Assembly (NCBI GenBank): GCA_002269645.1
Contig: NIVC01004187.1
Location: forward strand, 1-56,115
Direction: 5' to 3'
DNA length: 56,115 bases
Source of the DNA: Macrostomum lignano
Taxonomy: Eukaryota
The notes under the pieces were generated by a model. The model had not been told where the DNA came from. It saw only the letters and a list, made by a program, of their open reading frames with translations, and searched no databases. The position numbers and the translations under genes are program-made. Shown here in pieces: positions 1 to 56,115 of the stretch (its first letter is position 1; each line of letters opens with the position of its first letter).

Positions 1-190
1 GTAAGATTCGTGAGATGAGAATCTCAGTAAGATTCTTGAGGTGAGAATCTCAAAGATTCTTTAGGTGAATCTCAGTAAGATTCTTAGGTGAGAATCTCAG
101 TAGAGATTCTTTGAGGTGAGAATCTTAGTAAGATTCGTGAGATGAGAATCTCAACAAGATTTTTAGGGTGAAAATCTCAGTAAGAATTCA
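1..190. repeat. Degenerate ~25-bp tandem repeat (GTAAGATTCTTAGGTGAGAATCTCA-like), truncated by window start
   Basis: Recurring gtaagattc...gtgagaatctca units with small indels; contains the short palindrome TGAGA-A-TCTCA. Confidence 0.75.
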
Positions 191-959
191 TGTGGCGATT
201 TTTGCTGGGAAATCTCTGGTCTGCAAGCGCAGGTCCAGTTGGAATATCCAGTTTTATTTGCAGTGCAAACACACAGTACAGGTTACACAGAATGGGCAAG
301 GGTGACAGCTCAAAACAGTAATAGTCAATGAGGAAAATCTTCAATACACACAGAGGTGCGAAATTCTCAAATCTGATCTGACAAATGACACAATGGGGGA
401 GGGGGCCGGCCTTGGCACTGCTGTCATGGAATGCAGTGCTATGCGATCCTCACCAATGCAAGTAGCGGATGAGCCTTGGCTGAGCTGGAAAATATGCAGT
501 AAAGATGGCCTCTCTGTTTGGCAGGGAATCGGACAGAGGAGTTTTGGGCTCGTCGTCTGCCAGCAACTTCTGCATTGGGCTCAGCACTGATGGGTGCGGT
601 GCACAAAAATTTTAGCACAAAACACGTGACAAAATGCACATTGAAATTTGTTCGCTGCTGTTTAAAAGTACAAATTCAAAGCCTTAAAGCTCAGATACAA
701 CACACAGGTTTTCTATTAGCGATAAACAGAGTGAGAAGCAGCTCTAGGGTCACGAGTAGAAATATTTTAAGCAAAACTGTTGTAGCACACGATACATAAC
801 TTGGTTCGGAATGGGAAAGCCCATGACAATAATTTCATATTAGTTGCTGAAATATTCTTTATTTGAAACACAATTAACATAGAAAAAATCTGAAACCTGA
901 TTTCTTAACCAAGGGCATGTTAGTCAGAAATACTATTTACTGACGCGTATATAATACCA

Positions 960-2500
960 CCTGTAACTTTCACCTGTCACTAAAACTGTCACTATCTCAC
1001 CTGTCAATCCCTCCAACCTGTCACTATCTCACCTGCCAATCCCTCCAACCTGTCACTATCTCATCTGTCAATCCCTCCAACCTGTCACTATCTCATCTGT
1101 CAATCACGCCAACCTGTCACTATCTCATCTGTCAATCCCTCCAACCTGTCACTATCTCACCTGTCAATCACGCCAACCTGTCACTATCTCATCTGTCAAT
1201 CCCTCCAACCTGTCACTATCTCACCTGTCAATCACGCCAACCTGTCACTATCTCATCTGTCAATCACGCCAACCTGTCACTATCTCACCTGTCAATCACG
1301 CCAACCTGTCACTATCTCATCTGTCAATCCCTCCAACCTGTCACTATCTCATCTGTCAATCACGCCAACATGTCACTATCTCATCTGTCAATCACGCCAA
1401 CCTGTCACTATCTCACCTGTCAATCACGCCAACCTGTCACTATCTCACCTGTCAATCACGCCAACCTGTCACTATCTCACCTGTCAATCCCCAACCTGTC
1501 ACTATCTCATCTGTCAATCACGCGAACCTGTCACTATCTCACCTGTCAATCCTTCCAACCTGTCACTATCTCACCTGTCAATCACGCCAACCTGTCACTA
1601 TCTCACCTGTCAATCCCTCCAACCTGTCACTATCTCACCTGTCAATCACACCAACCTGTCACTATCTCATCTGTCAATCCCTCCAACCTGTCACTATCTC
1701 ACCTGTCAATCACACCAACCTGTCACTATCTCATCTGTCAATCCCCAACCTGTCACTATCTCATCTGTCAATCACGCCAACCTGTCACTATCTCATCTGT
1801 CAATCCCTCCAACCTGTCACTATCTCACCTGTCAATCACGCCAACCTGTCACTATCTCACCTGTCAATCACGCCAACCTGTCACTATCTCACCTGTCAAT
1901 CCTTCCAACCTGTCACTATCTCACCTGTCAATCACGCCAACCTGTCACTATCTCACCTGTCAATCCCTCCAACCTGTCACTATCTCACCTGTCAATCACA
2001 CCAACCTGTCACTATCTCATCTGTCAATCCCTCCAACCTGTCACTATCTCACCTGTCAATCACACCAACCTGTCACTATCTCATCTGTCAATCACGCCAA
2101 CCTGTCACTATCTCATCTGTCAATCACGCCAACCTGTCACTATCTCACCTGTCAATCCCTCCAACCTGTCACTATCTCATCTGTCAATCACGCGAACCTG
2201 TCACTATCTTACCTGTCAATCCTTCCAACCTGTCACTATCTCACCTGTCAATCACGCCAACCTGTCACTATCTCATCTGTCAATCACGCCAACCTGTCAC
2301 TATCTCATCTGTCAATCCCTCCAACCTGTCACTATCTCACCTGTCAATCACGCCAACCTGTCACTATCTCACCTGTCAATCCCTCCAACCTGTCACTATC
2401 TCACCTGTCAATCACGCCAACCTGTCACTATCTCATCTGTCAATCCCTCCAACCTGTCACTATCTCACCTGTCAATCACGCGAACCTGTCACTATCTCAC
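960..2500. repeat. 32-bp minisatellite, about 48 copies
   Basis: Unit AACCTGTCACTATCTCA(C/T)CTGTCAATC(ACGCC/CCTCC), built from two ~16-bp subunits. Explains the repetitive ORF 1370..3046. Confidence 0.97.
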
Positions 2501-2536
2501 TTGTCGAACGAGCCCACCTATCCCCGCCAGTCACAG

Positions 2537-3074
2537 CTATTTCTCGTGCACCTTGGAGTGCCGCTTTCGCTCGTCGGAGCGGGCGAAGCGCCGGCCGCAC
2601 CGCTCGCACACGAACGGCCGTTCGCCGCTGTGCGTCCTTCGGTGCGTCGCCAGATGGTCGCTCCGGCTGAAGGCCCGGCTACACACCGGACACTGGAACG
2701 GCCTCTGTCCGGTGTGGATCCGGCCGTGTCTGGCCAGCTCGTCCGACCGGGAGAATCGACGGCCACAGCCGGCCACTTGGCAGGCGTGCGGCCGCTCCTG
2801 ATGCGGCGTTCGGCCACTTCGATGGCGCGGCTGCGGTGGCTGCGGTGGCTGCGGCGGCTGCTGTGGCGGCGGCGTTGGCTGAGGCAGCTGCTGCAGCTGA
2901 TGATGTGGCTGCGTATGATGTCGCTGCTGCTGCTGATGCTGATGCTGATGCTGCTGATGATGATGATGAAGATGCTGATGCTGATGATGTGGCTGGTGTT
3001 GGTGGACCTGAAGACAGTGCAGCTGACCGAAGGAGGCTGCACATGATGGACTACCGCTGAGAAATGCGGTGGAG
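2537..3074 (-). CDS. egr: EGR-family transcription factor, exon 3 (Q/H/P-rich linker plus three C2H2 fingers, stop)
   Basis: Reads ...[94 protein letters not shown]. Finger helices RSDEL/RSDHL/RSDER match EGR1/Zif268. Acceptor ttctcctctcctgcAG at 3076-3075; phase matches exon 2. Confidence 0.96.
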
Positions 3075-3235
3075 CTGCAGGAGAGGAGAATCAGTTCAGT
3101 TGGTTCATACTTGGAATTTTGTCCCGATGCTTTTCTGCTTCTCGGCTAACTCGCTCAGGTTACATTTATGAGTCTCTTTAATTCTACTTCAGCATCCTTT
3201 TATTCGTTTCTTAATGTATTTCCTACTTGATAATC

Positions 3236-3565
3236 CACTCCCGGTTTGACATTATACGAGCGTACTTCCAACTAGACATTCTACTTCCGATTTGACATTC
3301 CACTTCCGGTTTGACATTCCACTTCCTGTTTGACATTCTACTTCCGGCTAGAAATTTCACTTCCGGTTAGACATTCTACTTCCGGCTAGACATTCCACTT
3401 CCGGTTAGACATTCTACTTCCGGTTTGACATTCTACTTCCGGCTAGAAATTTCACTTCCGGTTAGACATTCTACTTCCGGCTAGACATTCCACTTCCGGT
3501 TAGACATTCTACTTCCAGTTTGACATTCCACTTTCGGTTTGGCCTTTTACTTCCTGTTTGACATT
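3236..3565. repeat. 19-bp minisatellite in EGR intron 2, rich in ETS cores
   Basis: Unit (C/T)ACTTCCGG(T/C)T(T/A)GACATTC; ACTTCCGG counted 10 times between 3302 and 3499, plus ACTTCCTG twice. Confidence 0.93.
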
Positions 3566-3669
3566 CCATTTCTAATACTACTACTATCTGCTCTAATGGT
3601 TCAAACACAGGCTCCACAATTCGTACTTTATTCCAGTATTATAACATCGGATTGGAGGATGCCCCATAC

Positions 3670-4147
3670 CTGGAGGGAGTCTCCCGTTGTTGCTCCTGCC
3701 GCCGTCGCCGACGAAGGTCTAGAGCCATGTTCTGCTGCTGCTGCTGCTGTTGTTGTTGTTGCTGCTGATGCTGCTGATAAGCGCCTTTGATACCTCCATC
3801 GCCTTCTATGTTGTTGCTATGGGAAGAAGCCGCAGCATGCGCGCCTCCCTCTGCTCCCGAAGCCGCCGCCGCCGCAGCAGCCGCAGCAGCCGCAGCCGCC
3901 GCTGTCACCTCAGCGTGAACTTCCATCGCGATGATCTCGGCAGCCTCGTCCAGAGCTTGGCGCTCCTGGCCCGATAGCTCCAGCATGTCGAACGGGCTGA
4001 GCGCTTCGAACCTGTCTGGGGATTCCTGCTTCAGTGTCAGCAGCTGATGGTGCTGGGCACGCTCATGCGGATACTGTTGATGAGGCTGATGATGCTGCAG
4101 CTGCAGTCCCTGATGGAGAGTCGCCGGTTGGAGGCCGCAAAAATGTT
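3670..4147 (-). CDS. egr: EGR-family transcription factor, exon 2 (poly-Q, poly-A, LKQESP, MALDLRRRRR)
   Basis: Part of ORF 3639..4229. Donor AG|GTATGG at 3669 (phase 2) matches the exon 3 acceptor. Acceptor attgcAG at 4149-4148 (phase 1) matches exon 1; an alternative in-phase acceptor would start the exon at 4192. Confidence 0.8.
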
Positions 4148-4200
4148 CTGCAATTTTTGTTTTACAATTGCTACGTGAATGGAAATTCAAATCTGAGAGT

Positions 4201-4835
4201 CCCAATCCCAACCCCAACCCCAACCCCAATCACAATCCCTATCTTAATCCCAACCTAAATCCCAATCCCTAATCCCAACCCCAACCCCGATCCCTAATCC
4301 CAACTCCAACATCAACTAAAATCTCTAATCCCTACCCCAATCCTCAACCCCAACCCCTAATCCCCTAATCCCAATCCCAATCCCTAATCCCAACCCCAAC
4401 CCCAACCCCAACCCCAACCCCAATCCCAATCTCAATCCCAACCCAAATCCCAATCCCTAATCCTAACCCCAATCCCAACCCTAATCCCAACCCCAACCCC
4501 AACCCCAATCCCAATCCCAATCCCAATCTCAATCCCAACCCAAATCCCAACCTCAATCCCAATCCTAATCTCAATACCAACCCAAATCCCAATCCCTAAT
4601 CCCAACCCCAATCCCAACCCTAATCCCAACCCCAACCCCAATCCCAATCCCAATCCCAATCTCAATCCCAACCCAAATCCCAATCCCTAATCCCAACCCC
4701 AATCCCAATCCCTAATCCCAACCTCAATCCCAATCCTAATCTCAATCCCAACCCCAATCCCAACCCTAATCCCAACTCCAATCCCAACCCCAATCCCAAC
4801 CCTAATCCCACCCCAATCCCAACCCCAATCCCAAG
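4201..4835. repeat. Degenerate telomere-like hexamer array (CCCAAT/CCCAAC/CCTAAT) in EGR intron 1
   Basis: Hexamer periodicity with interspersed CCCTAA; G-rich on the EGR sense strand. Confidence 0.9.
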
Positions 4836-5382
4836 TTAAACGGTTGATGACAACCCCGATAAAGAGGTTCCCGGCTGCAGGATACAGATTGCTAAAATTT
4901 AAGCTACCGGATAATCTGGCAGAGGGTTTTGGGAAGCCGCAAAGGGAAGCACAGACAGCTCCGGGCTGATCTCAGCGCTATAAATTTAAGCCCAAAACAG
5001 GGGGGGGGGGCACATTGCCTCGCGTCCTTCCAGCACGGTGTGTGGGAGGAGCGAGAGCGAGAGAGGCCAGTAGCAAGGGGATTAGCTTAGCCGATTTAAA
5101 AGCGGAAAGTGAGCGCAATTCAACTTCTAAACTTTCCCTCTCTCTCTTTTCACGCCCATGCATTTCAGCAAGGCTGCCGCTGTAAGAGAATGAGAGAAAT
5201 GAGAGAGAGGGTGAGAGAGAGTGCTTGGGGTTTCTTCTGTCGGGAAGGTGAACCTGTGTACTATTTTTTCCGTAAAGCCAGCGTCAAGAAGTCAATGGAA
5301 TGCGCCGGAATGATTTCTGCCCGCAGTTGCTCGTATTTTGCCTTGGCTTGCTTGATTGCGCCTGCAAGCGGTCATTGAGCTG

Positions 5383-6453
<1,071 letters not shown>

Positions 6454-6485
6454 CACCTGTCTGTCTGCACCTGCTGGGCACTCAC

Positions 6486-6954
6486 CGCTGTCTCCCTCGA
6501 GCGGCTCCAGCTTCAGACTGCCGCTGGCAGAAACTGCGGTTGTCGCCGCTGCTGCGGCCGCCGCTTCTTCCTCCTGACGGAGCTGCTGGGCGAGTTGCAG
6601 CAGGCTGGACTCTCCTGACCCCGTCCCGGCGGCCGCCTCATCAACCGGCTCATCGTAGCCAGCCTCCTCGGGCGGCAGCGGCGGCGTCAGCAGCCCGGAG
6701 TCCGCGGCCATGTCACCGCCTCGATGGTCTCGCTTGCTGGCTTCGGCGGACGCGCCGGGTGCCGCTGCCTGGGCCGATGCCGAAACCGAAGTCGATGCTG
6801 TCGTTGAGACTTCCTGCCTGGCCGATGTCTCGACATCGTCGAAATCTGCGAGCAGCTCCGGAGAAGCCAGGCTGAGTGCGGTCTCATCCAGCGCCTGCCG
6901 GGTGAGCTGATCCAGCTGCTGCTTGGTCAGGCCGCTCCAGTGCTCATCTGCCAT
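6486..6954 (-). CDS. egr: Probable EGR exon 1 (acidic/Ala-rich N-terminus MADEHWSG...[10 protein letters not shown])
   Basis: ATG at 6954; GC-rich coding-like sequence; canonical donor G|GTGAGT at 6485 (phase 1) compatible with exon 2. The three exons total 1485 nt = 494 aa plus stop. Linkage to EGR is inferred from phase, strand and promoter. Confidence 0.75.
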
Positions 6955-7049
6955 TTGAGCTCGTTCAGCGCGAAGCGAACCCCGGGAAAAAAATGCTGCT
7001 CGAATCCGACTGGAGCTGGCAGCGCCGAGTGCCAACGAGAGCGGAGCAC

Positions 7050-7083
7050 TTTTATGAATGATTGCCGGCACCGCCAAATATGG
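7050..7083 (-). promoter_or_regulatory. EGR core promoter candidate: perfect CArG box plus CATAAAA TATA-like element
   Basis: CCAAATATGG at 7074..7083 (CCATATTTGG on minus) fits CC(A/T)6GG; CATAAAA on minus at 7056..7050, about 100 bp upstream of the ATG. Confidence 0.65.
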
Positions 7084-7275
7084 CCTCAGATGGGGTGGCT
7101 GCCCCGCGACCACTCTTCCCTCTGCCGGGAACGCTGTTTAGTAGGCGGGCAATCCCAGCCCTGCCCCGTCCCGATCCGCAGTGCACTGTTGAGTCTCTGC
7201 CCCACCAGCAAACAGCAGCAGGAACGCGCCGCCGGCCAATCAGCTGGCCGAAACTCCTTCTATCCCCGCTGGGAT

Positions 7276-7285
7276 CTAAAAATAG
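7276..7285. promoter_or_regulatory. Consensus MEF2 site upstream of EGR
   Basis: CTAAAAATAG fits CTA(A/T)4TAG; CCAAT near 7236 and a 9/10 CArG (CCTTATTTAG) at 7386..7395. Confidence 0.5.
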
Positions 7286-7489
7286 AACACTGAAAATTTC
7301 TGTCCTTCTTGCCTGAAGCTCACCAGTTTGAATGGAATCCCCCTGATTGCCACGCGACAATTCAAAATAATTTTTTGTTAGACCACCTTATTTAGACAGA
7401 TACGAGCTGTCTTGTTGTCAAGCGGTGTGTGGGCTGGAAATGAGAATGCAGTGGGAGGAGAGTGAGGAATGAAGTAAACAATGGGGAGA

Positions 7490-7640
7490 AGAGGTAGAGA
7501 GGGAGAGGAGAGAGGGAGATGAGAAAGGGAGAAGAGAGAGGGAGATGAGAAAGGGAGAGGAGAGAGGGAGAGGAGAGAGGGAGAGGGAGAGAGGGAGATG
7601 AGAGAGGGAGATGAGAGTGGGAGAGGAAAGTAGGAGAAGT
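7490..7640. repeat. AG-rich low-complexity purine tract
   Basis: Almost exclusively G/A. Confidence 0.85.
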
Positions 7641-7713
7641 AGAAGCAGGAAGAGTCAGACATGGAGTGGAAGATATTGGACAGATAAAAGCAAAATCATA
7701 GATTTGAAGAATT

Positions 7714-8329
7714 GTGCCGTGACTTCCGTCCGGGTTTGAACTCGCGCTGGGAGCCGGCGGTCGTCAGCGGCAGAGAGCCCGGCCGCCGCTGGTCGCTGGT
7801 TTACTTGCGCTTTTCCTGACGGCCAGCTCATCCGCCGTCATGTCGATCACATGCGTGGCCTCGACAATTCTGGCGTTTCTCAAAACACAGACCGAGAACA
7901 GACCTCTCAGCAGGCCGTTCCGGAGCAGCAACCCGCGCCCGATGAGTTGAGCAACGAAGGCGAAGCGAGCCCACTGGCAGAAGCAGTTGGAGTTCTGCAG
8001 CCCGCGGACTGCTCCGGCGCCGGCCAAACCGACGAGCTTCTACGGCGATCCATGAGAATCCGGAAGGCACCCGACCGACTGGGATATGATTGACTTATGC
8101 GGGGAGGAATGTGGCAAAGTGCCACTGGACTGATCTGGGGTTGCGTGGGCACGTTGGTTATTGCTTAAGTATGCACCTCATTGATTGCTCGTCCTCGCGT
8201 GTACGTGTATCGTGTACTAATGTACGTCGTGGCTATTTAATATATATACGCGTGCGCTAACTAGCAGTCGCTCAAGCTTTCTCGTAAAGTTCTAACTTAC
8301 TTAACCAGTGGTTCGCATGAGTTATTACA
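7714..8329 (+). mobile_element. 5'-truncated, degenerate Ty3/gypsy 3' end: integrase C-terminus, PPT and one LTR
   Basis: Translates CRDFRPGLNSRWEPAVV, then after a frameshift FPDGQLIRRHVDHMR...LRRSMRIRKAPDRLGYD*, typical of gypsy pol tails. PPT GCGGGGAGGAA precedes TGTGGC at 8110; candidate LTR 8110..8329 ends TTACA. Confidence 0.75.
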
Positions 8330-8386
8330 AATTGCTTTTAAGAAACAAATAATTTCCATCGAATCGAAATTCTGCTGAGGCTTGGT

Positions 8387-8429
8387 GAGAGTCAGAGTCA
8401 GAGTCAGAGTGAGAGTCAGAGTCAGAGTC

Positions 8430-8464
<35 letters not shown>

Positions 8465-8550
8465 CAGAGTGAGAGTCAGAGTGAGAGTCAGAGTGAGTCA
8501 GAGTCAGAGTGAGAAGTCAGAGTGAGAGTCAGAGTCAGAGTGAGAGTGAA
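8387..8550. repeat. (GAGTCA/GAGTGA)n hexamer microsatellite
   Basis: Direct hexamer periodicity. Confidence 0.92.
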
Positions 8551-8664
8551 AGTCATCTCAGGCTCAAGACGCGCAGCGGTTAAAGTGCGGGCCGGGGAGT
8601 GGGTTGGCTGCCGGGGGGAGGGCGGCGGAGGCGAGGTGGCCGGTCACGCAAAGGGAATGCTGTT

Positions 8665-8673
8665 GCGTGGGCG
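8665..8673. promoter_or_regulatory. Perfect EGR binding site GCGTGGGCG in a GC-rich unique island
   Basis: Exact Zif268 consensus; a second near-site GCGTGGGAT at 8731..8739. Confidence 0.45.
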
Positions 8674-8924
8674 GGCAGCGGTTCAACTGGAGGCACAGGA
8701 CTGCGCCTGGCTGCCCCGTGTTGCTGAGGTGCGTGGGATCCGCTTCCGCTGGGTGCGGGTTTGCTTGGCCCATTGTCTCTGTGCTGTGCCTCTTATTGCG
8801 AGCTCCTAATATGCGAGGGAAATGGAAATGCATGTTGAGGTTTTAGATTAAAGCGCTACAGGCTGCATTGCTTGTTGCTAAGATTATTCTCTGTCAAATA
8901 TGTTCTCATCAAACAATAAGCCAT

Positions 8925-9345
8925 TTCCCCTCTCCTCTCTCCTCTCTTCTCTCTCTCTACGAGCGTATCACCCTTTCTCCCCTGTACCCTCTCTCCTCTA
9001 ATCTCTCCTCTAATCTCTCCTCTCCATTCTCCTCTCCTCTCTCCTCTCCCTTCTCTAATCTCTCCTCTCCCTTCTCCTCCAATCTCTCCTCTCCCTTCTC
9101 CTCTCCTCTCTCCTCTCCTCTCTCCTCTAATCTCTCCTCTCCTCTCTCCTCTCCCTTCTCTAATCTCTCCTCTCCCTTCTCCTCCAATCTCTCCTCTCCC
9201 TTCTCCTCCTCTCTCTTCTCCTCTCTCCTCTAATCTCTCTTCTCCCTTCTCCTCTAATATCTCCTCTCCTCTCTTTAATCTGCTCTCCTCTCCACGTTCT
9301 CTCTCTCTTTTTTGTCTCTTCTATTCTCTCTTCTCTCTCTTCTCC
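8925..9345. repeat. CT-rich low-complexity repeat
   Basis: CTCTCCT/CTAATCT units. Confidence 0.9.
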
Positions 9346-10653
9346 TTCAATTCTCTTTTACGACACAGTTTCTGTTCTATCTCTGCTCACTTCACCCAAT
9401 TTTCCAGCTCTATCCATATCCGCTCCCCTTTCGTTACGCTCCAATTCTAACTCGTGACCTCCGACGAACCCGGAAAAATGATGCTAATCCAATAAATGCG
9501 AAAGGATGCCCCACAGTAGCGGAATGCTCGTAATATTGAATAGCTTCAAGGACAGATCCAGCTCGAGTCGTTTCACCTCGAGGTCTCACCTCGCGATCAC
9601 TCAGATGTCAAGTGAGACGTTTTGTTTCAATCGGCATGTTTCTCTAATTAATTTTCCGAGAGAGTGAGACCCGCTAGTCAGCTTACCGCTGAGGAAGATG
9701 AAAAACAACAGGTGGACTTTAGAGTAACTCGGTCGTTGGTGAACTCTCTGAGCCTTAGCGAACGAACGAAGCCCCCCGGCCGAGGAATTCCAGGTGAGAT
9801 TTCAAAGTGAGGACAGACCCGCTGAAAACACGGAGGTGACGGTCGGCAGCAAGTTGAGCAAAACAAACTGCCCGGATGTCTTAGAATGAGCTTACCGGTA
9901 ATTACGGCCCACGGAAGGCATTCGACGTCAACGAATGACGCAAATGAATTAACACATCGACAGGAAATGACCTAATTGGGGAATCACATGACTCCCACTG
10001 GATAGGGTGGTGCCTATTCAGCTAATGCAAAACTTGGGCGGCCCCTATCCCTGATTGATGCCAGTTGCTGGCGCTAATCCGATCGGGCAGTCATTTGCAG
10101 TCAGAATGACTGACTTCAAAATACGGGTGGGATGAACTCCAACAGAAAAGCGCGTCATCGTGGCGTGCATCGGAACTGGGCTCGAGAGGCGGTGCAGCGC
10201 GCATTCAAATATTTTAAGCCCAGGCCAAATCCGAAACGATTTATAATCATCCTTCTTATAAATAATAAAAGAATAGCATAGAGACCTGTTTCAATATTCT
10301 TAAATTAGTTTTTTTGCGTGATTCAGAAATAAAGGAGAACCCGACAACGCAATTAGGCACCCCGATGCCAACTGGCTGTGGGCTGATGCAGTTAACGCGT
10401 GATGCAGCGGCTTCATCATTAATTCCGCAGAAAGTGCTCACCTACTTACCTCTCTGAAAGGACAACTATGGCCTGGTTTGAACCTGTTGATTGCCTGACT
10501 TCTTGTCAAAAACCCAGATTAAAACAATTACTCACCGGGCCAACAGTGCAGCGGAACGGGAGTGCCCGGGGCAACGGCTGGCTCTGAGTAGAAACTGGCG
10601 GAGCCTGCATTGTTGTGACGCCTCAAGCCCACAGCTGCCCTCTCTCCAATCTG

Positions 10654-10897
<244 letters not shown>

Positions 10898-13820
10898 CAA
10901 TTAGCTGGACTAATTAACCTTAATTATATTTCTTTAGAGCAAATGCCTTTTTGTGGACTCAGCTGTTTTGCCCCATATTGAATATATTTGTCTTTTTTTT
11001 AGGTCAATTATTTCAATATTGGTATACGGCACTGCTTTAGCCTCTTGCTGCAACTGGTTAAGGATTCCTGAACAAGCGGATTCTGCAAAGAGCTTCGTAG
11101 TAAAAGTTAATTTCTTACTGAAGATTAAGCTCAGATTTTTAGTGGCCTACCTACTTTGAGTAGAGTTTGCTGAAAAAACATTTCTGTACATATGGGTCAA
11201 TGAGAATTGCTCGGCAGGCAAATCTCCCGAGGGCGATTCTCATGCTCCCTGCAAGACTTTGGTGATCTTTGGTGAATGCAAGTGATTGTCAGAGTTGAGC
11301 AGGGATATGACTGCAAGAACAATTTTACATGTACAGCGGCTAAGTGCCTAAGGGACTGAAGTACTTTATAAAGGACTGCCTAAAAGTAGTACCTATAGGT
11401 TTGTAAAGTACATTTAAGTGCCTTAGAGGTTTGTAAAGTGTCTTGTACGTCTGAATGTCAATTCCAAGCTTTCGGAATACACTTAAAGGTAATGTTAAAA
11501 TTTTAGCCGCGCGCTTGTAATTTATTGTCATTAACTTGTTTTTAAAGAGTTTATACGGAGTTATGAGCTAATACTTTATTTTAAAATTTTATATTAAGAT
11601 GTTCATGAAAAGCTAGAAACGTTAAACTAAAAAATGAGTCCCTATTGTAACAGACCTAAATGATTTGCTTTAAATTTGTTTAAGGCAAAATGCAAATTGC
11701 TTAGCTTAGCTTAATTTTGCTTTAACTTGTAATTTTTGGCTAACTTTGCCTAACATTAGTAGCACAAGCACAGATATATTCATGTATATGAAAAGAGTTC
11801 TTTTTATTAAGTAACTGCGAGGGTAAACGTAAAAAACACTGACAAAAATCATGTACCAGCAAATGAGCGTCCCGTTAAACATTGCCCCGATAAACCCTAT
11901 ACCAGCCACATGCGCAGGCTTAATTCATTTTCTGCTCAAAAACCAAAAGTATACATGTAAGCCAACGTGCTGGAGAAAACATTTAGTGTCTCAATCAATC
12001 ACATCAGGGGCTTTTTAAAAATTTGAGCTCACATTACTTTTTGTTGAGTTCACAATCATCCGCTTCCGGTACATTTTTTTACCGCTCCTGGTGAATTTTT
12101 GAACAGTATGGATCAAGTATTCAATATCAGTATGGACTGAAAAAATAAAGCGTTAATAGAAGATAGGTAAAATGATATTTCAAGGATCGGAACAACGTAT
12201 TTGTATGTATTAATAGTAAAGCTAAATCATGATAATTACAGGTTAGCTTTTATTTCAAAAGCTATTCCCTGTCAAAACGAACATGACGCAACTCAAAGAG
12301 TGTATGAACTCAACGGTGCCAACCAGACAGTAGCCAACCCGGACCCTTATTATGAACTAAATCCTTATACTTTGTTTCTAATAAGTAAGAGGGCATTTAA
12401 GTTTCGAGAATTCTGTTTATCACCTTTTTATTAAGAAATCGAAATAAAACTTCAATAATTAACTTTGTTAATTGTTAAAACGCTGGAAATTTTATACAAT
12501 TTTTTTAAGTTAGAAGAAAAAGAAAAAATTGCATGGCAAGTTCCATCATAACTGCAATAAGCGCACTAAGACCACTTAAGGAATTAGCCCATAAAATTCA
12601 TGGCCATGACATACAGTACAGGCTAACAGGTGCCAGGAAACAAGTCGGCCGGGCCCCACTGACACAGTCGGGGACGTTAAAATTATTCTATTTAAACATA
12701 CTTTTATGCGCTTTTCTGTAAATTGTAACAGACCCAGGGGCCAGGGCTATGTAAATATGCATTATTTTATTATTGTTTCAATGACTAGGCCTATGAACTG
12801 CATTCCGGTAAGGTATCTCTTAACAACAAATAAGATAGCATAGTTTATGATATTTTGCCTAAAAGTAGTGTTGCTTTTGCAGATTTTTGTCTTTTGATAA
12901 AGCCTACTAAAAAAAGTTTAGGCCTATATAATTATAATTATAGGATAGATATTGCCATATCGGAATATCTTTGGCTTTGCCACTTTTGTATTGAAGTCTT
13001 GGTTAGGAATTGATCTCTTATAATTATATTAGCCTATGCTTCTCAATTATTAATCAGGTCAAGACTCAGCCTATCCGGTCAATTTTGGTTTTGTAAGTTT
13101 CTTAACTTACAAAGTTCAAATACAATAAGACAGTGGGATACTACTTGGCATGTTATGTATGTATTTTTTGTTTCTTTATCTAATTAGAATGAGTATAAAC
13201 TCTTCTTTAATGTGTATTTTTTGTTTCTACTAAAACATTTTCTATGCTTTGCAATTTCATTTTAAAAATAGTATTTTACAATTTTTTATATAATTCAATA
13301 ACCTTACAGTGACCTCACTGGAGTCCCTAACAATAGTAGGGCCTATCTAGACTCTAGATAATATACATGTATGCCAGAAAATTCCAGTGTACAGAGAGAC
13401 CTAGAATATACCATTGGCATATAACTTGGGGTATAGAAAGGCTTGGCATGTCTTCTTGGTATATAGCTTAGCATATAAAGATTACCGAGATCAGTGCTGG
13501 GCAGTAACTAGTTAATTGTTTAACTAGTTAATTAACTAGTTAAATTTTTTTTAAATCATTAAATTTTTGTTAAATTTTTTATGTATTAACTAGTTAACAA
13601 AAATCATTAATTTTTTTCTGTAAGTTAAAGTTAAATGACAAAAGTTAATAATTCCGGGAAATGGAGTTCCCCGGGTTCAAAATCCGTGGGTTTCAACAGC
13701 TTGTATGCCATTTAAAAGTAAAATTAATACATACTTAAAATAATTTCGCCTTTCTAAGCATTATTTAACGTGTCACAAACTATTATATGTATATTATTTC
13801 AGTTACAAGTTATAATGTAT

Positions 13821-13850
13821 AGAATATTCTGGAAGATTCTGGAATCTTCA
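13821..13850. promoter_or_regulatory. Six-unit perfect heat-shock element inside the hAT element
   Basis: aGAAt aTTCt gGAAg aTTCt gGAAt cTTCa = six contiguous alternating nGAAn pentamers. Confidence 0.6.
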
Positions 13851-14006
13851 ACTATTATCTATTGATATTCTACCCAAGGACTACTAGAAGTTATTGTTGT
13901 ATACATGTAATGATTCTGCCTTTCCTGCTGCGCTGCTCCGCATCGCGCTGCATAGATATTTCCTTGTCGCGTTGCACCATACTGTGCCATGTCGCGCCGC
14001 CGCGCG

Positions 14007-14160
14007 ACTTCCCGCGCTGCCGCACAACCTCCCGCACCGCCGTGCAACTTCCCGCGTTGCCGCACGACCTCCCGCACCGCCGTGCAACTTCCCGCGCTGC
14101 CGCACGACCTCCCGCACCGCCGTGCAACTTCCCGCGTTGCCGCACGACCTCCTGCACTGC
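14007..14160. repeat. GC-rich 40-bp tandem repeat (~4 copies) in the core of the hAT element
   Basis: ACTTCCCGCG(C/T)TGCCGCAC(A/G)ACCTCCCGCACCGCCGTGCA; starts spaced exactly 40 bp. Confidence 0.9.
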
Positions 14161-16077
14161 ATCGCGCCACCGCGTGCCGCGACCTGGCCACAGCCGTGCC
14201 GCACCGACCTGAAATTTAAAAAATGCGCCAGACACATGTCCAGGAAAATGTCACTTTTTCTGTTAGGGTTAAAATTAACATCCTCATACATATATTTCAT
14301 GGCTGAGAGAGCTTGCTAAATAACAAAAGGCGACCCTATATTATTAATATTATTAACTTGAAATTTTTAACTTTTCAGAAGTAAAATTTTGAGAAAATGT
14401 TAAATAATTAACTAGTTACAGTTAATTTTTTTGGAGCAATTGAATTAACTTTTTAACTTTTAACGAGTTAAAAAAATTGATTAACTTGCCCAGCACTGGC
14501 CGAGATAGTAAGTGAGACTAAGTTCTAATTTCCAATCAATGTACACATTTGGACAGGGAACAAAAATGATTGTTTTTATTTGGCATTGTTATCATATACA
14601 TAGATAGTAGTTAAATTGTGATAAAAAAGAATAGCTCTTGGCTCTTAAAAAAAAACTAAATTTTAGAAGTTAAAAATAAAACAAAAATAGTTAAAATGAA
14701 CTAGTTCTATTATATGGTTTAGTAAAAAATTTACTAGTTTTTACTTTTTGCTTTTTAAGTATTAAAATTTTGCAAGCAGTTTATATTTGTAAAGTCATAA
14801 TTTTTAATTTTTATTTTGGTATATTTTTGTATATAATAGAAAGTTTGTTGGCTACAGAAACAATTTTCATTTTGGTATACATTGATATAAAATCCTGACC
14901 CTAGAATATCATCCATTATTTTAGCATTGGTTTAGAAAATAAAAATAGACCTATCCAATGTTTAAATCTATCTATATAAAACCTCTAAAGTTACATTTGC
15001 CATGCAATTTTACTTAGTTTTGACCAAAAATATTAATTTTTAACTTAGGCTATTTAAGTCTCTTTTCCATTTTGACTTGAATCTTTTTGTTACTATCTTG
15101 TTTTTTATTTTTTGTTGTCAATTTTGCAACTTAGCCTTGATTTGCCATAATTTATGCTAACTAGATTGGCTAGGTCAGCTAGCAATTGCTTGTACTAATC
15201 AGGAAGGCATAATTTGCATTGGAATAAATTTTAGGAGAACAATCTGTGCATTATCTATATACTTTTATGCATTGATTTTATATAGCTTTTATAAACCTAT
15301 AGCTATAAAACTATATATTGTAGTATATATAGAAATAAAAATGAAAATGCAAGTTGAAAGAACAAATAATTGTTTTATAACAAATTTGCCAAAAAATATA
15401 TATTATATATAATAACTTTAATATGTTTCCAATTTTCTTTTTTTTACAAAAAGAACCAAGTCTAGAATCTATTAAAAGCTATTATTCTTTTCAATATATA
15501 ATTACTTAATTATATTATATTATATTATATTTAATTATATTCAATATATAATTATAATAATGCATAGTGATTAAATTTGTTTTAATAAATATATATAATG
15601 TATTCAGATAATTATCTATATTATCAAGTTTTAACTTGCCTACTTGATGTATACATGTAAGAATAAATTATATCTATGAGTATGAGCTATATTAAGATGC
15701 AATAATATTGGCATATGTATGTATAAGAGCTATTTGTTATATATAGTTGTCATTTGGATATTACTTAATTTTGACCATTGCTTTGCTCCATGGGTTAGAT
15801 AAGAAAGCAATATGATATATTTAAGTTACAATATCAGCTGAAGCACATAATCTGTTGCACCTTCAGTAAGTCAATGACCTTATATACATGAACCACAAGC
15901 ATTGTAATCATATACCTATTGTCAGGCTTACAGCTTTAGCAGTTATTTGAAGTTTGCAAATTGAAGCCAGCTGGCTCAGTTCCTGTTATTAATAGTTACA
16001 GGCTTGTACTATTGCAATATTGCCTATTGGTTTCTTGAACCTGATGAAAGAAACAAATCCTAGACTTTGCTTATCTC

Positions 16078-16450
16078 TGAATAGTATGCTCACTGCTTCA
16101 GCTACTCACCTAGAGTCTGCTCATCTGAATAGTATGCTCCCTGCTTCAGCTACTCACCTAGACTGTGCTCATCTCTGAATAGTATGCTCCCTGCTTCAGC
16201 TACTCACCTAGACTGTGCTCATCTCTTAATAGTATGCTCCCTGCTTCAGCTACTCACCTAGAGTCTGCCCATCTGAATAGTATGCTCCCTGCTTCAGCTA
16301 CTCACCTAGAGTCTGCCCATCTGAATAGTATGCTCCCTGCTTCAGCTACTCACCTAGAGTCTGCCCATCTGAATAGTATGCTCCCTGCTTCAGCTACTCA
16401 CCTAGACTGTGCTCATCTCTGAATAGTATGCTCCCTGCTTCAGCTACTCA
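16078..16450. repeat. 48-50-bp tandem repeat (8 copies) directly upstream of RFC5
   Basis: Unit TGAATAGTATGCTCCCTGCTTCAGCTACTCACCTAGAGTCTGCCCATC; ends ~15 nt before the ATG. Confidence 0.95.
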
Positions 16451-16464
16451 TCCCAGCTGAAGCC

Positions 16465-17335
16465 ATGCCCGAGTCAGGCACACCAGCATCTCGCATTGCC
16501 GATGCGGCAGCCAGCAGCGGCAACCTGCCCTGGATTGAAAAGTACAGGCCTAAGCAGCTGGACGATCTCATGTCCCATCGCGACATTGTGTCCACCATTC
16601 AGCGCTTCCTGTCTGAGGGCCGCCTGCCGCACCTGCTGTTCTACGGGCCGGCTGGCGTTGGCAAGACCAGCACCATCCTGGCCATTGCTGGGCAGATCTA
16701 CTCCAAGCGGGAGTTCCCCACTATGGTGCTGGATTTGAACGCGTCGGACGAGAGAGGCATCGGAGTGGTGCGCAACGAGATTCTCACCTTCGCCAGCACG
16801 CGCACAGTGTTCAGCGCCGGCTTCAAGCTGGTCATCCTTGACGAAGCCGACGCCATGACCAAGGACGCGCAGAATGCGCTGCGCAGGATTATGGAGAAAT
16901 TTACAGCCAACGTCCGGTTCTGCCTGGTGTGCAACTACCTGTCCAAGATCATCCCGGCGCTGCAGTCCCGCTGCACCCGGTTCCGCTTCGCCCCGCTGCC
17001 CTCCGACTCCGTGGCCGCTCGGGTCCGCGACATCGCCGTCGCCGAGGGCGCCAACCTGGATGAGGCCGGCTGCCGGGCGCTGGTCCGCCTGTCCGGTGGC
17101 GACATGCGCCGGGCGTTGAACATCCTGCAGAGCACGGCGCTCGCCTTCCCAGCTGGCGTCGACGAGGCCGCCGTGTACGCCTGTGTCGGGCACCCGTCGC
17201 CTGCCGACATTCGCCGGGTGCTGCAGCACCTCATGAACGAGGAGGCCCCGGCTGCGCACGCCGCAATCCGGGAATTGTGCGCCGACCGCGGCGTCGCCCT
17301 GCTGGACGTTGTCACCGAGCTGCACGAGCTGCTGG
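16465..17335 (+). CDS. RFC5: Replication factor C small subunit 5 (RFC36 / yeast Rfc3 type), exon 1
   Basis: LPWIEKYRP, Walker A GPAGVGKT, LNASDERG, Walker B VILDEAD, AQNALRR, SRC motif, GDMRRALN; close match to metazoan RFC5. Donor G|GTAGGG at 17336. Confidence 0.95.
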
Positions 17336-17345
17336 GTAGGGCCAT

Positions 17346-17887
17346 ATCCCGTTGGAAATGTTACCGTGACAAGCATCGCTAGAGTCATTGCAAACAACTC
17401 ACCAGTGACTCAGGGCGACTCTTGTGACTTTTTTGAACCACTCAAACTGACTGTATTGCGATGGAAAGGCAACTGTTGAGCTGAGAGCGCATCACAAGAG
17501 TTGTAGAATCGTAAGATTTGCGAAAAAGTCGTCCAGAAAGTTGTGTAGACGCTTAACTTTCTACTAACTCAAGTAGACTAAACAGAGTTATCAATTTAAA
17601 ATGCGATTCTAATCCATAAAGTGACGCAGATGCGCTTTAGACTAAACTCTGATTCTACAGCGACTCTGGCACGCCTCAGATACGACTCAACGTCCCCAGG
17701 GTAGCTTCATTGTCACAGACAATAAAATGCCTTAAATTGACTCTTAGGCGATTTTTTTGGCGACTTGTACCGTGGCATCTCGTCGTTTTAGAGTTGTCTA
17801 GAGTCTCTTCTTGTATCCTATTTTACCTGTTGTTACCTGCAATGACTTTGGGACGCTTCTTGGCTTAGGTACCGTTTTCATCGGGTT
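17346..17887. mobile_element. Possible degenerate foldback/MITE relic in the RFC5 intron
   Basis: Imperfect ~55-60-bp inverted arms: atcccgttggaaatgttacc...agtcattgcaaacaac versus the reverse complement of 17829..17887 (aacccgatgaaaacggtacc...agtcattgcaggtaacaac). No clear TSD. Confidence 0.4.
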
Positions 17888-17981
17888 CGCCAACTTGCCA
17901 ATATATTTATGTAATAGATCGCCTACTAAACAGTAGCAGAGAGAAGAAAGCAGCTTATTTTACATCTCGTGCAATCCGCAG

Positions 17982-20900
17982 TGACGTGACGCGAAAGTCA
18001 GGAATTGAATGTTGTTTGAACGAGTATAAATTCTTGCGATATATTTGCAGTAGTAGAATAGTCTAAGTTGCTTGACGAGACACAGATCGAGAGCAATGGT
18101 TTAAATATTGCAACCATTGAAAATATTGAAGTGGAGTATTGAACTATATTGATGCACTGCATGATTGAGCAAGTGGAGGGACTTAAGGGGCGTGGCAAGG
18201 CTAGAGCAATGATGTACACTGAATTGCACAGAGTACGCATTGGTTTACAGAGTACATAGAAGTTTAGCATTGAATAAAGTTAAGTGACTGAGTTAGCAGA
18301 ATAAAGTTAAGCAAAAAACCGCACACAGTTACCCATGCTAGCAAACCAACGAACCGTCACTTCATCTCCCCCCTTCGAATCGAGCTGGCGGCAGGCCCCT
18401 TGTCGAACGAACCGGATAGCGAGGCAGCTTCACCGGCGAGAGGCCGGCGGTCGGCTGCGGCCGATGCAACTCGGTAGCCTCCCCGCCCTGCAGTCCGGTG
18501 ATTTCACCGTCCTCAGCGGCTGCAGTAGCGGTGTCGCTGCCACTGCTGCTCACGTCACTTTGGCAGCTGGTTTGCGGCTGCATCGTATACTCGTCCGTGG
18601 CGCGGGAGGTTGCCGGATCATCGGCTCCGGCCTCGATGCGTTCACTCAGCTGGTCTGCATGCGCCAGGACGGTGCGACCGCCTTGGCGGGCGATGATGGC
18701 CGTGTTCGTCCCTTTCTGACATAGAAACTCGGCCGGCTCGCGCTCCAGCCCTGCGCCCGGTGCGTACCAGATGTTGGCTCTAATTGGCGTCTTCATTGTG
18801 ATAGGATTGCGAAGCTGCCGTCCCATGAGCTGTGCTGGACTTTGGGCCCGACCGGCGTGGGGAATGCACCTGTAATTGAGTAGGAGTCTGAACAGGAATG
18901 AGTCGTACGGCTCCGACGCTTGGTCCCAGGCCGCCGACGCCCTCTTGATCGAGCCAACCATCCGCTCCGCAAGTCCGTTCGATTGCGGATGCCTTGGAGG
19001 AGTTTTGAGGGCTCGACAGCCAATTCGCTCAAGCCAGGACAGCAGTCCAGCGTCGTGATACTCAGCGGCATTATCGCTAACTAGGACGTGCGGGACACCG
19101 TTTCTAGCGAATACTGACTGAAGAGCGGCCTTAACAGTCGCAGCATCGCGGTTTGGTACTCTCAGGACCTCAGGCCATCCCGACATTGCATCGACTAGAA
19201 TGAGCACCAGTCCAACCTTCGGGATTGTGGCGTGGTCCATATGCACGCGATGCCACGGTTCGTCTTCCTTTGGCCACTGATGTACCGTAGGTGTGCCGGA
19301 AGGCCGAATTCGCGTGCAGGTGGGGCAGTTGCGCACGTGCCGCTCCACATCCGTGCAATATCCTGGCCACCAGGCCGAGTTGCGGATGAGTGCGCGAGTT
19401 GCCATGGCTCCCTGATGCGAGTCATTGTGTACCTGATCCAGGACACGCTGCCTGAGTGTCGCAGGAATCACCGGTCGATCGCCGTAGCAGAGAATGCCGT
19501 CGTCTATCACTAAGGCATGGCGAACTGACTTGTACGGTCTCTCAGCTGGGGAGCATCCTGACCATCTGCTTGATGCGACTCGCTCAGCAATATCTTGGAG
19601 TAGACGATCGCGCTGGGTCTCTGCTTGCAGCTCCACCCATGGAATCACCGGGCTGCCAGCCCAATGAACCAGACCTTCCAAGGCAGCAGGTTCTGATTCG
19701 GATAGTTCACCGTCGCATTCAAGGCGAGAGAGAGCATCAGCGTGTGGAATGTGCTCGCCTTTTGTGTAGATCGTGTCAAAATCGAAGGCCATTAGCTTGA
19801 TCGCCCAGCGAAGTAGCCGAGCGTTCGCCACCTTTGGAAGTTGCCGCCGCGCTCCGAAGAGAAACTCTAGAGGCCGATGATCTGTCCGTAGAGTGAATCG
19901 GGCACCGAGAAGGAACTGCTTGGCGCGTTCCATCGCCCAAACGATGGCGAGGGCTTCTCTTTCGATATTCGAATAGCGCGATTCCGTGCTGCTCAACCGT
20001 CTGCTAAGGTATATAACCGGGTGGCCGTTTTGGGTGAGCACAGTGGCGATGGCCCTCTCACTGGCATCCGTGGTAAGAGTCGTCTCCTTGGTCTTGTCGT
20101 AGGGCTGTAGGACTGGCGCACTGCTAAGAATGGCTTTGATTCTCTCGAAGGCCTGAGTCTGATCGGCTCCCCAACTGAACCTTGCGTTCTTGGTTCGTAA
20201 CCGGTTGAGTGGCTCGATGATCTGTGAGTAGTTGCGAATGAATCTGCCAAAAAAGTTGGCAAGGCCAAGAAAAGATTCTAGTTGCTTCTTGTCTCCAGGA
20301 GTCTTGACGGCGCGAATCCGATCGACCAGATTTGGATCAGGAGAAATTCCTCTCTCGCTGACTCTGTACCCGAGAAATGAGACCTCCCTAGCCTTGAGGG
20401 TTGATTTTTCCAAGTTGATTGACATTCCTGCCTTCTTTAGGATAGCTATGACATTTTGGACCTTTGAGTCGATCTCTGAGTCAGATTTTCCGCCGAGAAG
20501 AATGTCGTCCTGATAAACTATCTTGCCGGTGATGTCGGCAAGGACTGATTCCATTGCCTTTTGAAAGATAGATGATGCTGATTTGAGGCCTGGAACGAGA
20601 CGCTTATAGCGATAGAGGCCCAAAGGTGTGGCGATGGTGGTGATCTCTCTGCTGTCTTCGTCCAGCTCTATCTGTAAATAAGCATCTGAAAGGTCGATTT
20701 TCGAGAAGTGCGACATTCCAGAGGTCTCCGCAAAGATTGTCTCCATCTCAGGCATCGGGTACGTATCGTTGTACACCTGATGATTAACTCCTGCTTTGAA
20801 GTCAGCACAGACGCGCACCTTTCCGTTAGGTTTCAGCACGCTGACAATTGGTGAGGCCCACTGACTCCCTCCGGCTGGAACAGGCTCGATTATCTGCTCA

Positions 20901-22617
20901 GCCTCCATTCGCCTGAGCTCCTCGTTAACCCGGTCTCGCAGGTGAATTGGAACGGGCCTAGCTGCGCAGTAAAACGGTTTTGCTCCATCAACAAGGCGAA
21001 TCTTGGCTTTGAAGTTTTTGAGACATCCTAGTTGGCCGACAGCGTTGATTGTAATAGCGTCCCCTTGCAGCTTGATGACGTCCATTCCCAGCAGTCCATG
21101 TGGTTTGCTGGCCTCCGTGACGATTAAGTCCAGTGTGACAAAGTTGGTGTCGGTTTCTAGGGAGGCAGTGAATTCTCCTAGACAGGAAATGCTGGATCCG
21201 TCGTACTGCCTGAGTGTTCGCCTGCACTTCCTGAGAGAAGGGCGGCCGAGCTTGACCCACAGATTTTGCGGAAGTAGACTCACCTCGGCGCCCGTGTCAA
21301 TCTGCATAGGCAGGGTCCGACCATTGATCTTCGCCTCGTGAAAGACTCCGTTGCTACGCCCGGGAGTGACCACAAAAATGTCGGCTGGCCCTTGGTCCTG
21401 ATTCTCATGATCGCCTGTCGATTCTCCTTGGGTCAAGTGCACTTCTCTGGATCTGCAGACCGCAGCAAAATGATTCTTCCGTTTACACTTGGTGCACCTG
21501 TGACCAAAAGCGGGGCAACTGCCTTTGGGGTGAGTTGTACCGCAGTAATAGCACCTGCCTTTACCAGCTGCTCCTGGAGACTTGGCTGCTGCACCAGTCG
21601 TTCTTGGTTGCCCTGCAAAAGCGATCTCCAGGGGGACGGGCGCGCCTGATGAAGCGCTGTTGGTTGTGCCTTTGTTATATTGTTGAATTTGCTCGAGCTG
21701 CTGCAGGTTTTGCAGGATATCATCAAGAAGTTTTTCTTCGCCTTGAAGCTGCTCCAAAATTCTCTTCTTGTGTTCGGGAGAGGCAAGGCCGTCGATTAGT
21801 CTCATCGCGATGAGGTCGTTTTCCTTGGACTGCTTGGCCCCAAGTTCCTCGAATTCGCAAAGCGCCGCCGCTGCTCGAAGCCGACGATAGTAAGTGCTGA
21901 TCGATTCACCTGGCTCTTGCTTCAGGCTTAGAAATCTGGTGCGCTCAGCGATGACCAGCCTTTTCTTAGGTCGGATTGTTGCTGTAACTAGTGTCTCGAT
22001 TTCGCTAAATTTGAGTGCCTCCAGCTTTTTTGGTGCAGCCATCAGAGAGAGCGTCCGGATCGCCTGTAGTCCAGCCTTGGACAGGAACAAGTCAGTCTTA
22101 TCCCGCGCTTCGTCCGTGTCCGTAAGTTTCTTAATGCGGGCTGTGGCGGAGAGCTGCTGCATCCATGCCTCAGCGAGTTCAGGATCGTTGAGGTTGAGTT
22201 CTTGACTCCGAATTTCGCCTGCTTGCGACGCCATTGACGTGACGCGAAAGTCAGGAATTGAATGTTGTTTGAACGAGTATAAATTCTTGCGATATATTTG
22301 CAGTAGTAGAATAGTCTAAGTTGCTTGACGAGACACAGATCGAGAGCAATGGTTTAAATATTGCGACTATTGAAAATATTGAAGTGGAGTATTGAACTAT
22401 ATTGATGCACTGCATGATTGAGCAAGTGGAGGGACTTAAGGGGCGTGGCAAGGCTAGAGCAATGATGTACACTGAATTGCACAGAGTACGCATTGGTTTA
22501 CAGAGCACATAGAAGTTTAGCATTGAATAAAGTTAAGTGACTGAGTTAGCAGAATAAAGTTAAGCAAAAAACCGCACACAGTTACCCATGCTAGCAAACC
22601 AACGAACCGTCACTTCA
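17982..22617 (-). mobile_element. Full-length Ty3/gypsy (Mag-like) LTR retrotransposon, 4636 bp
   Basis: Two 383-bp LTRs (17982..18364, 22235..22617) with TG...CA ends and 3 mismatches; perfect 5-bp TSD CGCAG; PBS TGGCGTCGCAAGCAGG (22233..22218); PPT GAAGGGGGGAGA (18376..18365). Confidence 0.98.
18362..22234 (-). CDS. Gag-Pol polyprotein, single uninterrupted ORF of 1290 aa
   Basis: Paired zinc knuckles CYYCGTTHPKGSC / CTKCKRKNHFAAVC; protease IDTGAEVS; RT YQDD; RNase H TDAS...EREALA; integrase HHCC and D-D-E (HMDH, SDNA, GLAER). Order PR-RT-RH-IN indicates gypsy. Confidence 0.97.
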   Translation of the reverse strand: MASQAGEIRSQELNLNDPELAEAWMQQLSATARIKKLTDTDEARDKTDLFLSKAGLQAIRTLSLMAAPKKLEALKFSEIETLVTATIRPKKRLVIAERTRFLSLKQEPGESISTYYRRLRAAAALCEFEELGAKQSKENDLIAMRLIDGLASPEHKKRILEQLQGEEKLLDDILQNLQQLEQIQQYNKGTTNSASSGAPVPLEIAFAGQPRTTGAAAKSPGAAGKGRCYYCGTTHPKGSCPAFGHRCTKCKRKNHFAAVCRSREVHLTQGESTGDHENQDQGPADIFVVTPGRSNGVFHEAKINGRTLPMQIDTGAEVSLLPQNLWVKLGRPSLRKCRRTLRQYDGSSISCLGEFTASLETDTNFVTLDLIVTEASKPHGLLGMDVIKLQGDAITINAVGQLGCLKNFKAKIRLVDGAKPFYCAARPVPIHLRDRVNEELRRMEAEQIIEPVPAGGSQWASPIVSVLKPNGKVRVCADFKAGVNHQVYNDTYPMPEMETIFAETSGMSHFSKIDLSDAYLQIELDEDSREITTIATPLGLYRYKRLVPGLKSASSIFQKAMESVLADITGKIVYQDDILLGGKSDSEIDSKVQNVIAILKKAGMSINLEKSTLKAREVSFLGYRVSERGISPDPNLVDRIRAVKTPGDKKQLESFLGLANFFGRFIRNYSQIIEPLNRLRTKNARFSWGADQTQAFERIKAILSSAPVLQPYDKTKETTLTTDASERAIATVLTQNGHPVIYLSRRLSSTESRYSNIEREALAIVWAMERAKQFLLGARFTLRTDHRPLEFLFGARRQLPKVANARLLRWAIKLMAFDFDTIYTKGEHIPHADALSRLECDGELSESEPAALEGLVHWAGSPVIPWVELQAETQRDRLLQDIAERVASSRWSGCSPAERPYKSVRHALVIDDGILCYGDRPVIPATLRQRVLDQVHNDSHQGAMATRALIRNSAWWPGYCTDVERHVRNCPTCTRIRPSGTPTVHQWPKEDEPWHRVHMDHATIPKVGLVLILVDAMSGWPEVLRVPNRDAATVKAALQSVFARNGVPHVLVSDNAAEYHDAGLLSWLERIGCRALKTPPRHPQSNGLAERMVGSIKRASAAWDQASEPYDSFLFRLLLNYRCIPHAGRAQSPAQLMGRQLRNPITMKTPIRANIWYAPGAGLEREPAEFLCQKGTNTAIIARQGGRTVLAHADQLSERIEAGADDPATSRATDEYTMQPQTSCQSDVSSSGSDTATAAAEDGEITGLQGGEATELHRPQPTAGLSPVKLPRYPVRSTRGLPPARFEGGR

Positions 22618-22622
22618 CGCAG

Positions 22623-22807
22623 GTCGGGTGGACTTTCCCGTGTCCGTGCGGGCGCACTTTTACATCCGTCTGGCCGACATCGAGGAGCGACTTTGCGCCG
22701 GCGCCACCGACCGGCTACAGCTTAGCGCCCTAATTGGCGCCGCTATGGAGGCTCGCGAGCTGCTTCTGATGGAGAAGGAGAAGCTGGATCGCGAGGCTGG
22801 ACAGTGA
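22623..22807 (+). CDS. RFC5: RFC5 terminal exon (missed by the ORF track)
   Basis: After cacgcAG (22621-22622) it reads (G)RVDFPVSVRAHFYIRLADIEERLCAGATDRLQLSALIGAAMEARELL...AGQ*, matching the RFC5 C-terminus (VDFP...MADIEYRL...IQLSSLI). Phase joins exon 1 (G|GT); total 351 aa. Confidence 0.92.
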
Positions 22808-23030
22808 ATTGATTGGTTCACTCTGTCAGTTTTGACCTAATCTAAAATTTGACTTAATTTCTGGAACAAAAACTGAATTCTCTACTCCTGTTTCATGCAA
22901 TTGCCATCTTGCTCATCACTTTCTTTGCTCTTCGCTCAGATCTCTGATGCCTCTATCTTTATTCTCAGATCCCTTTATCCCGAATTCCGATATCTGGGAT
23001 ATCCCAGATCTGTTTATTCTGAATTCCAAT

Positions 23031-24305
23031 CCCAGATCCCTTATCCCGAATTCCGATCCCAGATCCCTTATCCCGAATTCCGATCCCAGATCCCTTATCC
23101 CGAATTCCGATCCCAGATCCCTTATCCCGAATTCCGATCCCAGATCCCTTATCCCGAATTCCGATCCCAGATCCCTTATCCCGAATTCCGATCCCAGATC
23201 CCTTATCCCGAATTCCGATCCCAGATCCCTTATCCCGAATTCCGATCCCAGATCCCTTATCCCGAATTCCGATCCCAGATCCCTTATCCCGAATTCCGAT
23301 CCCAGATCCCTTATCCCGAATTCCGATCCCAGATCCCTTATCCCGAATTCCGATCCCAGATCCCTTATCCCGAATTCCGATCCCAGATCCCTTATCCCGA
23401 ATTCCGATCCCAGATCCCTTATCCCGAATTCCGATCCCAGATCCCTTATCCCGAATTCCGATTCCAGATCCCTTATCCCGAATTCCGATCCCAGATCCCT
23501 TATCCCGAATTCCGATCCCAGATCCCTTATCCCGAATTCCGATCCCAGATCCCTTATCCCGAATTCCGATCCCAGATCCCTTATCCCGAATTCCGATCCC
23601 AGATCCCTTATCCCGAATTCCGATCCCAGATCCCTTATCCCGAATTCCGATCCCAGATCCCTTATCCCGAATTCCGATCCCAGATCCCTTATCCCGAATT
23701 CCGATCCCAGATCCCTTATCCCGAATTCCGATCCCAGATCCCTTATCCCGAATTCCGATCCCAGATCCCTTATCCCGAATTCCGATCCCAGATCCCTTAT
23801 CCCGAATTCCGATCCCAGATCCCTTATCCCGAATTCCGATCCCAGATCCCTTATCCCGAATTCCGATCCCAGATCCCTTATCCCGAATTCCGATCCCAGA
23901 TCCCTTATCCCGAATTCCGATCCCAGATCCCTTATCCCGAATTCCGATCCCTTATCCCGAATTCCGATCCCAGATCCCTTATCCCGAATTCCGATCCCAG
24001 ATCCCTTATCCCGAATTCCGATCCCAGATCCCTTATCCCGAATTCCGATCCCAGATCCCTTATCCCGAATTCCGATCCCAGATCCCTTATCCCGAATTCC
24101 GATCCCAGATCCCTTATCCCGAATTCCGATCCCAGATCCCTTATCCCGAATTCCGATCCCAGATCCCTTATCCCGAATTCCGATCCCAGATCCCTTATCC
24201 CGAATTCCGATCCCAGATCCCTTATCCCGAATTCCGATCCCAGATCCCTTATCCCGAATTCCGATCCCAGATCCCTTATCCCGAATTCCTATCCCAGATC
24301 CCTTA
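23031..24305. repeat. 27-bp near-perfect minisatellite, ~47 copies
   Basis: Unit CCCAGATCCCTTATCCCGAATTCCGAT; one unit lacks 7 bp near 23948. Confidence 0.98.
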
Positions 24306-24814
24306 GCCAGATCCAATCCATGGTTCCTATGCCCAAAAGTTGTTTCTTTCTAAATTCGAGTGACTCTCAAGTTCTCACTGTTGCTACTTTACTCTGCATT
24401 TTCACAAATAAGTAACGCTTTTTATAACCTTGAAGTTCAAGTTTTCAAACAGCCAATATTTTCGTAATTTTTTTCTCTGCATTGTTTGTGTACTTTTATT
24501 TCATAGTATAGGAAAATATCAACACGTTGCATTTCTAAAGGGCACTACCACTACAGTGCACTAAATTGCATGAGCGAAATGTGTAGGCATTGAAAACAAA
24601 AGTACATTTCCGAGGTTTTCGTTGATATTGACACTGTATTGACTAACGGGCGTTATTTGACCCTCATGTTAGACTTCCAAGCTTAATTAAATGTAGAGAA
24701 GCACCCGCACTTATTGCCTTCCTCCACCTCCCTATTAAGATTAGTGTGGTTTATCAGGCATGTGTAATTAGTCAGACATACCATGGTTATTTAAGTCGGG
24801 TTCGTTACTCCCAG

Positions 24815-25250
24815 TGTACATTATAAACCAGGCTAGACACCCACCTCTCTCCCAATGTACATTATAAATTATGCTAGACACCCACCTCACTCCCAGTTTA
24901 CATTATAAACCAGGCTAGACACCCACCTCACTCCCAGTGTACATTATAAATCAGGCGACATCCACTTCACTCTCCCAGAGTACATTATAAATCAGGTGAC
25001 ATCCACTTCACTCTCCCAGTGTACATTATAAATCAGGCGACATCCACTTCACTCTCCCAGAGTACATTATAAATCAGGCGACATCCACTTCACTCTCCCA
25101 GTGTACATTATAAATCAGGCTAGACACCCACCTCACTTCCAGTGTACATTATAAATCCGGCTAGACACCCATCTCACTCCCAGTGTACATTATAAATCAG
25201 GCTAGACACCCACCTCACTCCCAGTGTACATTATAAATCAGGATAGACAC
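24815..25250. repeat. ~41-bp tandem repeat (~11 copies) carrying TATAAA, upstream of MFSD1-like
   Basis: CCCAGTGTACATTATAAATCAGGCTAGACACCCACCTCACT and variants. Confidence 0.92.
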
Positions 25251-25307
25251 CTATTGGTTGTCTCTGATGCTGTGATTGAGGTGAAGTTGAATTATTTAAT
25301 TGATGCC

Positions 25308-25430
25308 ATGGCTTGGGACCCAGAGAAGCCACAATTTCGCTTTACGGTGCTCGTGTTCACCTGCTTGCTGACTTTCGGCTCATATTTCTGCTTCGACATG
25401 CCCAGCGTATTGCAGTCCGCATTCACTGGG
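25308..25430 (+). CDS. MFSD1: MFSD1-like major facilitator transporter, exon 1
   Basis: MAWDPEKPQFRFTVLVFTCLLTFGSYFCFDMPSVLQ resembles MFSD1 TM1 (GFGSYFCYDNP); donor GTGAGC at 25431, phase 0. Confidence 0.85.
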
Positions 25431-25520
25431 GTGAGCCTCGGAGTTCGTATCCATAGCATCTGCATGTCTGTAGTAGAATGCTAAATTTTATGGCCATGAT
25501 CCTACAGTCAATGCCTATAG

Positions 25521-26215
25521 CCAGGATCCTAGATCCCATAACCAGAATCCCAGATTCCATAACCACGATCCTAGATCCCATAACCAGGATCCTAGATCCC
25601 ATATCCAGGATCCTAGATCCCATAACCAGGATCCTAGATCCCATAACCAGGATCCTAGATCCCATAACCAGGATCCTAGATCCCATAACCAGGATCCTAG
25701 ATCCCATAACCACGATCCTAGATCCCATAACCAGAATCCTACATCCCATAACCAGAATCCTACATCCCATAACCAGAATCCTAGATCCCATAACCAGGAT
25801 CCTAGATCCCATAACCAGGATCCTAGATCCCATAACCAGGATCCTAGATCCCATAACCAGAATCCTACATCCCATAACCAGGATCCTAGATCCCATAACC
25901 AGGATCCTAGATCCCATAACCAGAATCCTACATCCCATAACCAGAATCCTACATCCCATAACCAGAATCCTAGATCCCATAACCAGGATCCTAGATCCCA
26001 TAACCAGGATCCTAGATCCCATAACCAGGATCCTAGATTCCATAACCAGGATCCTAGATTCCATAACCAGGATCCTAGATCCCATAACCAGGATCCTAGA
26101 TCCCATAACCAGGATCCTAGATCCCATAACCAGGATCCTAGATCCCATAACCAGAATCCTACATCCCATAACCAGGATCCTAGATTCCATAACCAGGTTC
26201 TTAGATCCCATAACC
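25521..26215. repeat. 21-bp minisatellite filling MFSD1-like intron 1 (~33 copies)
   Basis: GATCCTAGATCCCATAACCAG. Confidence 0.97.
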
Positions 26216-26319
26216 TATAACATTCCAGCACCCGGATCGTTATACTATAATCCTAGCCGAACTCATCTTTGCAATTCCCCAGTCCTTGCCACCATTCGCC
26301 TGTTCCCATTTCCCATCAG

Positions 26320-27144
26320 TCCAACAATTGCACCGACGAGCAGCAGCCGTCTCCGTCCCCGCCAGGCGTGGCGGAGCACATCAAATCCACCTGCTGCCCG
26401 GACTGCCTCGACATGTCCGAGCAGAACTACAACCTGCTGTACGCGGTGTACGCCTGGACTAACGCAGTGGTAGTCTTCTTCTCCGGCTTCCTAGTGGACA
26501 AGCTGGGAAACCGAGCCGGGGTCATTGCATTCTCGCTGCTCTGCCTGGTCGGCTCGTCCACGTTCGCGGCCGGAGCTCACCTGCGCGGCACCGACTACCT
26601 GCTGCCGGTGATGCTGCTGGGCCGCCTGCTGTTCGGCGCCGGCAATGGCTCCCTGACGGTGGTGCAGAACCGCCTGGTGGCATTCTGGTTCAACAAGAAG
26701 GAGCTGGCTCTGGCCTTCGGCTGCGTGCTGGCGTTCTCACGCTGCGGCTCCGTGTTGAACTTCTTCCTGACGGAGAACATCCGGGACGCCATCGGGCTGG
26801 AGTGGACGCTTTGGTTCGGCGTCGGCCTCTGCCTGCTTGGCTTCGTTGCCGCCGGCGTCGTCAGCGGTCTCGACGTCTACGGAGTTCGAGCCATGGGCCT
26901 GACTGAGGAGCTGCAGCAGGAGAGCCGGCGGGTGAAGCTGCAGGACTTGGGCCAGTTCAGCCTGCAGTTCTGGCTGCTGGTGCTGTCAATCATGTTCTAC
27001 TATAACGGAGTGTTCCCCTTTGTGGCCGACGCCAGCCAGTTCATCAACCAGAAGTACAGCCTGGATGACAAAGTGTCCGCCTACATCACTGGCGCCGTGT
27101 ACGATGTGTCCATGCTGCTGAGTCCCTTCCTGGGCGGCCTTATT
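26320..27144 (+). CDS. MFSD1: MFSD1-like exon 2
   Basis: Acceptor tttcccatcAG; YNLLYAVYAWTNAVVVFFSGFLVDKLG, GRLLFGAG, WFNKKELALAFG; donor GTGAGC at 27145; 825 nt, phase 0/0. Confidence 0.92.
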
Positions 27145-27195
27145 GTGAGCTGGGCTAGGAAATGGAGCTCTGCTTTGCTGCTGCTGTCCAGCGTA

Positions 27196-28238
27196 TTGCA
27201 ACTCATGTTGCAACTCCTCTCATGTCGCAACTCATCTTATAGAGAAACTCATCTCATATTGCAACTCATCTCGTATTCCAACTCATCTCATATTGCAACT
27301 CATCTTATAGAGAAACTCATTTCACATTGCAACTCATCTCATATTGCAACTCATCTTACAGAGAAACTCATTTCACATTGCAACTCATCTCATATTGCAA
27401 CTCTTCTCATATTGCAACTCATCTCTTATTATTGCAACTCATCTCGTATTGCAACTCATCTCATATTGCAACTCATCTTATAGAGAAACTCATTTCACAT
27501 TGCAACTCATCTCATATTGCAACTCTTCTCATATTGCAACTCATCTCTTATTATTGCAACTCATCTCGTATTGCAACTCATCTCGTATTGCAACTCATCT
27601 CACATTGCAACTCATCTCGTATTGCAACTCATCTCATATTGTAACTCATCTCATATTGTAACTCATTCCACATTGCAACTCATCTCATACTGCAACTCAT
27701 CTCATATTGCAACTCATCTCATACTGCAACTCATGTCATATTGCAACTCATGTCATATTGCAACTCATCTCATTTTGCAACTCATCTCATACTGCAACTC
27801 ATTTCATATTGCAACTCATGTCATATTGAAACTCATCTCATTTTGCAACTCATCTCATTTTGCAACTCATCTCATTTTGCAACTCATCTCATTTTGCAAC
27901 TCATCTCATACTGCAACTCTCATATTGCAATTCATCTCATACTGCAGCTCATCTCATATTGCAATTCATCTCATACTGCAACTCATCTCATTTTGCAACT
28001 CATCTCATACTGCAACTCTCATATTGCAATTCATCTCATACTGCAGCTCATCTCATACTGCAACTCATGTCATATTGCAACTCATCTCATACTGCAACTC
28101 ATGTCATATTGCAACTCATCTCATACTGCAACTCATCTCATACTGCAACTCATCTCATACTGCAGCTCATCTCATATTGCAATTCATCTCATACTGCAAC
28201 TCATCTCATACTGTAGCTCATCTCATTTTGCAACTCAT
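27196..28238. repeat. 17-bp degenerate minisatellite filling intron 2
   Basis: ATTGCAACTCATCTCAT and variants. Confidence 0.95.
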
Positions 28239-28258
28239 CGCATTGAAACAATCGGCAG

Positions 28259-28396
28259 GACATAATCGGCAAGCGAGGCTACCTGGCTCTGCTGTGCGCC
28301 CTGCTAACAATTCCCGTATTCGGGCTGCTGGCATTCACCACCGTGTATCCGCTGGTCTCCACGCTCTGGCTGGGTGTTACCTATTCGTTTGCCGCG
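28259..28396 (+). CDS. MFSD1: MFSD1-like exon 3
   Basis: DIIGKRGYLALLCALLTIPVFGLLAFTTVYPLVSTLWLGVTYSFAA; AG acceptor and GTGAGC donor; phase 0/0. Confidence 0.88.
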
Positions 28397-28485
28397 GTGA
28401 GCAGAGCGTTTGTCTTCTAAAATATTTTGTGTCTTTACTCTTATATCGAATAGGATTGGACTTGAGTAAGTGCTCACAATTGCAG

Positions 28486-28625
28486 GCCAGCATGTGGCCA
28501 TCGCTGCCGCTTGTGGTGCCACGAGCCACTCTTGGCACCGCTCTGGGCTTCACCACCAGCGTGCAGATGATTGGCATCGGCGTCTCCAATGTTGTTGTTG
28601 GCCGGATTCTGGGCCAGACTGACAG
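28486..28625 (+). CDS. MFSD1: MFSD1-like exon 4
   Basis: ASMWPSLPLVVPRATLGTALGFTTSVQMIG; ttgcAG acceptor, GTACAG donor, phase 0/2. Confidence 0.88.
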
Positions 28626-28660
28626 GTACAGTGAATTATTCATTAATCTGCATTGTTAAA

Positions 28661-28850
28661 CTTCAGGTGTTCAGTCTCTAGGTAGCGTGACCTTCAGGTG
28701 TTCAGTTTTTAGGTAGCGTGACCTTCAGGTGTTCAGTTTGTAGGTAGTGTGACCTTCAGGTGTTCAGTTTGTAGGTAGCGTGACCTTCAGGTGGTCAGTT
28801 TTTAGGTAGCGTGACCTTCGGGTGTTCAGTTTGTAGGCAGTGACCTTTAC
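28661..28850. repeat. 31-bp tandem repeat (~6 copies) in intron 4
   Basis: GTGACCTTCAGGTGTTCAGTTTGTAGGTAGC. Confidence 0.9.
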
Positions 28851-29095
28851 GAGAAAGTGCCCAGTTTTTAGGTAAGCGTGAGGTGACCTTCAATCGTTCC
28901 GTCTCTAGCTAGGGTTGACCTTTAATGTTAAGTTGGGTGAAATTCAGGCGACCTCCAGGCTAAATGGTGCGTGTTCCGGCAAATTTCTAATAGTAAATGT
29001 TGAGACCCGAAATTCTAGGAAAACCTAGTTCATGGGGTGGGGGAGGCTGCTCTCGTCCTCACAGCTGCCTTGTGCCTCGCTTTAATTTTAAACAG

Positions 29096-29207
29096 TACCC
29101 GCTCTGTGATGCTGGACCGCTGGAAGCTGGTGATGCTGTACCTCCTGGGCAACGTGATCGCCGCCGTTGTGGTCACCCTGCTGCTCAACGCTGTCGATCT
29201 CAAACGG
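29096..29207 (+). CDS. MFSD1: MFSD1-like exon 5 (last TM helix)
   Basis: aaacAG acceptor; RWKLVMLYLLGNVIAAVVVTLLLNAVDLKR; GTAAGC donor; phase 2/0. Confidence 0.85.
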
Positions 29208-29381
29208 GTAAGCAAATAGAATTGCTAAAAATCCACATGGCTGAGTGCTGACCGCAGGTACTAGAATAGCAAGGCATGTCACTCGCAAAAAGCGCGCTCA
29301 TCTACTCTCTTTAGTATCAAGATTAGCGTTTTTTGTCTTTATTCATATAATAGTACATTTTTTGTTACAATTTTTAATAAG

Positions 29382-29765
29382 GGGAGTGAGTTAGGTGGGG
29401 AGTGAGTTGGGTGGGGAGTGAGTTGGGTGGGGAGTGAGTTGGGTGGGGAGTGAGTTGGGTGGGGAGTGAGTTGGGTGGGGAGTGAGTTGGTTGGGGAGTG
29501 AGTTGGTTGGGGAGTGAGTTGGGTGGGGAGTGAGTTGGGTGGGGAGTGAGTTGGTTGGGGAGTGAGTTGGGTGGGGAGTGAGTTGGGTGGGGAGTGAGTT
29601 GGGTGGGGAGTGAGTTGGTTGGGGAGTGAGTTGGGTGGGGAGTGAGTTGGGTGGGGAGTGAGTTGGTTGGGGAGTGAGTTGGTTGGGGAGTGAGTTGGTT
29701 GGGGAGTGAGTTGGGTGGGGAGTGAGTTGGGTGGGGAGTGAGTTGGGTGGGGAGTGAGTTGGGTG
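29382..29765. repeat. 16-bp G-rich minisatellite in intron 5 (~24 copies)
   Basis: GGGGAGTGAGTTGG(G/T)T. Confidence 0.97.
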
Positions 29766-29868
29766 AGGAAATGAGGTGGGTAAGTGAGTTTAGTGAAGGA
29801 GGGAGTGAGGAAAATGCACCCGTGCTCGGCTTAATTAATTAATTAATACGCCCCAATCGCCCCGGCAG

Positions 29869-30111
29869 GGCCGCAAGCTGAATCAGAGCCGCAAAGAGAA
29901 GCTCAGCCTGGAGCGCATGGATCAACTTGTCGAAGACGGCATCGCGCACGCCTCTATCGAGTCTGGCAGTGCTGATGCCAACTCAGCTGCTGGCTATGGC
30001 GTAGATTTTGCTCCTAGAAGCGAGGCCGATGAGCGATCCCCCCTGCTGTCAAGCGGGGGCAGCAGCAGCGGCGGCGGCATCACAAGCGGTAGGAAGCACG
30101 CCATCAACTAA
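29869..30111 (+). CDS. MFSD1: MFSD1-like exon 6 (cytosolic tail, stop)
   Basis: cggcAG acceptor, in frame with ORF 29917..30111; contains ERSPLL; ATTAAA at 30168. Total CDS 1581 nt = 526 aa. Confidence 0.8.
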   Translation, partial: GRKLNQSRKEKLSLERMDQLVEDGIAHASIESGSADANSAAGYGVDFAPRSEADERSPLLSSGGSSSGGGITSGRKHAIN

Positions 30112-30319
30112 AACTCAATGCAATCTCTGGCACCGGCGACATCTGTTTAGCATCGGTCAAAAAGATTATTAAAATCTACGGGGATTCAGACAAACCGTGC
30201 CAATTTGTCAGCGCTATGCTACATTATCAACAGTATTACTGTTTATCCTTGCGATCTGTATATTAATTAATTATTCCTTTGAAATTGATTGCCGCATTCG
30301 CAGCTAATGTTATTCACTC

Positions 30320-30880
30320 ACTCTCACTCACCTCACTCACTCCCCCACCGACTCCCTCACCCACCTCACTCCCTCACTCACCTCACTCCCTCCCCACCTC
30401 ACTCCCTCACCCACCCCACTCCTTCACCCACCTCACTCCCTCCCCACCTCACTCCCTCACCCACCCCACTCCCTCCCCACCTCACTCCCTCACCCACCCC
30501 ACTCCCTCACCCACCTCACTCCTTCACCCACCTCACTCCCTCACCCACCCCACTCACTCACCCACCTCACTCCCTCACCCACCCCACTCACTCACCCACC
30601 TCACTCCCTCACCCACCTCCCTCCCTTCCCACCTCACTCCGTCACTCACCCCACTCCCTCATCCACCCACCCCATCACCCACCTCACTCCCTCACCCACC
30701 TCACTCACTCACCCACCTCACTCCCTCACCCACCCCATTCACTCACCCACCTCACTCTCCCCACCCCACTCACTCACCCAACCCACTCCCTTCCCACCTC
30801 ACTCCCTCACCCACCTCACTCCCTCACCCACCTTACTACCTTACTACCTTACTCTCTCACCCACCCCACTCCCTCACCCG
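30320..30880. repeat. C-rich degenerate ~17-bp array (CCCACCTCACTCCCTCA)
   Basis: Direct repeats; nearly the reverse complement of the intron 5 unit. Confidence 0.92.
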
Positions 30881-31599
30881 CGTTTTCGCGTTTTATCTGG
30901 AGCCAGTATCTCCACACGAAAGCTGTGCACGGTTTTCGTATTGCATTGTAAACCCTCTTTGAAGCCTCGATTGCATGTTGACAAATGGCATTAAATATGA
31001 CGTCTAATTGCTACATCTGCAGTATTTCATATCGTGTAAATATGATTATGACAATTGCGTCAGATCGCCCTATTTTATATAGAAGTTTTCCATTTCTATT
31101 TCGTATTTTTGAAATGCAAATATTATTAATTACGCTTCGTTCCCTAATTCTACTGTTGTAAGTAGACGGTAAAGTGTATTTTAGAGCGACTATTTCATTT
31201 GGCTTCTTAGCTTCCCGTAGCAGTTGGTGCGCTACTCGCTTTTGCATGACAGCTCGGGTTTCCTATTGGTTGCTAGTAATGTTTCTTAAGTATGTGTCGG
31301 TGATCTGAGTATGTGATAAAATTGCTTATGCTGATCTGATTGCAACTTGCCTCATCACTGATTTCCCTGTTCACTTTTTTGCTCAGACTTTCTGCATGCC
31401 ATTGCCCCCCCCCATTTGACCCATTCAACGTTCGGCATGAATGTCCTGATTCTGTTATCGATGCAACAGTCTCAATATCAGCAGTGCTTGATTAAATAAT
31501 TAAATCCAATCGACTCACGTTTTTTCGCTTTTGACGTTTCCAGTTGAAGCTTAACTGAATTTCACGTTTCTGACTTGCCTTGTGCTGTGCTTTGTGACA

Positions 31600-33040
31600 G
31601 ATCTAGTCAGGGGAGTCTGATCTAGTCAGGGAAGTCTGATCTAGTCAGGGGAGTCTGATCTAGTCAGGGGAGTCTAATCTAGTCAGGGGAGTCTGATCTA
31701 GTCAGGGGAGTCTGATCGAGTCAGGGGAGTCTGATCTAGTCAGGAGAGTATCTAGAGTCTGATCTAGTCAGGGGAGTCTGATCTAGTCAGGGGATCTGAT
31801 CTAGTCAGGGGAGTCTGATCTAGTCAGGGGAGTCTGATCGAGTCAGGGGAGTCCGATCGAGTCAGGGGAGTCCGATCTAGTCAGGGGAGTCTGATCTAGT
31901 CAGGGGAGTCTGATTTAGTCAAACAACACCAGATCTAGTCAGGGGAGTCTGATCTAGTCAAACAACACCAGATCTAGTCAGGAGAGTATCTAGAGTCTGA
32001 TCTAGTCAGGGGAGTCTGATCTAGTCAGGGGATCTGATCTAGTCAGGGGAGTCTGATCTAGTCAGGGGAGTCTGATCGAGTCAGGGGAGTCCGATCGAGT
32101 CAGGGGAGTCCGATCTAGTCAGGGGAGTCTGATCTAGTCAGGTGAGTCTGATCTAGTCAAACAGCACCAGATCTAGTCAGGGGAGTCGTGATCTAGTCAA
32201 ACAACACCAGATCTAGTCAGGGGAGTCTGGTTTAGTCAGGCAACATTAGGTCTAGTCAGGTGAGTCTGATCTAGTCAGACAACACCAAATCTAGTAGGGG
32301 AATCTGATCTAGTCAGACAACATTAGATCCAGTCAGGGGAGTCTGATCTAGTCAGGTGAGTCTGATCTAATCAGGGGAATCTACTTCCCTTCTACTTCTA
32401 GAATCTAGAATCTAGAATCTACTTCTAGAGTCAGACAGGACCAGATCTAGTCAGGCAGGACCAGATCTAGTCAGACAGTACTCTGATCTAGTCAGACAGT
32501 ACTCTGATCTAGTCAGACAGTACTCTGATCTAGTCAGACAGTACTCTGATCTAGTCAGACAGGACTCAGATATAGTCAGGCAGGACCAGATCTAGTCAGA
32601 CAGTACTCTGATCTAGTCAGACAGTACTCTGATCTAGTCAGACAGTACTCTGATCTAGTCAGACAGGACTCAGATATAGTCAGACAGTACTCTGATCTAG
32701 TCAGAAAGTACTCTGATCTAGTCAGACAGTACTCTGATCTAGTCAGACAGGACTCAGATCTAGTCAGGCAGGACCAGATCTAGTCAGACAGGATCAGATC
32801 TAGTCAGGCAGGACCAGATCTAGTCAGACAGGATCAGATCTAGTCAGGCAGGACCAGATCTAGTCAGACAGGATCAGATCTAGTCAGGCAGGACCAGATC
32901 TAGTCAGACAGGATCAGATCTAGTCAGACAGGATCAGATCTAGTCAGACAGGACCAGATCTAGTCAGACAGGATCAGATCTAGTCAGACAGGACCAGATC
33001 TAGTCAGGCAGGAGCAGATCTAGTCAGACAGGACCAGATC
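31600..33040. repeat. Composite 19/20/21-bp satellite with shared core GATCTAGTCAG
   Basis: TCTAGTCAGGGGAGTCTGA units, then TCTGATCTAGTCAGACAGTAC and GATCTAGTCAGACAGGACCA units. Confidence 0.93.
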
Positions 33041-33679
33041 TGCTAATCCGATATGCAAGTAATGCTACACGCTGAGCCCTATTCTTATTCGGACTCAAAG
33101 CCAGTTTGTTATTTTTGTCAGCCGAGTCCGCAAAAATAATGCAATTAGCGGCGTGCTGGGCTGGCCGGTTGCTCTCCGTGGCAGCCTGACAGGCTGTCCC
33201 AGTCTGACATCGAAGATCAATGAAGCCGGGGGGGGGGGCTTCTACTGCCATCTCTTGATAGAAAGGTGAAGGTAAAAAAGAGCTTCAAAGTGAGTATATT
33301 ATTGATGCGCTGAATTTTTGATGCCGCACACTACGGACGAAAGGCAGTCATCGGCTTCAGCCTCAGTAGCCTCATTATCCGTTGCCCTCCCTTCGAGCTG
33401 GCCGAGAGATCTCATCAGCTGGCTTAGATGGAAAAAAAATGAAGCGAAATAATAATAGGACGCGGCATATTCCAGCGGCGGGTGGGCATCTGGATTTCCC
33501 ACTCGCACTCGTCTCGAGACACTTCCTCGGCCGTTGCTAACTAGCCAACACCGCTGGGAAATCAACGTGCTAGTCAGATGCACATGTGTAGGTTACATTT
33601 TATTATTACGAAATTCGCTGTTGCAATGGCCACTCGCAGGATTCAGGTATACTTCAGCCCTGGGAGGATGGCTACCGAG

Positions 33680-34760
33680 ACACCTTGATGGGTACTGTGA
33701 CACCTTGATGGGTTCCAAGACACCCTCATGATTTGATGGAGACTGAAGACACCTTGATGGGTTCCAAGACACCTTCATGGTTTGATGGAGACTGCTGAAG
33801 ACACCTTGATGGGTTCCAAGACACCCTCATGATTTGATGGAGACTGAAGACACCTTGATGGGTTCCAAGACACCCTCATGATTTGATGGAGACTGAAGAC
33901 ACCTTGATGGGTTCCAAGACACCTTCATGGTTTGATGGAGACTGAAGACACCTTGATGGGTTCCAAGACACCTTCATGGTTTGATAGAGACTGAAGACAC
34001 CTTGATGGGTTCCAAGACACCCTCATGATTTGATGGAGACTGAAGACACCTTGATGGGTTCCAAGACACCCTCATGATTTGATGGAGACTGAAGACACCT
34101 TGATGGGTTCCAAGACACCTTCATGGTTTGATGGAGACTGAAGACACCTTGATGGGTTCCAAGACACCTTCATGGTTTGATGGAGACTGAAGACACCTTG
34201 ATGGGTTCCAAGACACCTTCATGGTTTGATGGAGACTGAAGACACCTTGATGGGTACTGTGACACCTTGATGGGTAATGAGACAATTTGATGGGTAATGT
34301 GACACCTTAATGAGTACTGAGACAATTTTTATGGGTACTGTGACACCTGGATGGGTACTGAGACACTTTGATGGGTACTGTGACATCTGGATTGGTACTG
34401 AGACACCTTAATGGGTACTGAGACACCTTGATGGGTACTGAGACACCTTGATGGGTTCTAAGACACCTTCATGGTTTGATGTAGACTGAAGACAACTCGA
34501 TGGGTACTGAGACACTTTGATGGGTACTGTGACACCTTGACTGGTACTGAGACACTTTGATGGGTACTGAGACACTTTGCTGGGTACTGAGACACCTGGA
34601 TGGGTATTGAGACACTTTGCTGGGTACTGAGACACCTGGATGGGTATTGAGACACTTTGATGGGTACTGAGACACCTTAATGGGTACTGTGACACCTAGA
34701 TGGGTATTGAGACACTTTGATGGGTACTCTGGCACCTTGGTGGGGACTGTGACATCTTGA
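33680..34760. repeat. 49-bp repeat grading into related ~20-bp monomers
   Basis: GACACCTTGATGGGTTCCAAGACACCTTCATGGTTTGATGGAGACTGAA, then GAGACAC(C/T)TTGATGGGTACT. Confidence 0.93.
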
Positions 34761-35409
34761 TGTATATCTGCTGAGACAGCTACAAGTACATGAGGCTAGA
34801 CACCGAGACACAGACAATTACTTGACTGTCTAAGCCTAAAAAAACACGCACTAATTCTCGGATCAGTCGGTATCGCGCGTGCTTCTGCAAGTCATTTCTT
34901 CAGACTCGGTCAAGCACACATTCGGAATAACTTGCGCATGAGCAGGTGCAACTCTGCTTTAGTTATATATAAAAATCCATACATACTCGTACGTCTATGA
35001 AGCTTCTAAGTGGCCAATTTTAAAGAAGGCCGAACCGCATTTTCCGCTGAAATGCTTTCCAGGCAAGCGAAGAAGCACTAAAAGAAGAAGCTGCAACAGA
35101 AGGGTTTATATGTGCTCCCCAGTCAGGCAAAATCTTTCACACTGCACTTCACTCCATAGATACAAGCGGAGCTAATCTCCTTTTGATAGAAAGTTGTTCT
35201 GAGACTTAAAACGAGATTAAGCGCCGACTGTTGCTCAATCAGAGCTTCTCAAAGGGCCTGTGCCGCGCCCGCGTCTATTTGAAGGCAGCTCGTGCAGCTT
35301 TCAAAGATGCTTTTTCATGCCCTCTCTCGCCTCGCAGCTGCAGGTGCAGTCTGAAGTTGCTTCATTATTTATGCGCGACATCCTCATGGAGATTCGCTTT
35401 TCGTCTGCT

Positions 35410-35920
35410 CTCTCCTCTCCCACTCTCCTGTCCCAATCTCTTCTTCCACTCTCTCCTCTCCCACTCTCTCCTTTCCCACTCTCCTCTCCCACTTTCCTGT
35501 CCCAATCTCTTCTCCCACTCTCTCCTCTCCTACTCTCTCCCTCTGCCACTCTCTCTTCTCCCACTCTCTCCTCTCCCACTCTCTCCTCTCCCCCTTTCTC
35601 CTCTCCCACTTTCTCCTCTCCCACTTTCTCCTCTCTCACTCTCTCCTCTCCCACTCTCCTCTCCCACTCTCTCCTCTCCCACTCTCCTCTCCCACTCTCT
35701 CCTCTCCCACTCTCTTCTCTCTCACTCTCCTCTCCCACTCTCTCCTCTCCCACTCTCTCCTCTCCCACTCTCTCCTCTCCCACTTTCTCCTCTCCCACTT
35801 TCTCCTCTCCCTTCTCTCCACACTTCTCCTCTCTCGTCTCTTTACACCTCTCCTTTCCCCTGTCCTCTTCTCTCCCCTCTCCTCCCCCCTCTCCTCTCCC
35901 CTTCTCTCCTCTCGCCTCTC
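35410..35920. repeat. CT-rich 15-17-bp repeat
   Basis: CTCTCCTCTCCCACT variants. Confidence 0.9.
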
Positions 35921-36780
35921 TCCTTTCCTACTTTATTTTTAAACCCACTTTCAGTTTCTCTAACAACTTTCGGTATTTCTCCATCACTTGCCAATCTCGC
36001 ACAGAGCTGCAGGATTTTCCCAGCCCCCTGTGCCTCTATCTCCAACCCTGCAGCCTCTCGCTGTCCTCTCTTGACTTTCTGTTGCAATTTTCTTCACTCC
36101 ATAATTTCTCCTTGATCTCCCCGCCCACGGTATCGAGACAGAGAGACAGTTCGGTTTGATCTGACTGACTCAGGATAACCGCACCGCTGCGGGAAGTTCG
36201 GTCTCCTCCTGGCGCTTCTTATCAACACTTCGACCCAAGGATAGGGCACTAACAGTGCTCAAACGCACTGGGACCAGGAAGCACTGAAGAAGCCAGAAAG
36301 AAATTCACAGATAGGGAGAAGTGACCTTCATTTTTCTGCCAGCCAGTAGATAAAATATTTTGGATTTAGAAAAAAGTAAAAGACTAAAATTATGGATAAG
36401 CGGTTTTGGAATCAACTGTTTGAGAAATTCGTGTAACCCGTTTCGTGCCCGCCAGCTGTTTTCACACTGAGTCAATGGGCTTTTGGCCATAGACATCCGC
36501 AGCGGGCGGTCTACCGTGTGTTTCAACCTCGTTCGTCAAGAGTGAAAATCGAGCAAACACAAAATCAGCGAATTAATACCCGAGATCGAAGTTAATGTAG
36601 CTGCGCCGTGGAATCGAACCCCGGACTTTGGCTGACAGTGGAGAAATTTAGATGTAATTTAAAACATTCAATTGACAAAAGTCCTTTACTCTCGGTCAAC
36701 AGATTATTTAAAAATCGATGGCTGCTGAAGGTAGAAAAGGCGGGCAGAAAAGTCGATTTGAGGTCCCGCATCGACTGCAC

Positions 36781-36815
<35 letters not shown>

Positions 36816-36816
36816 G

Positions 36817-36855
<39 letters not shown>

Positions 36856-36856
36856 G

Positions 36857-36907
<51 letters not shown>

Positions 36908-36920
36908 GTGTCTGTCTGTG

Positions 36921-36999
<79 letters not shown>

Positions 37000-37000
37000 G

Positions 37001-37083
<83 letters not shown>

Positions 37084-37104
37084 ATGTCTGTCTGTCTGTC
37101 TGTA

Positions 37105-37147
<43 letters not shown>

Positions 37148-37186
37148 ATGTCTGTCTGTCTGTCTGTCTGTCTGACTGTCTGTCTT
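36781..37186. repeat. (GTCT)n microsatellite
   Basis: Tetranucleotide array with GTGT/GTAT variants. Confidence 0.97.
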
Positions 37187-37679
37187 AGTGTCTGCCAGGG
37201 ACTCAGTATTCGGGCACCCAAACAGCGCACCTTTCGCCACCTTCCATCGTGAGCTTTCACTTGGATAGCTTCTGCCTCTTTCACTATTTGTTTTGAGCTT
37301 CAATTTTCACTTTTCCGGCCCTCGTGCTGGCTTCTCTCTCCGGGAATTTTGTATAGCTGCGTGATTTTTCCCGTTTTCCCACCAGCTTTTTCGCTCGTTA
37401 TTGCTTCCGGTCGGGCCGGGGCGCTCTTGACTCCCGTGCTCAAATCTCCGATTTCAACCTCAATCCCAGTGCAGCCGCTGAGAATTAATGATTCCCTCTT
37501 TCCCTTGAGTAGCTCGTCTCCACTAAGTCTGTCCATCTTTTATCCTGCCTTCCATTTCTAGCACAAAAACCTACCCGAAAAAGTTTCTAACTGAAGATGA
37601 AGGTTGAAGAGGCGACTGCCACTTTCGGGCGGTCCTTTCCCAATTGCATTTGGCTGCTCTGCTTTTTGCTGGAATCTTC

Positions 37680-38030
37680 TCCTTTCCCTCTCTCTCCTTT
37701 CCCTCTCTCTCCTTTCCCTCTCTCTCCTTTCCCTCTCTCTCCTTTCTCTCTCTCCTTTTCCTCTCTCTCCTTCCCTCTCTCTCCTTTCCCTCTCTCTCCT
37801 TTCCCTCTCTCTCCTTTCCCTCTCTCTCCTTTCTCTCTCTCCTTTTCCTCTCTCTCCTTTCCCTCTCTCTCCTTTCTCTCTCTCCTTTTCCTCTCTCTCC
37901 TTCCCTCTCTCTCCTTTCCCTCTCTCTCCTTTCCCTCTCTCTCCTTTCCCTCTCTCTCCTTCCCCCTCTCTCCTTCCCCCCCTCTCTCCTTTCCCTCTCT
38001 CTCCTTTCCCTCCCTCTCCATTCGCCCTCT
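37680..38030. repeat. 15-bp pyrimidine repeat
   Basis: CTTTCCCTCTCTCTC. Confidence 0.92.
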
Positions 38031-38734
38031 CTCTCCCAGAAGCAGCAAGAGCATCTGTTTTGCAGACGCCTCATTGAAATCTGCTGCTTCCAGCGATTCA
38101 TTCAAACGCCCATCCTACTTTATTTAGCAACAATTCTGTTCATCAGTTTTGCCAGCCACTTCGCCGCCTTTCTATTCAATTAGCCCCCCCCCCCCAACAG
38201 AATGCAACCAGTGGCCCCGCCTGTATCGCCCTGTGTTTACCTGTGTTTATTCGACATAGCGACCGCCCCCATCCCCACCGACGGAGGGGCGGGCGCTGGT
38301 CTGCAGCGTCGCACGACCGAAAGGATGGAGGGGGATTATGGGGGGGGAGAGACAGGGAAGCAGACACAGTTTAGCTGCGCTCCCTTCAGTGTATTTGTGT
38401 TCACTGAAGAAAAGTTTTCATTAAATTAAGCATTTTCAAGGCCAGTCATGTTAGGACAGGGTGGTTAAAATTCGACTAATTTTTGTCGGAACCACTTTGG
38501 CTAAGTGCTTTTTAAATCACTTTTAACCACTCATCCATCGAAGTCTCTCTGTGGATTTGTACGCATGCCGGGGAAACATTAATTAATCCGAATCAGAGTT
38601 TTACGGTCCGTTTTTTCATCAATTCTGCAATAGGTTTGCTGTAAAAGTAACCAAAAAACAAACCAATGCAAAACATTGTTTCACGGTTGCTCACTAATGT
38701 ACGCATTTCATCATGGGACTGCTTTTCACCCTTT

Positions 38735-38985
38735 TATCTTCCCTCCCTTTCCTCCCCTCCCTTCTCTTCCCTCTCTTCCCTCCCATTCCTCCCTTCTCTT
38801 CCCTCTCTCCCCCCATTCCTCCCTTCTCTTCCCTCTCTCCCCCCATTCCTCCCTTCTCTTCCCTCTCTTCCCTCCCATTCCTCCCTTCTCTTCCCTCTCT
38901 CCCCCATTCCTCCCTTCTCTTCCCTCTCTTCCCTCCCATTCCTCCCTTCTCTTCCCTCTCTTCCCCCCCATTCTTCCCTCCCATC
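38735..38985. repeat. CT-rich tandem repeat
   Basis: CCCATTCCTCCCTTCTCTTCCCTCTC units. Confidence 0.88.
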
Positions 38986-39467
38986 TCTCTAGCTTCCTCT
39001 ACTTGTCTCCTTCCGTTCCGCTCCACTCTTCCAACCCTCCCCTTCTCCTCCTCTCTCTGTTCTCTCCAATTGCTACACATCTCTCCACTTCCCTATCCTA
39101 CTCTGCCTATTCCCTCTTTTCTCTGCATTCCAGCAGGGTTCCAAAAAAACGTTCGAATCCGGCTTTGTCATTTTCTACGGCGCGACTCGAACTGGGGTCA
39201 CAAAGCCCCGCGGCCCCATCAATAACGCTGTCCTCTCCGCGCATGCGGTTCGCTTCCCGCATTTTTGTGCATTTTGCATTCGCCTGGCGGCGCAGATGTA
39301 GGAAAACGCTTTGGGGCTGGCGGGGAATATTTATGATCAACACCGCGGCATGACTGCAGGAAAGAAGCCCGCCCGGTGCTTTTAAAGTTTGCACGGTAAA
39401 GTTTCTTGTATGCGACTGTCCATGGCGGGCAGGGACAGACGGTTGGAAGGTTCGAATTCCTGTTGCC

Positions 39468-40757
<1,290 letters not shown>

Positions 40758-41394
40758 AAATGAGCAGCAAGGTCTCCATTCCAGATGACGCAGTCTAGAA
40801 GTCCATGGGGCTCGGTGGTGGTGATGAACGGCAGAGCAGTTCATGCGCGTCAAAACAGAAGCACGCGGGTCTCCGCAGTGTCTCCGATTCATAAAGTTGC
40901 TTATCATTTAAACCGCTGCCGGCCAGCTTATCCGGACAAGGGGATGCGGTCGGACTTGAATAAATTTATTTATGCAGCAATGCAGTCTGAGACAGGCATT
41001 GGCTGCTGAGGAATCAATGATGAGTGAGCCTCATTCTTCACATAAGTTCTTCCCATCTTCCCCCGGGGGATGTGCCGAGGTCTCAGCCGAGGAGGGAATC
41101 AAGATTGGACCTCTCTTCCCTCAGATACTCTTGAGTCGATAGGAGCTTCTTTGTATTTTCTTTTTTTAGCAGAAATCCAAGGGAAGACGTCAGGAAATTG
41201 GGCTTCCGTCACGGCACTGTCTGTTGCTATGACTGTTTGATTTGAATAATTTATGTATTAACTGCCTATCCCTGCTATTACTGTCTAGCTGAGGCCTCAT
41301 TACCGTACTCTCTAATTGCTTTAATGACAGGCGCAGGTGAATTCAGATCTAAGCGCAGTGGCTGAAAATCTCGCGCCGGGTCTGTATAATGTGC

Positions 41395-41520
41395 GGAGGG
41401 GGTTACAGGGTACATGTACAGGAGGGAGTTACAGGTTACAGGAAGGGGTCACAGGTTACAGGAGGGGGTCACAGGTTACATGAGGGGGTCACAGGTTACA
41501 GGAGGGGTTTCACAGGTTAG
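41395..41520. repeat. Short ~20-bp tandem repeat
   Basis: GGAGGGGGT(C/T)ACAGGTTACA variants. Confidence 0.8.
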
Positions 41521-43627
41521 TGAAACCTGTGAGTAGTACAAGTTTGTGGTTTATTTGCCTTTGTTTTTGGAATCAAGAGTAAAAAATTACCTCAAGAGGT
41601 GCACCGCACCGCACAGCAGCTTTGAGATTGTCAGCCACCTCCAATTGCTCCAACTGATGTTGACTTTCAGGCCACAGCTGGAATTGCTGCATTCGTCATC
41701 TGCCGTGTCAACTAAACTATGCGCAGTCTCCTTCGCCACCTCAGACTACAAGTTTCAATTATCTCTGAGCACGAAAGCATGGGCTGCGGTCTGAAAGCCG
41801 ATAGTCCAACATGATTTCTGCATTAGAGTCGCCTTGGCGCTCGGGATTCCTGCTTGCTGGGACGGTGACTAAATGGGAGAACTGTTTAATTCATTCATTT
41901 TCACAGATTTGCTGCTTTATCTGCCGTTTCGCTGTCTCCGATGCGGTGGATTTCCTGCCACTGTCTCTTTCTTTATATTTCTTCTAATCGTCCCTCCTCA
42001 TCCCCCTTATGTCTCCTCATCTCTCCCATCTCTTTCCAACTCTCCCATCTCTTTCCAACTCTCCCATCTCTTTCCATCTCTCCCATCTCTCCCCCCAATC
42101 TCTCCCCAATCTCTCCCCATCTCTCTCCATCTCTCCCCATCTCTTCTCATCTCTCCTCATCTCTCTCTATATTTCTCCCCTATCTCCCCTATCCCCCCTC
42201 TCTTGCATCTGTTCCATTCACTCCTTATTCTTTTTTCACTCCTCCCTCTGCGTCTGTGATCCCATTCTCCTATTCAATAAAGATCCCTGAATGACATCCC
42301 TGATGCAGATGCCCCGAACAGGGCGCATCTCCCATGGCCAGCCCAGCTCCGAAGGATTAAGCGGTCTCGATCGAATCCCCTTTGTTCCCAGAAGCCGCAC
42401 AGGTTTCATCTTGCTGACAAGCAGCATGCTTGCTTTGTACTTTTTTACAATGAAGTTCCTCTGTCCTTCGCCTTTGTTTGGCTACACATAGCGCCCATAG
42501 CTGGTGACTTGGCAATCATCCTGATGCACTGGACTTCAACTCTGCTGGCATCTCCAAAGCTCTCCACTTGACCTGGAGAGAATGCAGGTAGGAGGATCAG
42601 CCCGCTGAGCTGAGCTACACAGAAGAACTCTGAGCCCACTTCTCTTCAGCAAGTTTTTAGATCGGGGGGGGGGGGGCAAAGGACTGACGCCGCCGCTGCA
42701 GAAAAATTCGCCTTTGAGACGGTGGCCGCCTCCCAGAAATCAATGAATCGGTGGACTGGAAGCCGATTAGGAGTCCTTGGCCCTCGTTGACTCTCTGCGA
42801 TGGCAATGCTGGATTGTGCGGGTAACTGTCGGGCTGACACTTCAGTTTTTTTCTTCTGTGCCGGGAAAATTACATTTTCTGAAGTCGTCTTTCTTTTCTC
42901 TTTGTCTTGAATGGAGTTGGCTTGTAAAGTGCACAGAACAGAGCATGAAATGCAGAGAGGGAGAGTGAAGGAGGGTAGAGGGTGGAGGGAGAATGAGATT
43001 AAAAAGCGAGAAGATAAAGATGAACTGGGCTGTCACTGTCCAAAGGGGTTCCTGAACCTGTGCGCCAGGGAGGGAGAGAAGAGAGGGAGAGGGAGATTGA
43101 GAGGACAAGAAAAGAGAGGGGAGAAGGATAGGGAAAAGAAAGGGAGGGGAAGGAAGAGAGGAGGAGGGAGAAGGAAAGGGAGAGAGAGAGAGGGGTGAGT
43201 GTGAGGGATAGAGTGAGGAAGAGGGGTCAGGGAGAGGGAGAGGGAGAGGGAGTGGAGGGGAGAGAGTGAGAGTGGAGGGGGAGTGAGAGTGGAGGGGGAG
43301 GGAGTGAGAGTGGAGGGGGAGGGAGTGAGAGTGGAGGGGGAGGGGTGGGAGAGTGAGAGGGAGAGGGTGAGGGAGAGGGTGCGGGAGAGGGAGAGCGACA
43401 CATTCAATGGTTTAAAATGAAAGAATTACTTTATTATCTGTAGAACTGTATGGTGATAGCAGGTGACGTGTCCATTGGCCCGGCCGGAATCCTACCTTGG
43501 CCAATGGCCGAGTCCTCCAGAGGAGCAGAAGCAGAATAAAGCTCGGAAGAGTTTCTTTGCAGTAGCGCTCTCTACCAATCTCCATTTCCTTTTAGTAGCA
43601 ACTCCTGCCAGCAGACAGAATCAGGAA

Positions 43628-44890
43628 ATGTTTCATCTGCATTCGCTCTCGGAGAACTGCAGCAACGTCAGCTTGGCCGGGCCGCTCAGCCTCGGCCTCA
43701 TCAAAGGCTCCTTCGTGCTGCTCGGCTGCGTCAACCTCGTGCTGAACTGCCTGTGCTTTTTTGTCTTCCTCTGCCACAAGCAGAGAGACTCCACCGTGCG
43801 ATTGCTGCTGCTCATCCTGTCCTTCAATGAGATGCTGACGTCATTCGGCATGACCAGCGTGGAGACGGTGCGCATCCTGCTGGAGGTGGTCGGCTCCCGG
43901 ATCCACTATCCGTCCGCTCAGGTGCCCCGCGGCATCGTGAACTTCCTGACGATCACCTGGGTGATGGCGAACGCCTTCATCATCGCCCGCAACTGGTCGG
44001 TGGTGCTGATCGCCGTGAGCCGCTGCGAGGCCGTCCTGCGCCCCTTCTCCCGCAACACCGGCCGCTTCTTCGGCCATCGAACTCTGGTGGCCACCTCGGC
44101 GGTCATCGTGCTGTTGGGCCTGGCTTCCGCCGTGCCGAAGGCCTTCCAGGAGGGCTTCAACTTCTGCGAGGACACGGGGCGGATTTTTGCCAAAAACGAC
44201 TTGAAGCCATTCGAGTATTACTCGGAGTTCTATGTGGTCACCATGTTCCTGCAGGCTGTGCTGCCCGTGGCCATCGTAGCTGTGGCCTCCGTTGCCATGA
44301 CAATCGGCTTGCGGCGCAGTCGGGGTCGGAACGATCAACTCAACGAGCGCGGCGGCGGTGGCGGCACCAGCGGCGTCGGATTTAGCGGCGCCAGCGCGCA
44401 GCACAGCAAGGCGACCCGCACCATCCAGATTCTGCTCATCGCTTTCGTCTGCATGGAGACGCCCATGTTTCTGTTCGTGCTCATCGGCACCCGGGTAGAG
44501 GAGGGCAACCCGTTCTGGGACGCGGCCGTCACCTACGCCATTGGCATCGCCAACCTCTGCGTTAATCTGGACTCCACCTGCAACTTTATCATCTACATGA
44601 CCACCAACTCGATGTTCCGATCGGCCGTTCTGCAGCGCCGCTGCTGCCGACGCCGCGACCAATCTCAGGACCCCGACAGGCTGCTAAGCGGCTGGGCAAC
44701 GACTCGACGAAACTGGAGGCCAGCTGAGAGCAGCCGACGGCGGAGCGACTGCGTCGGCATGGGCCGAAACGGAGCTGCTGAGCCGGCATTGAAGGCGACT
44801 CCCCAGCCGAGGCTAGCGACGATGCCGGAGGAGCCCTCGGAGCCTCCGGCCGAGCTGTTGCTTTCTGATGATCACGTGACCCGTGTCTAA
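43628..44890 (+). CDS. Intronless class A peptide-type GPCR (FMRFamide/myosuppressin/Srw-like), ~420 aa
   Basis: Seven hydrophobic segments; TM3 AVSRCEAVLRP, TM5 QAVLP, TM6 KATRT...CMETP, TM7 NLDSTCNFIIY. ATG at 43628 chosen because MF.L...NCS.V aligns with the paralogue start. Confidence 0.9.
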   Translation: MFHLHSLSENCSNVSLAGPLSLGLIKGSFVLLGCVNLVLNCLCFFVFLCHKQRDSTVRLLLLILSFNEMLTSFGMTSVETVRILLEVVGSRIHYPSAQVPRGIVNFLTITWVMANAFIIARNWSVVLIAVSRCEAVLRPFSRNTGRFFGHRTLVATSAVIVLLGLASAVPKAFQEGFNFCEDTGRIFAKNDLKPFEYYSEFYVVTMFLQAVLPVAIVAVASVAMTIGLRRSRGRNDQLNERGGGGGTSGVGFSGASAQHSKATRTIQILLIAFVCMETPMFLFVLIGTRVEEGNPFWDAAVTYAIGIANLCVNLDSTCNFIIYMTTNSMFRSAVLQRRCCRRRDQSQDPDRLLSGWATTRRNWRPAESSRRRSDCVGMGRNGAAEPALKATPQPRLATMPEEPSEPPAELLLSDDHVTRV

Positions 44891-45610
44891 TGTATGGCGT
44901 AATTCGCCAAGGTCAATGTCGATCACATGACGTCTGCTTAGTATACTAGTACGCGCTTTACTTCCCAGTAATTGGAAACCCCGCAACGGATTTTCCTAGG
45001 TCAACATCGATCAGGCAACTTGCGCATGATTGTCCAAGGTCAATGACAATTCTATCCTTTTTTATAACGCGATAACAATCACGAGGTCAGCGCGTGGTTC
45101 TGCCTCCGAAACTTCATATCAGATTCATGGAAGGACCTCTAGCTAGAGAAAAAACCATTCCACTGTTTAATGCCCTGTCGTCTCCGTGCCCCCCCCCCTC
45201 GCTGCCGTGCTTGCATTTTATAGAAGCCAGCGACTGCGCGCGATCGATGGAAACGAAACTCGATGGAACCGATCATACTGCTTAACTTTGAGCTGTAAAA
45301 TTAGCGAGAAAACTCAGATTTGTTTTTAAGCAGTCTAAAGACTATGGGAGGAATTTCCTCACTGCAATGTACTTGCATTGTACTGACATTGAAAGCAGAT
45401 ACTTTTGAAATATTTTGCGAATCACCCCATTGCTGTAATTGGCGAGAATCAAAATTCTCCGTCATTTTTTAAACACATTTTTCATTTTGCCCCAATGTCA
45501 CTTCACTAAATATCGCTCCATGAGATGTCACACCGTCAAATGTTAGATCACCAAATCCCACGGCACTAAATGTTTATTCCATCAGATTTATCTAGACCAA
45601 ACTTCGTTGC

Positions 45611-45760
45611 ACCAGGTGTCACTCTACCAGGTGTCACACTACCAGGTGTCACTCTACCAGGTGTCACTCTACCAGGTGTCACTCTACCAGGTGTCACTTT
45701 ACCAGGTATCACTTTACCAGGTGTCACTAATTAGGTGTCACTTTACCAGGTGTCAACTCT
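45611..45760. repeat. 15-bp repeat, variant A
   Basis: ACCAGGTGTCACTCT. Confidence 0.9.
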
Positions 45761-45831
45761 GCAAGGTGTCAATCTACGAAATTCCACTGCTAAACATTCT
45801 GTGCTGCTAAATGTCTGTATCCAATATCTCT

Positions 45832-46026
45832 GCACCAAGCGTCACTCCACCAAGCGTCACTCCACCAAGCGTCACTCCACCAAGCGTCACTCCACCAAGC
45901 GTCACTCCACCAAGCGTCACTCCACCAAGCGTCACTCCACCAAGCGTCACTCCACCAAGCGTCACTCCACCAAGCGTCACTCCACCAAGCGTCACTCCAC
46001 CAAGCGTCACTCCACCAAGCGTCACT
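45832..46026. repeat. 15-bp perfect repeat, variant B (~13 copies)
   Basis: ACCAAGCGTCACTCC. Confidence 0.96.
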
Positions 46027-46384
46027 CGCTCCACTTAGTGTCCTGGTCTCTTTGTGTCCGCCATGAATTCACAAAGCCGCCACAATTCAGCCCCTAAATT
46101 TGCTGTTGAACTGACTGTGAAAGAAGTACATTTCCTATTTAGCTACATGCCAGATAGGTGGCACAAAGTTACAAATTACACCAATTTCAGTCTGCAATTT
46201 ACCAAGAGCCGTTTCAGATTAATTCCTTTTATAAAGCATTAGTCTGTTGAGAAAGCCTCAAGATTTTAATAGCAATGCTATCCTGATTCTTATTTGATTA
46301 AGAATCAGGTTTCCACTTTTCATTTGTTTTATCTGATCACTTCAACTCTTATCCGATGTCTGCAATACGCATTGTCTGCAACTT

Positions 46385-47250
46385 GATCCTCTGCTCTCTC
46401 CTGCTCTCTGTTGTTCTCTCTGTTGTTCTCTCTGGTCTCTCCTGCTCTCTGTTGTTCTCTCTGTTGTTCATTCTGGTCTCTCCTGCTCTCTGTTGTTCTC
46501 TCTGTTGTTCTCTCTGGTCTCTCCTGCTCTCTGTTGTTCTCTCTGGTCTCTCCTGCTCTCTGTTGTTCTTTCTGGTCTCTCCTGCTCTCTGTTGTTCTCT
46601 CTGTTGTTCATTCTGGTCTCTCCTGCTCTCTGTTGTTCTCTCTGTTGTTCTCTCTGGTCTCTCCTGCTCTCTGTTGTTCTCTCTGTTGTTCTTTCTGGTC
46701 TCTCCTGCTCTCTGTTGTTCTCTCTGTTGTTCTTTCTGTTGTTCTCTCTGGTCTCTCCTGCTCTCTGTTGTTCTCTCTGTTGTTCATTCTGGTCTCTCCT
46801 GCTCTCTGTTGTTCTCTCTGTTGTTCTCTCTGGTCTCTCCTGCTCTCTGTTGTTCTCTCTGTTGTTCTTTCTGGTCTCTCCTGCTCTCTGTTGTTCTCTC
46901 TGTTGTTCTTTCTGTTGTTCTCTCTGGTCTCTCCTGCTCTCTGTTGTTCTCTCTGTTGTTCATTCTGGTCTCTCCTGCTCTCTGTTGTTCTCTCTGTTGT
47001 TCTCTCTGGTCTCTCCTGCTCTCTGTTGTTCTCTCTGTTGCTCTTTCTGGTCTCTCCTGCTCTCTGTTGTTCTCTCTGTTGTTCTTTCTGTTGTTCTCTC
47101 TGTTGTTCTTTCTGTTGTTCTCTCTGGTCTCTCCTGCTCTCTGTTGTTCTCTCTGTTGTTCTTTCTGTTGTTCTCTCTGGTCTCTCCTGCTCTCTGTTGT
47201 TCTCTCTGTTGTTCTCTCTGGTCTCTCCTGCTCTCTGTTGTTCTCTTCTG
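46385..47250. repeat. Composite CT/GTT repeat
   Basis: CTCTCTGTTGTT and CTGGTCTCTCCTG modules in varying order. Confidence 0.92.
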
Positions 47251-48254
47251 CTCTCTCTGCTCTGGGAGGGAGAGGGAGAAGAGGAGAGAGGGGGGAGAGA
47301 GAGGGAGAGCCGATAGGGGGAGAGAGGAAGAAGAAGAGAGGGAGAAAAGAGAGGGATGGAGAGGAGGGAGAGAGAGAGGGGGGGAGAAGAGAGTGAGATG
47401 AAGAGAGAGCAGCTGAATCATGACCAGCACTCAGCCAACTGAGGCATGCAGCATTGAGAATAGCAAACAACAATAGCGAGGAAAACAGCGAAAAACTTTC
47501 AACCAGACCTGCATTCGGCTGCATGAGCCAGATGCAGCGATGCCGACCCTTCAGTGATACAGCCGATTCGATTCCGCAAAGATAAAAATTGGATATTAAA
47601 AATCTGGATTTCTCCCGGAATGCTGGGCGACATCTAGCGTTGGCCCCGGGACATCGGGATGCAATTTGCCGGCAGCCGCCAGGGGGAGCAGCTCGCTTCG
47701 CAAAAAAGGCAGTTCGGCAATGCAGGGTTTCCTCATGGCCTGCCTGTCGAAGGCGAAGCGAGCGCGCACAAATTCGCCGTTGGGGTAATCAGTGCCCGCT
47801 GCGCCACCGATTGCTTTATTGCCTAAATGTTTTGTCTACCGATGGAACGCAGATACCAGTCATGGACCGTCCTCGAAGCTAGAGATCTGGACTGGAAGCG
47901 GAGCTCTTGTACATCGATTAAGGAAAAAACAACAAAGTTGCATAGGGCAGAGCAGCCAGGGTGTGCATGACTGTCCGCTTCTTCGCTGGCTTCCTTCAGG
48001 AAGCTGGTTGCGGGTCGCCTTGATTTCCGGCAGCGGCCAGAGCGCCCATGCGGCCAAACTCTTAACAATAATAGATAATAGTGAGCCTGCCGCTCTAGCG
48101 CTTCCAGCCTCGACCTCTCGGAAAAAAACGCATCGATAAAAGCGCATTAAGTTCTTTCTGAACCAAATTAGATCAGCTACTACAAGTAGTGCAGCAGGAG
48201 ACTATCCTGTCTCTACTATCCTGCTCTCCTGTTCTCACCTTGTCTGTCACACCG

Positions 48255-48835
48255 TCTCTCTGTCAGCCTGTCTCTGTCACCCTGTCTCTCTGTCACCCTG
48301 TCTCTCTGTCACCCTGTCTCTCTGTCACCCTGTCTCTCTGTCATCCTGTCTCTCTGTCACCCTGTCTCTCTGTCACCCTGTCTCTCTGTCACCCCGTCTC
48401 TCTGTCACCCTGTCTCTCTGTCACCCTGTCTCTCTGTCACCCTGTCTCTCTGTCACCCTGTCTCTCTGTCACCCTGTCTCTCTGTCACCCTGTCTCTCTG
48501 TCATCCTGTCTCTCTGTCACCCTGTCTCTCTGTCACCCTGTCTCTCTGTCACCCCGTCTCTCTGTCACCCTGTCTCTCTGTCACCCTGTCTCTCTGTCAC
48601 CCTGTCTCTCTGTCACCCTGTCTCTCTGTCACCCTGTCTCTCTGTCACCCTGTCTCTCTGTCACCCTGTCTCTCTGTCACCCCGTCTCTCTGTCACCCTG
48701 TCTCTCTGTCACCCTGTCTCTCTGTCACCCTGTCTCTCTGTCACCCTGTCTCTCTGTCACCCTGTCTCTCTGTCTCCCTGTCTCTCTGTCTCCCTGTCTC
48801 TCTGTCTCCCTGTCTCTCTGTCTCCCTGTCTCTCT
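48255..48835. repeat. 16-bp minisatellite
   Basis: CTGTCTCTCTGTCACC. Confidence 0.96.
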
Positions 48836-49494
48836 CTACCGTCCCCGAATTCTATTAAATTCTCCTCTATTAGTCTGGCTCTCAAGCCACTTCTACTTCT
48901 CTCTCTCTCTCTCATCTCTTTGCATCTCAGACTATTCTCGTCCTGAACCTCACTACCCCTTTCTCTGACCTTTATAATGCAGCCAGCCCATTTCCTGCCG
49001 CGTATTGATGAAGGGGGGAATTCCAGTCTCTGCCACTACCTCATTTTCTTGTCGAACTTGTCTCCCCATCTGCATGCCGCTCTGCCTCCAAGTCTGGAAG
49101 GGGAAGGCGACTCTGGGGGAAATCTTTTTCTTCTAAGACTTGGAGGAAATTAGGAGCTGCTACAGGGATACGAGGGGTCCTGGCTGGGGATCTCAGAGCA
49201 GAGTTAATTACTGGGACTTCGGATTCGCAATCCGCTCAGCCAGCGCCAGGATGATCCGCCTAATTTACGGCCAGTCGATGAGTTCCCGGAACGGCCTGGC
49301 TGCTTCAGATTTCAGAGCTCAGTTGCCGGTGCTCAAGCAAGAGAAAATCAAGTTGCAAACTAAATCCGAGAGAAAATAATGTCGCCCGAGCTTGAGATTA
49401 TCCATAGATCCCGTTTTATGTTGTCTTTTTTCAGTATTGATTGCTGCATACCTGCAGGCAGGGCTAATTTTGCACTGGCTGCTTGTGTATTCTT

Positions 49495-50337
49495 TGTCAC
49501 TCTGTCCCGATTGTCACTCTGTCCCGATTGTCACTCTGTCCCGATTGTCACTCTGTCCCGATTGTCACTCTGTCCCGATTGTCACTCTGTCCCGATTGTC
49601 ACTCTGTCCCGATTGTCACTCTGTCCCGATTGTCACTCTGTCCCGATTGTCACTCTGTCCCGATTGTCACTCTGTCCCGATTGTCACTCTGTCCCGATTG
49701 TCACTCTGTCCCGATTGTCACTCTGTCCCGATTGTCACTCTGTCCCGATTGTCACTCTGTCCCGATTGTCACTCTGTCCCGATTGTCACTCTGTCCCGAT
49801 TGTCACTCTGTCCCGATTGTCACTCTGTCCCGATTGTCACTCTGTCCCGATTGTCACTCTGTCCCGATTGTCACTCTGTCCCGATTGTCACTCTGTCCCG
49901 ATTGTCACTCTGTCCCGATTGTCACTCTGTCCCGATTGTCACTCTGTCCCGATTGTCACTCTGTCCCGATTGTCACTCTGTCCCGATTGTCACTCTGTCC
50001 CGATTGTCACTCTGTCCCGATTGTCACTCTGTCCCGATTGTCACTCTGTCCCGATTGTCACTCTGTCCCGATTGTCACTCTGTCCCGATTGTCACTCTGT
50101 CCCGATTGTCACTCTGTCCCGATTGTCACTCTGTCCCGATTGTCACTCTGTCCCGATTGTCACTCTGTCCCGATTGTCACTCTGTCCCGATTGTCACTCT
50201 GTCCCGATTGTCACTCTGTCCCGATTGTCACTCTGTCCCGATTGTCACTCTGTCCCGATTGTCACTCTGTCCCGATTGTCACTCTGTCCCGATTGTCACT
50301 CTGTCCCGATTGTCACTCTGTCCCGATTGTCACTCTG
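49495..50337. repeat. 17-bp perfect minisatellite (~49 copies)
   Basis: TTGTCACTCTGTCCCGA. Confidence 0.98.
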
Positions 50338-50705
50338 CAGCCAGTTTACCCCTACTACATGTACTTATGTACTTATGAGTATCCTTGATTTAATTAATTC
50401 ATTCTTAGCTGTTCCATTGTATAGTTTTCTCAGTCACACAGATCGCAAGCCTTGTCTCTGTGTTGATCAGTAATAAATCAATGCTGTCTCAGTCCCCAAC
50501 ACGAGCGGATAAAAGACTAAATCTCAATGAACAAAATTATTTATGACCTTTGTGAATCTGAGCAGCATTAACGGTTACTTATTTTGACTCTACTCCAGGA
50601 CCTTTCATTATTATGCTTATTATTATATAGTGCTTTGTTTCATGGCTCAAATATTATATGCCAATTAAACCTTCTGTCGGAAAAACTGAATCTGTGAAAG
50701 TCTCA

Positions 50706-51176
50706 GCAGCACCTGTTAGCGGAAGTCGCAGCACCTGTTAGCGGAAGTCGCAGCACCTGTTAGCGGAAGTCGCAGCACCTGTTAGCGGAAGTCGCAGCAT
50801 CTGTTAGCGGAAGTCGCAGCATCTGTTAGCGGAAGTTGCAGCATCTGTTAGCGGAAGTCGCAGCATCTGTTAGCGGAAGTCGCAGCATCTGTTAGCGGAA
50901 GTCGCAGCATCTGTTAGCGGAAGTCGCAGCATCTGTTAGCGGAAGTCGCAGCATCTGTTAGCGGAAGTCGCAGCATCTGTTAGCGGATGTCGCAGCATCT
51001 GTTAGCGGAAGTTGCAGCATCTGTTAGCGGAAGTCGCAGCACCTGTTAGCGGATGTCGCAGCACCTGTTAGCGGATGTCGCAGCACCTGTTAGCGGATGT
51101 CGCAGCACCTGTTAGCGGATGTCGCAGCACCTGTTAGCGGATGTCGCAGCACCTGTTAGCGGAAGTCGCAGCACCT
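50706..51176. repeat. 22-bp minisatellite (~21 copies)
   Basis: GCAGCA(C/T)CTGTTAGCGGA(A/T)GTC. Confidence 0.96.
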
Positions 51177-51934
51177 ATTTTCGGTTGTTACCGTCGGTTT
51201 TTTATTATCTATTTGAAATTATGGAATGAGAACGCAGCCCTGTCGGGGCAGCCTGCAGAGAGGGCAGTCCGTTTCCATCAATATCATCTGAGACGACAGC
51301 TTAAGAGGAAGTGGCTTTCAAGCCTGCCGCTTAGGCGGCTGAAGTGAGCATTCGCTCGCTAACTCCGGCCGTGCATCAAACCTGCGAGTCTTTCCGCATA
51401 CCGGATGTGGAGCCCCAGCTTGATTGGCCCTGCTCCGCATGGCAGAGACTCAAGGCTAAGGAAGGAAGTCATATCGAGAGCGGGCAGCCCAAGTTGCCTT
51501 TTGTGCTCGGCATGGACACACGGCTCCGCCTGAAGCACCTGGCCTCGGTCACGATCCGCAATTGTATTGATTGTTTGGCTCTGCTAGTCCGGACAAGCTC
51601 ACAGTTCACGAAATATTTGCAAGCGAAAAGAGACGAGCAAGCGAAATAGCTCAGAGCCAAACCGTATTTATTAATGTGACTCCATAGTTGAGAAGCCTGC
51701 AAAAGCATCAATATAAAGGGCATAGAAAGGGCACACGAGATGAAATAGATAGAGAGCAGTAAGAGCGCAGCCAAGGACCACTGTAGCATAACAGGGCGTA
51801 AAACTCAAAGATCGTGTAAGTTTTTGAAGGCCGATTTCCTAGAAAAAAACACACTGCGGAGATAGGAAAAGAATACGTTTTTCATCACAATCAATAACAG
51901 CGAGGCAGTTTATATGCCAACAAACTCTGACTTT

Positions 51935-52240
51935 TAATAATAATAGTAATAATAATTGATTACACCTGCCTCAAGTGTAGCAGATGTGCAACCGACAGCT
52001 CAGCCGCAGCTATTGCGCGGCGCATCTGAAAGCTGCCTACGGCTGTTCAGTCCAAGGACTGGAGGGTCGCCACACACACCCTCAATTACCCCAGCTAATG
52101 CTGGCACCCATTTTACAGCTGGGTGAACTGAAGCGGTGCAGAGTTAAAAGCCTAGCTCAAGGACACAAATTGTTACAGTGGGATCGGAAATCGAACCCCC
52201 GACCTTCAAGTCGTGAATCCGACGCTCTAACCCTGGGGCT
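51935..52240 (-). mobile_element. tRNA-derived SINE with CORE/Deu-like central domain and (ATT)n tail
   Basis: On minus: GGTTAGAGCG head, B-box-like GGTTCGATTTCC (52197..52186), TGTGTCCTTGAGCTAG and CACCCAGCTGTAAAATGGG (resembling CORE-SINE motifs), then an ATT-repeat tail near 51960..51935. Confidence 0.65.
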
Positions 52241-52960
52241 GGGGTTCTGGCTGGGCTTGTTGCATGACTTTTACAATACAAATGTACTAATATGAATAAA
52301 AACTGTTGTTTTGTCAACTTTTCAGCCTTTTTAAAGACAGAATTTGCAGCAATTCAATCTATACGTATTTGGCGCTCTTGCACCTGCATGCAGGTATCGT
52401 CTGTGACAAAGCAGTTGCGCTAAGCCCTTAGCCCCCCCCTCGAGCGATTGCTTTTATCGTGAAGAAGGGCAGTAATGGCACAGTAATCTGACCCCATGCC
52501 GCATCGGGGCCTTGAGTCGAAAATGGGAAACAAAAAAAATCTGAATTTTATGTCTGAAGATGGCGCGCCACAAATGGAGACTAAACGCGGCACTAAAGTA
52601 CAACAGCGAGCAAGCTGAGGCCTTGGACTAGGTTCGATTTTTTCTTCTTTATAATCAGTTCAATAATGCAGCGGAGACGCTATTCACAGACATTCAAGAG
52701 GTTTGGAGACAAAGTCTGGGTTATTTTATTTTTGTAACCAAAGCTGAGTGAATCACATCAGTCGAGGGATGGGGGGGATTTATGGGAATTCACTTGGCCT
52801 TGCGAGCGGGATCATCAAGTGCAGAGAGCCAAACAGAAAACAGGAACGAATCGGAGGTTGTTCAAGCCATAATAAAAAAATTTAAAAACAGAATTCTTGT
52901 CGAAGCAAAGCAAAATAAAGAGAGTTTTTGCCTTTTCTTAAGCTTGATTTTTTGTTTAAC

Positions 52961-54064
52961 CTAGCCATTGCTTGGCGATTTCCCACGCAGCAAGGCCTGC
53001 TGCCGATGCTGCTGCAGCTGAAGGAGCTGCCGCTGCCTGTTGTCGCCTCCACCTCGGCCGCCGCCACGCCTTCGCAGGACGACATCTCTGAAGGCGGAGT
53101 TGGTGAACATGTAGACAAAAAAGTTGCAGGTGGAGTCCAGGTTGATGCACAGGTTGGCCACCTCCATGGCGTAGCTCATGAACACGTCCCAGAACCGGCT
53201 CTCCTCCGGCAGCCGCAGGCCCACCAGCACCATGACGAACATGGGCAGCTCCATGCTCACGAAGGCCAGCAGCAGCACCTGTACAGTCCTGGTGGCCTTG
53301 TTGCACTGCAGCTGGCTGGGGTTCAGGCCACCCTGCTGGCCCTGCTGGTGCCGGCGCAGCCCCATCGTCATGGCAACGGAGGCGACGCCCACAGCCAGCA
53401 CGGGCAGCACCGCCTGGAAGAACATGGAGGCCAGGCAGAACTCGTTGTAGCCGGCGAACGGCAGCAGCGGCACCCGGTTGAAAATCCGGCGTGTCTCGGC
53501 GCAGTAGTGGAACTCCTCCTGCGATGCCTTGGGCAGCCCGAACGCCAGCCCGAGCCCGACGATGCAGGCGAAATTCGCCACCACCAGGCGGCGGCTGAAG
53601 CAGCGGCCGGTGTTGCGGGCGAACGGCCGGAGCACCACCTCGCTGCGAGTGGCAGCGATCAGCACGATGCACCAGTTGCGGGCCATTAGGGCCGAGTTGG
53701 CCAGCACCCAGGCCGCGCTCAGGTAGCCGATGGTCGCCTTGGCGACGGCGAAGGACGCGTAGAAGACGTGGTCGCGTGCAATCTCCGTCAGGCCGCGCAG
53801 CACCTCCACGCTGGTCATGCCGAAGCTGGCGAGCATCTCCGTGGCGGACAGAAACAGCAGCAGCAGGCGCATGATCGTCTCTTTCTGCCGGTGGCGCAGG
53901 AACACGCAGAAGCAGATTGAGTTGAGCACAAGGTTCATCGACCCAATCAAGATGATTGCCAGTTTGAAAACGCCTTTAAACTCGCCACGCGAATCGTTAG
54001 CAGCCTCATCCGTTCCGTTGATAACCTGCGAGCAGTTGCCAGAGAACTTGACTAGCTCGAACAT
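52961..54064 (-). CDS. Intronless class A peptide-type GPCR, paralogue of 43628..44890, 367 aa
   Basis: Shares NLVLN, RLLLL.LS..EML.SFGMTSVE, ARNW, VLRPF.RNTGR, QAVLP, KATRT, NLDSTCNF..Y with the first copy; roughly half identical by eye. Confidence 0.92.
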   Translation of the reverse strand: MFELVKFSGNCSQVINGTDEAANDSRGEFKGVFKLAIILIGSMNLVLNSICFCVFLRHRQKETIMRLLLLFLSATEMLASFGMTSVEVLRGLTEIARDHVFYASFAVAKATIGYLSAAWVLANSALMARNWCIVLIAATRSEVVLRPFARNTGRCFSRRLVVANFACIVGLGLAFGLPKASQEEFHYCAETRRIFNRVPLLPFAGYNEFCLASMFFQAVLPVLAVGVASVAMTMGLRRHQQGQQGGLNPSQLQCNKATRTVQVLLLAFVSMELPMFVMVLVGLRLPEESRFWDVFMSYAMEVANLCINLDSTCNFFVYMFTNSAFRDVVLRRRGGGRGGGDNRQRQLLQLQQHRQQALLRGKSPSNG

Positions 54065-54761
54065 GATTTACAGCCTTTGGTTGAAGTTGAGACTCTGAAA
54101 ATCTGGGTGTGGCTTGAGACTGCATCGTAGATGTTGAGCGAGTTATCAGCTCCGCTGACTCCAAAGGCCCGAGAGCAAGGATTTGACGAAGCGACGGGAG
54201 CCAATAAGAGGCTCCGGACTCGAGGCTGATCGGGGCTTCAATCTTAGCAGCTTTTTTGATTATTCGGTTCGCCGCTACTGAGGAATACTGCAATCTGTTT
54301 TAGCCAGCGCATAAGCCGCGGCTTCCATTAAGTCAGTAACCCCTCGAGGTGGCTCTCCTCTTGACAGGATCAAAGAATGCGGTATAGATCGGGCTCACAG
54401 TTGAACTGATGAGGAGTGCTGGGTGCAGAGGGACTGGCTGGCCTCAATCTGAAGGGTATTTAGAAGCAAATGATGGGTGGGAGACAGGCAGGAAAGGAAG
54501 CTGAGCTCACTGCATGCTCAAGCCATACATGGCTAGTCCGCCCATCTTAAGGAACGCTATAAAAGTCCAAGAGTCTGCTAAAATCCGCGTAAAGTGAATC
54601 AGTTCCCCTTTGTAAAGGACTGCGAGTAATCAAGACCGTTAGAAGCGTCCTCAGTGACTTAAATGTAGAGCAGTATCCAGTTAAAATTTGGCAACATGAG
54701 TTAACTGTGGCTTTACTTAACCACTCTGCGTTTCGCTAGGGCCGTTTTTATGAATAAAATA

Positions 54762-55150
54762 CAAGTGACAAGTGACAAGCGACAAGCGACAAGTGACAAG
54801 TTGACAAGCGACAAGTGACAAGCGACAAGCGACAAGCGACAAGCGACAAGCGACAAGCGACAAGTGACAAGTTGACAAGCGACAAGTGACAAGTGACAAG
54901 TTGACAAGCGACAAGTGACAAGTGACAAGTTGACAAGCGACAAGTGACAAGCGACAAGTGACAAGCGACAAGTGACAAGTTGACAAGCGACAAGTGACAA
55001 GTGACAAGTTGACAAGCGACAAGCGACAGGCGACAAGCGACAAGTGACAAGTTGACAAGCGACAAGTGACAAGTGACAAGTTGACAAGCGACAAGTGACA
55101 AGTGACAAGTTGACAAGCGACAAGTGACAAGCGACAAGTGACAAGTGACA
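54762..55150. repeat. 7/8-bp composite repeat (GACAAGT, GACAAGC, GACAAGTT)
   Basis: Shared GACAAG core with higher-order patterning. Confidence 0.95.
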
Positions 55151-55514
55151 ATGATTTTGGTTTTGTTGTCTATGGCCAAACTGGGTATCCATTTGCTTCC
55201 CCTCGTCAAATTCCTTCAGCCATAAGGTGCGACCATAGACAGGTTAAAATATTTTACGGCTTCAAGCAGTAGAATTAACACTACGAGTCATTATATAGAG
55301 CCGAAGCCGAGATTCCAATTTAGTCCCAGATTAATGTGACTGCACTTGGAACCGAGCCTGGGCCGCTGGCACATCAGAGCGCCGCGATGGACCACTAGGC
55401 TACGGCTCCCCTGCTACACTGACCTAAAACTGTTGTTTTGTCTCTTGCTAATTTTGTTGTAGTTTGTTGGCAGAAATAGATTTCACCAGTCAAATGCGTG
55501 GATCGCTGCTGGTT

Positions 55515-55647
55515 GCAGGTCTCCTTGTTGATGGTTTGTAGACCCGCAACTGTGGCGGATAGGCAGGCTTCATCTTTTAGAACACCAAAATAGCACTCGA
55601 CTATAGACGTGTCTGGCCTGTGCATGCACGAAGCTAAAGCGATTATC
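55515..55647 (-). pseudogene. Possible PIF/Harbinger transposase relic (frameshifted)
   Basis: One frame gives DNRFSFVHAQARHV and the next IVECYFGVLKDEACL...LQ...KETC, resembling the Harbinger motif RFN..HS.AR..IE..FG.LK.RF.CL. Short, recognised by eye only. Confidence 0.4.
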
Positions 55648-56115
55648 CGTAGCATTCTCGCCCGCTGCTTTGGGGTGTAGTTGTGCTGTTGTGTTTATCG
55701 TTCAGTCTCGCAGGTCATCGCGCAAGCACGTGTAAACTGCCTGAAGCTGAGGACCAGCCACTGCCATGCATGATCTATATCAGTGACCGCGTGGAGCTCG
55801 AATCTTGATCAGCGTGCATGTACCATCTACGCGGCCAGCGACGCAGGACTGTGCGACACTGAGCGAAGTGTAGCTTTTGAGACGTCATGCGCGTCTCCGA
55901 CGACATGATAGGAATCTGACAGTGTTTCAAGCCTTCGGGCCCGATTTCAACATTGAAGGAAACTACCAGTATGTAAACTAAGAAGCAGCTGAATTAATGT
56001 TTACCGCTGTATGCTAATTTTCAATAGCCGCAGGTCTTCATAATCTTAACAGTCCGCTCGTATGAATACCAAAGCCATTCTTCCGCCTGTTTATATACGC
56101 AGACAAGCTTTACTG

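What the first reader, a model, noticed from the sequence alone, without database searches (positions are those of the whole stretch)
17336..22807. Intact retrotransposon inserted exactly into the RFC5 3' splice site; the TSD is the acceptor and the LTR is a ready gene trap
Seen: the 5-bp TSD CGCAG (17977..17981 and 22618..22622) is the end of the RFC5 intron. The native pyrimidine tract and AG now lie left of the element, while the terminal exon keeps only the duplicated CGCAG behind LTR sequence (...ccgtcacttcacgcAG). Splicing to the native AG gives G|TG ACG TGA (Val-Thr-stop), followed by two AATAAA in the antisense LTR (18273, 18300), which together form a complete premature terminal exon and remove ~60 C-terminal residues. 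Splicing to the right copy restores a full 351-aa protein and removes the element with the intron. Established: RFC5 is an essential clamp-loader subunit. Inference: the allele is either null/hypomorphic and buffered by another copy, or the LTR end works as a substitute acceptor that makes the insertion self-silencing, possibly a tunable splice switch.
Basis: partly seen in the sequence, partly recalled or inferred. Interest (0 to 1): 0.85.

Follow-up and report, generated by a model that had tools for sequence, protein, structure and literature searches.

The report
Retrotransposon at RFC5 splice acceptor
One of three copies of the DNA-replication gene RFC5 in the flatworm Macrostomum lignano carries a young, intact LTR retrotransposon inserted exactly at the end of its only intron; it is real and tidy, but it is an ordinary chance insertion that two untouched gene copies make harmless.

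Summary
The window is contig NIVC01004187.1 of Macrostomum lignano (Mlig_3_7). RFC5 has exon 1 at 16465-17335 and exon 2 at 22623-22807. A 4,636-bp antisense Ty3/Mdg4-type LTR retrotransposon sits at 17982-22617. Its 383-bp LTRs are 99.2% identical, and one intact 1,290-aa gag-pol ORF fills the interior. It is flanked by the 5-bp duplication CGCAG.

Two other RFC5 loci in the same assembly are empty sites (…TCCGCAG|GTCGGG…), so the duplicated 5 bases are the last 5 bases of the intron. Splicing to the left AG gives Val-Thr-stop. Splicing to the right AG gives the conserved 351-aa protein.

"Buffered by another copy" holds: all three copies encode identical proteins, matching the published S/L1/L2 three-subgenome structure. 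"Substitute acceptor" and "tunable splice switch" have no evidence. The GenBank model that splices across the element came from a pipeline that used multi-mapped reads, so it does not discriminate between copies.

About one such placement is expected by chance genome-wide. Two related elements show no acceptor-like target preference, and the LTR has no heat-shock elements.

Verdict: a recent insertion polymorphism of a known kind, of low interest. Its splicing outcome is undetermined.

The parts
16465..17335 (+). RFC5 exon 1 coding part (290 codons plus 1 nt). It holds Walker A (GPAGVGKT), Walker B (DEAD) and the SRC motif.
   Evidence: Translation. Best PDB match is human RFC5, 6vvo_C, E = 7.9e-126. 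Pfam AAA and DNA_pol3_delta2.
17336..17981 (+). Original RFC5 intron, 646 nt, running from GTAGGG to CGCAG. Its U-rich stretch cttatttt and its YTNAY branch candidates (A at -25 and -20) all remain left of the element.
17977..17981 (+). Left copy of the 5-bp target-site duplication CGCAG. This is the native 3' splice site.
   Evidence: It is single-copy at the empty sites L002 and L003.
17982..18364 (-). 3' LTR of the element, 383 bp. Read on the RFC5 strand it starts TGACGTGA, which gives the in-frame stop at 17987-17989 after Val-Thr.
18273..18305 (+). Two AATAAA hexamers on the RFC5 strand (18273-18278 and 18300-18305), inside a short internal duplication AATAAAGTTAAG.
   Evidence: About 0.5 hexamers per LTR are expected by composition.
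18365..18376 (-). Polypurine tract GAAGGGGGGAGA. It lies inside the ORF and is translated.
   Evidence: It is conserved in the relatives L004 and L005.
18362..22234 (-). Single gag-pol ORF of 1,290 aa with no internal stop.
- gag zinc knuckles at residues 228 and 247.
- Protease DTGA at 313.
- Reverse transcriptase YQDD at 574.
- RNase H TDAS at 722.
- Integrase HHCC at 936, plus the rve core domain.
- The stop TGA is the first 3 nt of the 3' LTR.
22219..22233 (-). Primer-binding-site-like sequence TGGCGTCGCAAGCAG, directly after the 5' LTR and overlapping the ATG of the ORF.
   Evidence: The identical 15-mer occurs at the same place in L004 and L005.
22235..22617 (-). 5' LTR of the element, 383 bp. 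On the RFC5 strand it carries AATAAA at 22526 and 22553 and ends ...ccgtcacttca.
22618..22622 (+). Right copy of the duplication CGCAG. It is the only acceptor that restores the reading frame.
22623..22807 (+). RFC5 exon 2: 61 codons plus the stop. This is the C-terminal half of the Rep_fac_C collar domain.
22669..22669 (+). Copy-specific synonymous SNP: T here, G in both empty copies. It lies 47 nt into exon 2 and, with G at 16746, is diagnostic for transcripts of this copy.

Best explanation
A recent insertion of an autonomous Ty3/Mdg4-type LTR retrotransposon landed, by chance, at the last five bases of the single intron of one of the three RFC5 paralogues of M. lignano DV1. It is antisense to the gene.

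The integrase's staggered cut duplicated CGCAG, so both junctions now carry an AG.

**Left site.** The left AG keeps the whole native upstream context: branch candidates, the U-rich stretch and CAG. It is also transcribed 4.6 kb earlier. Any mRNA that uses it ends after Val-Thr, and four AATAAA hexamers lie between the two acceptors.

**Right site.** The right AG keeps only CGCAG behind A/C-rich LTR sequence. It does keep the native terminal exon and the native 3' end.

**Inferred outcome.** This copy is most likely a hypomorph or null, with some residual correct splicing possible. It is tolerated because the two other copies encode the identical protein.

**Shown:** the insertion, the TSD, the empty sites, the intact element, the redundancy and both reading-frame outcomes.

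**Inferred:** which acceptor is used, and that the placement is a chance event.
For: - **Structure and TSD:**
- **Empty sites with a single CGCAG:**
- **Intact ORF with all catalytic motifs:**
- **Redundancy:** the three copies encode the same protein, and all 11 CDS differences are synonymous.
- **Synteny:** the same MFS_1 neighbour lies beside all three.
- **Three-paralogue genome:** the DV1 structure and the masking of deleterious variants by ploidy are published (PMC12896417). Redundancy of the assembly is noted.
- **Reading-frame outcomes:**
- **Acceptor contexts and hexamers:**
- **Chance:** about 0.9 such placements are expected genome-wide among full-length copies alone.
- **Target choice:** the relatives' TSDs CTATT and GGATT are unlike an acceptor.
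- **Precedent:** Alu insertions into the AG or pyrimidine tract of NF1 3' splice sites abolish use of the downstream exon despite their TSDs (PMC3219598). An antisense IAP in the last intron of mouse Dnmt3C excludes the last exon (PMC6466679).
Against: - No RNA evidence specific to this copy could be obtained, so the hypomorph/null inference is untested.
- In M. lignano the only motif enriched at cis acceptors is CAG (PMC8629364), and both copies keep it. The right site might therefore work better than vertebrate precedent suggests.
- Within 13 nt of the AG the right site is in fact more pyrimidine-rich (0.70 against 0.50).
- Antisense intronic LTR elements are generally the tolerated orientation (PMC6466679).
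- The GenBank model uses the right site, although that evidence does not discriminate between copies.
- This copy has only 2 copy-specific CDS changes, both synonymous. That gives no power to detect relaxed selection.
Confidence: 0.75

Rival explanations
1. The allele is silent. The right-hand CGCAG behind the LTR end is used efficiently, and the whole element is removed as part of a 5,287-nt intron. This copy then makes normal RFC5, as GenBank annotates it.
For: - GenBank CDS PAA48293.1 spans 16444-22807 and gives the full protein.
- M. lignano cis acceptors show only CAG as an enriched motif.
- The right site has a pyrimidine fraction of 0.70 over -13..-4.
- The native terminal exon and 3' end are intact.
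- Antisense orientation is the generally tolerated one.
Against: - The annotation pipeline used multi-mapping and dropped repeat-overlapping isoforms, so the model may come from reads of the empty paralogues.
- The left acceptor is untouched upstream and is transcribed first.
- No YTNAY branch candidate lies between -15 and -69 of the right AG.
- Two AATAAA hexamers lie 70-97 nt upstream of the right AG.
- In human NF1, insertions at the AG or pyrimidine tract cause loss of the downstream exon.
Confidence: 0.3
2. The insertion is a regulated ('tunable') splice switch, or a self-silencing design of this element family. Under this idea, choice between the two acceptors is controlled, or the LTR end has evolved to serve as an acceptor context.
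For: The geometry is the only support: two AGs, a stop and AATAAA after the first, and a moderately pyrimidine-rich antisense LTR end.
Against: - No other copy of the family is available in an intron to show a pattern.
- The relatives' TSDs are not acceptor-like.
- The LTR has no heat-shock elements, unlike the stress-responsive M. lignano families.
- The insertion is young and present in one of three copies, so there has been no time or need for a regulatory role.
- The placement is expected by chance.
Confidence: 0.03
3. It is an assembly artefact: a retrotransposon copy wrongly joined into an RFC5 haplotig.
For: - The Mlig_3_7 assembly is redundant and repeat-rich.
- Only about 64% of its bases were scored error-free by REAPR.
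- The contig is short, at 56 kb.
Against: - A misjoin would not create a perfect 5-bp duplication of the flanking sequence at both LTR ends.
- It would not leave flanks exactly colinear with two empty sites.
- The contig has its own SNPs and a 26-nt indel in the intron, so it is a distinct haplotype.
Confidence: 0.03

Closest known systems
Mouse Dnmt3C-IAP allele (IAP LTR element, last intron, antisense), and intronic IAP/ETn mutations in general
   Same: An LTR element lies in the last intron, antisense to the gene. The last exon can be excluded, giving a chimeric gene-LTR transcript with premature termination or polyadenylation in the element (PMC6466679; PMC1331978).
   Different: In the mouse case the element supplies the competing acceptor. 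Here the competing acceptor is the gene's own, and the element supplies only the stop and the AATAAA. The mouse effects are shown by RNA, while here they are only predicted. In addition, this gene has two intact paralogues.
De novo Alu insertions into the AG or pyrimidine tract of NF1 3' splice sites
   Same: A retroelement with a TSD sits exactly at a 3' splice site, one of them within the canonical AG (PMC3219598).
   Different: Those are non-LTR elements with 7-20 bp TSDs next to internal exons, so the result is exon skipping. Here the exon is terminal and cannot simply be skipped. Both TSD copies are complete CGCAG, and the host is a polyploid flatworm.
Drosophila white-apricot (copia in an intron of white) and maize waxy retrotransposon alleles
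   Same: An LTR retrotransposon lies in an intron and gives a mixture of truncated transcripts and correctly spliced read-through transcripts, that is, a leaky allele.
   Different: copia in w-a is in the sense orientation and mid-intron, with termination in its own LTR poly(A) site. Neither case has the TSD coinciding with the splice site.
Introner-type transposons, whose target-site duplication provides one splice site
   Same: The principle is shared: the duplication made on insertion supplies a splice-site dinucleotide at the element boundary, so the element can be removed exactly.
   Different: Introners are short non-autonomous DNA transposons that create new introns in exons and occur in thousands of copies. 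This is one autonomous 4.6-kb LTR element that enlarges an existing intron, with no sign of family-wide behaviour.
M. lignano Ty3/Mdg4 LTR retrotransposon families (Mag, CsRN1, Gmr1/Osvaldo clades)
   Same: The host is the same. The domain order PR-RT-RH-INT, the single ORF and the roughly 4.5-kb size fit the Ty3/Mdg4 families that dominate this genome (PMC12801592). Annotated relatives share 61-71% aa identity.
   Different: The clade and family were not assigned, because no reference set or family table was available. There is no HSE in the LTR, unlike the heat-induced families.

Membership tests
LTR retrotransposon, Ty3/Mdg4 (gypsy) superfamily | Two long terminal direct repeats ending TG...CA with short terminal inverted repeats | tested here: met
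   The LTRs are 383 bp with 380 of 383 bases identical. They read TGAAGTGACG...CGTCACGTCA in the sense orientation.
LTR retrotransposon, Ty3/Mdg4 (gypsy) superfamily | Short target-site duplication (4-6 bp) verified against an empty site | tested here: met
   The 5-bp CGCAG is duplicated here and single-copy in L002 and L003. The relatives also have 5-bp TSDs.
LTR retrotransposon, Ty3/Mdg4 (gypsy) superfamily | pol domain order protease - RT - RNase H - integrase (integrase after RT) | tested here: met
   Pfam places gag-asp_proteas at 300-388, RVT_1 at 467-625, RT_RNaseH at 713-817, Integrase_H2C2 at 923-978 and rve at 993-1083. Catalytic motifs are intact. This order alone does not exclude Bel/Pao; the RT_RNaseH and Integrase_H2C2 profiles and the closest named hits favour Ty3/Mdg4.
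LTR retrotransposon, Ty3/Mdg4 (gypsy) superfamily | Primer binding site after the 5' LTR and polypurine tract before the 3' LTR | tested here: inconclusive
   The polypurine tract GAAGGGGGGAGA is present and conserved. The PBS-like TGGCGTCGCAAGCAG is conserved in three elements. The matching tRNA was not identified, and there is no tRNA in the window.
LTR retrotransposon, Ty3/Mdg4 (gypsy) superfamily | Phylogenetic placement of RT within a named clade (Mag, CsRN1 and so on) | not tested
   No reference RT set was at hand, and the supplementary family table of PMC12801592 is not held.
RFC5 (human nomenclature; yeast Rfc3), clamp-loader small subunit | Best match among RFC subunits is RFC5, over the full length | tested here: met
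   Human RFC5 6vvo_C scores E = 7.9e-126 over residues 13-341. Yeast Rfc3 scores 1.7e-98, and the other subunits score 1e-64 or weaker. Metazoan RFC5 orthologues are about 60% identical.
RFC5 (human nomenclature; yeast Rfc3), clamp-loader small subunit | AAA+ module with Walker A, Walker B and the SRC arginine finger, plus the C-terminal collar domain | tested here: met
   GPAGVGKT, DEAD and SRC are all in exon 1. Pfam finds AAA at 57-177 and Rep_fac_C at 244-330.
RFC5 (human nomenclature; yeast Rfc3), clamp-loader small subunit | Essential function in clamp loading in this organism | not testable with these tools
   Inferred from orthology only.
Gene-trap-like premature terminal exon | Functional splice acceptor followed by an in-frame stop | tested here: met
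   This is met at sequence level only. The native acceptor context is intact, followed by G|TG ACG TGA.
Gene-trap-like premature terminal exon | Polyadenylation actually occurs downstream of the trap acceptor | not testable with these tools
   AATAAA occurs at 18273 and 18300. About 0.5 per LTR are expected by composition. No 3'-end data were accessible.
Insertion removed by splicing through a TSD-supplied splice site (introner-like behaviour) | The AG at the downstream element boundary comes from the TSD and restores the frame if used | tested here: met
Insertion removed by splicing through a TSD-supplied splice site (introner-like behaviour) | Transcripts of the filled allele are shown to use that AG | not testable with these tools
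   The GenBank model does not discriminate between copies. No expression record was found for Mlig026155.
Insertion removed by splicing through a TSD-supplied splice site (introner-like behaviour) | Family-wide pattern: many copies at splice sites or with splice-site-like TSDs | tested here: not met
   The test is weak, with n = 3. TSDs in element sense are CTGCG (this element), CTATT and GGATT. No further copies occur in the DNA held.

The most novel reading that the evidence does not exclude
In M. lignano, cis acceptors show little conserved signal beyond CAG. The 5-nt duplicated CGCAG behind the LTR end may therefore be enough for efficient splicing. An LTR insertion exactly on a 3' splice site would then be phenotypically silent.

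Insertions whose TSD includes the acceptor AG would form a general 'self-healing' class. The two competing acceptors could also give a leaky allele that depends on dosage or condition.
Probability: 0.2. Interest if true: 0.4.

Novelty: new member of a known kind. Interest (0 to 1): 0.2.

Why it matters
Taken as it stands, this is one more polymorphic LTR-retrotransposon insertion in a genome that is about 21% LTR elements, masked by polyploid redundancy.

It has modest value in three ways:
- It is a clean natural test case for how a flatworm spliceosome chooses between two identical AG sites, one with native and one with foreign upstream context. M. lignano has short acceptor signals and SL trans-splicing.
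- It is a worked example of a potentially disabling lesion in an essential gene carried on one subgenome of the S/L1/L2 system. This fits the published idea that ploidy masks deleterious variants.
- It is a warning that the GenBank CDS at this locus may describe a transcript that this copy does not make.

Tried and rejected
- **Other copies of the element.** I looked in the window and in the two paralogous loci to test target preference and found none. The protein database holds only relatives at 71% identity or less, because the GenBank annotation excluded repeat-overlapping genes.
- **ML2-assembly gene models.** I looked up P0123 and P0124 to see whether an independent assembly has the filled site. 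Neither is on record.
- **Expression data.** I searched paper texts and three sets of supplements for Mlig026155 and Mlig024015 and found nothing. The family table of the LTR paper is not held.
- **Heat-shock elements.** The LTR has none, which removes the idea of a heat-tunable switch.
- **tRNA for the PBS.** A tRNA scan of the window found none.
- **Different name prefix.** The prefix Mlig026155 versus Mlig024015 could have been evidence of a distinct transcript. I rejected it, because prefixes come from 95% clustering of whole transcriptional units, and the 3' flank with its 27-bp array is only about 86-90% identical between copies.
- **Dating from LTR divergence.** Three differences in 383 bp (0.8%) are too few. 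The flank divergence between copies ranges from 0 to 1.1% and the copies are mosaic, so no ordering is safe.
- **Quantitative splice-site scoring.** No M. lignano training set or MaxEnt tables were available. I made only simple composition and motif counts.
Full report
**Source and gene.** The window is the whole 56,115-bp contig NIVC01004187.1 of the Macrostomum lignano assembly Mlig_3_7, GCA_002269645.1.

The gene has an ATG at 16465, and exon 1 ends at 17335. The donor GT is at 17336, and exon 2 runs 22623-22807 including the stop. The spliced product is 351 aa.

Its best solved relative is human RFC5 (6vvo_C, E = 7.9e-126, residues 13-341). Yeast Rfc3 follows, and the other RFC subunits are far weaker. 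Metazoan RFC5 proteins are about 60% identical.

The alignment to human RFC5 runs without a gap across the exon junction (GRVDFPVSVR against HRVDFPSSVR). GenBank annotates the same join as PAA48293.1, BOX15_Mlig026155g1, gene range 16444-22807.

**The element.** Two 383-bp direct repeats lie at 17982-18364 and 22235-22617. They differ at three positions and begin TG and end CA. CGCAG flanks them at 17977-17981 and 22618-22622.

The element lies on the minus strand, antisense to RFC5. Its 3,870-nt interior is one open reading frame of exactly 1,290 codons. Pfam finds domains in this order:
- aspartic protease
- reverse transcriptase
- RNase H
- integrase zinc-binding domain
- integrase core

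The motifs DTGA, YQDD and TDAS, the HHCC finger and two gag zinc knuckles are all present. It is therefore a structurally intact Ty3/Mdg4-type element. I did not assign a clade.

The LTR has no heat-shock elements. This sets it apart from the heat-induced M. lignano families described in PMC12801592.

**Proof that the duplication is the acceptor.** The protein cluster holds two further GenBank proteins from other contigs of the same assembly. Their loci are L002 (NIVC01000604.1) and L003 (NIVC01000149.1). The genes there span only 1,701 and 1,703 bp, next to the same MFS_1 neighbour.

When the window, minus the element and one CGCAG, is aligned with them, all three are colinear through the site. 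All three read TGCAATCCGCAG|GTCGGGTGGAC. The empty sites have a single CGCAG, and it is the last five bases of the intron. This also argues strongly against a misassembly, because a false join would not generate a perfect duplication and colinear flanks.

**Consequences readable from sequence.** Splicing of 17335 to the left AG gives G|TG ACG TGA, which is Val-Thr-stop. That removes 61 residues, the second half of the Rep_fac_C collar domain (residues 244-330).

It also occurs at 22526 and 22553 in the other LTR, 70-97 nt upstream of the right acceptor. The 3.9-kb interior has none. About 0.5 per LTR is expected from composition, and the pair arises from a short internal duplication.

The left acceptor keeps all native upstream sequence, including a U-rich stretch and YTNAY branch candidates at -25 and -20. 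The right acceptor has A/C-rich LTR sequence and no YTNAY between -15 and -69. It is, however, more pyrimidine-rich in the last 13 nt.

In M. lignano the only motif enriched at cis acceptors is CAG, and donors are GT[G/A]AG (PMC8629364). Both AGs therefore carry the local consensus.

From sequence alone the outcome cannot be decided. I lean towards predominant use of the left site, for these reasons:
- It has an intact context.
- It is transcribed first.
- Four AATAAA hexamers lie between the two acceptors, before the native terminal exon.
- Vertebrate precedent points the same way.

The native terminal exon and 3' end may still favour the right site.

**Why the GenBank model does not settle it.** The annotation pipeline worked as follows:
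- It mapped a de novo transcriptome with BLAT and kept hits within 1% of the best.
- It mapped RNA-seq with STAR and allowed 1,000 multimaps.

Exon 1 of this copy differs from L002 at two positions. Exon 2 differs from both paralogues only at 22669, which is 47 nt from the junction. Junction reads from the empty copies would therefore map here too, and a truncated exon1-LTR isoform would have been discarded. I found no expression record for this gene identifier.

**Redundancy.** The three copies encode identical proteins. All 11 CDS differences among them are synonymous, and two are specific to this copy.

Upstream of the gene the window is 99.2-99.7% identical to L003 but only 85-88% identical to L002. 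In the CDS it is closer to L002, with 3 differences against 10 to L003. This is a mosaic pattern that suggests exchange between copies.

[quoted passage not shown] One is on the diploid S chromosomes, and one is on each of the isolated L1 and L2 copies of the large chromosome. The same work states that higher ploidy masks deleterious variants (PMC12896417). The assembly is known to be redundant.

**Chance or targeting.** The published figures are 72,846 genes, 4.9 introns of about 1.1 kb each, a 764-Mb assembly and 1,928 full-length LTR elements. About half of random insertions fall in introns.

On these figures, about 0.9 full-length copies genome-wide should have a TSD equal to the last 5 nt of an intron. 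About 3.6 should have a TSD that contains the AG. Fragments and solo LTRs would add more.

Two related elements at 61-71% aa identity (L004 and L005) have 5-bp TSDs CTATT and GGATT, against CTGCG here in element sense. None resembles an acceptor. The sample is tiny, but nothing calls for targeting.

**Comparison with known cases.**
- Retroelement insertions exactly in 3' splice sites are documented in NF1, where they abolish use of the downstream exon (PMC3219598).
- Intronic LTR elements that cause aberrant splicing and premature polyadenylation are the main class of spontaneous mouse mutations. One example is an antisense IAP in the last intron of Dnmt3C that excludes the last exon. Antisense insertions are generally the tolerated orientation (PMC6466679; PMC1331978).
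- Use of a TSD as a splice site is the principle of introner transposons. This last point rests on my own knowledge.

The present case is a new instance of these known kinds, not a new kind.

**Verdict.** It is a tidy, teachable example and a possible natural splice-competition assay. It is ordinary in mechanism and expected by chance in this genome.

Noticed in passing
window 18362-22234 (minus strand); L005 6001-9915: The element's ORF fills the whole internal region, 3,870 nt or exactly 1,290 codons. The ATG is the first base after the 5' LTR and overlaps the PBS-like TGGCGTCGCAAGCAG. The polypurine tract is translated (EGGR), and the stop TGA is the first three bases of the 3' LTR. The relative in L005 has the same layout.
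   Followed up: partly
L003 2370-5396, against window 11764/11765: The otherwise 99.2-99.7% identical L003 haplotype carries an insertion of about 3.0 kb. It has terminal inverted repeats CCCAGTGAAAAA...TTTTTCACTGGG and is absent from the window. It looks like a DNA-transposon insertion polymorphism between near-identical copies.
   Followed up: no
window 9410-17981 against L002 and L003: Relationships among the three RFC5 loci are mosaic. Upstream, the window is nearly identical to L003 and only 85-88% identical to L002. In the CDS it has 3 differences from L002 and 10 from L003, all synonymous. This suggests recombination or gene conversion between subgenome copies.
   Followed up: partly
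window 17343-17368: Just after the donor, this copy has 26 nt (CCATATCCCGTTGGAAATGTTACCGTGA region) that both empty copies lack. UniProt model A0A1I8J4N5, from the older ML2 assembly, reads through this window-type segment using an alternative donor GTGACA at 17366. A window-type haplotype therefore exists in an independent assembly.
   Followed up: partly
window 16076-16450 and 23001-24305: RFC5 is bracketed by tandem arrays. A 48-bp unit repeated 7.7 times ends 15 nt before the start codon. A 27-bp unit repeated 48.6 times starts about 190 nt after the stop codon. The downstream array is only about 86-90% identical between copies. The whole contig is dense in such arrays.
   Followed up: no
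window 22808-25500: There is no AATAAA on the gene strand for 2.7 kb after the RFC5 stop codon, only ATTAAA at 24686. The next gene, MFS_1, starts at about 25308 on the same strand. The true 3' end of RFC5 is unknown, and a shared transcriptional unit with MFS_1 is conceivable in this trans-splicing species.
   Followed up: no
L004 9519-9830: In the 71%-identical relative, the ORF stops at 9525, where a 24-bp tandem array of about 9 copies sits between the integrase end and the 3' LTR. That copy carries an internal tandem expansion.
   Followed up: no
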